The notes below the pieces were generated by a model that was given only the letters and a program-made list of their open reading frames with translations, was not told where the DNA came from and ran no database searches. The translations under genes were made by a program, and so were the position numbers. A stretch of DNA of 64,000 nt from an uncultured delta proteobacterium. GTDB lineage: Bacteria > Myxococcota_A > Polyangia > Palsa-1104. Positions 1 to 64,000 of this stretch are shown piece after piece (the stretch's first letter is position 1; each line of letters starts with the position of its first letter). The stretch covers positions 160,001-224,000 of the forward strand of contig CAWAWS010000039.1 in assembly GCA_963785725.1 (NCBI GenBank), in the 5' to 3' direction.

Positions 1-78
1 AGAAGGTGCTGGCCGGCCTGCCCGCCGACTGTCCGCGCACGGCCGCGCTCGACGACGTGCGCGCCTTTTGGACGCAAG

Positions 79-693
79 ATGCGGCGCGCCGTGCCGTTTC
101 TTAGCGTGCGCTTCGACGCGGTCGCGTATGGGATCGTCGTCGCGGCGTTCCTGCTCGGCTCGATTCCGTTCGGCGTGCTGCTGGCCAAAGCGCGCGGCGT
201 CGACCTCAAGAAGGTCGGCTCGGGCAACATCGGCGCCACCAACGCCGCGCGCGCGCTCGGCAAAAAAGTCGGGCTGGTCGTGCTCTTGCTCGACGCGGTC
301 AAGGCGTGGCTGCCGACGGCCTACGCGCTGTGGAACGGGCAGCCGCCGGCGGTGGCCGCGACCGCCGCCTTCGCCGCGTTCGCCGGCCATATTTACTCGC
401 CGTGGCTGCGCTTTCGCGGCGGCAAAGGCGTCGCCTGCGCGTTGGGCGCGTTCTTGGCGCTGTCGCCGATCGCCACGGCGTCGGCGCTGGGCGTGGCCGT
501 GGTCGTCATGGCGGTGACGCGCATCGGCTCGCTCGGCTCGCTGGCGGGCACGACGGCGATCGTGCCGGTGCTGCTCTGGCGTCACGAGCCGCGCGTGTAC
601 GTCGTGTTGGCGGCGGCGATGGTGGTGCTCATCGTCTGGCGCCATCGCGAGAACCTGCGGCGCATCGTCCACGGCAAAGAGAACAAGATCTGA
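79..693 (+). CDS. plsY: Glycerol-3-phosphate acyltransferase PlsY
   Basis: Motifs FLLGSIPFG, GSGNIGATN, GHIYSPW..FRGGKGVA and RHRENLRR; multi-TM protein. Confidence 0.95.
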   Translation: MRRAVPFLSVRFDAVAYGIVVAAFLLGSIPFGVLLAKARGVDLKKVGSGNIGATNAARALGKKVGLVVLLLDAVKAWLPTAYALWNGQPPAVAATAAFAAFAGHIYSPWLRFRGGKGVACALGAFLALSPIATASALGVAVVVMAVTRIGSLGSLAGTTAIVPVLLWRHEPRVYVVLAAAMVVLIVWRHRENLRRIVHGKENKI

Positions 694-701
694 CGTAAGC
701 G

Positions 702-2393
702 CTACTGCAGTGGCTCTTTGGCGAGCGCCGCGGCGGCTTCGGCGGCAAAGCGCTTGCACTCGGTCTTGCCTTCGCCGGCGATCTTGAAGCTGTCGGCGTG
801 CACCGTGCGGTCGTCGACGACGCCGCTGACGAACAGGTTCGCCGTGCCGCCCGCGACGTTGCCGTAGACGACCCAGCGCGCCCCGACGGCGAGGCCAATT
901 CGCCGCGCCATCATCCGGTCGAGCGCGCCGTTCGTCTGCGCCTCGAGCGTATCCAAGCTCGCCGGTGGGACGATCGGCACGCGAAAGCGCTGCAGCTCGT
1001 CGGGCAGGCACCACTCGAGCTGACGCGCTTGCTGCTGATCGTCCGGCGCGGCCGATGCCGACAGCGCCAGCACGGCCAGGCCGCTCGCCGTGGGGTGAGC
1101 AACCATCGGCGGCTTCTTCGTCACGCGCCACCACACGACGGCGACGCCGAAGAGGCCGACCGCGATGCCGGCGAGCAGCGTGTAAATCCACGACGCGCGC
1201 GGTGCCGCAGCCGAGCCGGCGCCGCTCGTCCCATTGCCGCTCGCCAAAGGTGCCATCGCCTTTGGTAAGGGCAAGTTGCGTGCCCCGCTCAGCGCCGGCC
1301 GCTTCCACGGCGCCGACGCCCGCGCCGCGATGCGCGCCGCCGACGGAATCGACAGCTTGACGCGCGCGTCCGGCCGCTGCAGCGGGCGCGCCGCCGGATC
1401 GCCGTACAAGACGTAGGAAGCCCAGGCCAACGCCGCTTCGCCGGCCTCTTTGACGACGGCGCCGCGGGCGTGCCGGACCGCGGCGCCGATCGCTTTGCCG
1501 TCGGCCAATTCGCGATAGAGCGCCGCCGCGAAGAGCGCCGACTGACCGTCGACGACTTCCCACTGCGTTCCGATGTAGTGGCGCACGCCGGCCGTCAAAA
1601 GAGCGTTGGCGAGGCCGAAGACGCGATCGTCGTCGCCGTTCCAGGCGGCGGTGTGGCCCGATTGGCAGGCGTTGCCGAAGACGATCATCGGCATCGGGCG
1701 ACCGCCGCCCAGCTTGGCGAGCTCGTCGGCGGTCAGCTTGCCGTCGGCCAAGAGCCAGCCGCTGGCGCTCGGATCGGCGGCGACCCAGTCGGCGTGGCCG
1801 GCGAAGTGCACGACGTCGTAGTCCTTGAAGTAGCGCAGCGCGAAGGCGCGGTCGGGCGCGTTCGACAGCCGCGCGTGCACCGTCGGATGACGCTCGAGCT
1901 CGGCGAGGATCGCGTCACCTTCGGCGCGCACGTCGGGCAGGTCGCCGCGCGGATCGGCGGCCATGACGAGGACGCGCACCGGCGTGCCGACGGAGCGCCG
2001 CTCGTCGCCGCGGCGCGGCTGGCGCGTCGCCACGTGGCGGCCGATGGACAGCCGGCGACAGAGGAACTGCGCGCCATCGAACAGCAGCTCCCACGGCACC
2101 GCCACCAGCGCCTCGTCGAGCTCCAGCGTCAACGTATCGCCGCGCAGGAGCTCCCGCTGAATCTCCGGCGGAATCAGCGTGCGCCACAAGGTCTCGCCGT
2201 GATGGCGCAGATCGGCGAGGTTCTGCGCGGTCAGCGTGCGCGCGCGATTGCCGCGGGCCAGGCCGTCGACGATGGCGCGCGAGGTCGCCGCCGTCGCCGC
2301 GGCGTCGTAGGGCAGCTCGATCTTGCGCGACAGCGTGTCGCCGGCGAAGGTCACGCTCAGCGTCGCGCCGCTCGTCGTCAGCGTCAGCCTCAC
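702..2393 (-). CDS. CHAT-domain (caspase-like) protein with TM helix and C-terminal extracytoplasmic domain
   Basis: CHAT motifs VPWELL, VHFAGHA (His), FGNACQS (Cys) and WASYVLYGDP; GTG start overlaps the folK stop (GTGA); TM helix WIYTLLAGIAVGLFGVAVVWW. Confidence 0.85.
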   Translation of the reverse strand: MRLTLTTSGATLSVTFAGDTLSRKIELPYDAAATAATSRAIVDGLARGNRARTLTAQNLADLRHHGETLWRTLIPPEIQRELLRGDTLTLELDEALVAVPWELLFDGAQFLCRRLSIGRHVATRQPRRGDERRSVGTPVRVLVMAADPRGDLPDVRAEGDAILAELERHPTVHARLSNAPDRAFALRYFKDYDVVHFAGHADWVAADPSASGWLLADGKLTADELAKLGGGRPMPMIVFGNACQSGHTAAWNGDDDRVFGLANALLTAGVRHYIGTQWEVVDGQSALFAAALYRELADGKAIGAAVRHARGAVVKEAGEAALAWASYVLYGDPAARPLQRPDARVKLSIPSAARIAARASAPWKRPALSGARNLPLPKAMAPLASGNGTSGAGSAAAPRASWIYTLLAGIAVGLFGVAVVWWRVTKKPPMVAHPTASGLAVLALSASAAPDDQQQARQLEWCLPDELQRFRVPIVPPASLDTLEAQTNGALDRMMARRIGLAVGARWVVYGNVAGGTANLFVSGVVDDRTVHADSFKIAGEGKTECKRFAAEAAAALAKEPLQ

Positions 2394-2896
2394 GCGAGCG
2401 CGTCGGCGGTCGGCGTCCACGCTTGGCCGGCCGCGCGCGCGGCGGCGACGAGCGCCACCAGCGGCCGCTGCAGCTCGGGATGCACGAGCGTCGCGTCGAG
2501 GTCGACGAGCGGCTGAAGGGCGAAGCCGCGCTCGTGCAAGCGCGGATGCGGCAGCCGCAACGTCGGCGCGTCGACGATCACCTCGCCCGCGGCGCCGGCG
2601 AGCAGCAGATCGACGTCGAGCGTGCGCGGACCCCAATGCTGCTCGCGGCTGCGATCGCGCCCGCCCGCCGCTTCGATGCGCTGCGTTTCGCGGAGTAAAT
2701 CGAGCGGCGTCAGCGCGCTGTCGAGCGTCACGGCGGCGTTCAAGAAGCTCGGCTGATCGCGCACACCGAGCGGCGCCGACTCGTAGACGCGCGAGCGCGC
2801 CTGCACGTGCCCGACGGCTTCGAGCGCGCGCACCGCCCGTCGCAGCGTGTCCAGGCGATCGCCGACATTGGCGCCCAGCCCGAGGAAATAGCGCAC
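2390..2896 (-). CDS. folK: 2-amino-4-hydroxy-6-hydroxymethyldihydropteridine diphosphokinase
   Basis: LGLGANVGD, FLNAAV, WGPRTLDVDLL and LPHPRLHERGF motifs. Confidence 0.96.
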   Translation of the reverse strand: MRYFLGLGANVGDRLDTLRRAVRALEAVGHVQARSRVYESAPLGVRDQPSFLNAAVTLDSALTPLDLLRETQRIEAAGGRDRSREQHWGPRTLDVDLLLAGAAGEVIVDAPTLRLPHPRLHERGFALQPLVDLDATLVHPELQRPLVALVAAARAAGQAWTPTADALA

Positions 2897-2935
2897 GCTT
2901 TGACGTTAGCACGCGGATGTCGCAGGATGCGCCCA

Positions 2936-3751
2936 ATGTTGCGACTGCTCGCGGTCACCACCCTCGTCGGCATGACGACGACGCTCGGGGTGCTGCCGAT
3001 CTTGGTGACCCGCGAGGTCTCGCGCCGCGCCTACGACATCATGCTCGGCCTCGGCGCCGGCTTGATGCTGACGGCAGCGACGCTGGGCCTGCTGCCGGAA
3101 TCCTTGGCGTCGGTGCGCGTCGACGGCGTGCTGCGCTGGACGCATCTGGCGATTACGCTCGGCGGCTTCGGCTTCGGCGTGGCGCTGTTGTCGCTGCTCG
3201 ATCGGCTGATTCCGCATTCGCACGCCGGCGGTCATCGCGAGCACGTGCACGGCCACGACGACGCGCACGCGCACTGCGCGCACACGACGGCGCACGATCG
3301 CGCGCGGCATCAAGGCATGCTCATCGTCGGCGCCATGACGCTGCATCGGCTGCCCGAAGGTTTCGCCATCGGCGCCGGCTTCGCCGACACGGCGACGGTG
3401 CCGCTCGGCGTCATGCTCGCCGTCGCCGTCGGCCTGCAGAACGCCATCGAAGGCGCGGTCATGGCGGCGCCGCTCAAGCGCGGCGGGCTCGGTCGTGGCC
3501 GCTTGGTGGCGCTCGTGGCCGCCAGCGGGCTCAGCGTGCCGGTCGCGGCTGTCGTCGGCAGCTACCTGGCGCGCCTGATCACGGGCGCGCTGCCGTTCAT
3601 GCTCGCCGTCGGTGCCGGCGCGTTGTTGTACCTGACGTGCAACGAGATCATCCCCGAGTCGCACAGCCACGGCAACGAGAAGGGCGCGACGTTCGGCCTG
3701 CTCGCCGGCGTCGTCGTGATCATTTTGGTGCGGGTGCTCGTCGGCGGATGA
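2936..3751 (+). CDS. ZIP family metal (zinc) transporter with His-rich loop
   Basis: LHRLPEGFAIG and LQNAIEG metal-site helices; loop HSHAGGHREHVHGHDDAHAH; EIIPESH; start at 2927 or 2936. Confidence 0.9.
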   Translation: MLRLLAVTTLVGMTTTLGVLPILVTREVSRRAYDIMLGLGAGLMLTAATLGLLPESLASVRVDGVLRWTHLAITLGGFGFGVALLSLLDRLIPHSHAGGHREHVHGHDDAHAHCAHTTAHDRARHQGMLIVGAMTLHRLPEGFAIGAGFADTATVPLGVMLAVAVGLQNAIEGAVMAAPLKRGGLGRGRLVALVAASGLSVPVAAVVGSYLARLITGALPFMLAVGAGALLYLTCNEIIPESHSHGNEKGATFGLLAGVVVIILVRVLVGG

Positions 3752-5411
3752 AGCGGCCGGGCGTCGCGCCCGTCGGCTCGCCGTCGTGCAAGACGGCGAC
3801 GCCGTTGACCCACACGTCGCGCACACCCTCGGAATAGGCGTGCGGCTTCACGTAGGTCGCGCGATCGACGACTTTGGCCGGGTCGAAGACGACCACGTCG
3901 GCGAAGTAGCCGGCGGCCAGCTGTCCGCGCCGCTCGAGGTGTAAGCGCTCGGCCGCCAAGCCGCTCAGTCGATGGATGACGCTGGCGAGCGGCGCGGCGT
4001 GCGCGTCGCGGACGTAGTGGCCGAGCAGCTTGGCGACGTTGCCGTAGGCGCGCGGATGCACCGAGCCGTGCGCGCTGGCGACGGCGCGCGTGTCCGAGTC
4101 GCTGCCGAAGGTCATCCACGGCAAGCCGACTTCGCGCTGCACGTTGGCCTCGTTCATGAGGAAATAGATGACCTGCGCGCGCGAGCCGTCCTCGACGACC
4201 AGATCCATCGCCGTCTCCGCCGCCGATTTGCCGCGCGCTTTGGCCACTTCGGCGAGCGTCTTGCCGATGAGCGGCTGCAGCGACTTGGCGTGAAACCCCG
4301 TCAGCAGCATGCCGTCGGGGCCGGCGCCGGCGAAGAAGTTGTCCCACTCCGTCGTCGTCGACTCCATCTCGGCGGCACAACGCGCGCGCGCCGCCGGATC
4401 GCGCAGGCGCTTGAGCCACGCGGCAGTGCCGCCGTCGCGAATCCACGGCGGCATCGCGGCATCGAGCCCCGTCGACGCCGCTTCGTAGACGTACATATCG
4501 GCGCCGACGTCGACGCCCGCTTGCCGCGCCGCCTCGACGTGGGCGATGGCGTCGTCGAGCTTGCCCCAGTTGGCTTTGCCGGCCTGCTTGAAGTGGTAGA
4601 TCTCGACGGGAACGTGGGCGCTCTTGGCGATGGTGACCATCTCGTCGATGGCCTCGATGAGCTTGTCGCCTTCGTTGCGGATGTGCGCGGCGTAGATGCC
4701 GTCGTGGGCGGAGGCTTCGGCGGCGAGCGCGACCAGCTCGTCGGTCGTAAAGGCCGTGTCGGGCGTGTAGATCAGCGCCGACGTCAGGCCGAGCGCGCCT
4801 TCGTCCATCGCCTTGGCCACGACCGCGCGCATGCGCTGCACTTCGACCGCCGTCGGATGCGCGCCCGGCTTTAGGCTCATCGACTGCGCGCGCGCCTGTG
4901 ATGACGCCACGAGCCCGGCGATGTTGAGGCTGATGCCTTGATCGGCCAGCGCCTGCATCTTCTGCCCGAACGGATGCGGCGAGGTCTCGCCCAGCACTTC
5001 CAGCGTCACGCCTTGGCGCAGATCGCTCTGCCCGGTGCCGTCGAAGGCCAAGGATTCGTAGGCGTGTGACAACATGTTGATGAAGCCGGGCGCGACGGCG
5101 AGGCCGTGCACGTCGACGATCGTCTTGCCGAGCGCGAACGGCCCGACGCTGGCGATGGTGTCGCCGTCGATGGCGACGTCGCCGACGAACGGCGGCTTGC
5201 CCGTGCCGTCGTAGACGTTGCCGCCGCGCAAGACCAGCTCGTGCACGACTTTGTCGTTGGCGGCGGCCGCCGTCGTCGCGGCGGCCGCCGAAGCTGAGTC
5301 GCGCAGCGGCGTCACGAGCGCGCGCGAGCTGGCCGCCGGTGCGGGCGGCGACGTGCAGCCCGCCGCAGCGATGGCGACGAGGGCGAAACCGGTCGCGAAT
5401 TTTGCGATCAT
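3720..5411 (-). CDS. N-acyl-D-amino-acid deacylase family amidohydrolase, probable lipoprotein
   Basis: VAPGFINMLSH, AHIRNEG, FGSD, HPRAYG and GYFADVVVFDP motifs; lipobox AAAGC after ATG 5411. Confidence 0.9.
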   Translation of the reverse strand: MIAKFATGFALVAIAAAGCTSPPAPAASSRALVTPLRDSASAAAATTAAAANDKVVHELVLRGGNVYDGTGKPPFVGDVAIDGDTIASVGPFALGKTIVDVHGLAVAPGFINMLSHAYESLAFDGTGQSDLRQGVTLEVLGETSPHPFGQKMQALADQGISLNIAGLVASSQARAQSMSLKPGAHPTAVEVQRMRAVVAKAMDEGALGLTSALIYTPDTAFTTDELVALAAEASAHDGIYAAHIRNEGDKLIEAIDEMVTIAKSAHVPVEIYHFKQAGKANWGKLDDAIAHVEAARQAGVDVGADMYVYEAASTGLDAAMPPWIRDGGTAAWLKRLRDPAARARCAAEMESTTTEWDNFFAGAGPDGMLLTGFHAKSLQPLIGKTLAEVAKARGKSAAETAMDLVVEDGSRAQVIYFLMNEANVQREVGLPWMTFGSDSDTRAVASAHGSVHPRAYGNVAKLLGHYVRDAHAAPLASVIHRLSGLAAERLHLERRGQLAAGYFADVVVFDPAKVVDRATYVKPHAYSEGVRDVWVNGVAVLHDGEPTGATPGRFIRRRAPAPK

Positions 5412-5476
5412 GACGGCCGGTTCCTCGCTTGTGCGGGCCGTCGATGATAATCGACGCCGCGCGCTCGTCGATTGCG

Positions 5477-6640
5477 TCAGACTCCGGCGCGCTGGACTCG
5501 CGCCGCCGCTTCCGCCAGCCGCGCCTCGTCGGCGCACAACGTCAGCCGCACGTAGCCTTCGCCGTGCGCGCCGAAGCCCGTCGCCGGCGTCGACACCACG
5601 CCGGCGTCGAGCAGCTTGGACACGAAGTCCGCCGACGACACGCCCTTCGGGTTGGCGACGAGCACGTAGAACGTCGCCTTCGGCGCCAGCACCTCGAAGC
5701 CGGCGCGCGACAAGCCGCCGCACAACACTTCGCGCCGCTTCTTGTAGATGGCGCGCATCTCGGCCACGCAATCCTGCGGCGACGACAGCGCGGCGACGGC
5801 CGCCGCCTGCACGGCCTCGAACGCGCCCGAGTCGGTGTTGGTCTTGACCTTGCCGAGCCCTTGCACGAGCTCGCTGTTGCCGACGGCGAAGCCGACGCGC
5901 CAGCCGGTCATGTTGTACGTCTTCGACAGCGACTGGAACTCGATGCCGACCTCTTTGGCGCCCGGCAGCTCGAGGAACGAGATCGGCGGCTCACCCTCGA
6001 AGAAGATCTCGGAATAGGCGACGTCGCTGGCGACGATGATGTCGTGCTTGTGCGCGAACTCGACGACGCGCTGGTAGAAGTCGCGCGTGGCCAGCGCCGC
6101 CGTCGGGTTGTTCGGATAGTTGATCCACATCATCTTGGCGCGCTTGGCCACGTCGACGGGGATCGCCTCCAAGTCGGGCAAGAAGCCGTTGCCGCGCAGA
6201 AGCGGCATGTAGTGCACGACGCCGCCGACGAAGCGCGTCCACGTCGCGTACACGGGATAGCCGGGATCGGGCACGAGCACGGTGTCGCCGGGATCGACGA
6301 ACGCGACCGGGAAGTGCGCGATGCCCTCTTTGGAGCCGATGAGCGCGCAGCATTCCTTGGCCGCGTCGAGGCTGACGCCGAAGCGCTTGCCGTACCAGCC
6401 GACGGCGGCCTCGCGGAACTCCTTCATGCCCTCGTACGACGGATAGCGATGGTAGCGCGGCTCGGCGGCGGCCTTCTGCAGCGCGGCCACGATGTGCGCC
6501 GGCGTCGGCAAGTCGGGATCGCCGATGCCGAGGTCGATGAGATCCTTGCCTTGCGCGCGCAGCGCCGCCTTCTTCTTGTCGATGTCGGCGAACAGATAGG
6601 GCGGCAATTCCTTGATTCGTTGCGCGAGGCTAAAGCTCAT
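5477..6640 (-). CDS. dapL: LL-diaminopimelate aminotransferase
   Basis: LPPYLFA, LGIGDPD, NYPNNPT and SLSKTYNMTGWRVG motifs; RBS GGAGG upstream. Confidence 0.9.
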   Translation of the reverse strand: MSFSLAQRIKELPPYLFADIDKKKAALRAQGKDLIDLGIGDPDLPTPAHIVAALQKAAAEPRYHRYPSYEGMKEFREAAVGWYGKRFGVSLDAAKECCALIGSKEGIAHFPVAFVDPGDTVLVPDPGYPVYATWTRFVGGVVHYMPLLRGNGFLPDLEAIPVDVAKRAKMMWINYPNNPTAALATRDFYQRVVEFAHKHDIIVASDVAYSEIFFEGEPPISFLELPGAKEVGIEFQSLSKTYNMTGWRVGFAVGNSELVQGLGKVKTNTDSGAFEAVQAAAVAALSSPQDCVAEMRAIYKKRREVLCGGLSRAGFEVLAPKATFYVLVANPKGVSSADFVSKLLDAGVVSTPATGFGAHGEGYVRLTLCADEARLAEAAARVQRAGV

Positions 6641-7289
6641 TCCGCTTCCTCCACGACGGGATTGGACAAGGTACCGATGCCTTGCGATTTCGATTTCTAC
6701 GACATTGTCCCGGCTGAGATCGGGCCGACGCCGGCGGGCGTTCCCGTCGTGATGAGGTCGCCGGGCTCGAGGGTCATGACGCGCGAGATGACCTCGATCA
6801 GCGTCGGAATGTCGAAGATCATGTCGCTGACGAGGCCGTCCTGCTTGACGACGCCGTCGACGCGGGTGACGACGCGCAGCTTGGCCGGATCGAGGTCGGT
6901 GACGAGGGCCGGACCGACGGGACAGAAGCTGTCGAAGCCTTTGGCGCGCGTAAATTGGCCGTCCTTCTTCTGCAGATCGCGGACGGTGACGTCGTTGACG
7001 ATGGTGTAGCCGAAGACGTAATCCATCGCGCGTGCGCCTTGCCGACGCGACGGCAGCGCGGCCGATGACGACGCCGAGCTCGCCCTCGAAGTCGACGCGC
7101 CAAGTGCCGCGCGGCCTGCACGATCGGCTCGCCCGAGGCCACGATCGACGACGGCGGCTTGAAGAACAGCAGCGGCTCGTCGGGAATGGCGTTGTCGAGC
7201 TCTTTGGCGTGGTCGCGGTAGTTGCGGCCGACACCGATGATCTTGCCCGGGGCCCGAATGGGCGCGCCGAAAGGATAGGAGAGGCGCAT
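6637..7289 (-). CDS. Fumarylacetoacetate hydrolase family protein, broken by several frameshifts (probably sequencing errors)
   Basis: Pieces in different frames: GKIIGVGRNYRDHAKE..FFKPPSS / VDFEGELGVVIG / GYTIVNDVTVRDLQ..AKGFDSFCPVGP..TGTPAGVG / VVEIEI. Confidence 0.85.
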
Positions 7290-7323
7290 GGCTTGCGCTT
7301 ATAGCACGTGATAAATTCGCCGT

Positions 7324-9256
7324 ATGCCGCAACCTGCGGTGCTCCACATCATCGGGGGCAACGATCGAGGGAAAGCGTACGAGCTGGTTCTGCCGGAGAC
7401 GCGCATCGGACGCGGCGCCGATCAAGATCTCGTGCTCGCCGACATCGCCGTCTCGCGTCGCCACATCACGATTCATGCGGAATTGGGCCGTTATCGGCTG
7501 CAAGATCTCGGCTCCGGCAACGGCACCTTGCTCAACGGCACGCGCATCGACAGCGTCGTCTTGAACGACGGCGATCAGGTCGAGCTTGGCAATACGTTGA
7601 TGCGGTTCGATCATCAGCCGTCGCGGCAGCCGAGCTTGTCGGGGCAGGCGGCGATCGGTCCGCCACCGCCGGCGCCGCCGCCGCCCTATCCGTCGGTGTC
7701 GGCGCCGCCGTCGCACCCGAGTGGGAACGGCAACTACACACCGCAGCCGCCGCCGATGCAGTCGGCCGGCTACGGCGCGGCCAACGGCGACACGCCGTCG
7801 CAAGTGCAGTCCGTCGGCACGGGCGCGGCGCGGCCGATGGTGCCGCTGCTGCACGCCGAGACGATGCCGCTGCCGGCCGCGCTGGCGCCGCTCGGCGTCG
7901 CCAACAATCGGCTCATCGCCTTCGGCATCATGGGCTTCTTGTCGCTGACGTCGATCATCGTCATCATCACGAAGTCGGCATTTTCGAAGCCGATCATCGT
8001 CGCCAGCGACACCGAGGAGCTCTATCGCCAGGGCCTGAAGCTCTTCGCGGCCAAGGATTACGAAGGCGCCAAGCTCGCCTTCACCGACGCGCTCACGTCC
8101 GCGCCCGAGTCGAGCGAGGTCAAGCACTACATCGTCGCCTGCGACACCGAAGTGCACGCGCGCGGCGCCATGCAAGCGGCCGAGCGCGCGGCGGCGAGCC
8201 ATCGCTACGCCGAGGCGGTCAAGGCGCTCGACGCCGTCGACTCCGACGCGCTCGTGCACGACGACGCGATTCGGCGGCGCAAGGAGCTGGCGCCGAAAGC
8301 GGCGGCCGATGACGTCGAAGAGGCGCGCGGGCTGCAGACCGAAGATCCCGACACGGCGCGGGCGCGGTTGACGCAGGCGCTGGCGCTCGATCCGGGCAAT
8401 CCCGACGCGCGAGCGCTGGCGGGCAAGCTGCACGTCGACTTGCCGCCGCTGCCGGCGAACACGGTGGTGACGACGCCGTTCGAGCAGCCGACGCCGCCGG
8501 TGGTCGCGCCGGCGCCGATCGTGCCGGTGGCCAAAGAGCCGCCGCCGGTGAAGGTGGCGCCGGTCAAAGCCGCGCCACCGTCGAAGAAGGGCAAGGCTGC
8601 GGCGCGCGACGACGACGACTTCGCGCCCGTCAAAGCGGGCAAAGGCAAAGAGGCGGCGGCGGCGAAGGAGGCCGCGCCGTCGGCGCAAGGCATGGCGGCG
8701 TACAAGGCGCGCGATTTCGCGACGGCCGAGCGCTTCTTCCGCATCGAGGCGCGCAATCAGCCGGTCAAGCAGATGGAGAAGACGATCGCGTTCGCCAACC
8801 AGGTGCGCGATTTGAAGGGCGTGGTCGATCGCGCCACGGCCGACGAGGCCAAGAGCCCGACGGCGGCGATCAAGGATTACGAGGACGCGATCGCCATCGA
8901 CGGCAAAGTCGGCAAGGGCATGCACGCGGCCTATTTCCGGCAGCGGATGGGCAAGCTGCAGCTGCCGGTGGCGCAGGCGGCGTTCGCGGCCGGTCGCTAC
9001 GAGGCGGCGTTCGCGGCGGCGCTGTCGGCGCAGCGCGCCGGCGCGGGCGACGGCGGCGTCTTGAAGGCGCTCGACAGCCAAGGCGAAGGAACTGACCGAC
9101 AAGGGCGTGGCCGTGCAAAAGACGCAGCCGGCGCAGGCGAAGACGTATTGGCGGCAGGTGATCAAGATGGTGCCGACGACGTCGCCGACGTATGTGCGCG
9201 CGTACGGGTTGATCAACCAGGCCGGCGGCGCGCACAAGGACGAAGACGAGGACTAG
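7324..9256 (+). CDS. FHA domain, Pro-rich linker, TM and TPR-like protein; frameshift near 9080
   Basis: FHA motifs IGRG, VSRRH, DLGSGNGT; TM helix IAFGIMGFLSLTSIIVII; helical TPR-like repeats; the shifted frame continues KAKELTDKG..YWRQVIKMVP..KDEDED to stop at 9256. Confidence 0.8.
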
Positions 9257-9315
9257 ATCGCGCGCGCGGCTCGTTTGATTGGGTGCGCGATTACTAGCGG
9301 TTTACGGCTCGGCGT

Positions 9316-9471
9316 GAGCGCGCGGGCGGGCTGTGCCCGCGCGCGCTCGCGCTCCGTCGCGCCGGCCATCGGCGGATCGCGCAACAGCAGTCGAGGGTTA
9401 TCGCGGGCTTGGTCTCGCAGCGCCGACGTTCGCCCCCAAGCGCACGTCACGCGACGAGCACAGGTTCGGCG
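9316..9471. repeat. Dispersed structured intergenic repeat, copy 1
   Basis: Ungapped match to copy 2 (offset 20752): gctccg.cg.gccggcca.cgg.ggatcgcgcaac-N19-gggcttggtctcg.agcgccgacgttcgcccccaa-N14-acgagcacag; hairpin at 9316-9348. Confidence 0.9.
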
Positions 9472-9498
9472 TCGGCGCACGCCACCGGAACGCCGACG

Positions 9499-10120
9499 TT
9501 ACGGCGCGCGCAGCTTCTGCCACGCCGGATGCCGCTCGATGAGCGCGAGCGCCTGCCGCGTCAGCGTCTTGCCCGGCTCGACGTGATACCAAGTCGACGC
9601 GCCCGACGGATGCGGCAGCGGGATGACGTCGATGGCACGTCGGCCGTGCTTCCACGCATGCGCCTTGCCGATCGTCTCCGCCAGCGGCGCGTCCGCCATG
9701 AAGCGCGCGATCGCCAGCTTGCCGACGGGCATCGATCAGCTCCGGCCGGCACAGCTCGAGCTCGCGATCGAGCCAGGGCGCGCAGTTGTCGATCTCCTCC
9801 GGCGACGGCACGCGGTCGCCGCCTTTGGGATTCTTGCCCGGGAAACAGCGACAAACAGCCGACATATAAACGCTGGCACGGAACGCTTCCTCGTCGAGCC
9901 CGATGCTGCCGAACCACTTGAACAGGTTGCGTCCGGCCGTCCACGCGAACGGCTTGCCGGCGATTGGCTCCTTGTCGCCCGGCGCTTGCCCGACCATCAG
10001 CACCGGCGACACCACCGGCCGACCCATCACGACCGGCTTGAACATCGACGGACAGCGCGTACACGCCGCCAGCTCCGCCTGATGCGCGACGACGAGCTTG
10101 CGCCGCTCGGCTTGATTCAC
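9499..10120 (-). CDS. Uracil-DNA glycosylase superfamily protein (family 4-like, Fe-S Cys); frameshift near 9733
   Basis: CTRC, VGQAPG..E, VCRCFP, NC and LPHPSG motifs; GTG start overlaps the aguA stop. Confidence 0.88.
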
Positions 10121-11149
10121 GCGGGTTCTTGCTGCGTCATGCAGTGCAGCGTGCCCAGGCCCCACACGAGGTCGACGCAGTGGATGCCGACAATCTCGCG
10201 CGACGGAAACAGCTCGCCGAGGATACCGAGCGCGCGGCGATCGGCCGGATCATTGAACGTCGGCACGAGCACGACGTCGTTGGCGATGTAAAAGTTCGCG
10301 TAGCTCGCCGGCAAGCGCCGCCCTTCGAAGGCGAGCGCGCGCGGCATCGGCAGCTCGATGACGTCGAGCGTCCGCCCTTCGGCGTCGCGCGCGCCTTGCA
10401 GCCGCTCCCAGTTTTCCTCGAGCGCGCGATGGTTCTCGTCGCTGCCGTCGCGTTCGCGGCAGATGACCACGCGGCCGGGCGCGACGAAGCGCGCCAGGTC
10501 GTCGATGTGGCCGTGCGTGTCGTCGCCGGCGATGCCGCGGCCGAGCCAGACGACGTGCTCGACGCCGAGCTGCGCCCGCAACGTCGACTCGAGCTCCTCG
10601 CGTGACAGCTCGGGATTGCGCGCCTGCACCGCGTCCTGCAAGCACTCCTCGGTCGCCAAGCAGCGTGCCTTCGCCGTCGACGTCGACGGCGCCGCCTTCG
10701 AGCACGACCTGGCGTCCGCGCGCCTCGACTGTCACCGCTTGCACGCCGGCCGCATGCGCGATCGCCGGCGCCACCAGCGCGTCCAGCTGCCAATCGTCAT
10801 ACTTGGCCCAGGCGTTGAAATGCCAATGCGTCGCCAGCTTCTCGTTGCCGCGCTTGACGAACAGCGGCCCGGTGTCGCGCGTCCACGAGCGATTGGTCGC
10901 CACGCGCACGATGTCCCAGTTCGCCGCCGCGCCGACGAGCAGCAGCGTCTCGCGAATCTCCGCCTCGACGGCGTCGCTGGCTGCCAAGATGCGCACGCGC
11001 TCGTGCCGCGCCAAGTGGCGCACGAACTCGCCGTAGACCCAGCGAATGGGCGCGAATTTGCCCGGCCAGTCGCTCTCGTTGTGCGGCCACGCGATCCACG
11101 TCGCCGTATGCCGCGCCCACTCGCCCGGCATCATCGCCGAATTATTCAT
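10117..11149 (-). CDS. aguA: Agmatine deiminase; frameshift near 10660
   Basis: MPGEW..H, WTRDTGP, LEGGAVDVDGEG, DDTHGHIDD, ASYANFY and GLGTLHCMTQQ (catalytic Cys). Confidence 0.92.
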
Positions 11150-12026
11150 CGAGGAATCGCTTGGTGATCGGGCCGTAGGCGTCGATGCGGCGATCGCGCA
11201 AGAAGGGCCAGTTGCGCCGCGTCTCCTCGACGCGCCCGCGATCGCAGTCGACGATCAGCGTCTCCTCGTCGCTGCGACCGGCCTCTTTCAAGACGACGCC
11301 GAACGGATCGCACACGAACGAGCCGCCGAAGAACTCGATGCCGCCGTCGCTCGGCCCTTCGTGGCCGACGCGATTGACGGCGGCGACGAACACGCCGTTG
11401 GCGATGGCGTGCGAGCGCTGGATCGTCCGCCAGGCGTCGGCCTGCGCCGCGCCATATTGCGCCTTCTCCTTCGGATGCCAGCCGATCGCCGTCGGGTAGA
11501 AGAGGATCTCGGCGCCTTGCAACGCCGTCAGCCGCGCGCCTTCGGGATACCATTGATCCCAGCACACCAGCGTGCCGATGCGGCCGAACTTCGTGTCGTG
11601 CGCGCGAAACCCGAGATCGCCCGGCGTGAAGTAGAACTTCTCGTAGTAGAGCGGATCGTCGGGGATGTGCATCTTGCGATAGAGCCCGCGGATGCTGCCG
11701 TCGGCGTCGAGGACCGCCGCCGTGTTGTGATACAGCCCCGCCGCGCGCCGCTCGAAGAGCGAGGCCACGATGACGACGCCGTGCGCCTTGGCGACTTTCG
11801 TCAGCACTTCCGTCGACGGACCGGGGATCGACTCGGCCAGATCGAACTTGGCGTGATCTTCGGTCTGACAGAAATATTGCGCGCGAAACAGCTCCTGCAG
11901 GCAGACGACTTGGGCGCCCAGCTTGGCCGCCTCTTCGACTTTCGCCGCCGCTTTATCGAGGTTCTCGCGCGGATCGAGGCCGCAGCGCATTTGCACGAGC
12001 CCGACCGTGAACGTGTTCGGTTGCAT
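11142..12026 (-). CDS. aguB: Carbon-nitrogen hydrolase, N-carbamoylputrescine amidase
   Basis: CLQELF, YRKMHIPDDPLYYEKFYF and VCWDQWYPE triad motifs; adjacent to aguA. Confidence 0.9.
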   Translation of the reverse strand: MQPNTFTVGLVQMRCGLDPRENLDKAAAKVEEAAKLGAQVVCLQELFRAQYFCQTEDHAKFDLAESIPGPSTEVLTKVAKAHGVVIVASLFERRAAGLYHNTAAVLDADGSIRGLYRKMHIPDDPLYYEKFYFTPGDLGFRAHDTKFGRIGTLVCWDQWYPEGARLTALQGAEILFYPTAIGWHPKEKAQYGAAQADAWRTIQRSHAIANGVFVAAVNRVGHEGPSDGGIEFFGGSFVCDPFGVVLKEAGRSDEETLIVDCDRGRVEETRRNWPFLRDRRIDAYGPITKRFLDE

Positions 12027-12059
12027 CGCCGCGTAATCTGCAATCGGCGGCACGCGAAG

Positions 12060-13557
12060 TCAACGTCGGGAAATCGGCGGCGGCGGCGGCGACCACTGTG
12101 CCATCGAGGCGTCGACGATTCGTTGCAGAGGCGACCAGCACAAGAACAGCGCCAGCGTCGGCAGCGCCAAAATCGCCAGGAGGCCGCCGTGGACGCGCGC
12201 GATCGGCAGCGCCGTCTCGTTTTTCGGCGCCTCGAAGTACATCGTCTTCAGGACGCGCGCGTAAAAGTAGAGCGACAGCGCGGAGTTGAGGATGCCGACG
12301 AGCGCCAACGTCAGCATGAAGCTGCCGCCGCGCGCGAGCAACGCATAGAACAAGTAGAACTTGCCGAAGAAGCCGGCCAGCGGCGGCAAGCCGGTCAGCG
12401 AGAACAGGAAGACGGCCATGGCGGCGGCGGTGCGCGGCGCGCGGCGACCGAGGCCGGCAAAGCCAGCGATCGTCGGCGCCACGCCGACATTCTCGACGGC
12501 GATGATGACGACGAAGGCGCCCAAGCCCATGAACAAATAGGTGACGAGATAGAGCAGGATGGCGCGCGTGCCGTCGAGGCCGCCGGCGACGAGGCCGAGC
12601 AGCAAGTAGCCGGCGTGCGCGATCGAGGAGTAGGCGAGCAGTCGCTTGAGGTTCGTCTGCTGCAGCGCCGCCAGGTTGCCGAGCGTCATCGTCGCCGCCG
12701 CGATGAGGCCGAGCAGGAGCGGCCACGGCGCCGCCGCGTGGCCGATCTCGACGGGAATGGCGCCGCCGAAGAAGCGCAAGAGGAGCGCGAATCCGGCGGC
12801 TTTCGGGCCGACCGACAAGAACGCGCTGACCGGCGTGGGCGCGCCTTCATAGACGTCGGGGCACCACATGTGGAACGGCACGGCGGCGACTTTGTAGCCG
12901 AAGCCGGCCAAGCAGAAGACGACGGCGAGCAGCACCGTGGCCGTCGCGGGCGTGGCGACGCAGGCGAGGCGAACGGCGGTGAAGCTGGTCGAGCCGGCGA
13001 GGCCGTACAAGAGCGACATGCCGTAGAGCATCACGCCCGAGGCGACGCCGCCGTAGATGACGTATTTGAGCGCGGCCTCGGCCGATTGGCGCGAGCGGCG
13101 ACGGAAGCCGGCGAGCACGTAGCTCATGATCGAGACCATCTCGAGCGCCAGGAACGCCGTCAGCAGGTTGGTCGCCGAGGCCATCAAGATCATGCCCAAC
13201 GTCGTCGTCAGGATGAGCGCGTGCAGCTCGGCGGCGCCGTTCGCCGTCCGGCCCAATGGCATCGTTCGCGCGCCACGTGGCCACGGCGATGAGCGCGTTC
13301 GCCAGCAGGAAATAGAGCGTGAAGAAGTCGGCCAGCGGATCGCGCGCCATCAGGCCGAAGAAGAGGCCGCGGCCGGCCGGATCGGCGGTCGCGATCGTCG
13401 CCCAAGCGGCGGCGGCGAGCGCGACGAGCGTCAACGCCGTCGCCCGCGCGTTCGACCGCTTGCCGGCGATCAGATCGACCGCGAGGATGACGAAGACGGC
13501 GATCGACACGATCGTCGCCGGCAGAAACGGCACGAGGCTGTGCGCGTTGTCGAGCAA
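12060..13557 (-). CDS. nuoN: NADH-quinone oxidoreductase subunit N; frameshift near 13250
   Basis: EAALKYVIYG, GYKVAAVPFHMWCPDVYEGAP, KRLLAYSSIAHAGY and GLPPLAGFFGK; the N-terminus is in another frame (12847..13557 ORF). Confidence 0.92.
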
Positions 13558-15549
13558 CTAGGGCAGCCCTGCCAGCGCGCCGGCGCCGCTTCCGCCGCTC
13601 ACGTGGCGCAACAGATCGCCGAGCCCGGTCTCGATGAGCGACAAGATCGGCAGCGGGTAAAAGCCGAGCACGAGCACGATCGCCGCCAGCGGCAGCAGCG
13701 TCACGGCTTCGCGGAAGGTCACGTCGTTGAAGATGCGGCGATCGGTCCACGCCGAATTCCACGGACCCAGCTGCACGCGCTGCAGCGCCCACAGATGATA
13801 GGCCGCCGTGATGACCACCCCGAGCGCGGCCACGAGCACGATGGCGCGATGCACCGGGAAGGCGCCCAAGAAGACGAGCAGCTCGCCGATGAAGCCCGAC
13901 AGCCCGGGCAGACCGAGCGACGCCATGAACGCGAAGCCGAACAGCGCCGCGTACTTCGGCATTTGCGTCGCCATGCCGCCGAAGCGATCGATGTCGCGGG
14001 TGTGCGCGCGATCGTAGAGCACGCCGACGAGCAAGAAGAGCATGGCGGTGATCGTGCCGTGGTTGAACAGCTGCAGCATGGCGCCGTCGAAGCCGCTCCT
14101 CGTGAACGCCGCGATGCCGACGAGGCAGTAGCCCATGTGGCTCACCGACGAGTAGGCGACGAGCTTCTTCAAGTCGCGCTGGGCGAAGGCGCACAACGCG
14201 CCGTACAAAATATTGATGGCGCCGAAGACGGCCATCGTCGTCGCGGCCCACTGCGTGGCGACGGGCAGCATGGCGAAGTTGACGCGCAAGATGCCGTAGA
14301 TGCCCATCTTCAGGAGCACGCCGGCGAGGATGACGCTGATGGCCGTCGGCGCCTCGACGTGCGCGTCGGGCAGCCACGTGTGAAACGGGAACATCGGCAC
14401 TTTGATGGCGAAGCCGATGAAGAACGCGACCCACACGACGTGCGTGAAATCGAGGCCGAAGAGCGTCAGGCCCTTGGCGTTCCAGTCGTTGGCGTAGGCC
14501 AGCTTGACCATGTCGAACGTGTGCGCTGCCGGCGAGCCGTCGATGAGCGTCGTCGGCGCGGCGTTGTAATAGAGCGCGATGATGGCCAGCAGCATCAACA
14601 CCGAGCCGGCCAGCGTGTAGAGGAAGAACTTGATGGCGGCGTACTCTTTGCGCGGACCACCCCAGATGCCGATGAGGAAGTACATCGGCAAGAGCATCAG
14701 CTCCCAAAAGACGTAGAAGAGGAAGAAGTCGAGCGCGCAGAACGTGCCGAGCATGCCGGTCTCGAGCAGCAAAAAGAGCGCGAAATAGCCGCGCACGTCG
14801 CGCTCGATGTTGAAGCTGGCGATGACGGCGATCGTCGAAACCAGCGCCGTCAACAGCACCATCGTGATCGACAGGCCGTCGACGCCGACGAAGTATTCGA
14901 CGTGGAAGCTCGGGATCCACACGGCGTGCTGGATGAACTGCAGGCCGCCGTTGCCGTGCACCTGCGCGAAGGTGCGATCGAAGCGCGCGCACAAGAAGAT
15001 CGAGGCGGCGAGCGGCACCAGCGTCGTCGCCAAGGCCAAGCCGCGCATGAGGTTGTGGCGACCGGCGGGCGCGAGCAGGATCAAGACGGCGCCCGCGAGC
15101 GGGAAGAAGATCAAGAGCGTGAGCAGCCACGACGAGCCGTAGCGCAAGGCGACGCCGGTGACGCGCAGCGACGTGTCATGCAGATCGACGGGCTGAGTCG
15201 CGTCGTCGCTGAAGATCTGCACGGCGCCGAACGCTTGCGTGCGCTTGCCGTCGGGGATGAAGCGCACTTGCAGCGGCAAGGCTTCGCCCGGCTGCAGCGT
15301 CTTGTGGCCCGGATCGTCGACGGCAAAGCCGTAGGAGTCGTCGGTCTTGGCCACGCGATGCAGCTGCAGCGGCGCGAGGCCGCGGTTTTGCAGCGTCAAC
15401 GTCTGCGCGCCAGCACCGGTGAACGTCAGCGACGACGGCGTGACCACCAGCGTCGCCGGCCCGTGCAGCGAAGACGACGAAGCGCCGTCGGCGTGCGCGA
15501 CGGCTCCGCACGCGGCGACGACGCAGGCAATTACGAACGCGTACTTCAT
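13558..15549 (-). CDS. nuoM: NADH-quinone oxidoreductase subunit M with N-terminal signal peptide and Ig-like extension
   Basis: GVDGLS, FWELMLLPMY, KVPMFPFHTWLPDAHVEAP and LVAYSSVSHMG; about 140 extra N-terminal residues. Confidence 0.95.
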   Translation of the reverse strand: MKYAFVIACVVAACGAVAHADGASSSSLHGPATLVVTPSSLTFTGAGAQTLTLQNRGLAPLQLHRVAKTDDSYGFAVDDPGHKTLQPGEALPLQVRFIPDGKRTQAFGAVQIFSDDATQPVDLHDTSLRVTGVALRYGSSWLLTLLIFFPLAGAVLILLAPAGRHNLMRGLALATTLVPLAASIFLCARFDRTFAQVHGNGGLQFIQHAVWIPSFHVEYFVGVDGLSITMVLLTALVSTIAVIASFNIERDVRGYFALFLLLETGMLGTFCALDFFLFYVFWELMLLPMYFLIGIWGGPRKEYAAIKFFLYTLAGSVLMLLAIIALYYNAAPTTLIDGSPAAHTFDMVKLAYANDWNAKGLTLFGLDFTHVVWVAFFIGFAIKVPMFPFHTWLPDAHVEAPTAISVILAGVLLKMGIYGILRVNFAMLPVATQWAATTMAVFGAINILYGALCAFAQRDLKKLVAYSSVSHMGYCLVGIAAFTRSGFDGAMLQLFNHGTITAMLFLLVGVLYDRAHTRDIDRFGGMATQMPKYAALFGFAFMASLGLPGLSGFIGELLVFLGAFPVHRAIVLVAALGVVITAAYHLWALQRVQLGPWNSAWTDRRIFNDVTFREAVTLLPLAAIVLVLGFYPLPILSLIETGLGDLLRHVSGGSGAGALAGLP

Positions 15550-15559
15550 GGCAGCTCCG

Positions 15560-17914
15560 TCATAGCCAGCTCGTGAGGACGATCAAAAGGACGATGCCGA
15601 CGGCGACGCCGAGCACGTAGTTGTTGATGCGGCCGGTTTGCATGCGACGCAGCGCGCGGCCGGAGCCGAGCAGCAAGTTGGCGACGCCGTCGACGGCGCC
15701 GTCGACGAGGTAGCGATCGATGAGGCCCGACAGCGCCGCGGCCGTGCGCGCGACGGCGGCGATGGCGGCGACGAGGCCGTCGACGACGTTCACGTCGAGC
15801 CAGGCAGCGGCGTGCGCGAGGCGGCCGAAGCTGCGCACGACGGTGCGGTCGTAGAGCTCGTCGACGCGGAAGCAATCGTAGGCCAGCGCGTGCACGGCGG
15901 CGAAGCGCGCGCGCAAGCGCACCAGCGGCTGGCTGGTCGCGCCGAGGTCACGATAGAGCGCCCGCGCGCCCAGCCAGCCGCCGAACGCCGCCGCCAGCGA
16001 CGCCAGCATCAACCCGGCCTCGGCGGGCGTGCTCGTCGACGGTTTCGGCAGCCACGCTTGCGTCAGCTGGGTCACCGGCATGAGCCACTCGGCCAGCCAC
16101 GGCTCGTGATGCGTTAGCAGCAGCGGCAGCGCCAGCGCCGGCCCGACGATGAACGTGAGCGCGCCCAAGATCGCCAGCGGCACCGTCATCGAGCGCGGCG
16201 ACTCCACGATGTGCGCCCGCTGCTCGTCGGTCGGCGCGTGGGCGGCGAACGCCAAATAGTAGGCGCGGAAGCTGTAAAACGCGGTGCAGAGCGCGGTCGC
16301 GAGGCCGAACGCCCACAAGACGCCGCTGCGGCCGAATTCGGAGGTCAGGATCTCGTCCTTCGAGTAAAAGCCGGCCCCGAGCGGCAAGCCGGCGATGGCC
16401 CAGCACGCCGCGAAGTAGGTCCAGCGCGTCGTCGGCATGAGCGCGCCCAACCCGCCCATGTTGCGCAGATCTTGCGGGTCGGTGGCGTCGGCCGCCAGCC
16501 GCGGGTCGAGCGGCTTGGGCGCGTGGTCGTCGTCGCCGTGCGCCTGGTCGTGCAGCTCGCGCTCGGAGTCGTGGGCGTGGCTGCGCGCGTGCGTCAGGCG
16601 GTGCATGCCGTGGATGACGCTGCCGGCGCCGAGAAACAGGCAGGCCTTGAAGACGGCGTGGGTGACGAGGTGGAAGATGGCGGTCCAAAAGGCGCCCACA
16701 CCGACGGCCACGAACATGAAGCCGAGCTGCGAAATCGTCGAGTAGGCGAGGACTTTTTTGATGTCGTATTGGAACAGCGCGATGACGGCGGCGAAGAGCG
16801 CAGTGGCGGCGCCGACGATCGCGATCGTCGTCATGACTGCCGGCGCCAGCACGATGAGGAAGCCGAGGCGCGACATGAGGTAGACACCGGCCGTCACCAT
16901 CGTCGCCGCGTGAATGAGCGCCGACACCGGCGTCGGGCCCGCCATCGCGTCGGGCAGCCAGACGTAAAGCGGCAGCTGCGCCGACTTTCCGGTCGCCGCC
17001 AGCAAGAGGAAGAGCGCGATGAGCGTCACCACCGGGATCGACCACAGCGTCTTTTGCTGCAGCGCCAGCGCCAGCGGCCGCGCGCCGCTTTCATCGGTCA
17101 CCGCCAGCTGCGCCTGCAGCTCGCGGAATACGACCGTGGGCGCGACGGTGACGAGCGCGTGCGACGTGGCGCTGGCGGCGGCGGCGTCCGGCTCCGCGGT
17201 GACGGCGACGGCCAGCTGCGCCGTGCGACCGGCCGGATCTTCCGGATAATAACGGTGATCGATGGCCGACCAGCTGCCGCCGAGGCTCCAGAACAAGAGC
17301 AGCAACGCGGCGATGAAGCCCCAGTCGCCGACGCGGTTGACGACGAAGGCTTTGAGGCCGGCGCTGGCGTTCTTGCGCTCGCGATACCAGAAGCCGATGA
17401 GCAAGTAGCTGCACAGGCCGACGCCTTCCCAGCCGAAGAACAGCGTCACGAAGCTGTCGCCGAGAACGAGCAGCAGCATGGCGAATATAAACAAGTTGAG
17501 ATAGGCGAAGAAGCGCCACTGCGCCGGATCGTCGTGCATGTAGCCGGCCGAGTAGACGTGGATGAGCGTGCCGACGAGCGTGATGACGAGCAGCAGAGTC
17601 GCGCTCAGCGGATCGAGGGCGAGCGCGAAGTCGACGCGCAGGTTGCCGACGGCGAGCATCGGGAAGACGCGATCGTGCAGGTAGCGCGCGGCGGCCGGCA
17701 GCGCGGCCAGCTGTCCGACGGCGACCAGCGCGAGCGCGGCGGCGGCGAGCATGACGCCGATGGCGATGGCGTGAACGACGCGCGCGCCGAAGCGCCGCTG
17801 CAACGTCGCGCCGCACAGGCCGTTGATCGCCGCGCCGACGAGCGGCAAGAGCGGGATCAGGAACAGCCAGCCGACTGTCGTGAGGCGCGGAATGGCGGCG
17901 GTGACGGGCGGCAT
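15560..17914 (-). CDS. nuoL: NADH-quinone oxidoreductase subunit L with insertions
   Basis: GWEGVGLCSYLLIGFW, KSAQLPLYVWLPDAMAGPTPVSALIHAATMV, KVLAYSTISQLG and QTGRINNY. Confidence 0.96.
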   Translation of the reverse strand: MPPVTAAIPRLTTVGWLFLIPLLPLVGAAINGLCGATLQRRFGARVVHAIAIGVMLAAAALALVAVGQLAALPAAARYLHDRVFPMLAVGNLRVDFALALDPLSATLLLVITLVGTLIHVYSAGYMHDDPAQWRFFAYLNLFIFAMLLLVLGDSFVTLFFGWEGVGLCSYLLIGFWYRERKNASAGLKAFVVNRVGDWGFIAALLLLFWSLGGSWSAIDHRYYPEDPAGRTAQLAVAVTAEPDAAAASATSHALVTVAPTVVFRELQAQLAVTDESGARPLALALQQKTLWSIPVVTLIALFLLLAATGKSAQLPLYVWLPDAMAGPTPVSALIHAATMVTAGVYLMSRLGFLIVLAPAVMTTIAIVGAATALFAAVIALFQYDIKKVLAYSTISQLGFMFVAVGVGAFWTAIFHLVTHAVFKACLFLGAGSVIHGMHRLTHARSHAHDSERELHDQAHGDDDHAPKPLDPRLAADATDPQDLRNMGGLGALMPTTRWTYFAACWAIAGLPLGAGFYSKDEILTSEFGRSGVLWAFGLATALCTAFYSFRAYYLAFAAHAPTDEQRAHIVESPRSMTVPLAILGALTFIVGPALALPLLLTHHEPWLAEWLMPVTQLTQAWLPKPSTSTPAEAGLMLASLAAAFGGWLGARALYRDLGATSQPLVRLRARFAAVHALAYDCFRVDELYDRTVVRSFGRLAHAAAWLDVNVVDGLVAAIAAVARTAAALSGLIDRYLVDGAVDGVANLLLGSGRALRRMQTGRINNYVLGVAVGIVLLIVLTSWL

Positions 17915-18243
17915 CAGTCTTTGAGCGTCGACACGTCGTTGGCGTCGATGGAGTGAAAGTGGCGGAAGATCGCGAGCACGATGGCGAGCGCGATGGCGGC
18001 TTCGGCGGCGGCGAGCACGATGATGAAGAGCGCGAACACCAGGCCGCCGACGTTGCCTTCGACGAAGTGCGCGAAGGCGACGAAGTTGAGCGCGGCGGCG
18101 TTCAAGATGAGCTCGACGCCCATGAGAATGGCGACGGCGTTGCGGCGCGAGGCGACCGTGACGAGCCCGAGGCCGAACAAGATCGCCGACACGACGAGGA
18201 AGTGCGGCAGGCCGACGGCGCCGACGGTGGTCGCGGCGTTCAC
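17914..18243 (-). CDS. nuoK: NADH-quinone oxidoreductase subunit K
   Basis: RRNAVAILMGVELILNAA and AAAEAAIALA; GTG start overlaps the nuoJ stop. Confidence 0.95.
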   Translation of the reverse strand: MNAATTVGAVGLPHFLVVSAILFGLGLVTVASRRNAVAILMGVELILNAAALNFVAFAHFVEGNVGGLVFALFIIVLAAAEAAIALAIVLAIFRHFHSIDANDVSTLKD

Positions 18244-18755
18244 GAGCGCTTCTCCTTCGCGGCGCGGCGCGCGATGACCATGGCGCCGACGAGCGCCATC
18301 AGCAGCACCAGCGACACGACCTCGAACGGCATGAGCAGCTCGCGCAGAAAGGCGTCGCCGAGGCGCGCGGTCATGGGCGCGGGCACGGCCTCGGTGGTCG
18401 GCCACGGCGTCGACAGGCCGATGCGCACGAGCAGCACGACGAGCCCGGCGATCGTCGGCAGCGCAAACGCGAGACCGGTCGAGCGATTGGAGATCTTGAT
18501 GTCGCCGATGCGATTGGTGAGCAGCACCGCGAACAGGATGAGGACGAGGATGCCGCCGACGTAAATGAGCAGCTGCGCGACGCCCAAGAAGTCGGCCGCC
18601 AAGTAGAGGTAGAGCCCGGCGATGCCGACGAGCGTGCCGAGCAGCGCGAAGCCGGAGTAGAGGATGTTGCGCGAAAAGGCCACGCCCGCCGCCGAGCCGA
18701 GCGTCAGCGCGGCGAGCAGGTAAAAGAAGAACGCGCCCGGCACCCACGCGCTCAT
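18240..18755 (-). CDS. nuoJ: NADH-quinone oxidoreductase subunit J
   Basis: ADFLGVAQLLIYVGGILVLILFAVLL and PFEVVSLVLL. Confidence 0.95.
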   Translation of the reverse strand: MSAWVPGAFFFYLLAALTLGSAAGVAFSRNILYSGFALLGTLVGIAGLYLYLAADFLGVAQLLIYVGGILVLILFAVLLTNRIGDIKISNRSTGLAFALPTIAGLVVLLVRIGLSTPWPTTEAVPAPMTARLGDAFLRELLMPFEVVSLVLLMALVGAMVIARRAAKEKRS

Positions 18756-18807
18756 GGCCGCACCGAAAGCGGCACTGAGCTGCCCGCCGAGCCGCGGACG
18801 CTGCGGG

Positions 18808-19798
18808 TCATGTCGGCTCCTTTGTGGTCGCTGCTGCCGGCTTCGCGGCTTCGGCTTTGAGCGTGGCGGTCGACGCCTGCGCGGCGGCGTCGGCGGGCGT
18901 GGCGCCGCGACGGAGCTGCACGATCAAGTGCGCGTCGCGCGTGGCTTTGGCGCCGCCGGGCGCGCACTTGGCGAGCGCGCGATCTTTGCCGGCGGCGATG
19001 GCGTCGGCGTACGCGCGGCAGCTCGCCCAGCCGCACTGCTCGCAGTCGGTCTTGGCCAGCGCCTCTTTGACGAGCAGCTGCGCGATGGCCGCGTCGTCGT
19101 CGCGCGCCGCCGCCACCAGCGGCTGCAGCGCCTCCGCGCGCGCCAACGCCACATCGGCGCGCGTCAGCTCGGCGACGCTGCCGCCCGCGCGCTGCGCCAG
19201 CGACCAGCGGAACGCCACCGGATTCGCCGACTGCGCCGTGCGCCGCACTTGCCGCGCGATGAGCCCGCGCTTGGGCGTCGGCGGAACTTGCCCTTTGTGC
19301 GGCTTGTAGGGCACGACCGGATCGCCGCGCGCACGAAGCGGAAGGTCAGCGACGGAAAATCGCTGGTCGCGCCTTCGAACTCGCGCGTCATGCGGATGGC
19401 TTTGGTGACCTCGTCGATCGCCGGGCGCCGTCGCTTCGATGGGGCAGCTCTCGACGCAAATGCCGCAGTACATGCACTTGCCCATGTCGATGTCGAAGCG
19501 GGTCATGGCGCGCTGATCGCCGACCTTCTCGATGTCGATGGCGATGACGTTGATGGGGCAGTCGCGCTCGCACGCTTTGCAGGCGGTGCAGATGTCCATG
19601 TCGACTTCGAGGAAGCCGCGATAGCGCTCGGGCAAGCTGTCGACGACGGGCACGTCGGTGCGATCGGGATATTGCACGGTCGTCGGGCGGCGGAAATATT
19701 GCGCCATCGTGATGGCGAGCCCCTCGGCGGTCGTGCGCGCGGCGGCGACGACGTTGCCGAAGTAGCCGCGCTTGAGCGCCTTGCCCGACTCGCTCCAT
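18808..19798 (-). CDS. nuoI: NuoI-like 2[4Fe-4S] subunit with extra C-terminal RnfB-type FeS domain; compensating frameshifts at ~19415 and ~19330; reads in frame with nuoH as assembled
   Basis: TVQYPD, RYRG, CTACKACERDCP and CMYCGICVESCP; C-terminal DCEQCGWASCRAYADAIAAG..KCAPGG. Confidence 0.88.
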
Positions 19799-21429
19799 TG
19801 GTTGCCTTTACCGAGCGCGTCGTTGAGCACGAGGTCCGAGTAGCGACGCGCGTTCGAACGGACGCGCCCGATGAACCAGCCGCCGAAGCCGAGGCCGAAG
19901 AGCGCGAACATCAAGAGCGACAGCAGCTGCTGCAACAACGGCGACGCCAGCCAAATCCACACCAGCTCGCCCAAAAAGCAGACGAACGAGAAGGGAATGA
20001 AGTATTTCCAGCACAAATTCATCATCTGATCGACGCGGAAGCGCGGCAGCGTCCAGCGAATCCAGATGATGACGAAGACGATGGCCACGTCTTTGCCGAG
20101 GAACGTCAGGAAGCCGACGAGATCGAGCGCGCGATGGTGCTCGATGAACGCGGTCGTCAGAAACGGCACGCGCCAGCCGCCCAAAAAGAGGAGCGTGCCG
20201 ACCGCGCCGATGACGGCGAGGTTGACCCATTCGACGAGCGGAAACAGCGAGAAGCGAAAGCCGGAATATTCGGTGTTGTAGCCGCTGACGAGCTCCGACT
20301 CGGCTTCGGGCAGGTCGAACGGCGTGCGATTGCCCTCCGCCAGCGCCGAGATGAACCAAATGAAGAAGGCGACGAAGGTGAACGGGTCGCGAAAGAGGTA
20401 CCATTGCCAGGGCCAGCCGCCCTGTTGCTCGATGATCTTCTGCGTCGACAAGGAGCCGGTCAGCGCGGCGATGGTCAAGAGCGCCACCGACGCCGGCAGC
20501 TCGTAGCTGATGATCTGCGCGGCCGAGCGCATGCCGCCGAGCAGCGACCACTTCGAGTTCGACGACCAGCCGCCCATGATGATCGACACGACCACGAGCG
20601 GCGTCACCGCGAGCAAGAACAAGAGGCCGATGTCGAGATCGGACACGACCAGAAAGCGAGAGAACGGCAGCACGATGAACGTCAAGAACATGCCGATGAA
20701 CGCGAGATAGGGCGCGGCGCGAAACAGCCGCGGATCGGCCTCGCGCGGGACGATGTCCTCTTTCATCAGCAGCTTGAGGCCGTCGGCGAGCCACTGCAGC
20801 CAGCCGCCCGGGCCGACGCGATTGGGGCCGAGGCGCGAGCCCATGTAGCCGGAGATCTTGCGCTCCCACACGACGACGAGGCCGGCGATGACCGGCAGCG
20901 GGCCGGCGACGATGGCGGCGGCGGCGGCGAGCGCGACGAGCCACCACAGCCACGCCGGTCCCGGCAGCCGCGCCGACCAGCCGTTGGCGAGGTGCTGCAG
21001 GCTCGGCGGAAACAGATCGACGTCGAAGGGCGTGCGCGCGTCGGACGTCCAGCGCTGCGGCGCGCCGCCGAACGACTGCTGCACGGTGACCGTCGTCGGG
21101 CCGCGCGTGTGTTGGCGGGCGACGGCCGATTCGACGCTGTCGTCGGCGTCGGCGACGACGCGATCGGGCGCGACGGCGCGCGCCGGCAGCTCGAGCGGGC
21201 GGCCGATGGCGTCGCGCAGGTCATCGAGCACGACGCGCGTCGCGGCGCCGACGACGAAGACGGGCGCGTCGGCTTCGACGAGCATGCGTTCGCCGCGCTG
21301 CAGCTTGGTCGGGCGCGCGTCGCGGATGGCGCCTTCGCGCGCGACGGCGGCCGCGGTCGCGGCTGGCGACCGATCGTTCGCGCAACCGGCCGCGACGACG
21401 ACGAGCGCGACTGCCGCGAGCCGCGTCAT
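19795..21429 (-). CDS. nuoH: NADH-quinone oxidoreductase subunit H with N-terminal lipoprotein-like extension
   Basis: ERKISG..RLGPNRVG, LADGLKLLMKE, SNSKWSLLGGMRSAAQIISYE, NRTPFDLPEAESELVSG and PRFRVDQ; start [16 protein letters not shown] overlaps the nuoD stop. Confidence 0.92.
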
Positions 21430-22565
21430 CAACGATCGATCTCCGGCGCCACGACATCGAGCGACGCGATCAGCGCCACCAAATCCGCGACCATGAGGCC
21501 ACGCGATTTGTCGCGAATGATGCCCATGGCGTTGAACGAGCCGGTGCGAAAGCGCGCCCGATAGGCGTGCGCGCCGCCGTCGCCGACCACGTAGCAGCTC
21601 ATGTCGCCGCGCGCCGCTTCCACGCGCGCCATGGCGTCGCCTTTGGGCTTGAGCTTCTTCGGCTGCTTCCAGAAGTCGGGCGGCGTCGCGTCGATGAGGT
21701 CGAGGCACTGGCGGATCATCGACACCGACTGGCGCCACTCTTGACCGCGCACCCAATAGCGATCCCAGCAGTCGCCGACGACGCCCATGAGGCCGCGTCC
21801 GATGGGGACCTCGAACTTGAGCTTGCCGTAGATGGAGTAGGGCAGGTCGCGGCGCACGTCGAAGTCGACGCCCGAGGCGCGCAAGTTCGGTCCGACGAGC
21901 CCGAACGACTTGGCCTCGTCGGCGGTGATGACGGCGAGGTTGGCGAGCCGGCGCACGAACAGCTCGTTGTGCGTGATGAGCCGATCGAACTCGTCGGCGA
22001 CGTACTCGAAGTGGTCGCACCAGGCGAGCACTTTGTCGCGCCAGCCGGCGGGCATGTCCCAGCCGACGCCGCCGATGCGATGGTAGTTGTAGGTCAAGCG
22101 CGCGCCGCAGAGCATCTCGAGCAGCTCGTTGACGTACTCGCGCTCGCGCAAGATGTACGTGAACGGCGTGATGGCGCCGATGTCCATCGCCGTGGCGCCG
22201 AGCGCGATGCAGTGCGAGCTGATGCGGTTGAGCTCGTCGGAGATGACGCGCAAATACTCCGCGCGCTCCGGCACCGGCAAGTCGGCCAATTTCTCGACGG
22301 CGAGCGCCCACACGTGATTGGCCGGCATCGCGCACACGTAGTCGACGCGATCGGTGTAGGGCATGAAGCCCTCGTACGTGCACTTCTCGGCGATGTGCTC
22401 GATGGCGCGATGCAAGTAGCCGACGTCGGGGATCGCCTCGTGCATGATCTCGCCGTCGGTCCTGATGATGAAGCGGATGACGCCGTGGGTGCTCGGATGC
22501 TGCGGCCCCATGTTGAGCGTCATCTCTTCGCCCGACGCCTCGTAGGCCAAGATGAGCTCGCTCAT
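21429..22565 (-). CDS. nuoD: NADH-quinone oxidoreductase subunit D
   Basis: [26 protein letters not shown] and C-terminal DVVAPEIDR; no hydrogenase CxxC motifs. Confidence 0.96.
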
Positions 22566-23098
22566 GTCGGCTCCTTCGTGGCCTTGTCCCAGATGGGCAA
22601 GAGGTCGAGCGTGTTCGGCCGCGTCGTCGGCATGCCGCGATATTGCGTCGCCTCTTGGTAATCCTTGCGCATCGGATGCCCCGGCCAATCGTCGGGCAGC
22701 ATGATGCGCCGCAAGTCGGGATGGCCGACGAAGACGACGCCCAAGAGGTCGAACTGCTCGCGCTCGGACCAATCGGCGGCCCGCCAAATGTGCGCCACCG
22801 ACGGCACTTCCGGCTTGGCCCGCGGCAGCGCGATCTTGACGACGCAGCCGTGTCGTTGCGCGTACGACCACAAGTGATAGACGATCTCGAGCTGCTCCTG
22901 CTTGATCCAATCGACCGCCGTCAGGTTCTGCAGGAACTCGAAGGCGAAGTCGCGATCGTCGCGCAGCGCCGTGGCGACCTCGAGCCAGCGCTCGGCGCGG
23001 ACGCGGAAGTACGGATCTTTGGTGCCGTCGGTCGTGAAGTCGTGGACGGCGTCGCCGAAGCGGCGCTCGAGCGCGTCGAAGAGGCTGCGGGCGTCCAT
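22562..23098 (-). CDS. nuoC: NADH-quinone oxidoreductase subunit C
   Basis: LTAVDW and [40 protein letters not shown]. Confidence 0.95.
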
Positions 23099-23108
23099 CA
23101 GCCGGCCG

Positions 23109-23519
23109 TCACGTCTCGGTATTTTCGAGCGTGTCTTGTCGCGACGCCTTGATCCACTCGAGATCCCCGTGCCGCCAGACATAAGCGAGCCCGAGCGCCA
23201 GAATCGCGATGAAGACGAAGAGCTCGACGAACGCCACGCCGCCGAGGCCGCGCGCCACCCAGCGACGGAAGACGACCGCGACCGGATAGGTGAAGGCGAC
23301 CTCGACGTCGAAGATGAGGAAGACCAGCGCCACGATGTAAAAGCGCGGATTGAAGTTGAACCAGGCCGATTCGACGGGCACTTCGCCGCATTCGTAGACG
23401 GTCAGCTTGTCGAACTCGGGCACTCTCGGTCGGACCAGCCAACCAAGCGTCAGCATCAGCAGCGGAACCGACAGTCCCACCGCGACGAAGAAGAAGATGC
23501 TGGCGAGCTCGAAATGCAC
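23109..23519 (-). CDS. nuoA: NADH-quinone oxidoreductase subunit A
   Basis: YECGE, FYIVALVFLIFDVEVAFTYP and GDLEW; GTG start at 23519. Confidence 0.95.
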   Translation of the reverse strand: MHFELASIFFFVAVGLSVPLLMLTLGWLVRPRVPEFDKLTVYECGEVPVESAWFNFNPRFYIVALVFLIFDVEVAFTYPVAVVFRRWVARGLGGVAFVELFVFIAILALGLAYVWRHGDLEWIKASRQDTLENTET

Positions 23520-23529
23520 GTTGTGCTCC

Positions 23530-23558
23530 GAAATAGCCGTTCGTCGGCGCAGGGTCAA
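23530..23558 (-). promoter_or_regulatory. Putative sigma70 promoter of the nuo operon (TTGACC-N17-TATTTC)
   Basis: -35 at 23553-23558, 17-nt spacer, imperfect -10 just upstream of the nuoA GTG. Confidence 0.5.
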
Positions 23559-23603
23559 GCGCCGGCAAGGCTCGCATTTGCGCGCGCCCGACCGACGGAA
23601 TGA

Positions 23604-23645
23604 CTAGAACATGTTCTAGCCTAAATGTAACGTGTTCTAGTTACA
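23604..23645. promoter_or_regulatory. AT-rich nested palindromes, candidate operator upstream of nuoA
   Basis: Perfect palindrome CTAGAACATGTTCTAG at 23604-23619; TGTAAC-N8-GTTACA at 23626-23645; CTAGAACAYGTT repeated with a 21-bp period on the minus strand. Confidence 0.65.
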
Positions 23646-24117
23646 GCTTGCGCAGATCGAAGCGGCCGTTGACCAGCTCCTCGCGTCCCCACGGGAAGGC
23701 CACTTTGTCGACGGCCGAAGCGGTCGTCGCGGCCAAATCGGGGCGAAAGCCGGGCTCGCGGCGCACCAAAGCGACCGTGAAGGCGTCCTTGATGCCGACG
23801 CGCTTGAGCTCGTGCAGCGCGATGCGGAAGGTATCGCCGGTGCGCGACAGGTCGTCGACGAGACAGACGCTGCGGTCGGCCAGGTCGCGCGTGGGCGGCA
23901 CGATGACGCGCGTGACGCCGCCGCGTTTGGCCAGGCGAATGGGGAAATATTCTTTGTTGAGCATGAAGCTCAGCGTGGTGCCGACGATCGATCCGCCGCG
24001 AGCGATGCCCACGACGGCGTCGACCGGTCCGCGGTTGTACACCGCCACCGCCAGCTGCTTACACAGCTCGCCGAACTCTTGCCAACTGATGTCACGACGC
24101 GGTCCGTCGCCGGGAAT
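23641..24117 (-). CDS. Type I phosphoribosyltransferase (xanthine/hypoxanthine PRT-like)
   Basis: ISWQEFGELC, VVGIARGG, PRPP loop CLVDDLSRTGDT and FPW; homology extends upstream of GTG 24048 to an in-frame ATT at 24117. Confidence 0.85.
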   Translation of the reverse strand: MPGDGPRRDISWQEFGELCKQLAVAVYNRGPVDAVVGIARGGSIVGTTLSFMLNKEYFPIRLAKRGGVTRVIVPPTRDLADRSVCLVDDLSRTGDTFRIALHELKRVGIKDAFTVALVRREPGFRPDLAATTASAVDKVAFPWGREELVNGRFDLRKL

Positions 24118-24161
24118 GGCACACCTCCGGCCGATATCGTACCGCGAACGGGCGGGTCTGC

Positions 24162-25244
24162 CTACTTCTTGGACTTCTTCTTGGCGCCGGGCGTTTCGGA
24201 GTCACCGAGCAGATCGTCCATGGCGCTACCCGACGACGACGATTTGGCCGCCGGAGCCGCGGCCGGCGTCGACGAGGCCGGCGTTGCGGCGGTGGGCGGC
24301 GTCGCACCGCCGGCGGCGGCCTGCTGATCGCTGCCCGGCGCGCCCGGCGCCAGCTCGGCCAGCTGCACGGCGTATTCGGCGGGGATCGACTTGTCGAGCA
24401 GCTCGGCGCGGCCCAGCTTGGGATAGCGCGCGAGCATGCGGCGCTTGACGTCGGCCGCGGCGCCGCCGGCGATACGCGCGGGCGCGCCCTGCTTGACGTG
24501 CTCGGCGACGGCGTCGTGGAAGAACTTCAAGTACGCCAGCGTGTCGTCGAGCAGCTCGGGGCCGCCGGACGTGCCGTGCGACGGGTAGATCAGCTTGGGC
24601 TCGAGCGCCTTCAGCTCGGCGATGCGGTCTTGCCACACTTTGCTGCGGCCCCAGGTGAGGTCGAGGTGCTGCTTGCCGGCGACGACATCACCGGCGATGA
24701 GCTCGCCCGTCTTCGGCAGGTAGACCGCGAGCGACGCCTCGGCGGCGGCGGGGCCGAGCGGGATGATCTCGACTTCCACTTCGCCGACGATGTCGTGCAT
24801 GCGCTCTTCGACGGCGGGCGTCGGCGCGTCGACGTGGCGCGGCACGTCGTCGCCGACGCGGCGGCGCAGGATCGAGAGGCGCTGGTCGCCGTGGTTCTGA
24901 ATCTCGGTCGCGATCGCCGGCGTCGTCCACGCCGGCACGTCCGGCTTGCGCATCTCGGCGAGGCCACCGAAGTGCGTCGGCGACGCCTCGGTGATGTAGA
25001 TGCGATAGGGGCGGATCATCTTGCCGCGCATGCTCTTGGCGTCCGACGTCGTGGCCGGCACGTCGACGACGATCGGCCCCGTCTGCGTGTCGAACCAGTA
25101 GACGTTGACGTGGTCGCCGTCGCTGCCTTGGCTGAACGTGTGCACGATTCCGCCGGACGACTTCGGGTGAACGATGCCGAGCTCGGCCATCGGGCCGCAG
25201 CCCGCGACGAGCACGACCACTGCGACCATCATTTTCGTGCGCAT
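24162..25244 (-). CDS. Metallo-beta-lactamase-fold lipoprotein with degenerate metal site
   Basis: Lipobox LVAGC; VNVYW, IVVD, YITEASPTH (in place of THxHxDH), LIAGD and YPSHG; promoter TTGACG-N18-TATTGT 7 nt before ATG 25244. Confidence 0.8.
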   Translation of the reverse strand: MRTKMMVAVVVLVAGCGPMAELGIVHPKSSGGIVHTFSQGSDGDHVNVYWFDTQTGPIVVDVPATTSDAKSMRGKMIRPYRIYITEASPTHFGGLAEMRKPDVPAWTTPAIATEIQNHGDQRLSILRRRVGDDVPRHVDAPTPAVEERMHDIVGEVEVEIIPLGPAAAEASLAVYLPKTGELIAGDVVAGKQHLDLTWGRSKVWQDRIAELKALEPKLIYPSHGTSGGPELLDDTLAYLKFFHDAVAEHVKQGAPARIAGGAAADVKRRMLARYPKLGRAELLDKSIPAEYAVQLAELAPGAPGSDQQAAAGGATPPTAATPASSTPAAAPAAKSSSSGSAMDDLLGDSETPGAKKKSKK

Positions 25245-25351
25245 GGCGGGCACAATAGCGCTGCGTTTTCACCGACGTCAATAAGCCCGCGCGACGCGCA
25301 CCCATACGCACGCAGCGGCTGCGCGGCGCGACCGCCGTGCCGGACGCGCAA

Positions 25352-25508
25352 GTGTGTGCCGAGCGCGTGACTTTGCAGCTGGGGGCGAACCGCGGCGCTC
25401 CGAGACGCCGATGGCGATAAACCAAGCACCGCGGCGCCCCGATCCGCCGCTGGCCGGCACGACGGAGCTTCGGCGCGCGTGCCCACCGGGCACCTGCCGC
25501 GCCGAAGC
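25352..25508. repeat. Dispersed structured intergenic repeat, copy 3 (inverted relative to copies 1 and 2)
   Basis: tgggggcgaac..cggcgct.cgagac ... cgatccgccgctggccggcacgacggagc matches the reverse complement of copies 1 and 2; hairpin at 25467-25508. Confidence 0.85.
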
Positions 25509-25745
25509 CGCAGGACGACCGCTCAGCCGATGCTGCTCGTGGCGAAGGTCGCGTCCGCACGAAGACGCTCGCCGAACGCTCGCCCGAGTGTGTGTGAACG
25601 CCGACAGGAGCAACTTTTGGCCGGCGAACGCGATAATGGGTGGGCGGATGGGGGAAATCCGTCGAGCCCACCATCCTCTGGAATCGGCCGATCTTCCGGA
25701 ATCGATCGTCGCCGCTGCCCCGCCCGCCCGCCCGCTCGCCGTCCG

Positions 25746-26210
25746 TCACTTCCGCGGCGGCCGCCACCGATCATCCGCCGCCGCTTGATCCCGCCGTTCC
25801 CGCCGCCGCATCCCCGCCTTATCTTCCGCCTCCCGCTGCAACCCCGCCGCCTCGCGCGCCCGCAGCGCCTGCTCCAGCCGCTCCTGCGCCAGCGTAACCC
25901 CTCGCAACGCCAGCGTAACCTCCCGTTCCGCAGACTCCAAGCTCACCTCCGCCGCCGCCAACCGCGCGCGCACCTCGCCCGCGAACGCCTCCCGCGCCGC
26001 GAGGTCGCCCACCCGTCGCCGCCCACCGCTCACGCCTGCCGCCGATTCCCGCAGGCGCGCCTTCAGCGCATCCGCCGCCGCCTTGGCCGCCGCGCGCGCC
26101 GACTCCGCCCGGTCCACCGCCGCGCGTGCGTCCGCCAGCCCGCGCATCGCCTCCAGCTCCTCCGCGCGCCTCAGTCGCAACAATGTTTCAGTCGTGGCAC
26201 GCGGCGGCAC
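25746..26210 (-). CDS. FliJ/SctO(YscO)-like coiled-coil protein
   Basis: 154 aa, all helical; N-terminal ETLLRLRRAEE and C-terminal RRERRDQAAADD resemble the FliJ/YscO pattern. Confidence 0.55.
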   Translation of the reverse strand: MPPRATTETLLRLRRAEELEAMRGLADARAAVDRAESARAAAKAAADALKARLRESAAGVSGGRRRVGDLAAREAFAGEVRARLAAAEVSLESAEREVTLALRGVTLAQERLEQALRAREAAGLQREAEDKAGMRRRERRDQAAADDRWRPPRK

Positions 26211-26252
26211 AACCCATTGTAACCCGCCCGTGCGTGCTATGCTGACTGCGCC

Positions 26253-28499
<2,247 letters not shown>

Positions 28500-28500
28500 G

Positions 28501-28551
28501 AAATAAGGGACAAATAAGGGGTTTGACGGTGCGGACCCCTCACGATAGAAT
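28501..28551 (+). promoter_or_regulatory. Sigma70 promoter TTGACG-N17-TAGAAT preceded by direct repeat AAATAAGGG x2
   Basis: -35 at 28523-28528, -10 at 28546-28551; repeats at 28501-28509 and 28512-28520. Confidence 0.75.
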
Positions 28552-28566
28552 CAACCGTCCCGATAG

Positions 28567-29931
<1,365 letters not shown>

Positions 29932-30068
29932 CAGGCGGCAGGCCGCAGGTCGGTCGGCCGCGCGACTCTGCGCGGTCGGTTCGTTCGCTTCCGAGTGTGA
30001 CGGCTGTTGCGGCTTGGACGGGGGTCGGCGGTCGGTTCGTTGCCGGAGGGGTTGTCGACCGGCGCGGA

Positions 30069-30223
30069 CGCAGCGGGCGCCCGGTGGGCGCGCTGCGGCC
30101 GAGCTCCGACGGGCCGGCCAGCGGTGGATCGCGCAACGGTGTGGTTGGTTTATAGAGGGCTTGGTCTCGAAGCGCCGACGTTCGCCCCCAAACGCGGAAG
30201 TAGAAACGAGCACAGCGTTGGCG
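30069..30223. repeat. Dispersed structured intergenic repeat, copy 2
   Basis: Colinear with 9351-9463; hairpin cgcagcg-gg-cgccc-ggt-gggcg-cgctgcg at 30069-30097. Confidence 0.9.
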
Positions 30224-30297
30224 CCGAATGACTGTCACGACGCGTGGTCGACCGCCACTTCTTGGCGGCACTGTCGTCGTCGCGCCTGTGGCCGGGG

Positions 30298-30936
30298 CTA
30301 GGCGATTTCGCGTTCGAGCTGCTGCAGGTACTGACGCAGGAATTCGCTGCGTTCGCGCGCCATGCGTAGCGCCGTCGCCGTGTGCATGCGATCGCCGACG
30401 AGCAGCAGCTTCTTGTAGAAGTGGTCGACCGCGAACTCCTTGTCGACGGGCGCGCGCTCGCGGCAGAACGGATCGTCGACGGCATAGAACGGCCGGCCCA
30501 TGACGGCGGTCGTCGCGAAGCAGCGCGCGATGCCGATGGCGCCGATGGCGTCGAGCCGGTCGGCGTCCTGCAGCACGCGCGCCTCCAACGTCTCGGGCAC
30601 GACGCCGCGCGAGAACGAGTGCACGCGAATGCAGTATTCGACGCGCGTCGCGAAGTGATCGTCGTAGCCGTATGCGCGCAACAGCGCCGCCGCTTCGTCC
30701 GCACACCGATCGCCGGACAGCGCCGAGTCGGGATGATCCTTCGGCAGATTATGCAGCTCGTGCAGCAGCGCCGCCGTCTCGACGACGTCGACGTCAGCGC
30801 CTTCGGCGGCCGCGATCGTGCGCGCGTGCGACATGACGCGGCGAACGTGCAGCGCGTCGTGCGCCGGCTCGGCGTTGACCACGCGGCCGAGCGCATCGTC
30901 GCGCAGCCGCGCAAACCGTTGGCGATCGAGCGACAC
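30298..30936 (-). CDS. HD-domain phosphohydrolase (YedJ-like; HE in place of HD)
   Basis: AHDALHVRRV, ALLHE, VHSFS, LQDADRLDAIGAIGIARCF and HFYKKLL. Confidence 0.88.
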   Translation of the reverse strand: MSLDRQRFARLRDDALGRVVNAEPAHDALHVRRVMSHARTIAAAEGADVDVVETAALLHELHNLPKDHPDSALSGDRCADEAAALLRAYGYDDHFATRVEYCIRVHSFSRGVVPETLEARVLQDADRLDAIGAIGIARCFATTAVMGRPFYAVDDPFCRERAPVDKEFAVDHFYKKLLLVGDRMHTATALRMARERSEFLRQYLQQLEREIA

Positions 30937-30941
30937 GCGCG

Positions 30942-31803
30942 TCAGACCGGGAGCGCGAGGCCTTCGCGGGCAGCGACGAGCTCGACCGCGCGGCCGCCGC
31001 GTTCGTCGAGCAGCCGCCGCGTGCGCTCGGCCAGCGAGTCGACGATGTCGTCGGAATAATCCTGATCGTAATGAAACATCACGAGCTTGCCAACGCCGGC
31101 TTCGACCGCTGCCTGCGCCGCGTCCGCGATCGACGAAAAGCCGCGCGCCAAACGCAACGCGCGATCTTCGGGCGAATACGTGCAGTCGTGAATGAGCACA
31201 TCGGCGCCGGCGTAGAGCGCGCGCACTTCGGCGGTCGCACCGCCCGGCGGATAACCGGCGTCGCTGGCATAGACGAGCGAACGACCGTCCTCTTCGAAGC
31301 GATAGGCCAGCGCCTGCGTCGCGCCGTGCGGATTGAGCCGCGCCAACACGCGCACGCCATGACAGTCGAAGCTCGGATCCTTCGCCATGCCATCGACGGG
31401 CCGCAATTCGATCGCCGCGCCCAAGTTGCGCATCGTGTGCAGCGGCGAAAAATGCGGGTTCATCTGACCTTCGAGAATGCCCTCGAGCATCGACGACGAA
31501 CGCCCCGGGCCATGCACGACCAGCTTGTTCCCGGCGACGAACACCGGCGCGAAAAAGGGGAAGCCTTGGATGTGATCCCAATGCGCATGCGACAAGAAGA
31601 TCTGCGCCGCGCCCGCGCCCTTGCCGAACGGACCGGCCATCAGCTTGCGGCCGAACGGAATCGCGCCCGTTCCCATGTCGAGCACGAACAGGTCGCCGCC
31701 CGCCGTTCGCAGCTCGACGCACGACGTGTTCCCGCCGTAGCGGTTCATTTCCGGGACCGGGCGCAGGCACGGAGCCGCGCACGCCCCAGAAAGTTACCTC
31801 CAT
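30942..31803 (-). CDS. MBL-fold metallo-hydrolase (phosphodiesterase-like); frameshift near 31752
   Basis: MEVTFWGVRGSVP / RYGGNTSCVE, SHAHWDHIQG, LNPHG and LVMFHYD. Confidence 0.9.
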
Positions 31804-32744
31804 CCCGTCACCTTGCCGCGGCCGGTCGACTTGCCGATCTGCAGCTCCATCCCTTCGGCGGCGGCGACGAGATCGAGATCGGGCGTCTCTTTGCGATGAT
31901 GAGCCAACAGCGCGTCGATCTGATCGTCGGTGCGCTCGGGCGCGTGATGAAAGAGCACGACGCACTTGGCGCCCGCCGCGCGCGAGATCTCGATCGCATC
32001 CTCGGGACACGAGTGGCCCCAATGCGGCTTGGCGCGATATTCCTCGGGCGTGAACTGCGTGTCGTAGATGACGAGATCGGCGCCTTCGCACAGCCGCACG
32101 ACGCCATCGCGCATCGCCTGCAGCTTGGCCGCGTCTTCGGCTTTGAGCGGCTCGCCCGGCTGCGGCGGCTGGCGAATGTATTCCTGCTCGATGAGGATGT
32201 CCTTGAACGGCGCCGTATCCGTCACGTAGGCCACCGACGCGCCGTCGCAGTCGAGCCGATAGGCCATCGCGATCCACGGATGGTTCAGCCGCGTGCACGA
32301 CACCTTGACCGGCCCGATCTCGAACTTCGCGCCTTCGACGAGCTCACGAAAGGCGACATCCGCCTGCACGTTGTCGAACGGCACCGGAAAATAGGGCGAA
32401 TCGGTCTGCGTCGCGAACACGGCGCGCAGATGGGTGTCGTCGCGCTGCCGGGCGTAGACGAAGAATTTGTTGCCGCGCTGATACATGGGCGCGAAGAACG
32501 GCAGCCCTTGAATGTGATCCCAGTGCGTGTGGCTGACGAGCAGGTGCGAGGTGCCGTCGCCCTCGCCGAAGCTCGACTGCATCATCTCTTTGCCGAGCTT
32601 GCGCAGGCCGGTGCCGGCGTCGATGATGATGTGCGGGCCGCCGTCGGTCTGCACCTCGACGCAGGAAGTGTTGCCGCCGTAACGGTTCGTCTCCGGTCCA
32701 GGCACCGGGTAGGAACCGCGCACCCCCCAAAAGCGCACCTTCAC
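31794..32744 (-). CDS. MBL-fold metallo-hydrolase (phosphodiesterase-like), paralog of the neighbouring gene
   Basis: FWGVRGSYP, YGGNTSCVE, SHTHWDHIQG, HWGHS and LFHHAP. Confidence 0.92.
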   Translation of the reverse strand: MKVRFWGVRGSYPVPGPETNRYGGNTSCVEVQTDGGPHIIIDAGTGLRKLGKEMMQSSFGEGDGTSHLLVSHTHWDHIQGLPFFAPMYQRGNKFFVYARQRDDTHLRAVFATQTDSPYFPVPFDNVQADVAFRELVEGAKFEIGPVKVSCTRLNHPWIAMAYRLDCDGASVAYVTDTAPFKDILIEQEYIRQPPQPGEPLKAEDAAKLQAMRDGVVRLCEGADLVIYDTQFTPEEYRAKPHWGHSCPEDAIEISRAAGAKCVVLFHHAPERTDDQIDALLAHHRKETPDLDLVAAAEGMELQIGKSTGRGKVTGWR

Positions 32745-32916
32745 GGGTCGACGGTAACACGCACGGAATCAAAGATCCACGATGCCCCAGCGACGCGGCC
32801 GCGGCTGGAGCGGCGGGCACGGCGGCGAACGGCCGGCCAGACGTGCCGACGGAGCGCACGTCGTCTCGCCGGGACGAACGCCGACGGCGACGTTCGTCGG
32901 ACCGAAACCGGTGCGC

Positions 32917-33366
32917 TTAGAATTGCTTCTTGGAATCGAGCAGCAACGTGACCGGGCCGTCGTTGACCAGCTCGACCTGCATCATCGCGCGGAAGCGCCC
33001 GGTCTCGACCGGCACGCCCGTCGCTCGCGCCGCCGCCACGACTTTATCGTAGAGCAGCTCCGCCGGCTGCGGTGGCATCGCCTTGATGAACGACGGTCGC
33101 CGTCCCTTGCGCGCATCACCGTACAGCGTGAACTGGCTCACCAGCAGCAAGGCGCCGCCGACGTCGACGACGGAGCGGTTCATGTTGCCTTCGTCGTCGC
33201 CGAAGATGCGCAAGCCGACGATCTTGTCGACGGTGTAGCGCACGTCCTCGTCGCCGTCGTCGTCGGCGGCAGCGACGAGCACCAGCAAGCCGGCCCCGAT
33301 TTTCCCGATGAGCTCGTCGCCGACTCGGACCTCGGCGCGAAGGACACGCTGCACGACCGCTCGCAC
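32917..33366 (-). CDS. dtd: D-aminoacyl-tRNA deacylase
   Basis: MRAVVQRV, VSQFTLYG and LVNDGPVT. Confidence 0.97.
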   Translation of the reverse strand: MRAVVQRVLRAEVRVGDELIGKIGAGLLVLVAAADDDGDEDVRYTVDKIVGLRIFGDDEGNMNRSVVDVGGALLLVSQFTLYGDARKGRRPSFIKAMPPQPAELLYDKVVAAARATGVPVETGRFRAMMQVELVNDGPVTLLLDSKKQF

Positions 33367-33596
33367 CGCGCTCTGATAGCACTCCGCTCCGATCTGCTCA
33401 ACCGATCACACGGGCCCGTCGTCGCCGGGGGCGAAAGTGTCGATGATTTCGTACAAGATCCGGCGATTACGCCGCATCCGCCTGCCCGCGCTGGCTCTTT
33501 TGCGCCACAAAGTCGCGCTGATGTCGCGTTTTTCGTACGCTGAGATGGTGACCCATCAGGCAACCCGCGCCGTCGTTCACGCGACCAAACGTGGTC

Positions 33597-33625
33597 TTGC
33601 GCCGCCCAATACCCGCGTCTATAGT
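33597..33625 (+). promoter_or_regulatory. Sigma70-type promoter TTGCGC-N17-TATAGT
   Basis: Exact 17-nt spacing; ends 10 nt before ATG 33636. Confidence 0.55.
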
Positions 33626-33635
33626 GCGCCCCCTG

Positions 33636-34208
33636 ATGTGGCGAGCCGTACCACTCGTCGCTTTGCTGTTGATCGCCGGTTGCGGCCACAACATCGGCGA
33701 CCCCTGCACCACCAACGTCGACTGCAACCCCCAGGGCGATCGCTTCTGCGATACCGCCTCGCTCAACGGCTACTGCACCCAAGAAAACTGCGACTACGAC
33801 AGCTGCCCGGGCGACTCGGTCTGCGTCCGCTTCTTCACGCCGCTCGAGGACGAAGTCTGCGACCCGCGCGACGAGCCCGTTGGCCCGCTCTGTCCCATCG
33901 ACGAGCGCTGCGTCTGCGACGACACCACGAACGGCAAGTGCACCACGCAAGCTACGCTGGAGACGCTGGTCGGCGACATGGAAGTACCCGTCCTGAGCGA
34001 CGGTGGCGCCATCGAGGATGTCGGCGGCCACTGCGCGCCGACCGCCTCCGAGCATCGCTGGTGCATGAAGCGCTGCGCTCACAACGGCGACTGCCGCGAA
34101 GGCTATCAGTGCCGCGAAACCGGCACGTTCGGCGCCGAGGGCCTCGCGACCTTCGACATGGGCGACGTCACCTCCAAGTTCTGCGCGCCCACCGGCATCA
34201 CCAACTGA
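33636..34208 (+). CDS. Cys-rich lipoprotein of unknown function
   Basis: Lipobox LIAGC; 18 further Cys in 190 aa. Confidence 0.85.
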   Translation: MWRAVPLVALLLIAGCGHNIGDPCTTNVDCNPQGDRFCDTASLNGYCTQENCDYDSCPGDSVCVRFFTPLEDEVCDPRDEPVGPLCPIDERCVCDDTTNGKCTTQATLETLVGDMEVPVLSDGGAIEDVGGHCAPTASEHRWCMKRCAHNGDCREGYQCRETGTFGAEGLATFDMGDVTSKFCAPTGITN

Positions 34209-34217
34209 AGCGTCCTC

Positions 34218-35147
34218 ATGCGCGGTAGCTTCATTCGCCGCCGCCTCGTCTCCAGCTTCAGCGCCATCTTCGGCGTCTCGATTCTCGTATTCCTGCTCGT
34301 CCATCTCATTCCCGGCGATCCGATCGACAACTTGCTCGGCGAGCGCGCCGATCCGATCGACAAGATCGAGATGCGCCGCTGCATGGATCTCGATCAGCCG
34401 CTCATCATTCAGTTCGGCCGCTTCCTCAAGAACGTTGGCGACGGCACCCTCGGCCACACCTGTCCCGATCAGCGTCGCACCGTCTCGTCGCTCATCGCCG
34501 AGGCGCTGCCGTCGACCATCGCGCTGGCCACCGCGGCCATGGTCGTCGCGCTCATCCTGGCGCTGCCGCTCGGCATGGTCGCCGCGCTGCGACCACGCAG
34601 CGGCCTCGACGCGGCGGCCACCGCCATCTCGCTCGCCGGTATCTCCATGCCCGCGATGTGGCTCGGCCCACTCTTGCTCGCCATCTTCTATGTCGGCTTG
34701 CAATGGCTGCCGGGTCCCGCCGATCAGACCGGCTTGGCGACGCTGATCTTGCCCGCCATCATGCTCGGCACGCACCTCATGGCCATGCTGGCGCGCATGA
34801 CTCGCTCGTCGCTGCTCGAGGTGCTCGGCGAAGATTACGTCCGCACGGCGCGCGCCAAAGGTCTGTCGTCGACCGCCGTCGTCCTCCGCCACGCGCTGCG
34901 CAACGCGCTCGTCCCCGTCATCACCGTCGCCGGCATACAGTTCGGCTCGCTGCTCGCCGGCGCCGTCGTCACCGAAAAAGTGTTCGCGCGACCCGGCATC
35001 GGCACGCTGCTCTTGGAGGCGATCTCGCAGCGCAACTATCGCGTCGTGCAAGGCTGCACGCTGGTCATCGCCGTCAGCTACGTGACGGTGAACCTGCTCG
35101 TCGATCTCGCGTATGGGCTGGCCGATCCGCGGATTCGCGTGCAATGA
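34218..35147 (+). CDS. dppB: Peptide/nickel ABC transporter permease (DppB/OppB)
   Basis: [35 protein letters not shown] and DPRIR. Confidence 0.93.
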
Positions 35148-35971
35148 AGCGCCTCCTTTCACAGATGGGTATCGGCGCTTTCTTAGGAATGTTGCTACTC
35201 GCGCTGTTTTTCTTAGCGGCGCTCATCGGACCGTGGATCGCGCCCTATGATCCGGAAGCGCAGAACCTGGCGCACCTGCTCGAGCATGCGAGCCGCGCGC
35301 ATTGGCTCGGCACCGACGAGAACGGCTGCGACGTCCTGTCGCAGCTGCTCTTCGGCGCGCGCCTCGCCGCCGGCATTTCGCTGGCCATCGTCGCGCTGTG
35401 CCTCGTCATCGGTATCGCGGTCGGCACGATCGCCGGCTATTTCGGCGGGCTCATCGACGAGACGATCATGCGCGTCGTCGATGTCCTGCTCGCTTTCCCC
35501 GGCATCCTCCTCAACCTCGCCATCGTCGCCATTGTCCCTTCGGCGGGCGTCGGCGTGTTCATCTTCGCCATCACCATTAATGGTTGGGTCGGCTACGCCC
35601 GTGTCGCGCGCGGCCAAGTGCTGCAAGTCCGCGAACGCGAGTACGTGCAGGCCGCGCGCGCGATCGGCGCGTCGTCGTGGCGGATCATGCTGCGCCACGT
35701 GGTCCCCAATTCGTTGTCGCCCTTGATCGTGCAAGCGACGTTCGGCTTCGCGGGCGTGATCCTGGTCGAAGCGAGCCTGGCGTTTCTCGGGATCGGCCGG
35801 CTGCACACGTACAGCTGGGGCGCGCTGCTGTCGCAAGGCACGACGTATCTGTGGCGGACGCAGCACCTGGCGATGGCGCCGGGCATCGCGATCGCGCTCG
35901 TCGTCCTCGGCTGCAACTTGGTCGGCGACGGCCTTCGCGATCGCTTCGACCCGCGCCGCATCACCCGCTGA
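35144..35971 (+). CDS. dppC: Peptide/nickel ABC transporter permease (DppC/OppC)
   Basis: HWLGTD, EAA motif [17 protein letters not shown] and [14 protein letters not shown] overlap with dppB. Confidence 0.93.
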
Positions 35972-36047
35972 TCGCCGCGCGCGCGGTTGGCGATGCCGCC
36001 GTCGCGCGTGGGCAGCAGGCGCTCGCTCGCTCGGCAAGCGGGCCCAC

Positions 36048-36063
36048 TGGCCTGAAGCGTGCA
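36048..36063 (+). promoter_or_regulatory. Putative sigma54 promoter TGGCCTGAAGCGTGCA
   Basis: GG-N10-GC spacing, about 23 nt before ATG 36086. Confidence 0.5.
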
Positions 36064-36085
36064 GCCTCTCTGCTCAACGGGATCG

Positions 36086-36271
36086 ATGCGAACGGTGCTC
36101 ATACTGCCGCTGCTCGTGACCTTCGGATGCGCCCATCACCAAGCGGACCTGGCGCAACGTCCGAAGCATGCTGAGCCGGCGAGTGACTTCGGCCGCAGCG
36201 TGCGCCCGGCGACTCCGCCGAGCACGCCGTGGCGATCGCCCGAGCCCATCGCACCCTCGCCGATCCAATAG
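36086..36271 (+). CDS. Small putative lipoprotein (61 aa)
   Basis: Signal and lipobox MRTVLILPLLVTFGC; Pro-rich tail. Confidence 0.6.
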   Translation: MRTVLILPLLVTFGCAHHQADLAQRPKHAEPASDFGRSVRPATPPSTPWRSPEPIAPSPIQ

Positions 36272-36282
36272 GAGGAGACGGA

Positions 36283-36564
36283 ATGTCGAAACGTGTGTGG
36301 CTCGCAGGTGCATTGGGACTGTTGGTCGCCGGTTGCGCGACGTCCGAGGAGACGGCGCAGCGCGCGCAGATTCATGATCAGCGGGCCCGTCAAGCGGCGG
36401 CTTACGAAGACTACGATCGCGCGGCGCAAGAGAAGCATGAAGCGGATCGACTGCGCGCCAAAGCGGCCGAGGAGCGCAGCCAGGAGAATTATGGCGAGCC
36501 GGTGCCGCCGCCGCCGCCGGCCGTTCCGCCCGACTACATGCCGCCGCCGCCGCCCGCCGAGTAG
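36283..36564 (+). CDS. Small putative lipoprotein (93 aa), helical with Pro-rich tail
   Basis: Strong RBS AGGAGGAG; lipobox LVAGC. Confidence 0.8.
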   Translation: MSKRVWLAGALGLLVAGCATSEETAQRAQIHDQRARQAAAYEDYDRAAQEKHEADRLRAKAAEERSQENYGEPVPPPPPAVPPDYMPPPPPAE

Positions 36565-37538
36565 ACATTCGGGATCGGCAGATTTCCGATTCGCCCGCCG
36601 AGCGAGACGGTCTCGACCCATTGCATGATCGGCGGCGGCGATTGCGTGCGCCCGGCGAAGACGTCTTCGACCACGCGCTCGAAGTCTTCGACCATCTGCG
36701 CCACGAACACCGCGCCGGCTTCGGCCGTCGCGCGATGCGGCCGGCCCGTGTAACCCGGGAATGGCCGCAGCGAATTCCAGCCGACGCCCGCGGCCGCGAA
36801 CGTCAGCTCGCGCGCCAGCCGATCGGCGCCCGCGGCGCTCGCGAGCTTCGCCGCCAACGCGAACTTCGCGTCCGGCCGAACGTCGGCACAAGGCGGCAGC
36901 GATCGATAATCGGGCGCGACCGAATCGGGCGCGTAATGCAGCGCCATCGAGGTCTCGAAGAAGCCGGCGTGAAAATCGAGCGCCAACGTCGCCATCATCT
37001 GTTCGCGCTCGTTCGCGTCTTCGATGTGCGCGAAGGCCGCCGCGTACTTCGCCGGGTCGACCGTCAACATCTCCTGCAGCACGATATTGAACGGCGCCAC
37101 CGCGCGCACGCCCGCCTCCGTGAGCAGTTGCACGCCCGCTTCGATCGCCAGGTTGTGCAGCGGCGCGCCATGAAACGTCATGATCACGACTTTGCTGGCG
37201 CCGAGCTCGACCAGCGCCCGACAGGCCTCGAGCACGAGATTGCGCGCGACCAAATAAGGTGTGCGTCGCGTGCCCGGGCCGGGACACGGCTCGACGCCAA
37301 CTTCGAGATCGGCGGCCATGAGCAGTGGCCAATCGTGACGCGCGCGTAGTCGATCGTGAAGCTCGCGCACGATGCCGAGGCTGACCAGCCGATCGTTGTG
37401 CAGCGACAAATGCGGCCCATGATATTCGACCGGATTGACCGTCAAGTAGACGGGCGCACCCGTACGAACCAACCGTTGGGCTTCCTGATGCGGCACATCG
37501 AGCAGCGAGATCATCGTGTCATCCTCGGGCTGGCTCAT
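36534..37538 (-). CDS. Creatininase/MftE family amidohydrolase
   Basis: VEYHGPHLSLHND, FHGAPLHN and DFHAGFFETS; ATGA overlap with the upstream gene. Confidence 0.85.
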   Translation of the reverse strand: MSQPEDDTMISLLDVPHQEAQRLVRTGAPVYLTVNPVEYHGPHLSLHNDRLVSLGIVRELHDRLRARHDWPLLMAADLEVGVEPCPGPGTRRTPYLVARNLVLEACRALVELGASKVVIMTFHGAPLHNLAIEAGVQLLTEAGVRAVAPFNIVLQEMLTVDPAKYAAAFAHIEDANEREQMMATLALDFHAGFFETSMALHYAPDSVAPDYRSLPPCADVRPDAKFALAAKLASAAGADRLARELTFAAAGVGWNSLRPFPGYTGRPHRATAEAGAVFVAQMVEDFERVVEDVFAGRTQSPPPIMQWVETVSLGGRIGNLPIPNVYSAGGGGGM

Positions 37539-38398
37539 AGCGACACCGTGATGGGGTATTCGCCGGCGATCGTTCCCGGGCGCCAGCGCGAACGTGGAAT
37601 GGCGATGCGACCGCGACGTGGAAGTTGGCAAACCGAGACGAAGTCGTGCGCCTCGTCGTCCGCGTAGACGTGAAAGCCGCTGCGAATGACGCGAGGATTC
37701 GGCCACGCGTCGCCGGCCTCGACGGCTTCGGTCGCGTCGAGCACCTCCTCGACCTTCAGCGCCAGCGGTCGCTGCCCGTCTTCGCGCGGGACCTGATACG
37801 CGTTGACCAAGAACGCCGAGCGCGCGACGCCGGCTTGCAAGGCGCGCCCAAGCAATCGCGACGCGACCTTCTCGGCGCCATACGCGAAGTTCCCGAGCAC
37901 GACCAGCAGATCGCAGCGCAGCGCGACCGGCGATAGCTCGACGAACGCCATCAAGTCGGAACATATAATGAAGCGCGCCTCGATCAGATCTTCCTGCCAA
38001 TCGAGCCGCACGCGATTGATGCGCTGATAGGGCGCGACGCCGATGCCGTCTTCCATCTCGAACGCTTGCGGGCTCACCTTCGCCTGCGGAACGTGCACGA
38101 CACCGTGGCGCGTAAAGATGACGAGCGCGTTGTAGCGCAGCTCGGGATCGCGTCCCGGCAGATCTTCGTGCAGGTCGGGCGCTACGTTCAGCGTCGTCAC
38201 GATGTTGATGTCACGCGCTTGCGCCAGCGCGACGAGTCGGGCGAACGCGCGCCCCGAGCCGCTCGCCGTCCACGCGACATACTCCGGCAAGAACGCGGTC
38301 TCGCCAGCGGCGACTTGCTCGAGCGAGGCCACCGCGCGATCCCACATCTCCTCTTCGCTGCCGAGCTGGAGCGCCAATAAGTGGAAGTCGGAGATCAC
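37535..38398 (-). CDS. Divergent carbon-nitrogen hydrolase (nitrilase superfamily)
   Basis: Triad-like motifs FLPEY, QAKVSP and FIICSDL; YNALVIF. Confidence 0.7.
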   Translation of the reverse strand: MISDFHLLALQLGSEEEMWDRAVASLEQVAAGETAFLPEYVAWTASGSGRAFARLVALAQARDINIVTTLNVAPDLHEDLPGRDPELRYNALVIFTRHGVVHVPQAKVSPQAFEMEDGIGVAPYQRINRVRLDWQEDLIEARFIICSDLMAFVELSPVALRCDLLVVLGNFAYGAEKVASRLLGRALQAGVARSAFLVNAYQVPREDGQRPLALKVEEVLDATEAVEAGDAWPNPRVIRSGFHVYADDEAHDFVSVCQLPRRGRIAIPRSRWRPGTIAGEYPITVSL

Positions 38399-38955
38399 GT
38401 GGCACCGCGTCGCCGATCCGGTAACCGGACGGCGCTCGAACGGTGCGTGCTGACGCCACCGTCGCGGTTTCGTTGTTCCTTCGGAAGACGTGCGGGAAAC
38501 CGAGACGGCGCGTGAGGCATGTACGTCGCTGGATGATCTGGCGGCGGGGAAGGCGAGTCAAGCCTGGGCGCCGGAGTGGCTGGGCACGCCGGGCTCGGCG
38601 CTGACGCTCACCGAGGCAGCGAATGCAGCGCGCGGGCGCCGAACGGCCACAGCAGCACGAGGCCGAGCCCGAGCCACGACGATCGCGGCAGTACCGAGAT
38701 GGCGAGGCGGCGACACGCCCTCGGCCGAGCCGCGCGATCGGCCATGCGGCCGATTCCGGCAGCGACGCGGGGCCGACGATCGAGCCGAGCCCGAAGCGCA
38801 CGATATAAGTAATGCGCGCGCGCCCAGTCGAATGCGGCGGCGGCGATTTACTCGCAGGAATTCGCAGCTTTTGCGTCTGGCGCGACCACCTGGCAGAAGT
38901 GCCGAGAGTGCTTATCGAAGCCGTGAGGCGCGCGCGTACGCGGTCGGAAGCGGAA

Positions 38956-38969
38956 TGAATGACCATTCA
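38956..38969. promoter_or_regulatory. Inverted repeat TGAATG-AC-CATTCA upstream of the aceB -35 (TTGACG)
   Basis: Perfect 6-bp arms, AT-rich, next to the promoter of the glyoxylate-shunt genes. Confidence 0.5.
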
Positions 38970-39030
38970 GTTTCGCCTTGACGCACGGCGTCGTTCTCGC
39001 CACTGTTGCGATCGAACGATCGGAGGCTGA

Positions 39031-40920
39031 ATGGCCACTCGTCGACTGTACCTGCGTGATGGGCTCGTTCCGAGCTACGAAGACGTCCTGACGCCGGAGG
39101 TGCTCGCGGCGCTGGAAGCGATCGCCCACTTCAACGGCGAGCGTCAGCGCATCCTCGCCGAGCGCAGCGCGCGACGTGCCGCTCGCTTCCGCGAGCATCG
39201 CCGCATCGAGTTCCTCGACGCCCACGCGACCATCCCGCGCACGCAAATCACCGTCGCCGATGCGCGTGCGGGCAAGTTCGTCGGCTCGACGATTCCCGGC
39301 GATCTGCAGCGCCAGTGGATTCAGGGCACCGGCCCGGCGGCGCGACCGCGCGCCAGCGTCGAGCAGAGCCTGCGCAACGTGGCCTACGCGCTCTTGTCGG
39401 GCGCCGACGGCTGGATGTTCGACGGTGAGGACGCGCTCGGCCAAGTGTCGACGATGTCGCTCGACAATCAGCGATGTCTCAAGCTGGCGTTCGCGCGTTC
39501 GGCGACGTTTCTCGCCGTCGCCGAGCAGGTGGCTCACGAGATGAACGGCTGGGCCAAAGGCTTCCTCGGCCGCGCGACCATCGCCGATTGGAAGCAGCAG
39601 CTCGACTTCACGACGCGCATCTTCCGCGCCCGCGGCCTCCACCTCGACGACCGCCACATCCGCGACCGCGACGGCTCGGGCTTCTCGGCCTCGATCGTCG
39701 ACGCCGCCATCTACGTCGTCAACAATCACGCGACGCTGCGCCAAGAAGGGCGCTCGCTGGTCCTCTATTTGCCGAAGATTCAGACGGCCGAAGAGGCGGC
39801 GCTGTGGAACGACATCCTCGGCGCGCTCGAAGGTCATGTCGGCCTGCCGACGGGCACGATCAAGACCTACGTCCTCGTCGAGCAGCTCGAGGCGTCGTAT
39901 CAGCTCATGGAGATCCGCGCCGCGCTGGCGCCACGCTTCGTCGGCTTCAACACCGGCCGTTGGGACTACATCAACGCCGTGTCCGACGCGATGGCGTGGG
40001 ATCCGGCGTTCGTCAATCCCAACATCGACGCCATCACGATGACGTATGGCTACATGCGGAACTACGAGGACCGCGTGCGCCGCGCGGTCAATACGCCCGA
40101 CGCCAAAGGACAGTTCGCGCTCTGGCAAGGCGGCATGGAGCCCAACATCCCGGTCGGCAGCGAGAAGGGCGTCGCCGAGGCGATGAAGCGCGCCGTGGCC
40201 GGCGGCGAGCGCGAGCAAAAAGCCGGTGCGAGCGGCAAGTGGGTCGCGCACTGGAAGATGGTGCATATCGTGCGCCCCGTCTGGGAAAAAGCCGGCCAGG
40301 CGAACCAGCTGGGACGCGAGTTCCCGCCGTTGGAATACGCCAAAGCGGACGCCGAGGCATTGACGCTGCTCGAGCCCGCGCCGAGAACCGTGCGTGGTGC
40401 GCGTGATCTATTGAGCGTCGCCGTCCAGTACGGAAACGCGTTCGGGCGGGGATTCCAGGCGGCGGCGCTGAAGCCGGCCGACTTCTTCGGCAACGACGAC
40501 GTGCTGTACCTGATGGAAGACATGGCGACGGGCGAAATTCGCCTCTCGATCCTGTGGGAGTGGCTACACAAGCGGGCGGCGTTCACGGAGGACGACGCGG
40601 CCGCCGGCGTCAAAGCGGGAGAGCCGCTGACGAAGGCGCTGTTCGAGCGGCTCCTGGCCGAGGAGTACGCCAAGCTGCTGAAGGCGTCGAATCGCGACGT
40701 GCACGACGAGTCCAAGACGACGACGCTGCCGATCGCGCGCGAGATCGCCGACCGCTACGTCACGAGCGCGCTCAAGTCGCCCTGGTACGTCGATCTCTTG
40801 AACCTGAACTTGAACAACGAGGAGCTCGCGCGCGCCCGCCAACGCATCGGCGAGTACCTCGCGCGGCTGGAACGCGACGGGACGCGCATCACCGACAACC
40901 CCGACTTCGTCGTCGGCTGA
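39031..40920 (+). CDS. aceB: Malate synthase
   Basis: [26 protein letters not shown] and [19 protein letters not shown]. Confidence 0.93.
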
Positions 40921-40967
40921 ACGATAGAGACGTCCGACTAGGAACGCGCACCAAGGAGGCAGGTTCA

Positions 40968-43226
40968 ATGGCCCGCATCGAAGACGACATCGCCGAGCTG
41001 CAGCGCTGGTTCGACAGCCCGCGGTTCAAGGGAATCAAACGCCTGCACAGCGCGCGCGAGGTAGCCGAGCAGCGCGGCAGCATCAAGATCGACTATCCCG
41101 TCGCGCGCCTGGCGGCCGAAGGTTTCTACGATCGCCTGCGCGAGCTCTTCTCGCAGCGCAAGAGCATCACGACGTTCGGCCCCTATTCGCCGGGGCAGGC
41201 GGTCGCGATGAAGCGCCAGGGCATCGAGGGCATCTACCTCGGCGGCTGGGCCACGAGCGCAAAGGGCTCGAAGCAGGAAGATCCGGGGCCGGATTTGGCG
41301 AGCTATCCGCTCGGCCAGGTTCCCGACGAGGCGGCGCCGATCGTGCGCGCGCTGTTGACGGCGGACAAGAACCAGTTCCACGCCCGGACGCGCATGAAGG
41401 AAAAAGAGCTCAAGAACACGCCCGAGATCGACTATCGGCCGTTCATCATCGCCGACGCCGACACCGGCCACGGCGGCGACGCGCACGTGCGTAACCTCGT
41501 GCGCCGCTTCGTCGAAGTGGGCGTGCCGGGCTATCACATCGAGGACCAGAAGCCGGGCGTCAAGAAGTGTGGTCATCAAGGCGGCAAGGTGCTCGTGTCG
41601 GAAGACGAGCAGATCAAGCGGCTCTCGGCGGCGCGCTTTCAGCTCGACATCATGGCCGTGCCGGGGCTCATCGTCGCGCGCACCGACGCCGAGGCGGCCA
41701 CGCTGCTCGACGGTCGTGGCGACGAGCGCGATCAGCCGTTCATCCTCGGCGCCACCAACGTCGCGGTGCCGTCGTTCCGCGCGGCGTTCCTGGCGATCCT
41801 GCGGCAGTTCAACGCCGCCGGCGTCTCGGAGCTGAGCGGGTACCAAATCTACGCCATGTCGGAGGCGCAGTACGCGTACGCCGACGCCTGGCTCGAGCGC
41901 CACGAGCTCAAGGCAGGGATCGTCGAGGCGGCCGCGGCCTACAAAGCGGGCTCGGCCACCGTCGACGCCACGCTCGACAAGGTGTTCGACAAGTTCGTCG
42001 ACATTTGGCAGGAAGAGGCGGGCATCAAGACCTACGCCGAGGCGGTCGGCGAAGTCATCGCCTTCCGCGCCAACGAGGGCGAGCACCTGCCGTTGACGCA
42101 AGCCGAGTGGTTGACGTGGGCCAACAAGGTCGGCTGGTACGACGCGCAGGCCAAGGCCAAGTCGCTGCACCTCGACGTGACCTGGGACTGTGAGCACGCC
42201 AAGACGCCCGACGGCTACTACCAGATTCGCGGCGGCGTGCACTACGCGATCGCCAAGTCGCTGGCGTGCGCACCGTACTCCGACCTCTTGTGGATGGAGA
42301 CGAAGACCGCGGATCTGCACGAAGCGAAGGAGTTCGCCGACGCCATTCACGCCGTCTTCCCGGACAAGATGCTGGCCTACAACTTGTCGCCGTCGTTCAA
42401 CTGGGACACCACCGGCATGAGCGACGAGGACATGCGCAAGTTCCCCGAGGAGCTGGCCAAGCTCGGCTACGTCTTCAACTTCATCACCTACGGCGGCCAC
42501 CAAGTCGACGGCATCGCGTCGGAGGAGTTCGCGGCGTCGCTCAAGCAGGACGGCATGCTGGCGCTGGCCCGGCTGCAGCGCAAGCTGCGCCTCGTCGAGT
42601 CGCCCTATCGCACGCCGCAGACGCTCGTCGGCGGTCCGCGCGCCGACGCGGCCCTCATGTCGATCTCGGGCCGCACCTCGACGACGAAGGCGATGGGCAA
42701 AGGCTCGACGCAGTTCCAGCACCTCGTGCAGACCGAAGTTCCGCCGAAGGTCCTCGAAGATTGGCTGGAGCTGTGGCGCAAGCAGAACGACTATCCGTTC
42801 CAGCTCAAGGTGTCGCTCAAGCCGCACGCGCCGGGCTCGGATGTTCTCGAGCTCAGCATCCTGAGCCACAAGACCGTGCTCGGCGAAAAGGTGCTGAGCG
42901 TGGTCTTCACCAACGTTCAGGATCGTCGCGGTCGGCGCATTCTATCGGTGCGCGATCAGAACACCGATCCCGGACTGCGGCGTAAGCGCCTCATGACGCT
43001 GGCGCATCTGTTCCTCATCAATCGGTACAAAGTGGACTCGGTTCACTATCTGACGCCGAGCGAGGACAACGAGCGCCAGACCGAGAGCATGAAGCGGCAG
43101 GGCATCTTCTCGTCGGTGAATGCCGAGGTGGGCGAGATCATCGTCGCCGACGTCGACGCCGCGCAGATCAAGAAGCTCCTCACGGCCGATAAGGCCGAGC
43201 TCAAGCAGCTCATCTCGAAGGGCTGA
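40968..43226 (+). CDS. aceA: Isocitrate lyase, long ICL2 type with C-terminal GNAT-like domain
   Basis: [31 protein letters not shown]-terminal [30 protein letters not shown]. Confidence 0.95.
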
Positions 43227-43382
43227 CCCTCCTTCCAAGCGGCGGCGCGACTGGCCTTGCCTCGGCATGCCATTGCGCCGCCGCTCTTATGTCTGCCGAA
43301 AATGAATGACGATCGGACGACCAACGCCGTCCGATTCTAGCCGACGCCGTTCGTGCTCGCGTAAGTGGCGACGGTTCGTACA

Positions 43383-43414
43383 CCAGACAAGATCCGGTAG
43401 CCGGACAAGATCCG
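43383..43414 (+). promoter_or_regulatory. Direct repeat CC(A/G)GACAAGATCCG x2, candidate enhancer-binding-protein site
   Basis: 18-bp period; about 100-130 nt upstream of the predicted sigma54 start site. Confidence 0.6.
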
Positions 43415-43488
43415 CATACCGGTTGCCACCTCGCGATCGAAGCCGCGCGATCGTGAAGCAAACGCGCGAGATCGTGGGCTCGCGAATT

Positions 43489-43505
43489 CGGCACGGCGCG
43501 TGCTT
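43489..43505 (+). promoter_or_regulatory. Putative sigma54 promoter cGGCACGgcgcgTGCtt of the comM operon
   Basis: GG at 43490-43491 and GC at 43502-43503 (N10); GGCACG core. Confidence 0.65.
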
Positions 43506-43517
43506 TGGCTCCGGCGC

Positions 43518-45038
43518 GTGCTGGCAAAAGTGCAATCCGCGGCCGTGCTCGGCGTCGAAGCGTACGGCGTCTGCGCCGAAGTCGACGTCGCCAACGGCCT
43601 GCCCGGCTTCAACTTGGTCGGGCTGGGCGCGGGCGCCGTCAAAGAGGGCAGCGTGCGCGTGCGTGCGGCGCTCGATCATTCGGGCTGGAAGCTGCCGCCG
43701 CGAAAAGTGACCGTGAATTTGGCGCCGGCCGACGTCCGCAAAGACGGCGCCGCTTTCGATCTGCCCATCGCCGTCGGCGTGCTGGCCGCGCAAGAGATCG
43801 TACCGCGCGGCGCGCTCGAAGGAATCCTCATGCTCGGCGAGCTGTCACTCGACGGCAGCCTGCGCCGCGTCGCCGGCGGCCTGCCGGTCGCGATGTTCGC
43901 GCGCGAGCTCGGCGCCAAAGCGGTCATCTTGCCGACGGCGTGCGCCGCCGAAGCCGCCGCCATTCGCGAAGTGCCGGTGCTGGCCGCATCGTCGCTGCCG
44001 GAGGTCGCGGCCTATCTGCGCGGCGAGCACGAGCTCTTGCGCGTCGAAGAGCTGCGCGTGCCCGACAAAGGCTACGACGACGTCGACCTCTCGGACGTGC
44101 GCGGTCAGGAATACGTCAAGCTGGCGCTGGAAGTCGCGGCCGCGGGCTCGCACAACCTCTTATTAATAGGTGCGCCCGGTTCGGGTAAGAGCATGTTGGC
44201 GCGGCGGCTGCCGACGATCTTGCCGCCGCTCGACGAAGACGAAGCGCTGCAGACCAGTCGCATCTACTCGGCGGCAGGCAAGCTCGAGGGCGCATCGCTG
44301 ATTCGTCGCCGGCCGTTTCGTGCGCCGCATCAAGACGTGTCGATCGCAGGATTGATCGGCGGCGGAACGGGCGTGCCCAAGCCGGGCGAGATTAGCCTGG
44401 CGCACAACGGCGTGCTCTTTCTCGACGAGCTGCCGGAGATCAAGCGCGCGGCGCTGGAAGCGTTGCGGCAGCCACTCGAAGAGCGTCGCGTCACCATCGT
44501 GCGCGCGCGCCATTCGATCGACTATCCGGCGTCGTTCTCGCTCGTCGCGGCCATGAATCCGTGCCCATGCGGCTATCACGGCTCGTCGGTGCGCAGCTGC
44601 ACCTGCGATCTCCTGCGCGTCCGTCGCTATCGCGGTCGCGTCTCGGGTCCGCTGCTCGACCGGATCGATTTGCAGGTAGAAGTGCCGCAAGTCGAGTTCA
44701 AAGATCTGACGGCCGTCCGCGAAGGCGAGCCGTCGGCGAACGTACGCGATCGCGTCATGCAAGCGCGTGAGGTGCAGCGGCGCCGTCTCGTCGGCAGCGG
44801 CTTGCACGCCAACGCGCAGCTCGGTCCGCGACAGATCGCGCGCTGGTGCAAGCTCGACGCGACATCGGAGGCGCACTTGAAGGCCATCGTCGGCAAGCGC
44901 GGCATCAGCGCGCGCGGCGTCCATCGCATCCTGCGCGTCGCTCGCACGCTCGCCGACTTACAAGGCAGCGACGACATCGTTCGCGCGCACATTCAGTGCG
45001 CCATCGACTTTCGCGCCCTCGATCAGGAGCTGCGATGA
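43518..45038 (+). CDS. comM: YifB/ComM Mg-chelatase-like AAA+ ATPase
   Basis: VNLAPAD, FDLPIA, GAPGSGKS, GEISLAHNGVLFLDE, AMNPCPCG and SGPLLDRID. Confidence 0.95.
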   Translation: MLAKVQSAAVLGVEAYGVCAEVDVANGLPGFNLVGLGAGAVKEGSVRVRAALDHSGWKLPPRKVTVNLAPADVRKDGAAFDLPIAVGVLAAQEIVPRGALEGILMLGELSLDGSLRRVAGGLPVAMFARELGAKAVILPTACAAEAAAIREVPVLAASSLPEVAAYLRGEHELLRVEELRVPDKGYDDVDLSDVRGQEYVKLALEVAAAGSHNLLLIGAPGSGKSMLARRLPTILPPLDEDEALQTSRIYSAAGKLEGASLIRRRPFRAPHQDVSIAGLIGGGTGVPKPGEISLAHNGVLFLDELPEIKRAALEALRQPLEERRVTIVRARHSIDYPASFSLVAAMNPCPCGYHGSSVRSCTCDLLRVRRYRGRVSGPLLDRIDLQVEVPQVEFKDLTAVREGEPSANVRDRVMQAREVQRRRLVGSGLHANAQLGPRQIARWCKLDATSEAHLKAIVGKRGISARGVHRILRVARTLADLQGSDDIVRAHIQCAIDFRALDQELR

Positions 45039-45418
45039 CCGCGCGCATCGAGCTGAACGACTCGGGTCGCTGTTTCTTGCGTCATCGCGAGCTGATCGAA
45101 GCGACCGAGCAGCTGTATCGCAAGATCATGACGACGCACGTCGACGCCGATCTCTTGCGCATGGGCGCGAACTGCATGCACATCGCGGCGTCGGCGGCGA
45201 TGGGCTCGCACGATCCGCGGCAGACGCTCCAGAGCTGGCGCGAATGTGCGCTGGCCGAGCGGCAGATTCGCATCGCGACCTATCGCGCGCTGCGCGACGG
45301 CTGCATCAACAAGCACCGCTACGACCTCATGTTTCAGACGGCGACGCGAGCCGCGCGAACCCGAGAGGACGAACGGCAGCGACTGCGACGGCAGCTGCTG
45401 CGCATGAACCTGGCTTGA
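45035..45418 (+). CDS. Hypothetical 127-aa helical protein, possibly a divergent four-helix-bundle family member
   Basis: ATGA overlap with comM; fills the gap to recA; AASAAMGS and ALRDGCINKHRYD resemble ANIAEGS and A..LGYI....Y. Confidence 0.7.
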   Translation: MTARIELNDSGRCFLRHRELIEATEQLYRKIMTTHVDADLLRMGANCMHIAASAAMGSHDPRQTLQSWRECALAERQIRIATYRALRDGCINKHRYDLMFQTATRAARTREDERQRLRRQLLRMNLA

Positions 45419-45451
45419 ACGAACGAGCGAACACAACGAATGGGGGAGAAC

Positions 45452-46507
45452 ATGAAGGCCAAAGAGCGTTTGAAGGCAGTGCAATTGGCGTTGGCAGCGA
45501 TCGAGAAGCAGTTCGGCAAAGGTGCGATCATGCCGTTGCAAGGCGATCGGGTGAGCGACGTCGAGGTCATTCCGACGGGCTCGTTGTCGCTGGACGCGGC
45601 GTTGGGAATCGGCGGCTTGCCGCGCGGTCGCGTCGTCGAGATCTACGGGCCGGAGTCGTCGGGCAAGACGACCCTGACGCTGCATGCCATCGCCGAGGCG
45701 CAAAAGATGGGCGGCACGTGCGCCTTCATCGACGCCGAGCATGCGCTCGATCCGCAGTACGCGCGGCGCCTCGGCGTGAAGCTGGAGGATCTCTTGGTGT
45801 CGCAGCCGGACAACGGCGAGCAGGCGCTGGAGATCGCCGATCAGCTGATCTGCTCGGGCGGCATGGACTTGATCGTCGTCGATTCGGTGGCGGCGCTGAC
45901 GCCGAAAGCCGAGATCGAGGGCGAGATGGGCGACGCGCACATGGGCCTGCAGGCGCGGCTCATGAGCCAGGCGCTGCGCAAGCTGACGTCGGTCACGTTC
46001 AAGCAGAACACGACGATCATCTTCATCAACCAGCTGCGGCAGAAGATCGGCGTCATTTTCGGCAACCCCGAGACGACGACGGGCGGCAACGCGCTCAAGT
46101 TCTACGCGTCGGTGCGGCTCGACATTCGTCGGCTGGGCGGCTTGAAGGACGGCGATCAGGCCATCGGCAATCGCGTCAAGGTCAAGGTCGTCAAGAACAA
46201 GTGCGCGCCGCCGTTCCGCCAGGCCGAGTTCGAGATCATGTTCGGCACCGGCGTCAATACGATGGGCGAGATCGTCGACCTCGGCGTCACGCACGGCCTC
46301 ATCGAGAAGTCGGGCGCGTCGCACATGCTCGACGGCGAGCGCATCGGCCTCGGGCGCGACAACACGTGCGCGTTCTTGCGCGAGCATCCGGAGATCGCCG
46401 AGTCGTTGCGTGACCGGCTCTTGTCGGCGTTGAAGACGGCCGAGCCCGAGCTGCCCGCGGCCACGCTCGAGGACGGCGTCGAGCCGCAAGGCCTGGCCGT
46501 CGCATGA
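45452..46507 (+). CDS. recA: Recombinase RecA
   Basis: [28 protein letters not shown] and [20 protein letters not shown]. Confidence 0.98.
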
Positions 46508-47208
46508 GCGCGGTCTACACGCTGACGTTCCGCGGCGAGGATATCGTCCCCTGCGGTCGCGATCCGTTCCTGCGGCTGGAATTGGCCGCGGGCGCCATCG
46601 AGACCATCGCCGCCGTGGACGAGGGGGCGACGGTGGCGTTGCCGGCGGGGTCGCTGTTCGCGTCCTCACTGGAGCAACGGGACGATTGGGCCGGCAAGCT
46701 GGCCGACCTCTCGCGTGAACACGGCGTGGGACTGGCGTTTGGTATCGATCTGCTCGCCGACGAGCAATGGGTGGGGGCCCGTCGTCCGCGGTCGTTCGCG
46801 TTTGCGTGCGACCGCGGGCGGCGGCTTCTGTGGGCGTCGGCGGCGACGCGCGATCGAGACGTGCTCGACGATCGCGCGGTCTGGCTGAGCGGGCGGCAAA
46901 CGGTCGTGCTCCTGCAAAGCGACATCTTTCGCGCCGCTGCCCGCACGGTGGTCGAGCGCACGAAGCCAGATTTGACGCTGATCTTGGCTTACGGCGGCGC
47001 GACGCCGCGCTGGCGGCCGGCCTTGACGGCGCTCGACCGGCTGGCGCCGACGCTGCTCGTGCGCGAAGAGCTGTCGCGACGGCAGTCGGCGTGGACGGAA
47101 GCGCCGCGCGGCTGGCACGCCTCGGTCGCCTCCGCGTCGTCGTTCCTGACGGTCCATCGATTCCGCCCGCAAGACGTTGGCGTGCAGCCATCGGTCATGG
47201 GAGACTGA
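46504..47208 (+). CDS. Hypothetical protein, possibly a catalytically inactive nitrilase fold
   Basis: ATGA overlap with rec[23 protein letters not shown] and VVLLQSDIF echo nitrilase motifs without the Glu or Cys. Confidence 0.7.
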
Positions 47209-47215
47209 AGCGTCC

Positions 47216-49339
47216 GTGGGCAACGCGCGCGTCAACGTTCGCCGCAGTCGCTGGGCGGCCGCGAGCGGCCCCGTCGCCGGCGCCTTCGCGCTCGCCATCT
47301 TCTTCGGCCTCGATTTCGTCGGCGCCACGCTCGAGGTCATGGGCTTCTCGGACGAGAAAGCCTACAGCCTCATCCTGCATCGCTACGGCCGGCAGATCGT
47401 GCTCGATCAGCTGCGCGTGCTCGCCATCTACCTCGTCGCCGGCGCGATCTTCGGCGGCCTCGGCGCGCTCGTCGGCCGCTGGTGGGATCGCGCCCGCGGC
47501 CGCTCGCCGTCGAACGCGCGCCGCCTGGCGTGGAGCGTCTCGACGGCGCTCGTCCTGCACGCCTACTTCTTCGCGCGCAGCGTCGTCCACTATCCGCAGC
47601 TCTATTCCGAAGCGTTCTACGATCGGGGCGGCTTTCGGCGCGCGGCGATGGTGTGGCTGACGGAGCAGCTGTCGGCGCGCACGCTCGACGTCGGCCTCGG
47701 GCTGCTCATCGTCGTCGTCCTGGCGCTGCCGCTCGCCAAGCCGCACGCGCGCTCGGTCGCGCTCGCCTTCGTAAACCGACACGCGACTAAACGTTCGCTG
47801 CGTTGGCTTGGGCCGGCGGCGCTCCTCGTCTTGGTCCTGGCGACGGGCCTCTTCGTGCGCCGACATCATCTGCGGCACCCGTCGCGGCAGCCGAACGTGC
47901 TCTTGCTCGCCGTCGACAGCTTGCGCGCCGATCGCGTCTTCGGACCCGACGCCGCGCGCCGTTTCCCGTCGCTGGCGCAGCTGGCGTCGCGCGGCGTGCG
48001 CTTCGACGAGGCGCACGTGACCGTGCCACGAACGTTCCCCTCGTTCGTGACGCTGTTGACCGGTCGTTATCCGCATCATCACGGCATTCGCCACATGTTT
48101 CCGTCGGCAGCCGAGCGCGCGGCGATCGGTCCGGCGCTGCCGTCGGTCTTGCGCGATCACGGCTACCGCACGAGCGTCATCAGCGACTACGCCGGCGAGA
48201 TCTTTTCGCGCACGCCGATGGGCTTCTCGACGATCGACGTGCCCTACTTCGACATGAAGACGATCGTCGGGCTGCGCGGGCTGCAAGTGCATCCCAACGT
48301 GCTGCCTTATGCGACGAGCGAGCTCGGGCGCCGCCTCTTTCCGGCCGTCAACGCGATGCCGGAGCTGTCGGATCCGGCGCGCCTGGCTAAGCGCGCGCTG
48401 GCCGAGCTCGATCGCGCCGGCGATCAGCCGTTCTTCATGACCGTGTTCTTCTCGGCGGCGCATTTTCCCTACGCCTCGCCCGATCCCTATTATCGACGTT
48501 ACGGCGGCCACGATTACGACGGCCCCTATCGTTATCAGAAGCCGCCTTTGGCGCCGGCGCCGGCGGGCGAGCCCGATCGGCAGCAGATTCGCGCGCTCTA
48601 CGACGGCGCCGTGGCGGCGACCGACGCGGCCATCGGACGAATTCTGACGCGCCTCGAGGACGATGGGCTGGCCGACGACACCATCGTCGTGCTGCTCGCC
48701 GATCATGGGGAAAACCTCTACGACTTCGAAGATCGCGGAATGGGTCACGGCGATCATCTGCGGGGAAGCGCCGCCGATCATGTGCCGTGGGTGTGGATCG
48801 ATCCGCATGATCATCTGCCGCCGCACGATGTTCCCGGCCTCGTGCGCGACGTCGATTTCGCGCCCACGCTGTCGAAGCTGCTCGGCATTCCGGCGCCGCC
48901 GACCGACGGCGTCGACCTCGGCCCGCTCTTGCGCGGCACCAAGTCGACGCTCGATCTCGACGCGTTCCAAGAGACCGAGCTGTGGTTCACGAGCAACGGT
49001 CCCGGCTTCGGTCCCGACGAGCGGCTGCCCTATCCGACGATCACCGGCGTGTCCGACATGGCGCCCGACGACGACATCTATTTGCGTCCCGAATGGCAGG
49101 ATACGGTCGTCGTCGCCAAGCACCGCGCGCTGCGCACCGATCGCTGGAAGCTGCTCTATCGTCCGACGCGGCAAGGCGTCCTGTGGAGCCTCTACGATCT
49201 GCGCCAAGATCCCAACGAGCGTCAGGATGTGTTGGCCGAGCATCCCGATGTCGCGGCGAGCCTCGAGCAAAAGCTGAAGGCGTGGATGCTGCAAGATCCG
49301 CGGATGACGATGCGCGGCGAGTTCCTGGTGCCGAAATGA
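47216..49339 (+). CDS. Membrane-anchored sulfatase/alkaline-phosphatase superfamily protein
   Basis: N-terminal TM helices; PNVLLLAVDSLRAD, RTFPSFVTLLTGRYP, AHFPY and ADHGE. Confidence 0.9.
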   Translation: MGNARVNVRRSRWAAASGPVAGAFALAIFFGLDFVGATLEVMGFSDEKAYSLILHRYGRQIVLDQLRVLAIYLVAGAIFGGLGALVGRWWDRARGRSPSNARRLAWSVSTALVLHAYFFARSVVHYPQLYSEAFYDRGGFRRAAMVWLTEQLSARTLDVGLGLLIVVVLALPLAKPHARSVALAFVNRHATKRSLRWLGPAALLVLVLATGLFVRRHHLRHPSRQPNVLLLAVDSLRADRVFGPDAARRFPSLAQLASRGVRFDEAHVTVPRTFPSFVTLLTGRYPHHHGIRHMFPSAAERAAIGPALPSVLRDHGYRTSVISDYAGEIFSRTPMGFSTIDVPYFDMKTIVGLRGLQVHPNVLPYATSELGRRLFPAVNAMPELSDPARLAKRALAELDRAGDQPFFMTVFFSAAHFPYASPDPYYRRYGGHDYDGPYRYQKPPLAPAPAGEPDRQQIRALYDGAVAATDAAIGRILTRLEDDGLADDTIVVLLADHGENLYDFEDRGMGHGDHLRGSAADHVPWVWIDPHDHLPPHDVPGLVRDVDFAPTLSKLLGIPAPPTDGVDLGPLLRGTKSTLDLDAFQETELWFTSNGPGFGPDERLPYPTITGVSDMAPDDDIYLRPEWQDTVVVAKHRALRTDRWKLLYRPTRQGVLWSLYDLRQDPNERQDVLAEHPDVAASLEQKLKAWMLQDPRMTMRGEFLVPK

Positions 49340-51699
49340 GGGCATCGTTGGCGCTGCTGCTCGCGTTCACACTCGCGGCTTGCGGTCGCAAACCGGCGGC
49401 GACGACGTCGTCCGCCGCGCCGGCGAGCGCCTCCACGACGACGCCATTGCCGCGCACGAGCGCCGGCGATCGGCTGGCCTTCCGCTTGATCGATCACGCC
49501 GGCGCGGCGACACGCAATGGGCCGCCACTCGCCGACGCCTGGCAGACGCTGGCCTATCCGGCGAAGCTGGCCGACCCGTACGCCGGGCTGCGTGGCGACG
49601 AGGCGTTGCGCGTCATCGAGCTGGCGCTGGCCGACTCCGACGTCGCGTCTTACGGCACGCCGCATCCGCTGTCGCCGGCCCGCGCTCGCTCGCTGCGCTT
49701 CGATCCGGTGTGGAATCGCACGCGCGCGGTCTACGAGTCGAAGCGCGCGCTGTTCGCCCCTGGTCAAAATCGCTACGAGTTTCACGTGCCAGCGACGACA
49801 AAGGGCGAGCTGCAAGTGGCGCTGGCGGTCGTGCCTGGCGGTCACGCCACGACGTTTACGATCGCCGTCGACGGCGTGGAACAGCTGCGCCGTCCGATCC
49901 CCGACGCGCAGGTGGGCGCTTGGATCGACACGAAGACGCCGCTGCCGCCGGGCGCGCACACGATCGCGCTCGTGACCGAAGGCGAATCGGCGGCGTTTTG
50001 GGGCGATCCGGTGATCGTCGATCGCGAGACGCAGCGGCCGACGCCGAATGTGCTGTTCGTGGTCATCGATACCTTGCGCGTCGATGCGCTGCCGGCGATG
50101 CCGCGCTTGCAAGCGCTGGCGAAACAGGGCGCGAATTTCACGCAGGCGATCACCGCGGCGACGTGGACGCGACCGTCGGTGCTGGCGATGCTCGGCGGCG
50201 ATTTGCCGACCGCGCTCGGGCAGGCGGCGGAGGAGATGATCCCGTCCGATCGCAATCGGCGCCGCTTTTATGCCGTCGCGCCGCCGCTCTTGCCGCGCGT
50301 CATGGAAGAGCAGGGCTATCGCGCGATCGCCATCGGCAACAACTTCTTCCTGCTCGGCTATCCCGAGATCGGGCTGTCGCTCGGCTTCGACGAAGTGGCC
50401 GATATTCGCGACCCGGTGCTGGACACGCCGGCGATCACGAATGCGGCCATCGCGTTCATGGAAGCGCATCGCGACGAGCCGTGGCTGCTGCATCTCCACT
50501 ACGACGCGCCGCACTGGCCCTACACGCCGCCGCCGGCCTATCTCGGCAAGGTGCCACCGCTGCCGTTTCCGGTTGATTCGATGGCGAAGTCGTACCTGGC
50601 GGAGGCCGCGTATGCCGACGATTATCTCGGCCGCGTCATCGATGCGCTCGATCGGCTGAAGCTGAGCGAGCAAACGATCGTCGTCGTCATGGGCGATCAT
50701 GGCGAGATCTTCGATCACGCGCATGCACACACCGTCGACGCGCTGAAGCTGCCGACGCTGCATCATCACGGCTGGTCCGGTTACGACGAGCTCTTGCGGG
50801 TGCCGCTCGTGTTTCGCATGCCGGGCACGATTCCGGCGACGACGATCTCGCAACAGGTGAGCCTCGTCGACGTGGAGCCGACCTTGCGCGAGCTCGTGGG
50901 CATCGCGCCGCGGGAAGGCGCGCGCGGCCAGTCGCTCGTGCCGGCGTTCGAGGGGCGACCGCTGACGGAGCGGCCGGCGTTCGTCGAAGGCCAAGACGTG
51001 CGTGTCGTCCGCGACGGCGGCTGGGCCTATCTCCGTCGCAGCGATGGCCGGCTGACGCTGGAAAACGGCGCGCATGTCGTGCGCACCGAGGAGCTGTACG
51101 ATCTGCAGCGCGATCCGCTCGAGCATGACGATTTGGCGGCGAAGCGACCGGCGGATTTGGCGCGCATGCGGGCGCTCTTCGACCGGGAGACGCCGACGTC
51201 ACGCGACGCGCCGGTGGCCGTCTTGCATCTGCGGGCGGCGCCTGATGCGCGGGCGCATGTCGTCGAAGCCGTGGTCCGCAGCGACGGCGCAATTTCCGTA
51301 CGCGGCGTGGCCGGCGCCGAGGCTGCGCCCGTCGACGCGCACACGCTGGCGCTCACCTTGCGCGGCGCCTCTCAGGTGGATTTGGCGATCGATCCGCCGA
51401 CCGCGAGCGTGCAGCTCGACCTGCGTCGCGATGGCACGCCGTTGACAGCGCGACAGCTGCTGCTCGGCGAATTCGCGCTGCCGCTCTTGGCATCGGAGCC
51501 GCGGGTGCAGCTGCGCGGCGAGCGGCTGACTTGGCTCGACGCCGCGCGGCCGCCGGTGCCGGGCGAGCGCGGCGAGCTGCTCTTGTGGCGCGATCCGAGC
51601 CCGATTACGTCGCTGGGGCTACCGGCGAGCGGCAGCAAATCGTCGAGCGAAGTGGCGGGAATGATGCGGCGCTGGGGTTACGCGCAGCCGGGACACTGA
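49336..51699 (+). CDS. Lipoprotein of the sulfatase/alkaline-phosphatase superfamily
   Basis: Lipobox LAAC; PNVLFVVIDTLRVD, WTRPS, PHWPY, GDHGE and ELYDL; ATGA overlap. Confidence 0.9.
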   Translation: MRASLALLLAFTLAACGRKPAATTSSAAPASASTTTPLPRTSAGDRLAFRLIDHAGAATRNGPPLADAWQTLAYPAKLADPYAGLRGDEALRVIELALADSDVASYGTPHPLSPARARSLRFDPVWNRTRAVYESKRALFAPGQNRYEFHVPATTKGELQVALAVVPGGHATTFTIAVDGVEQLRRPIPDAQVGAWIDTKTPLPPGAHTIALVTEGESAAFWGDPVIVDRETQRPTPNVLFVVIDTLRVDALPAMPRLQALAKQGANFTQAITAATWTRPSVLAMLGGDLPTALGQAAEEMIPSDRNRRRFYAVAPPLLPRVMEEQGYRAIAIGNNFFLLGYPEIGLSLGFDEVADIRDPVLDTPAITNAAIAFMEAHRDEPWLLHLHYDAPHWPYTPPPAYLGKVPPLPFPVDSMAKSYLAEAAYADDYLGRVIDALDRLKLSEQTIVVVMGDHGEIFDHAHAHTVDALKLPTLHHHGWSGYDELLRVPLVFRMPGTIPATTISQQVSLVDVEPTLRELVGIAPREGARGQSLVPAFEGRPLTERPAFVEGQDVRVVRDGGWAYLRRSDGRLTLENGAHVVRTEELYDLQRDPLEHDDLAAKRPADLARMRALFDRETPTSRDAPVAVLHLRAAPDARAHVVEAVVRSDGAISVRGVAGAEAAPVDAHTLALTLRGASQVDLAIDPPTASVQLDLRRDGTPLTARQLLLGEFALPLLASEPRVQLRGERLTWLDAARPPVPGERGELLLWRDPSPITSLGLPASGSKSSSEVAGMMRRWGYAQPGH

Positions 51700-51705
51700 C
51701 GGAAG

Positions 51706-52203
51706 TCAACACAGGTAATGCTGATCGAGTGGCGCCGACTGCTGCACGCGACCGCTGTAGATTTCGTCGCTGGTGGCGCTGCGGACGGTGTGGACGCGAA
51801 TGGAGATATGGAGCGTCTCGCCGGCGAGCGGATGGTTGGTGTCGACGAGCACGAGCTCCGCGTCGGCCTGCATGACGCGAAACGTGACCGTCCTGCCGTC
51901 GGGTCGCGCGGCCGAGAACATCATGCCGGGGCCGATCTCCTCGCGAGCGGGAAAGGAGCTGCGCGGAATGACGAAGACGCCGGCCGGGTCGCGCTCGCCG
52001 TAGGCTTCGGAGGGCGGGACGATCGTCTCCAATAGTGCGCCGGCGTCCAAGCCTTCGATGGCGTTCTCGACGCCGGGCACGATCTGATGCCGCCCATGAA
52101 GGTAGGTCAGCGGCTCGTGGCCGACGCTGGTTTCGACGACCCGCCCGGACGCCAAGCGGATGGTGTAGTCGATGCACACGATACGATCTTTGCCGATCTT
52201 CAC
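51706..52203 (-). CDS. slyD: FKBP-type peptidyl-prolyl isomerase, SlyD-like
   Basis: PLTYLHG..QIVPGVE, PSEAYGE and VDTNHPLAGETL; no long His-rich tail. Confidence 0.88.
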   Translation of the reverse strand: MKIGKDRIVCIDYTIRLASGRVVETSVGHEPLTYLHGRHQIVPGVENAIEGLDAGALLETIVPPSEAYGERDPAGVFVIPRSSFPAREEIGPGMMFSAARPDGRTVTFRVMQADAELVLVDTNHPLAGETLHISIRVHTVRSATSDEIYSGRVQQSAPLDQHYLC

Positions 52204-52315
52204 GATTCACCTCGCGCTCAGCGTCAATACTCTTTTGCAAAAGCATGGCCAGCTTCGCGGCGTCGTGCGGCCGGCGCTTGACACGGGCCTTAGCGGCGTC
52301 GAGAGTTACCGACGC

Positions 52316-53602
52316 ATGATCGACCTCAAGCTCCTTCGAGATCAGCCGAACGAAGTCATCTCCATCTATCGCGAGCGACTCTTCGACGACGCGGCGGCGG
52401 AGAACGCCCAGCGGCTCGTCGAGCTAGACGGCAAGCGGCGCGAGATCGTCGCCTCGAGCGACGACCTGAAGGCCAAGCGCAACACCGGATCGGCGGCCGT
52501 CGGACGCGAAAAAGATCCCGACAAGCGCAAGCAGCTGATCGCGGATATGGACGGCTACAAAGAGCAGATCGCGGCGGCGGACGTGAAGATCGCGGCGCTC
52601 GACGAGGAGATGCGCGGCATTTTGTTGCAGCTGCCGAACCTGCCCGATCCATCGGTGCCGGCGGGCAAGAGCGACGCCGAGAACAAAGTGCTGCACGAGA
52701 TCGGCGACAAGCGCGTGTTCGATTTCGCGCCCAAACCGCACTGGGATTTGGGCAGCGCGCTCGGCATCTTCGACTTCGAGCGGGGCGTGAAGATTTCGGG
52801 CTCGCGCTTCTACCTGCTGCGCGGCGTCGGGGCGCGGCTGCAGCGGGCGCTGATCGCGTGGATGATCGACGTCCACAACGAGCAGGGTTACACCGAGGTT
52901 TATCCGCCGTATATGGTCAAGGGCGAATGCCTGGTCGGGACGGCGCAGCTGCCGAAGTTCGCGGACACGGTGTATCGCGACATCGAGGAAGATTTCTACT
53001 GGGTGCCGACGGCGGAAGTGCCGGTGACGAACATGTATCGCGACGAAGTGCTGGACGCCGCCGACTTGCCGATCAAGCACGTCGCCTATACGGCCTGCTT
53101 TCGGCGCGAGAAGATGGCGAGCGGCAAGGACACGCGCGGCATCAAGCGCGGCCACCAGTTCGACAAGGTCGAGATGGTGAAGTTCGTGGCGCCCGAGGAT
53201 TCGCTGGCGGAGCTGACGAAGCTGGTGAGCGACGCCGAGGAGATCTTGAAGCGCCTCGAGCTGCCCTATCGCTTGGTCGAGATGGTGACGGGCGATTTGT
53301 CGTTCGCGGCGTGCAAGAAGTACGACCTCGAGACGTGGGCGCCGGGCTGCAACGAGTGGCTCGAGGTGTCGTCGTGCTCGACGTTCGGCGATTTTCAGGC
53401 GCGACGCGCGATGATCCGCGCCAAGTCGGGCAAGGACAAGCCGCGCTACGTGCACACGCTCAACGGCTCGGGCTTGGCGCTGCCGCGGACGTTGATCGCG
53501 GTGCTGGAGAATTATCAGCGCGCCGATGGCAGCGTCGACGTGCCGAAGGTGCTGCGGCCGTACTTGGGCGGCCTCGACGTCATCACGGCGGCAACGAAGT
53601 AA
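52316..53602 (+). CDS. serS: Serine--tRNA ligase
   Basis: MIDLKLLR, PTAEVP, CFRRE, HQFDKVE, EVSSCS and HTLNGSGLA. Confidence 0.98.
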   Translation: MIDLKLLRDQPNEVISIYRERLFDDAAAENAQRLVELDGKRREIVASSDDLKAKRNTGSAAVGREKDPDKRKQLIADMDGYKEQIAAADVKIAALDEEMRGILLQLPNLPDPSVPAGKSDAENKVLHEIGDKRVFDFAPKPHWDLGSALGIFDFERGVKISGSRFYLLRGVGARLQRALIAWMIDVHNEQGYTEVYPPYMVKGECLVGTAQLPKFADTVYRDIEEDFYWVPTAEVPVTNMYRDEVLDAADLPIKHVAYTACFRREKMASGKDTRGIKRGHQFDKVEMVKFVAPEDSLAELTKLVSDAEEILKRLELPYRLVEMVTGDLSFAACKKYDLETWAPGCNEWLEVSSCSTFGDFQARRAMIRAKSGKDKPRYVHTLNGSGLALPRTLIAVLENYQRADGSVDVPKVLRPYLGGLDVITAATK

Positions 53603-54365
53603 GCTGCCGGCGGCGCCAGAGGACGGTGTCCATGTCGTCTTGGCCCGTCGTCCAGAAGTAGATCCCGGGCACGGCGAGCGCGAGGCCGCCGGCGAGCGCG
53701 ATCGTGCCGCCGATGATCTGGCTCGACTGCGTGAAGATCTGCTGCGACCGCGAGGTGAAGATGAGCACGACGCCGCCGAGGATGCTGAGCGCGACGCCGG
53801 GCGCGGCGAGGCCGAGGCCGACGTTGCGGGTGGTGCGAGCGCGGCTGTAGGCGCGGTCGAGCTGCGTCGGGTCGACGCGAGCGGGCGCTTGCGAGTCGTC
53901 GGGCTTGATGAGCGGCGGCAGCGCTTGCGGATCGGCGGGCGGCATGTTCGCGGGCGGCGCAGTCGAATCGGCCGGCGGCGTGCCCGCGGTCGACGACGGC
54001 GGATCGCCGGACGCTGAAGTTGCCGTTGGCGAAGAGGGCGCGGTCGACGTCGGCGGCGTGACCGGCGCGCGCTGGGCGGTCGGGATGGGCGGCCGCGAGC
54101 TGTCGGCGAGCAGCGGCACAAGCAGCGGGCGATTCGGAAGTCGTAGTCGCAGTGGCGGTTGTGAAGACGGCGACGTCACGGCTGGCGTCGTCAGCCGATC
54201 GGTCACGACCGGCGACGACAGCCGCGGCGTCGCTCCGTCCGGCTCGAGCGGGAATGGCGACATCGTGAGCGGTTGCGGTGGGCGCGAATTCTGCGCCGCC
54301 TCTGCCGTCGACTGCGCCTGCGCGCGCAACGGTAACAGACATGCCACGACGAGCAGCACGCGCAT
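53583..54365 (-). CDS. Hypothetical exported Pro-rich protein with two C-terminal hydrophobic helices
   Basis: Signal peptide MRVLLVVACLLPLRAQA; start overlaps the addA stop. Confidence 0.7.
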   Translation of the reverse strand: MRVLLVVACLLPLRAQAQSTAEAAQNSRPPQPLTMSPFPLEPDGATPRLSSPVVTDRLTTPAVTSPSSQPPLRLRLPNRPLLVPLLADSSRPPIPTAQRAPVTPPTSTAPSSPTATSASGDPPSSTAGTPPADSTAPPANMPPADPQALPPLIKPDDSQAPARVDPTQLDRAYSRARTTRNVGLGLAAPGVALSILGGVVLIFTSRSQQIFTQSSQIIGGTIALAGGLALAVPGIYFWTTGQDDMDTVLWRRRQLTSLPP

Positions 54366-57300
54366 CAGCGCTCACCCGGGTAGCAGCGGTAGATGAAGCC
54401 GCAGCGCAGGCGATGGCACGTCGAGAGCGGGCGCATGTCCCAGCGTTCGCGAGCGCGCGCGCCCGCCAAGTCGCGGCCGAGCGCGGCCAGCTCGTCGACG
54501 AACGGCTCCGACGGCGCCGCGACCGCGATCTGCGGCGATGGGTCGGCCTCCTTGAGGAACGCGAGGCCCGTGCGCACCGATGGCGCCTGCGGATACAGCC
54601 GGCGCGCCGCCAAGGCGTACGCGTCGAGCTGGAAGCGGTAGTCGTCGGGATCGCCCTGACGCGCGTGCTTGTAGTCGACGACCGTGACGCCGCCGGCCTC
54701 CAGCAGCACGAGGTCGATCTGCCCGCGCAAGTAGAGGACACCGCCGTCGAAGGGCACCGAGAGCAGGAACGGCAGCTCGCGGCGAACGGCTGCGCCGTCG
54801 AGGCCGCGCGCGAAGTCGCCGTCGAGAAAGGCGAGGACGTGGGCGCGCACTTCGGCGACGGCCGGATCCTTGCCGTCGTAACCATCGGCGACGAGCAGGC
54901 GATCGACCGCCGCTTCGTCGGCGCCGGCGGCGACGAAGGGCGCGTGCTCGAGCAGGCGATGGGCGAGCGTGCCGCGGCGTAGCGGATCGAGCGGCGGCGC
55001 GGCATCGTCGTCACTGGCGTCGAGCAGCACGTCGGGCGAGGCGGCGCGCGCCGACGTCGGATGCTCCTGCAGCCCGAGCGCGTGAAACTGCTGGTAGCGG
55101 CGCGGGCAGAGCTGGAAGTCGGCGAGCTGCGTGACCGCCACCGTCAGCGACGACGGGCGCGGCGACGGGCGCGCGACGAGCGACCGCAGCCGCGCCTGGG
55201 CGTCGACGATCGGCGGCGACACGAAGGCGCCGCTCGGCGGCAACGGGTCGGCCCGGTCGCTCGCGGCCCCATCGACTGCGAACGGGCGAAGGCGCGCATC
55301 ATCAGCCGCAGCAGTTTCCGCAGGCCCACGCGTCGCATCGCGATCGCTGAAGCCGACGGGCGCCTCGCCCTGCGTCGCCCCCTCGGCGGTGGGTAACGAC
55401 TGCTCGCTCGTCGCGGCGCCATCGGCTGCATCCGTCGCCGTCGGGTCGGCATCGTCGGGCCACGCGTAGTCGTCGATCGCGACGGCCTCGCCGGTCGCGC
55501 CCGCGGCGATGGCTAGCGCGCGCGCTGCCGCCACGGCGTCGCCGCGCGATCCGCCGGCAGGCGCGCCGGCGACGGAATCGGCCGCGCCGCCGTCCGCCCA
55601 CGCGGCGATCGCCGCCGCCGTGGCTTCATCCGCTGCTCCATCGTCTGCCCGCGCCGCCGCTCCTGCCGCCGCCGCCGCCACCGCGACCTCGACCTCGACC
55701 GGCGACGGCGGCAGCCCATCCCCGTCGACCTCACGCAACAGCGGCGCCGTCCGGTCGTCGGCGAGCAGCTCGTCCAAGCTACCGCGCCACGACTTCCGCT
55801 TGCCCTCGCCCGAGAAGACCACCAAGTCGCGCGCTCGCGTCGCCGCGACATAAAAGACGCGCAGCGACTCCGCCTGCTCGCGCCGGCGCCGCAGCTCGAA
55901 CACGCGCCGCGACGCCGTCGTGTGCGCGCGCGAGCCGGGATGCTGCTCGTCGCGCAGCTTGAGCCCGAGGCCGGCGCTGGTGTCGTATACGATCGGCGAA
56001 GTCTCCACCCGCTCCATCGCCCCGCACGCCGGCACGAACACGATCGGAAACTCCAAGCCCTTGGCCTGATGCACCGTCATGACGCGCACGACATCATCGC
56101 GCTCGTCGGCGATCTGCGCCTGCGCCGCCTCGGCTTCACCGTCGGGGCCGGCGGCGCGGCGCAGCCAATTCGTGAACGCGCGCAGGTCGCCGCCCGCCGT
56201 CTGAAACGCGCGCGCCTTCTCGATCAAGCGCGCCAAGTTGGCCACGCGCTGCTCGCCGTCGGCGGTCGCGGCCAACAGCGGCACGAGGTCGGCGCCGTCG
56301 ACGATCGCCTGCGCGCACGCCGCCGGCCCCAGCCGATCGGCCGTGATCGCCAGCTCGCGGAATTGCGCGCGAAACCGCAGCAGCCCGGCGCGTTCCGCCT
56401 GCGGCAGCGACGCCGGCAACACCGTCGCGCGATCGAACAGCACGCGCGCTCGCAGCTGGCCGGCCAGCGACAGACGCGCCAACGTCTCGTCGGACACGCC
56501 GACGATGGGCGAGCGCAGCACCGCCACCAGCGCCAACAGATCGTCGGGATCGTCGAGCACCGTCAGCGCCGCGGCCAGATCGCGCACCTCTTGCGCCGCG
56601 AAGAAGCCGCGCCCGCGCACGACGAAATAGGGCAGCCCGGCCGCCCGCAGCGCGTCGAGGTAGTCGGTCACGTGCGTGAAGCGCCGCAGCAGCATCGCCA
56701 TGTCGCCGAGCCGCCGCCCGTCGCCGCGCAGCTGCGCCATGCGCCGCGCGATGGCCCGCGCCTCGCGTCCGCGCGCCTCGCTCGAGGCACCCGGTGCCAC
56801 TTTGATCAGCTCGGCGCCCGCCCACTCCGGCGCGTCGGTGCGCAGCGGCGCCAGATCGTCGCTCGGCGGATCGTAGACGACCTCCCATTTGTGCCGGTCG
56901 GCGCCCACCGCCGCGCCCGACATGGCGCGGGCGAAGAGCGCGTTGCACAGCGCCAACACCGGCGGCGACGAGCGGCGCGATTGCGTCAGCAGCTCCTTGT
57001 CACCACCGCGGCGCTCGAGCTCGGCCGCCGCGCGCGCGAACACGGCCACGTCGGCGCCGCGGAATTCGTAGATCGACTGCTTGCGATCGCCGACCACGAA
57101 CAGCCGCGCCCGCTCGTCGTCCGGCTGACGCGCGCCGATCAGCTGCACCAGCTCCGCCTGCACCGGGTTCGTGTCTTGGAATTCGTCGACGAGCACGGCG
57201 TCGAAGCGCGCGCGCACCGTCATGCGCACCGCCGCGTCGTCGCGCAAGAGGTCGCGCGCCATCACCAGCTGATCGGCGAAGTCGATGGCGCCGGCGCTCT

Positions 57301-58312
57301 GCTTGTGCGCGCGATAATTGCGCTCCACGGCATCGACGAGCCGCGCCAACGCCGCCGCCCACGGCGCCGCACGCTGCCCGTGGTAGGCGTCCTGACACAT
57401 CTCGCCCGCCGTCGCCAGCAGGCGCTTCCACTCGGTCACTTTCGGCCCGCGCAGCTTTTTGCCGATGCCGAGCACGAAGTCGACGTCCGCCGCTTGCGCA
57501 AAGTCGAGCCGCGGCAGCCGCTCCGCCAGCTCGCCGGTCAGCCGCTGCCCTTCCGAGCCGCGCGTCAGCTCGAAGCCGTACACCTCCTCGGCCACCGCTT
57601 TGAGGCGCGTCCTCGCCTGCGCAAGCTGCTGCGCCATCTGCGCCGGCTCGTAGTTGCCATCGAGGCCGGCGGCGGTGCGACCCTCCTCGGCGCGCTGGCC
57701 GCGCAGCTTGCCGACCAGCTCGACGAGCCCGACCGAGCGACCGGCGCCGTGAAAGCCGAACTGCGCCACCAGCTCTTCCACGGCCGTATCGCCCGCCGTC
57801 AGCGCGTCCAAGATCGCGCGCTCCGCCGACTGCGTCACCAGCTGCTGCAGCTCGGCGTCGTCGGGCATCGTGAAGTCGGGATCGATCCCGGCGCGCGCCG
57901 CGTGTCGCCGCAAGAGCAAGCTGGCGAACGAATGGAACGTGCCGACCGGCGCCGCGCCCAGCGACAACAGCGCCGCCGTCCAGCCGTCGCCGTCGGGCAA
58001 CGGCGAGCCGAGCGCGCGCGCCGCCGCCGCCAGCGTCGGCTCGAGGCGCGCCACGTCGTCGGGCTGGGCGACGAGCTTGCCGAGCCGCGTGCGAATGCGC
58101 TCTTTGAGCTCGCCCGCCGCCTTGTCGGTGAACGTCATGACGGCGATGCGCGGCGGCGCCACGGCCGCTCGCGCCGCGTGCGCGCCGGCCACCAAATGCA
58201 GATACAGCGTCACCAGCGCGTGCGTCTTGCCGGTGCCGGCGCCGGCTTGCACCACCAGATCGCGCGCAAACGCGGCGATGCGATCGAGCGGCTGCGCAGG
58301 CGGCGTCGTCAC
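54365..58312 (-). CDS. addA: ATP-dependent helicase/nuclease AddA
   Basis: AGAGTGKT, VDEFQDTN, VGDRKQSIYEFRGAD, MTVHQAKGLEF, YVAATRAR and nuclease GQIDL..VDYK. Confidence 0.92.
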   Translation of the reverse strand: MTTPPAQPLDRIAAFARDLVVQAGAGTGKTHALVTLYLHLVAGAHAARAAVAPPRIAVMTFTDKAAGELKERIRTRLGKLVAQPDDVARLEPTLAAAARALGSPLPDGDGWTAALLSLGAAPVGTFHSFASLLLRRHAARAGIDPDFTMPDDAELQQLVTQSAERAILDALTAGDTAVEELVAQFGFHGAGRSVGLVELVGKLRGQRAEEGRTAAGLDGNYEPAQMAQQLAQARTRLKAVAEEVYGFELTRGSEGQRLTGELAERLPRLDFAQAADVDFVLGIGKKLRGPKVTEWKRLLATAGEMCQDAYHGQRAAPWAAALARLVDAVERNYRAHKQSAGAIDFADQLVMARDLLRDDAAVRMTVRARFDAVLVDEFQDTNPVQAELVQLIGARQPDDERARLFVVGDRKQSIYEFRGADVAVFARAAAELERRGGDKELLTQSRRSSPPVLALCNALFARAMSGAAVGADRHKWEVVYDPPSDDLAPLRTDAPEWAGAELIKVAPGASSEARGREARAIARRMAQLRGDGRRLGDMAMLLRRFTHVTDYLDALRAAGLPYFVVRGRGFFAAQEVRDLAAALTVLDDPDDLLALVAVLRSPIVGVSDETLARLSLAGQLRARVLFDRATVLPASLPQAERAGLLRFRAQFRELAITADRLGPAACAQAIVDGADLVPLLAATADGEQRVANLARLIEKARAFQTAGGDLRAFTNWLRRAAGPDGEAEAAQAQIADERDDVVRVMTVHQAKGLEFPIVFVPACGAMERVETSPIVYDTSAGLGLKLRDEQHPGSRAHTTASRRVFELRRRREQAESLRVFYVAATRARDLVVFSGEGKRKSWRGSLDELLADDRTAPLLREVDGDGLPPSPVEVEVAVAAAAAGAAARADDGAADEATAAAIAAWADGGAADSVAGAPAGGSRGDAVAAARALAIAAGATGEAVAIDDYAWPDDADPTATDAADGAATSEQSLPTAEGATQGEAPVGFSDRDATRGPAETAAADDARLRPFAVDGAASDRADPLPPSGAFVSPPIVDAQARLRSLVARPSPRPSSLTVAVTQLADFQLCPRRYQQFHALGLQEHPTSARAASPDVLLDASDDDAAPPLDPLRRGTLAHRLLEHAPFVAAGADEAAVDRLLVADGYDGKDPAVAEVRAHVLAFLDGDFARGLDGAAVRRELPFLLSVPFDGGVLYLRGQIDLVLLEAGGVTVVDYKHARQGDPDDYRFQLDAYALAARRLYPQAPSVRTGLAFLKEADPSPQIAVAAPSEPFVDELAALGRDLAGARARERWDMRPLSTCHRLRCGFIYRCYPGER

Positions 58313-61300
58313 GACTCGTCCTCGCTCTTGGGCGCATCGGTCGTGCGCAGCTGCCGCACGCGACAGGCCGACTCCATGTTGCAGGTCTCGCAGGCGTCTT
58401 CGCGCGGCCGCACCGGGAACTCGCCGGCGCGCATCGCCGCGTGCACCGCCGTCAGCCGCTCGCTCAAGTGGTCGGGCTCGCGCACCGGCCGGGTCAGCTC
58501 GGCCTCGCGCAGCGAATAAAAGCGCGCCTCGACGAGCGGCACCTTCAGCTCCAGCCGCGCGGCCAACGCATACAGCGGCAGCTGCCAGGCGCTATCGCAC
58601 AGCGCTTCCGGCGCCGTATCCGGCACGTACGTCGACTTGCGGCCCGCTTTGTAGTCGAGCACGACCGCCCGGCCGTCGCCGACGTCGATGCGATCGATCT
58701 TGCCCGCGATCCACACGCCGGCCACGTCCAGCGGACCGAACGGCCGCTCGAACAGCGCCGGCGTGCACCCCGGCGACGGCGGCTCTTGCGCCTCCGCCTT
58801 CAAGAATCGCCGCCACCTGCTCGCGCAAGGTCCGCTCTTTGATCGCGAAGATCGCCGGGTGACCGAGCGCCTCCGTCTTGCGCCAGCGATCGACGACGTC
58901 GTCGCACACTTCCTCGGCCAGCTCGAGCTCGCTCGGGTCGCCGCGCAGCGGCAGGCGGCCCTCGTCGACGAAGCGGCGAAACAGCCGCTCCAAGACCTCG
59001 TGATGCAGCCGTCCGAAGGTGCGCGAGTCGATCTCGTCGTCGTTCTCTTCGCCTTCGCGCGCCTTCAACAGCGACCGCAGGAAGAATTTATAGGGACAGG
59101 ACGCGTATTGCTCGAGGCTCGTCGCCGACAGCGGCTCCTCTTGGCGACCGGGCAATCGCGAGCGCACGAGCGCCGCCAACAGCTCGGGATCGCGCAGCGC
59201 ACCGACGTAGGCGTGCGCCGGCAGCTGCTGCTGGAAGAAGCCATGGCGCCGCTTTTCCACCGCCACCAAATGCTCGAGCCGACCGAGCCGCGGCCGATCG
59301 AGCGCCGTCAGCAGCGGCAAGAACGGCGCCGCCTCGACGTCGGGCGGCGACAGGCGCGAGCCGCGATCGCCGCGGCATTCGAGCAGCACGCGCGCCGCCA
59401 GCTCGTCGACGGTGCGCGCGTCACGGGCGCGGGCGATGGGATCGCGCAGGAGCAGGCGGATCTCGGCCTCGGTCGGGTGCAGATCGTCGACGAGCGGCGA
59501 GCGCAGCTGGGGCGCGCCATCCTCGTCACCGCGCGTCCACGACAGATGGGCCGCGTCCGTCGCCGCCAGCGCCAGGTGGAACGCCAGCGCCGCGCGATCG
59601 ATGGCGCGCGACGCCAGCGGCAAGACCGGCGCGCCCAAGGCGCGATTGAGCGCGGCGCGATCGTCGTCGCCGAGCAGCGGATCTTCCGACGGCCGCGCCG
59701 GAGCTTCGCCGTCGACGAGCCCGCACGCGAACAGATGCGCGAAGCGACGACCGGCGACGCCGCCGAAGTCGCTCAGCTCGACCGCGGCGCCGCGCACACC
59801 GCCGGCCCGCGCCCGCGCCGACGCGAGCAGCTCGCCGAGCAGCCGCGCAAAACGGGCGCGCGACAGCTTCTGCGACTTCAGCCCCGCCCGCAGCGCCGCG
59901 CGCGGCAGGTCGGCCAGCGCCACCTCGAGCTCGCGCATCGCCGCCTGATCGCGCGCGATGGCCCGCGTCTCGGCCTCGGAATCGGCCGGCTGCTCCTTGC
60001 GAAACCCACGCGCGCGCTCGAACAATTCCAGCTCGCTCAACGCCTTGTGCAGCTTTTGGCAGTGCTGCGCCACGTTCGCTTCCGCCGGCAGCTTCTGGAT
60101 CAGCGTCACCAGCTCGTCGACGTGCCGGCAGATCGTCTCCGCTTTGCCTTCCTTGAGCACGTGTTGCCGCTTGCCGCGCGCCCACGTCGCGAGGCCCACG
60201 CTGTAGCCGAGCCCGCGGGCGTCGGTCACGTAGGCCTCGCGCAGCGCCCGCGCGATCTCGTGCGGCAGCACTTTGCCGTTGGGCCCATGCGCCTCGCCCG
60301 CGACATAGCGCGACGACAGCAGCTGGATGAACCGCTCGCGCGGGATCTCGTCGTCGGCGAGCGCTAACAGCTCGAGCGCGATGCGCACCGGCGGCGCGTC
60401 GATGGCGCTCGGCGGTTTGCGCGCCGCCACCGGCACGCCGTAACGCACCAGCGCCGCTTCCAGAAGCGCGCGCCGCTCCGCCGACGACGCCAGCACGGCG
60501 ATCGACTCGGGCGCGGCGCCGGCGTCGACCAGATCACGCACGCGCCGGGCCACCTCGCGCGCCTCGGTCGACGGCGTCGGCGCTTGCGTGAAGTCGACGA
60601 GCGGCGCGCGCTCGAGCGGCGCGTTCACGCGCTCGAGCCGCGCGGCGCCGTGGCGCGCCTCCAGCGCCGACAGCGTCGGATCGAGCGCGCGCGCCGCCTG
60701 CGGCGGCAGGTCCGACGACGACGGCAGCCGCACCTGCACGACGAGCCCGCGCGTGAGCAGCGCATCGAGCAGCTGCAAATGGGCCGCGTCCCAGTCGACG
60801 ATGTCGTGGGTGACGACGCGATCGACGTCGTCGAGCATGGCCACGCGCGCGCCGCCGGCGATGGCGCGACAGCCGGCATGCCACGCCGCCGCGTCGTCGC
60901 ACAATTCGCCGCCCTTCAGGTGCTTTTGGTAGGCCGCGAGCCGGCGGGCAATCTCCTCGCCGTGCCGCGCCGCCGCGCCGCCCGCTTGCCGCGCCGCCGC
61001 GTCCAAATCGCGCGCCGACAAGCCGCTCTGCCCGAGCGCGGCGAAGATGCGCCCGAGGCTGCGCCGGAGGCCGCGGCTGTGCGCGATCGGCGCCAGCGAG
61101 CCGCCCGCGCTCTCGGCCACGGCATCGACCACCAGCTTCTCGCCGACCGGCCCCAAGCGCCGCGCCGCCGCCGTGGGCCCGGTCGCGCAGGCCGCTTCGA
61201 CGAGCTCGCGCGGTGTCGCCCGGCCCAGCCCGAGCTCGACGACGCCACCCGCAGCCAGCGCCAGTCGCCACTCGAGCTCGACCGCGTCCGCCGTCGCGTG

Positions 61301-61330
61301 CAGGTGCAGCGTCGTGCCCACCCTGAACAC
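58309..61330 (-). CDS. addB: AddB-like inactive helicase with PD-(D/E)xK nuclease; frameshift near 58800
   Basis: SATSLEQYASCPYKFF; GKIDRID..LDYK, QLPLYA and CETCNMESAC lie in the second frame. Confidence 0.88.
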
Positions 61331-61360
61331 CTTATCAGATGCGATCGGAGGCGCCAGCCG

Positions 61361-62170
61361 TCAGTTGGCGCTGCGCTGCCCCTTGATGTACGCGACGAGA
61401 TTCTGATGCGCGCCCTCGACGGCACCTTCGAGCGCGTCGAGCTGCAGCGCCTGCTCGCGCTCGGGCCGGAGCCCCACGCGCGGCGCCTGCACGGTCGCGC
61501 CGCCCGAGGTCATCATGACCATCGCCCGCGACGGCAAGCGCCCGACGACGAAGCTGATCTCGCACGTAATCTCCACCCACTCGGGCGTCGTGCGGCGCGA
61601 GACATTGGTGATCGAGCTGTCGATGAGGAAGCCCGAGATCGGCTTGCCCTCGAGCGTCAAGCCCGGCGTCTTGTTCAGCTCGCGAATGATGAATTCCTTC
61701 AGCCGAATCGCCATCTGCGGCGAGACGTGCTGCGCTTTGACGCCGATGCCGCCGACTTCGACGTGCAAGGCGCCGTTGCCGCCGCCGCCGCCGTGCGCAG
61801 CCTCCGACGGCGGCGTCGACAGCCGCGCCAACGCGGCCACCGCTTTGTCGCGCACGAACCCCGACGGATCGCGCTTCGACCGCTCCAGCGCCGACTTGGC
61901 CGACGCGTCGCCGAGCTCGCCCAGCACCTGCGCCGACAGGCCGCGCACCGTCTCGTTTTCGTCGCCGAGCGCGCGCTCCAGCGACGGCACGGCGCGCGCG
62001 TCCTTGAGCTTGCCGAGCACGACCGCCGCCTGCAAACGCACGCGCCAGCTGGGATCGGTGGTGAGCGAACGGCACAGATCGTCCACCCGATCGGCGCGCG
62101 CGGGTGCGCTCGCCGTCAGCAATCCCAAGATCAGCACGGAGGTCACGGAGGCGCGACACACGATGGACAC
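61361..62170 (-). CDS. Exported HEAT-repeat protein
   Basis: Signal peptide; repeats DPSWRVRLQAAVVLG, DENETVRGLSAQVLG and DPSGFVRDKAVAAL. Confidence 0.85.
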   Translation of the reverse strand: MSIVCRASVTSVLILGLLTASAPARADRVDDLCRSLTTDPSWRVRLQAAVVLGKLKDARAVPSLERALGDENETVRGLSAQVLGELGDASAKSALERSKRDPSGFVRDKAVAALARLSTPPSEAAHGGGGGNGALHVEVGGIGVKAQHVSPQMAIRLKEFIIRELNKTPGLTLEGKPISGFLIDSSITNVSRRTTPEWVEITCEISFVVGRLPSRAMVMMTSGGATVQAPRVGLRPEREQALQLDALEGAVEGAHQNLVAYIKGQRSAN

Positions 62171-62254
62171 TGCTCTTCAATTAGATGAAATCGCCCGCCA
62201 CCTCGTCAAGGTGAACAAAAGGTCCCGGGGTAGGTACGCTTGCGTAATGTTGCG

Positions 62255-63262
62255 ATGCCGCGCCGCGGCCGCTACCCTCGGCGCGTGGCGGCTCCTCCAA
62301 CTGCTCCTCCGACTCGCGGGCGCAAGCCTCAGGGCATGTCCGGCAATCAGCTGCTCGGGCTCGGGCTGACCGGCTGTGCGCTCGTCATCGTCGTAGCGGT
62401 GGTTTCGCTGCGGTTTACCCACAAAGAGCCGCCGCCACCGCCGCCACCGCCACCGCCGCCGCCCGAACAGAGCGTGCACCGCGTGATGCGCTACACGCCG
62501 ACGTATTACAAAGCCGTGACGGAAGAGGACGTCAAACGCTACGGCCTGCCGGACCCGCTCGATCTGGACGCGCTGGCGCAGCCGCTCGTGTACGCGCACG
62601 AGCTGTCGGAGCCGCGGCTCCTCAAGATCGGCAAAGAGGTCGTCGAGACGCCGCACCTGAAGATTACGACGCGCGTCATCAAAGAGTGGGCGTCGACGCA
62701 GTCGGGGCAGCGCTTTCGCTACGAGCACATCGTGCTGTCCATCGCCAACAAGACGTCGAGGCCGCTCGCCTATCGCGTCGAGACGACGATCAACCACCCC
62801 GAGTCGTGCCAGAGCCAAGGCGCCATCGCGCACAACGCCGTGGCGTTGAAGGCGGGCGAGACGGCCGAGCGCACCGAGTGCTTGTGGCACAAAGATACGG
62901 CGTTGACGCTTCGCAGCGTGGAAGTCGTGGAGCTTCCGATGATTGGCTATTACTATGTCAGCCGCTTGAACCCCAATCAGATCTTGCTCGACGATCGAAC
63001 CTCGGCCGGCCACACGGTGCCGGAGCCGGCCAAAGAGTGCAGCTTCGTGCCCTGGCGCGACATCCAGGCGTCGACGAGCGAGCTGCACACCGGCTGGGCC
63101 GACGTCATCGACTTCTACGCGCGCCACAACTGCGACGAGTACAGCTTCTATCGCGGCTACCGGCGCTGGACGACGGCCGGCACGTTGCCCGCGCGAGCCC
63201 AATCGGCCGGTCAAGCGAGCGATAGTGCCGTAACGGTTGACCATCCGCCCGTGAGCAAGTAG
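62255..63262 (+). CDS. Hypothetical bitopic membrane protein
   Basis: One TM helix, poly-Pro linker and a globular domain with 4 Cys; coding-like composition. Confidence 0.75.
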   Translation: MPRRGRYPRRVAAPPTAPPTRGRKPQGMSGNQLLGLGLTGCALVIVVAVVSLRFTHKEPPPPPPPPPPPPEQSVHRVMRYTPTYYKAVTEEDVKRYGLPDPLDLDALAQPLVYAHELSEPRLLKIGKEVVETPHLKITTRVIKEWASTQSGQRFRYEHIVLSIANKTSRPLAYRVETTINHPESCQSQGAIAHNAVALKAGETAERTECLWHKDTALTLRSVEVVELPMIGYYYVSRLNPNQILLDDRTSAGHTVPEPAKECSFVPWRDIQASTSELHTGWADVIDFYARHNCDEYSFYRGYRRWTTAGTLPARAQSAGQASDSAVTVDHPPVSK

Positions 63263-63277
63263 CTTTTGGACTCCCCT

Positions 63278-63616
63278 ATGCCAATTACGAAAAGCGAGCT
63301 GATCGATCAAGTCGCGGACAAGCTGCGGCTGCCCAAAGCGCGGGCGGAGCAGATTGTGGACACCATCTTCGACTCGATGGTCAACGCGCTCAAGCAGGGC
63401 GACGGGATCGAGATTCGCGGGTTCGGCAGCTTCACGGTCCGCGAGTACAAGGGCTACGAAGGCCGCAACCCGCGCACCGGCGAAGCCGTGAAGGTGCAGC
63501 AGAAGCGCCTGCCGTTCTTCAAGGTCGGCAAGGAGCTGCGCGAGCGCGTGAACGATGGCCGCAGCGGCCCGGAGCCGTCTTCGGCCGTCCCGACGTCCTC
63601 CTCCACCGGCGGCTAG
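63278..63616 (+). CDS. ihfB: Integration host factor beta / HU family protein
   Basis: TKSELI, IEIRGFGSF, GRNPRTGE and PFFKVGKELRERVN. Confidence 0.92.
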   Translation: MPITKSELIDQVADKLRLPKARAEQIVDTIFDSMVNALKQGDGIEIRGFGSFTVREYKGYEGRNPRTGEAVKVQQKRLPFFKVGKELRERVNDGRSGPEPSSAVPTSSSTGG

Positions 63617-63712
63617 CTTCTATCGGTCGGCTGTTTCCGTCGATTAGCACCGTAGCGAGCGGTCCAAGCGCAAGGCAGTGACAACTGCGGCGATTGGACC
63701 GCGCCGCAGGTT

Positions 63713-64000
63713 CTATAGGATGTAGACGCGGCCGGCGTCGCCGTCGACGTAGAGCTCGGCCCCGTCGGCGATCGTGGTCGCGGCGCCGGTGCCGAGCACG
63801 GCGGGAATGCCATATTCGCGCGCCAACGTCGCCGCGTGCGAGAGCGCGCCGCCGTGATCGGTCACGAGCGCGCGCGCCAACGGCAACAGCGGCGCCAGCG
63901 ACGGCACGAGCGCGGGCGCGACGAGCACGGCGTCGGGCGGCAGCGTCGTCGGCGCGTCGGCCAGCGCGCGAATGACGACGGCGCGACCGCGCGCGCGACC
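63713..64000 (-). CDS. C-terminal PEP-utilising mobile (phospho-His) domain of a PEP synthase/rifampin phosphotransferase-like protein; truncated by the window edge
   Basis: LVTDHGGALSHAATLAREYGIPAVLG and VDGDAG. Confidence 0.85.
   Translation of the reverse strand, partial: GRARGRAVVIRALADAPTTLPPDAVLVAPALVPSLAPLLPLARALVTDHGGALSHAATLAREYGIPAVLGTGAATTIADGAELYVDGDAGRVYIL

Follow-up and report, generated by a model that had tools for sequence, protein, structure and literature searches.

Positions 25379 to 25521 (minus strand) of the DNA analysed here hold one copy of a non-coding repeat of ~150 nt that belongs to a family of about 70 members in an uncultured soil bacterium, presumably a myxobacterium. 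The ~70 copies are dispersed in a single lineage, a search of 190 other genomes of the class found none, and the copies are located at gene 3' ends in both orientations; this behaviour suggests an interspersed repeat that has multiplied, and not a conserved RNA gene. The best explanation, which we put forward tentatively, is that the family spread as a non-autonomous mobile element, with a trans-acting protein recognising a GC-rich hairpin and the blocks adjacent to it as a single strand.

Repeat copies in the window

The window is the whole stretch of 64,000 nt that was analysed (C39:160001-224000), taken from an assembly of 8.89 Mb in 47 contigs with 67.9% GC and 88% completeness; coordinates without a contig name refer to it. 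It is rich in FHA, Ser/Thr-kinase and sigma-54-activator genes, which is compatible with a myxobacterium. A repeat search linked three copies, located at 9297-9439 (+), 30048-30191 (+) and 25379-25521 (-) and here named copies 1, 2 and 3, respectively, as the original prediction had stated for their number and strands. All three are intergenic and show 78% mean column identity when aligned.

Copy 1, with its hairpin (hairpin A) at 9311-9353, has its first base at the stop codon of an FHA/TPR gene (7339-9297), and beyond it lies a convergent small ORF (9499-9732, -). Copy 2, with hairpin A at 30061-30105, is flanked by a sigma-54 activator gene (28738-29931, +) and a convergent HD-domain gene (30298-30936, -). 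Copy 3 is found upstream of a metallo-beta-lactamase-fold gene, and was matched by the family profile at C39:185509-185373 (nhmmer) and by the family CM with 109.7 bits. It is composed of a 12-nt leader, hairpin A and a sequence-conserved core whose last block is CGCCCCCAG. Its hairpin A (25466-25509, -), seen in the RNA and DNA folds and in the family-wide covariation, contains a G-T closing pair, an 11-bp outer stem, a 4-nt bulge, a 6-bp inner stem and a GGT triloop. The 3' part (25379-25465, -), conserved as sequence, contains the blocks CTCCGTCG, CCGGCCA, GGTTTATCG and GCGCCG..GTTCGCCCCC. Elsewhere in the window a 39-nt unit is repeated seven times in tandem (27623-27943) within a Ser/Thr protein kinase gene (26253-28499), where it is coding and makes up part of the C-terminal region.

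Family size, unit and distribution

An nhmmer profile of the 137-position core, iterated to convergence, detected 71 copies genome-wide, 64 of them full length, and a CM built from these 64 gave 70 genome matches. The unit of ~150 nt comprises a weakly conserved, GCGGTTKNCGGC-like leader of 12 nt, the 43-nt hairpin and ~90 nt of conserved blocks 3' of it, namely CTCCGTCG, CCGGCCATCG, GGTTTATCG.GGGC, GCGCCGACG and CGCCCCCAA, among which GGTTTATCG is the sole AT-rich patch. The closest pairs of copies, segmental duplicates excluded, are 88-94% identical, and their shared similarity starts at most ~12 nt before hairpin A and ends at CCCCCAA. Mean pairwise identity of the core is 69%, with 11 columns invariant across the 64 copies, and CCGGCCA is nearly invariant across the family. 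The sole near-identical pair of the family is a 284-nt segment, made up of a repeat copy and an upstream tandem array, that is duplicated on the same strand 1.7 kb apart (C18:108324-108608 and C18:110075-110359, 98.6% identity).

CM searches detected no copies in 40 relatives, four of them of the same genus, or in another 150 genomes that represent 92 genera of the class. Even genomes of the same genus are distant, with 64-70% amino-acid identity in the neighbouring HD-domain gene. BLAST of one copy against the 40 relatives gave only short GC-rich partial matches, and the two that were inspected were without the hairpin-and-core architecture. Two pattern scans of 241 million metagenome records recovered one true copy, on a soil contig (L226). 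A literature search found no published family of such interspersed repeats in myxobacteria; Sorangium had the most species-specific repeats of 613 genomes according to a published survey (PMC3372372). It follows directly that a dispersed family of about 70 copies with sharp ends, restricted to this lineage, has multiplied there.

Hairpin A is conserved for structure

Hairpin A is real, strongly covarying and conserved for structure. In all three window copies it displays an outer stem, a GG-type bulge, an inner stem and a KGT triloop, and the claim that this architecture is kept while the sequence changes was borne out across the family. In an alignment fitted to the model, its 71 rows being 70 genomic copies and one metagenome copy, 94.9% of the hairpin A cells are paired, in contrast to 74.5% in shuffled alignments, and none of 500 shuffles reached the observed value. 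Both sides were changed in 15 of the 19 pairs of this alignment. The covariation score was 0.426, and 0.058 at most when the partners were slid by 1-3 columns. In an independent MAFFT alignment of 64 copies RNAalifold predicted hairpin A as the sole structure, with 14 of 17 pairs doubly changed, and the top six pairs by corrected mutual information, in an alignment made without structure, all fell within it. Against dinucleotide shuffles its mean z was -4.0, with z below -2 in 91% of 64 copies.

The original prediction also held that G-U pairs favour one strand, plus for copies 1 and 2 and minus for copy 3. On that strand hairpin A contains 28 G:T against 7 A:C pairs, counts that are non-independent because the copies have common ancestry, and which leave out the conserved G-T closing pair present in 58 of the 71 rows. 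The recurrent mismatches are purine-purine and form a conserved GGA/GGA internal loop. Both the G:T excess and the purine-purine internal loops fit a hairpin that acts as a single strand, and hairpin A probably does so on this strand, as RNA or ssDNA.

The metagenome copy allowed a comparison at one locus. The L226 contig, of 1,022 nt, is 90.6% identical throughout to C14:325754-326799, indicating that it comes from a related strain or species and corresponds to this locus. Between the hairpins of the two sequences, two pairs are exchanged with full compensation (outer G-C/T-A and inner A-T/G-C) and one further change gives a wobble pair, and the 16-nt core blocks are identical. The C14 copy carries a 30-nt insertion in the hairpin 3' arm that is missing from L226. 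Two other genomic copies have exactly the inner stem of L226, so that a conversion event with another family member as donor could produce the same pattern.

Exchange of hairpins among copies is also suggested by the stem types, which are common to both subfamilies defined by the 3' part (S1 and S2): the inner stem CGGGCTGTGCCCG was found 10 times in S1 and 6 times in S2, and CGCGCGGTGCGCG 5 times in each, so that the family is a mosaic. Whole-hairpin modules moving in this way, together with the L226 inner stem, are what would be seen if the covariation were a mutational by-product, generated by intrastrand template switching in palindromes or by conversion tracts across both arms, with no selection on the fold. 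We consider this improbable, since the GG bulge, the G-T closing pair and the GGA/GGA loop all persist, although self-templated correction would be expected to remove them, and conversion moves variants but creates none. The asymmetry of G:T over A:C would also be left without an explanation.

Outside hairpin A, conservation is of sequence

The original prediction described two further stems, hairpin B and stem C, because copy 3 by itself folds into A, B and C (RNA MFE -90.3 kcal/mol, z -3.57; DNA z -2.53). Both fall within the 3' part of copy 3 (25379-25465, -), and family support for them is absent. Hairpin B is 74.7% paired versus 75.7% in shuffled alignments, with 448 of 500 shuffles as high, and stem C, private to copy 3, is 52.1% paired versus 52.8%, with 459 of 500 shuffles as high. 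After hairpin A, the next 88 nt were no more stable than their shuffled versions on either strand (mean z +0.19 for the element strand, -0.12 for its complement). Stems B and C are accidents of one GC-rich copy, and the element outside hairpin A is conserved as sequence, without covariation or excess stability.

Conservation of the repeat for structure, as it had been proposed, thus applies to ~43 of its ~150 nt. Both checks that accompanied the proposal, covariation over all genomic copies and folding against shuffles, gave significant results for hairpin A and shuffle-level results for what follows it. The CCGGCCA motif, presented as the invariant loop of hairpin B, is a near-invariant sequence but not the loop of a supported stem. 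As to the suggested folded RNA or ssDNA, what is retained is a hairpin A that would act as a single strand, and not a three-stem folded RNA.

No Rfam family matched the window at the gathering score, and at E ≤ 1 five loci gave only three chance-level matches (E 0.06-0.7), with no plausible relative among the families named. A sigma-54-like reading of TGGTTTATCGCGGGC, which has GG and GC at the right spacing, was dropped by eye, given that the dinucleotides alone fit.

Copies are placed at gene 3' ends

The family is strictly intergenic and biased to gene 3' ends, in either orientation. According to our GC3-based gene calls (7,422 genes, 81% coding), no copy lies inside a confident gene call, and overlaps of more than 30 nt with a predicted ORF were limited to 2 of the 71. 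The neighbouring genes are convergent for 40 copies, tandem for 28 and divergent for 3, while the expectation from all gaps of at least 200 nt was 12, 36 and 23 (17%, 50% and 33%), respectively (chi-square p ~2e-19). Between tandem genes the element is in sense in 16 cases and in antisense in 12. The hairpin is not followed by a T-run, and no terminator-like sites were found on either strand around copies 1 and 3. Orientation showed no association with local GC skew, which is weak (p 0.2-0.6), although such an association might be expected of ssDNA transposition that is strand-specific.

The 3.4-fold excess in convergent gaps and the near absence from divergent, promoter-bearing gaps would be expected of a host RNA element of 3' UTRs. 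Such an element could be a terminator or insulator lacking a U-tract, or an obstacle to 3'-5' exonucleases by which the upstream mRNA is stabilised, its tail being a protein- or RNA-binding tag and its copies being selected in place. The preference for G:T over A:C on one strand, the two compensated pairs and unchanged core blocks between orthologs ~90% identical, and the columns kept invariant despite 69% mean identity also favour this explanation. However, a T-run after the hairpin is missing on both strands, neither orientation is preferred between tandem genes, the tail of 88 nt lacks a stable fold and no Rfam family matches; for a host regulatory RNA it is also unusual to be found in none of 190 other genomes of the class. 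A role of this kind is in our estimation unlikely, although it ranks second among the explanations.

A multicopy family of independently transcribed small RNAs would account for conserved blocks beside a stable hairpin and for an orientation independent of the neighbouring genes. However, no promoter-like or terminator-like site was found in or beside the two copies scanned, and the hairpin is at the 5' end of the wobble-favoured strand, hence it is not a terminator there. With the lack of an Rfam match and the restriction to one lineage also against it, we regard this as very improbable.

Tandem repeats and nested motifs

Tandem repeats accumulate on one side of the element. TRF loci with a score of at least 100 were found within 150 nt of the 5' side in 21 of 71 copies and of the 3' side in 3 of 71, and 18 of the 240 intergenic tandem-repeat loci of the genome are in those 5' windows, where ~2 were expected. 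Their units, of 19-31 nt or multiples, are locus-specific and mostly G-rich on the element strand; examples of such 5' flanks are C27:52481-52770, C7:396897-397130, C17:227497-227746 and C35:97652-97892. Two pairs of copies have an array in common, indicating that the array can be copied along with the element. In addition, four head-to-head pairs of copies from differing subfamilies enclose 220-300 nt of tandem repeats.

This one-sided distribution, the excess over the expected number of loci and the repeats enclosed by the head-to-head pairs could reflect a site that acts at the DNA level, where a nucleoid or replication protein would bind to the hairpin or a cruciform and to the conserved blocks (including GGTTTATCG), creating a polar barrier, and slippage at stalled forks would generate the 5' tandem repeats. 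Conservation of the tail as sequence and not as structure is also consistent with it. Nevertheless, the protein partner is postulated, arrays shared by some copies can travel with the element, the smaller intergenic room on the 3' side inflates the 5'/3' asymmetry, and a link to GC skew is lacking. We therefore give this explanation a low probability. A broader proposal, to which we attach an equally low probability, is that the copies, far from being decaying junk, are strand-specific signals, each a hairpin plus a sequence tag, kept by selection at the ends of transcription units and read by a lineage-specific protein, with a polar polymerase barrier spawning the 5' tandem repeats. If true, a mobile repeat would have given rise to a system of chromosomal punctuation.

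At least six copies contain an insertion of ~42 nt at one fixed position in the hairpin A 3' arm. The inserted sequence is a small dispersed motif, composed of a GTCGACTATCGTCGAC palindrome and then GGCCCGC..AGCGAGGAACCGGCC, which also occurs alone upstream of start codons. In the window it maps to 5415-5457 (-), directly before the ATG of a lipoprotein-like ORF and with a GAGGA core like that of a ribosome site; elsewhere in the genome it is found at C37:86862-86903, C4:149165-149206, C7:81097-81137 and, in tandem, C4:215558-215636. A second interspersed family, of ~90 nt and ~18 copies, has long inverted ends (GACAAAAYGGGCGCCAGC ... GCTGGCGCCCATTTTGTC) and is MITE-like (C14:284890-284978, C6:409744-409831, C27:40959-41052 and C9:15045-15123). 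Some of its copies are at most a few hundred bases away from a copy of the hairpin repeat.

Evidence on mobilisation

Copying through a single-stranded intermediate is the explanation we lean towards, with a host role at transcript 3' ends as the second, weaker candidate; the two are not exclusive. Under the former, copies would arise by transposition-like copying rather than by another kind of duplication, the hairpin would form in ssDNA (or RNA) as a recognition site, and a protein acting in trans could recognise it in single-stranded form together with the neighbouring conserved blocks. Copies would persist at gene 3' ends because insertions are presumably tolerated there. Those at 3' ends may be transcribed into 3' UTRs, where they could serve as hairpin transcript ends.

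The search for a mobilising enzyme gave no matches to Y1/RAYT (PF01797) in the 88% complete assembly, while control genomes were positive, and TnpB (PF07282) likewise had no matches in it. Iterated local nhmmer searches of the genome yielded only the 71 short copies, with no longer element or parent IS with related ends. The three window copies have no terminal inverted repeats in common, hairpin A being their sole common inverted repeat, and no complementary ends were seen in the family alignment. Among the genes between paired copies no transposases were evident from the first 60 residues of each gene call.

No paralogous empty sites were found in the genome, and no target-site duplication could be delimited. 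In the same-genus genomes the gap content at the HD-domain locus differs and, with the protein 64-70% identical, no boundary is readable; the orthologous metagenome locus (L226) is occupied. Contigs from four soil DNA runs included one from a related strain that spans copy 3, and the repeat piles up in depth, but no joint across an element, i.e. no empty site, was found in these runs. The closest pairs, at most 94% alike, give no sign of very recent copying. Conservation of the blocks at 69% mean identity and the compensated changes between orthologs fit selection in place, for a host function, equally well.

A guide/target idea, comparing the variable stem box of the hairpin with each copy's own flanks, was not convincing (15 reverse-complement matches versus 7.4 ± 3.8 in permuted data).

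Implications and comparison with known systems

The present results contribute a family of stem-loop interspersed repeats, characterised in detail, from a presumed soil myxobacterium that is uncultured. They also illustrate clearly that a comparison of three copies can be misleading, with one stem truly constrained and two being accidents of a GC-rich copy. The compensated changes between orthologs, the one-sided tandem repeats and the motif nested in the hairpin would make the family a useful system for the question of host-kept versus self-copying repeats. For annotation purposes, we recommend repeat masking of the 71 sites, which should not be reported as RNA genes.

Intrinsic terminators have a GC-rich hairpin followed by a T/U run, which is lacking here. 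Integron attC sites, defined by their R/L core sites, resemble the present repeat in that structure is conserved above sequence, extrahelical bases are present and recognition is of a single folded strand, as is probable here. Unlike them, the copies described here are single, dispersed and in both orientations instead of forming cassette arrays, and the hairpin makes up just a third of each unit. Elements derived from IS200/IS605 (PATE, omega-RNA) differ in their association with TnpA (Y1, PF01797) and TnpB (PF07282), neither of which gave a match in this assembly.

REP/BIME and REPIN-RAYT sequences of E. coli and Pseudomonas are likewise high-copy, GC-rich extragenic hairpins at gene 3' ends, and they too are thought to act as ssDNA. 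A conserved GTAG-type head is a REP motif, and none was seen here. The REP unit is of 20-40 nt or an inverted doublet, whereas a single 43-nt hairpin is followed here by a 90-nt asymmetric, non-palindromic tail. REPINs are inverted doublets that form one hairpin; the four inverted pairs of the present family, in contrast, lie 220-300 nt apart and mix subfamilies. Its copy number is also lower, and, unlike in REPIN-RAYT systems, where REPs usually flank it, a Y1/RAYT gene was not found in the 88% complete assembly. Long persistence within one lineage, as reported for REP/REPIN sequences, is common to both. One study also describes compensatory changes in REPIN hairpins, which are of the mobile kind, so that a hairpin kept by compensatory change is a further likeness (PMC3116915).

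ERIC/IRU, Correia/NEMIS, RUP and other bacterial MITEs are, according to reviews, also non-coding interspersed sequences of 100-200 nt with stem-loop potential as RNA or DNA. They are described as species-specific families that occur in either orientation in transcribed intergenic DNA, in which they resemble the present repeat. It differs from bacterial MITEs in having no terminal inverted repeats and in that no parent IS with related ends was found. BOX elements are composed of modules. The pneumococcal BOX and a minisatellite-bearing MITE of Porphyromonas gingivalis (PMC4596501) are similar to the present family in being modular and mosaic with a variable tandem-repeat part, but the tandem units described here vary by locus and lie outside the conserved core. 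Since REP-RAYT systems are set apart by the missing RAYT gene and the different unit, and MITEs by the missing terminal inverted repeats, we file the family as a stem-loop interspersed repeat; it is most likely a new family of this known, REP/ERIC/BOX-like bacterial kind.
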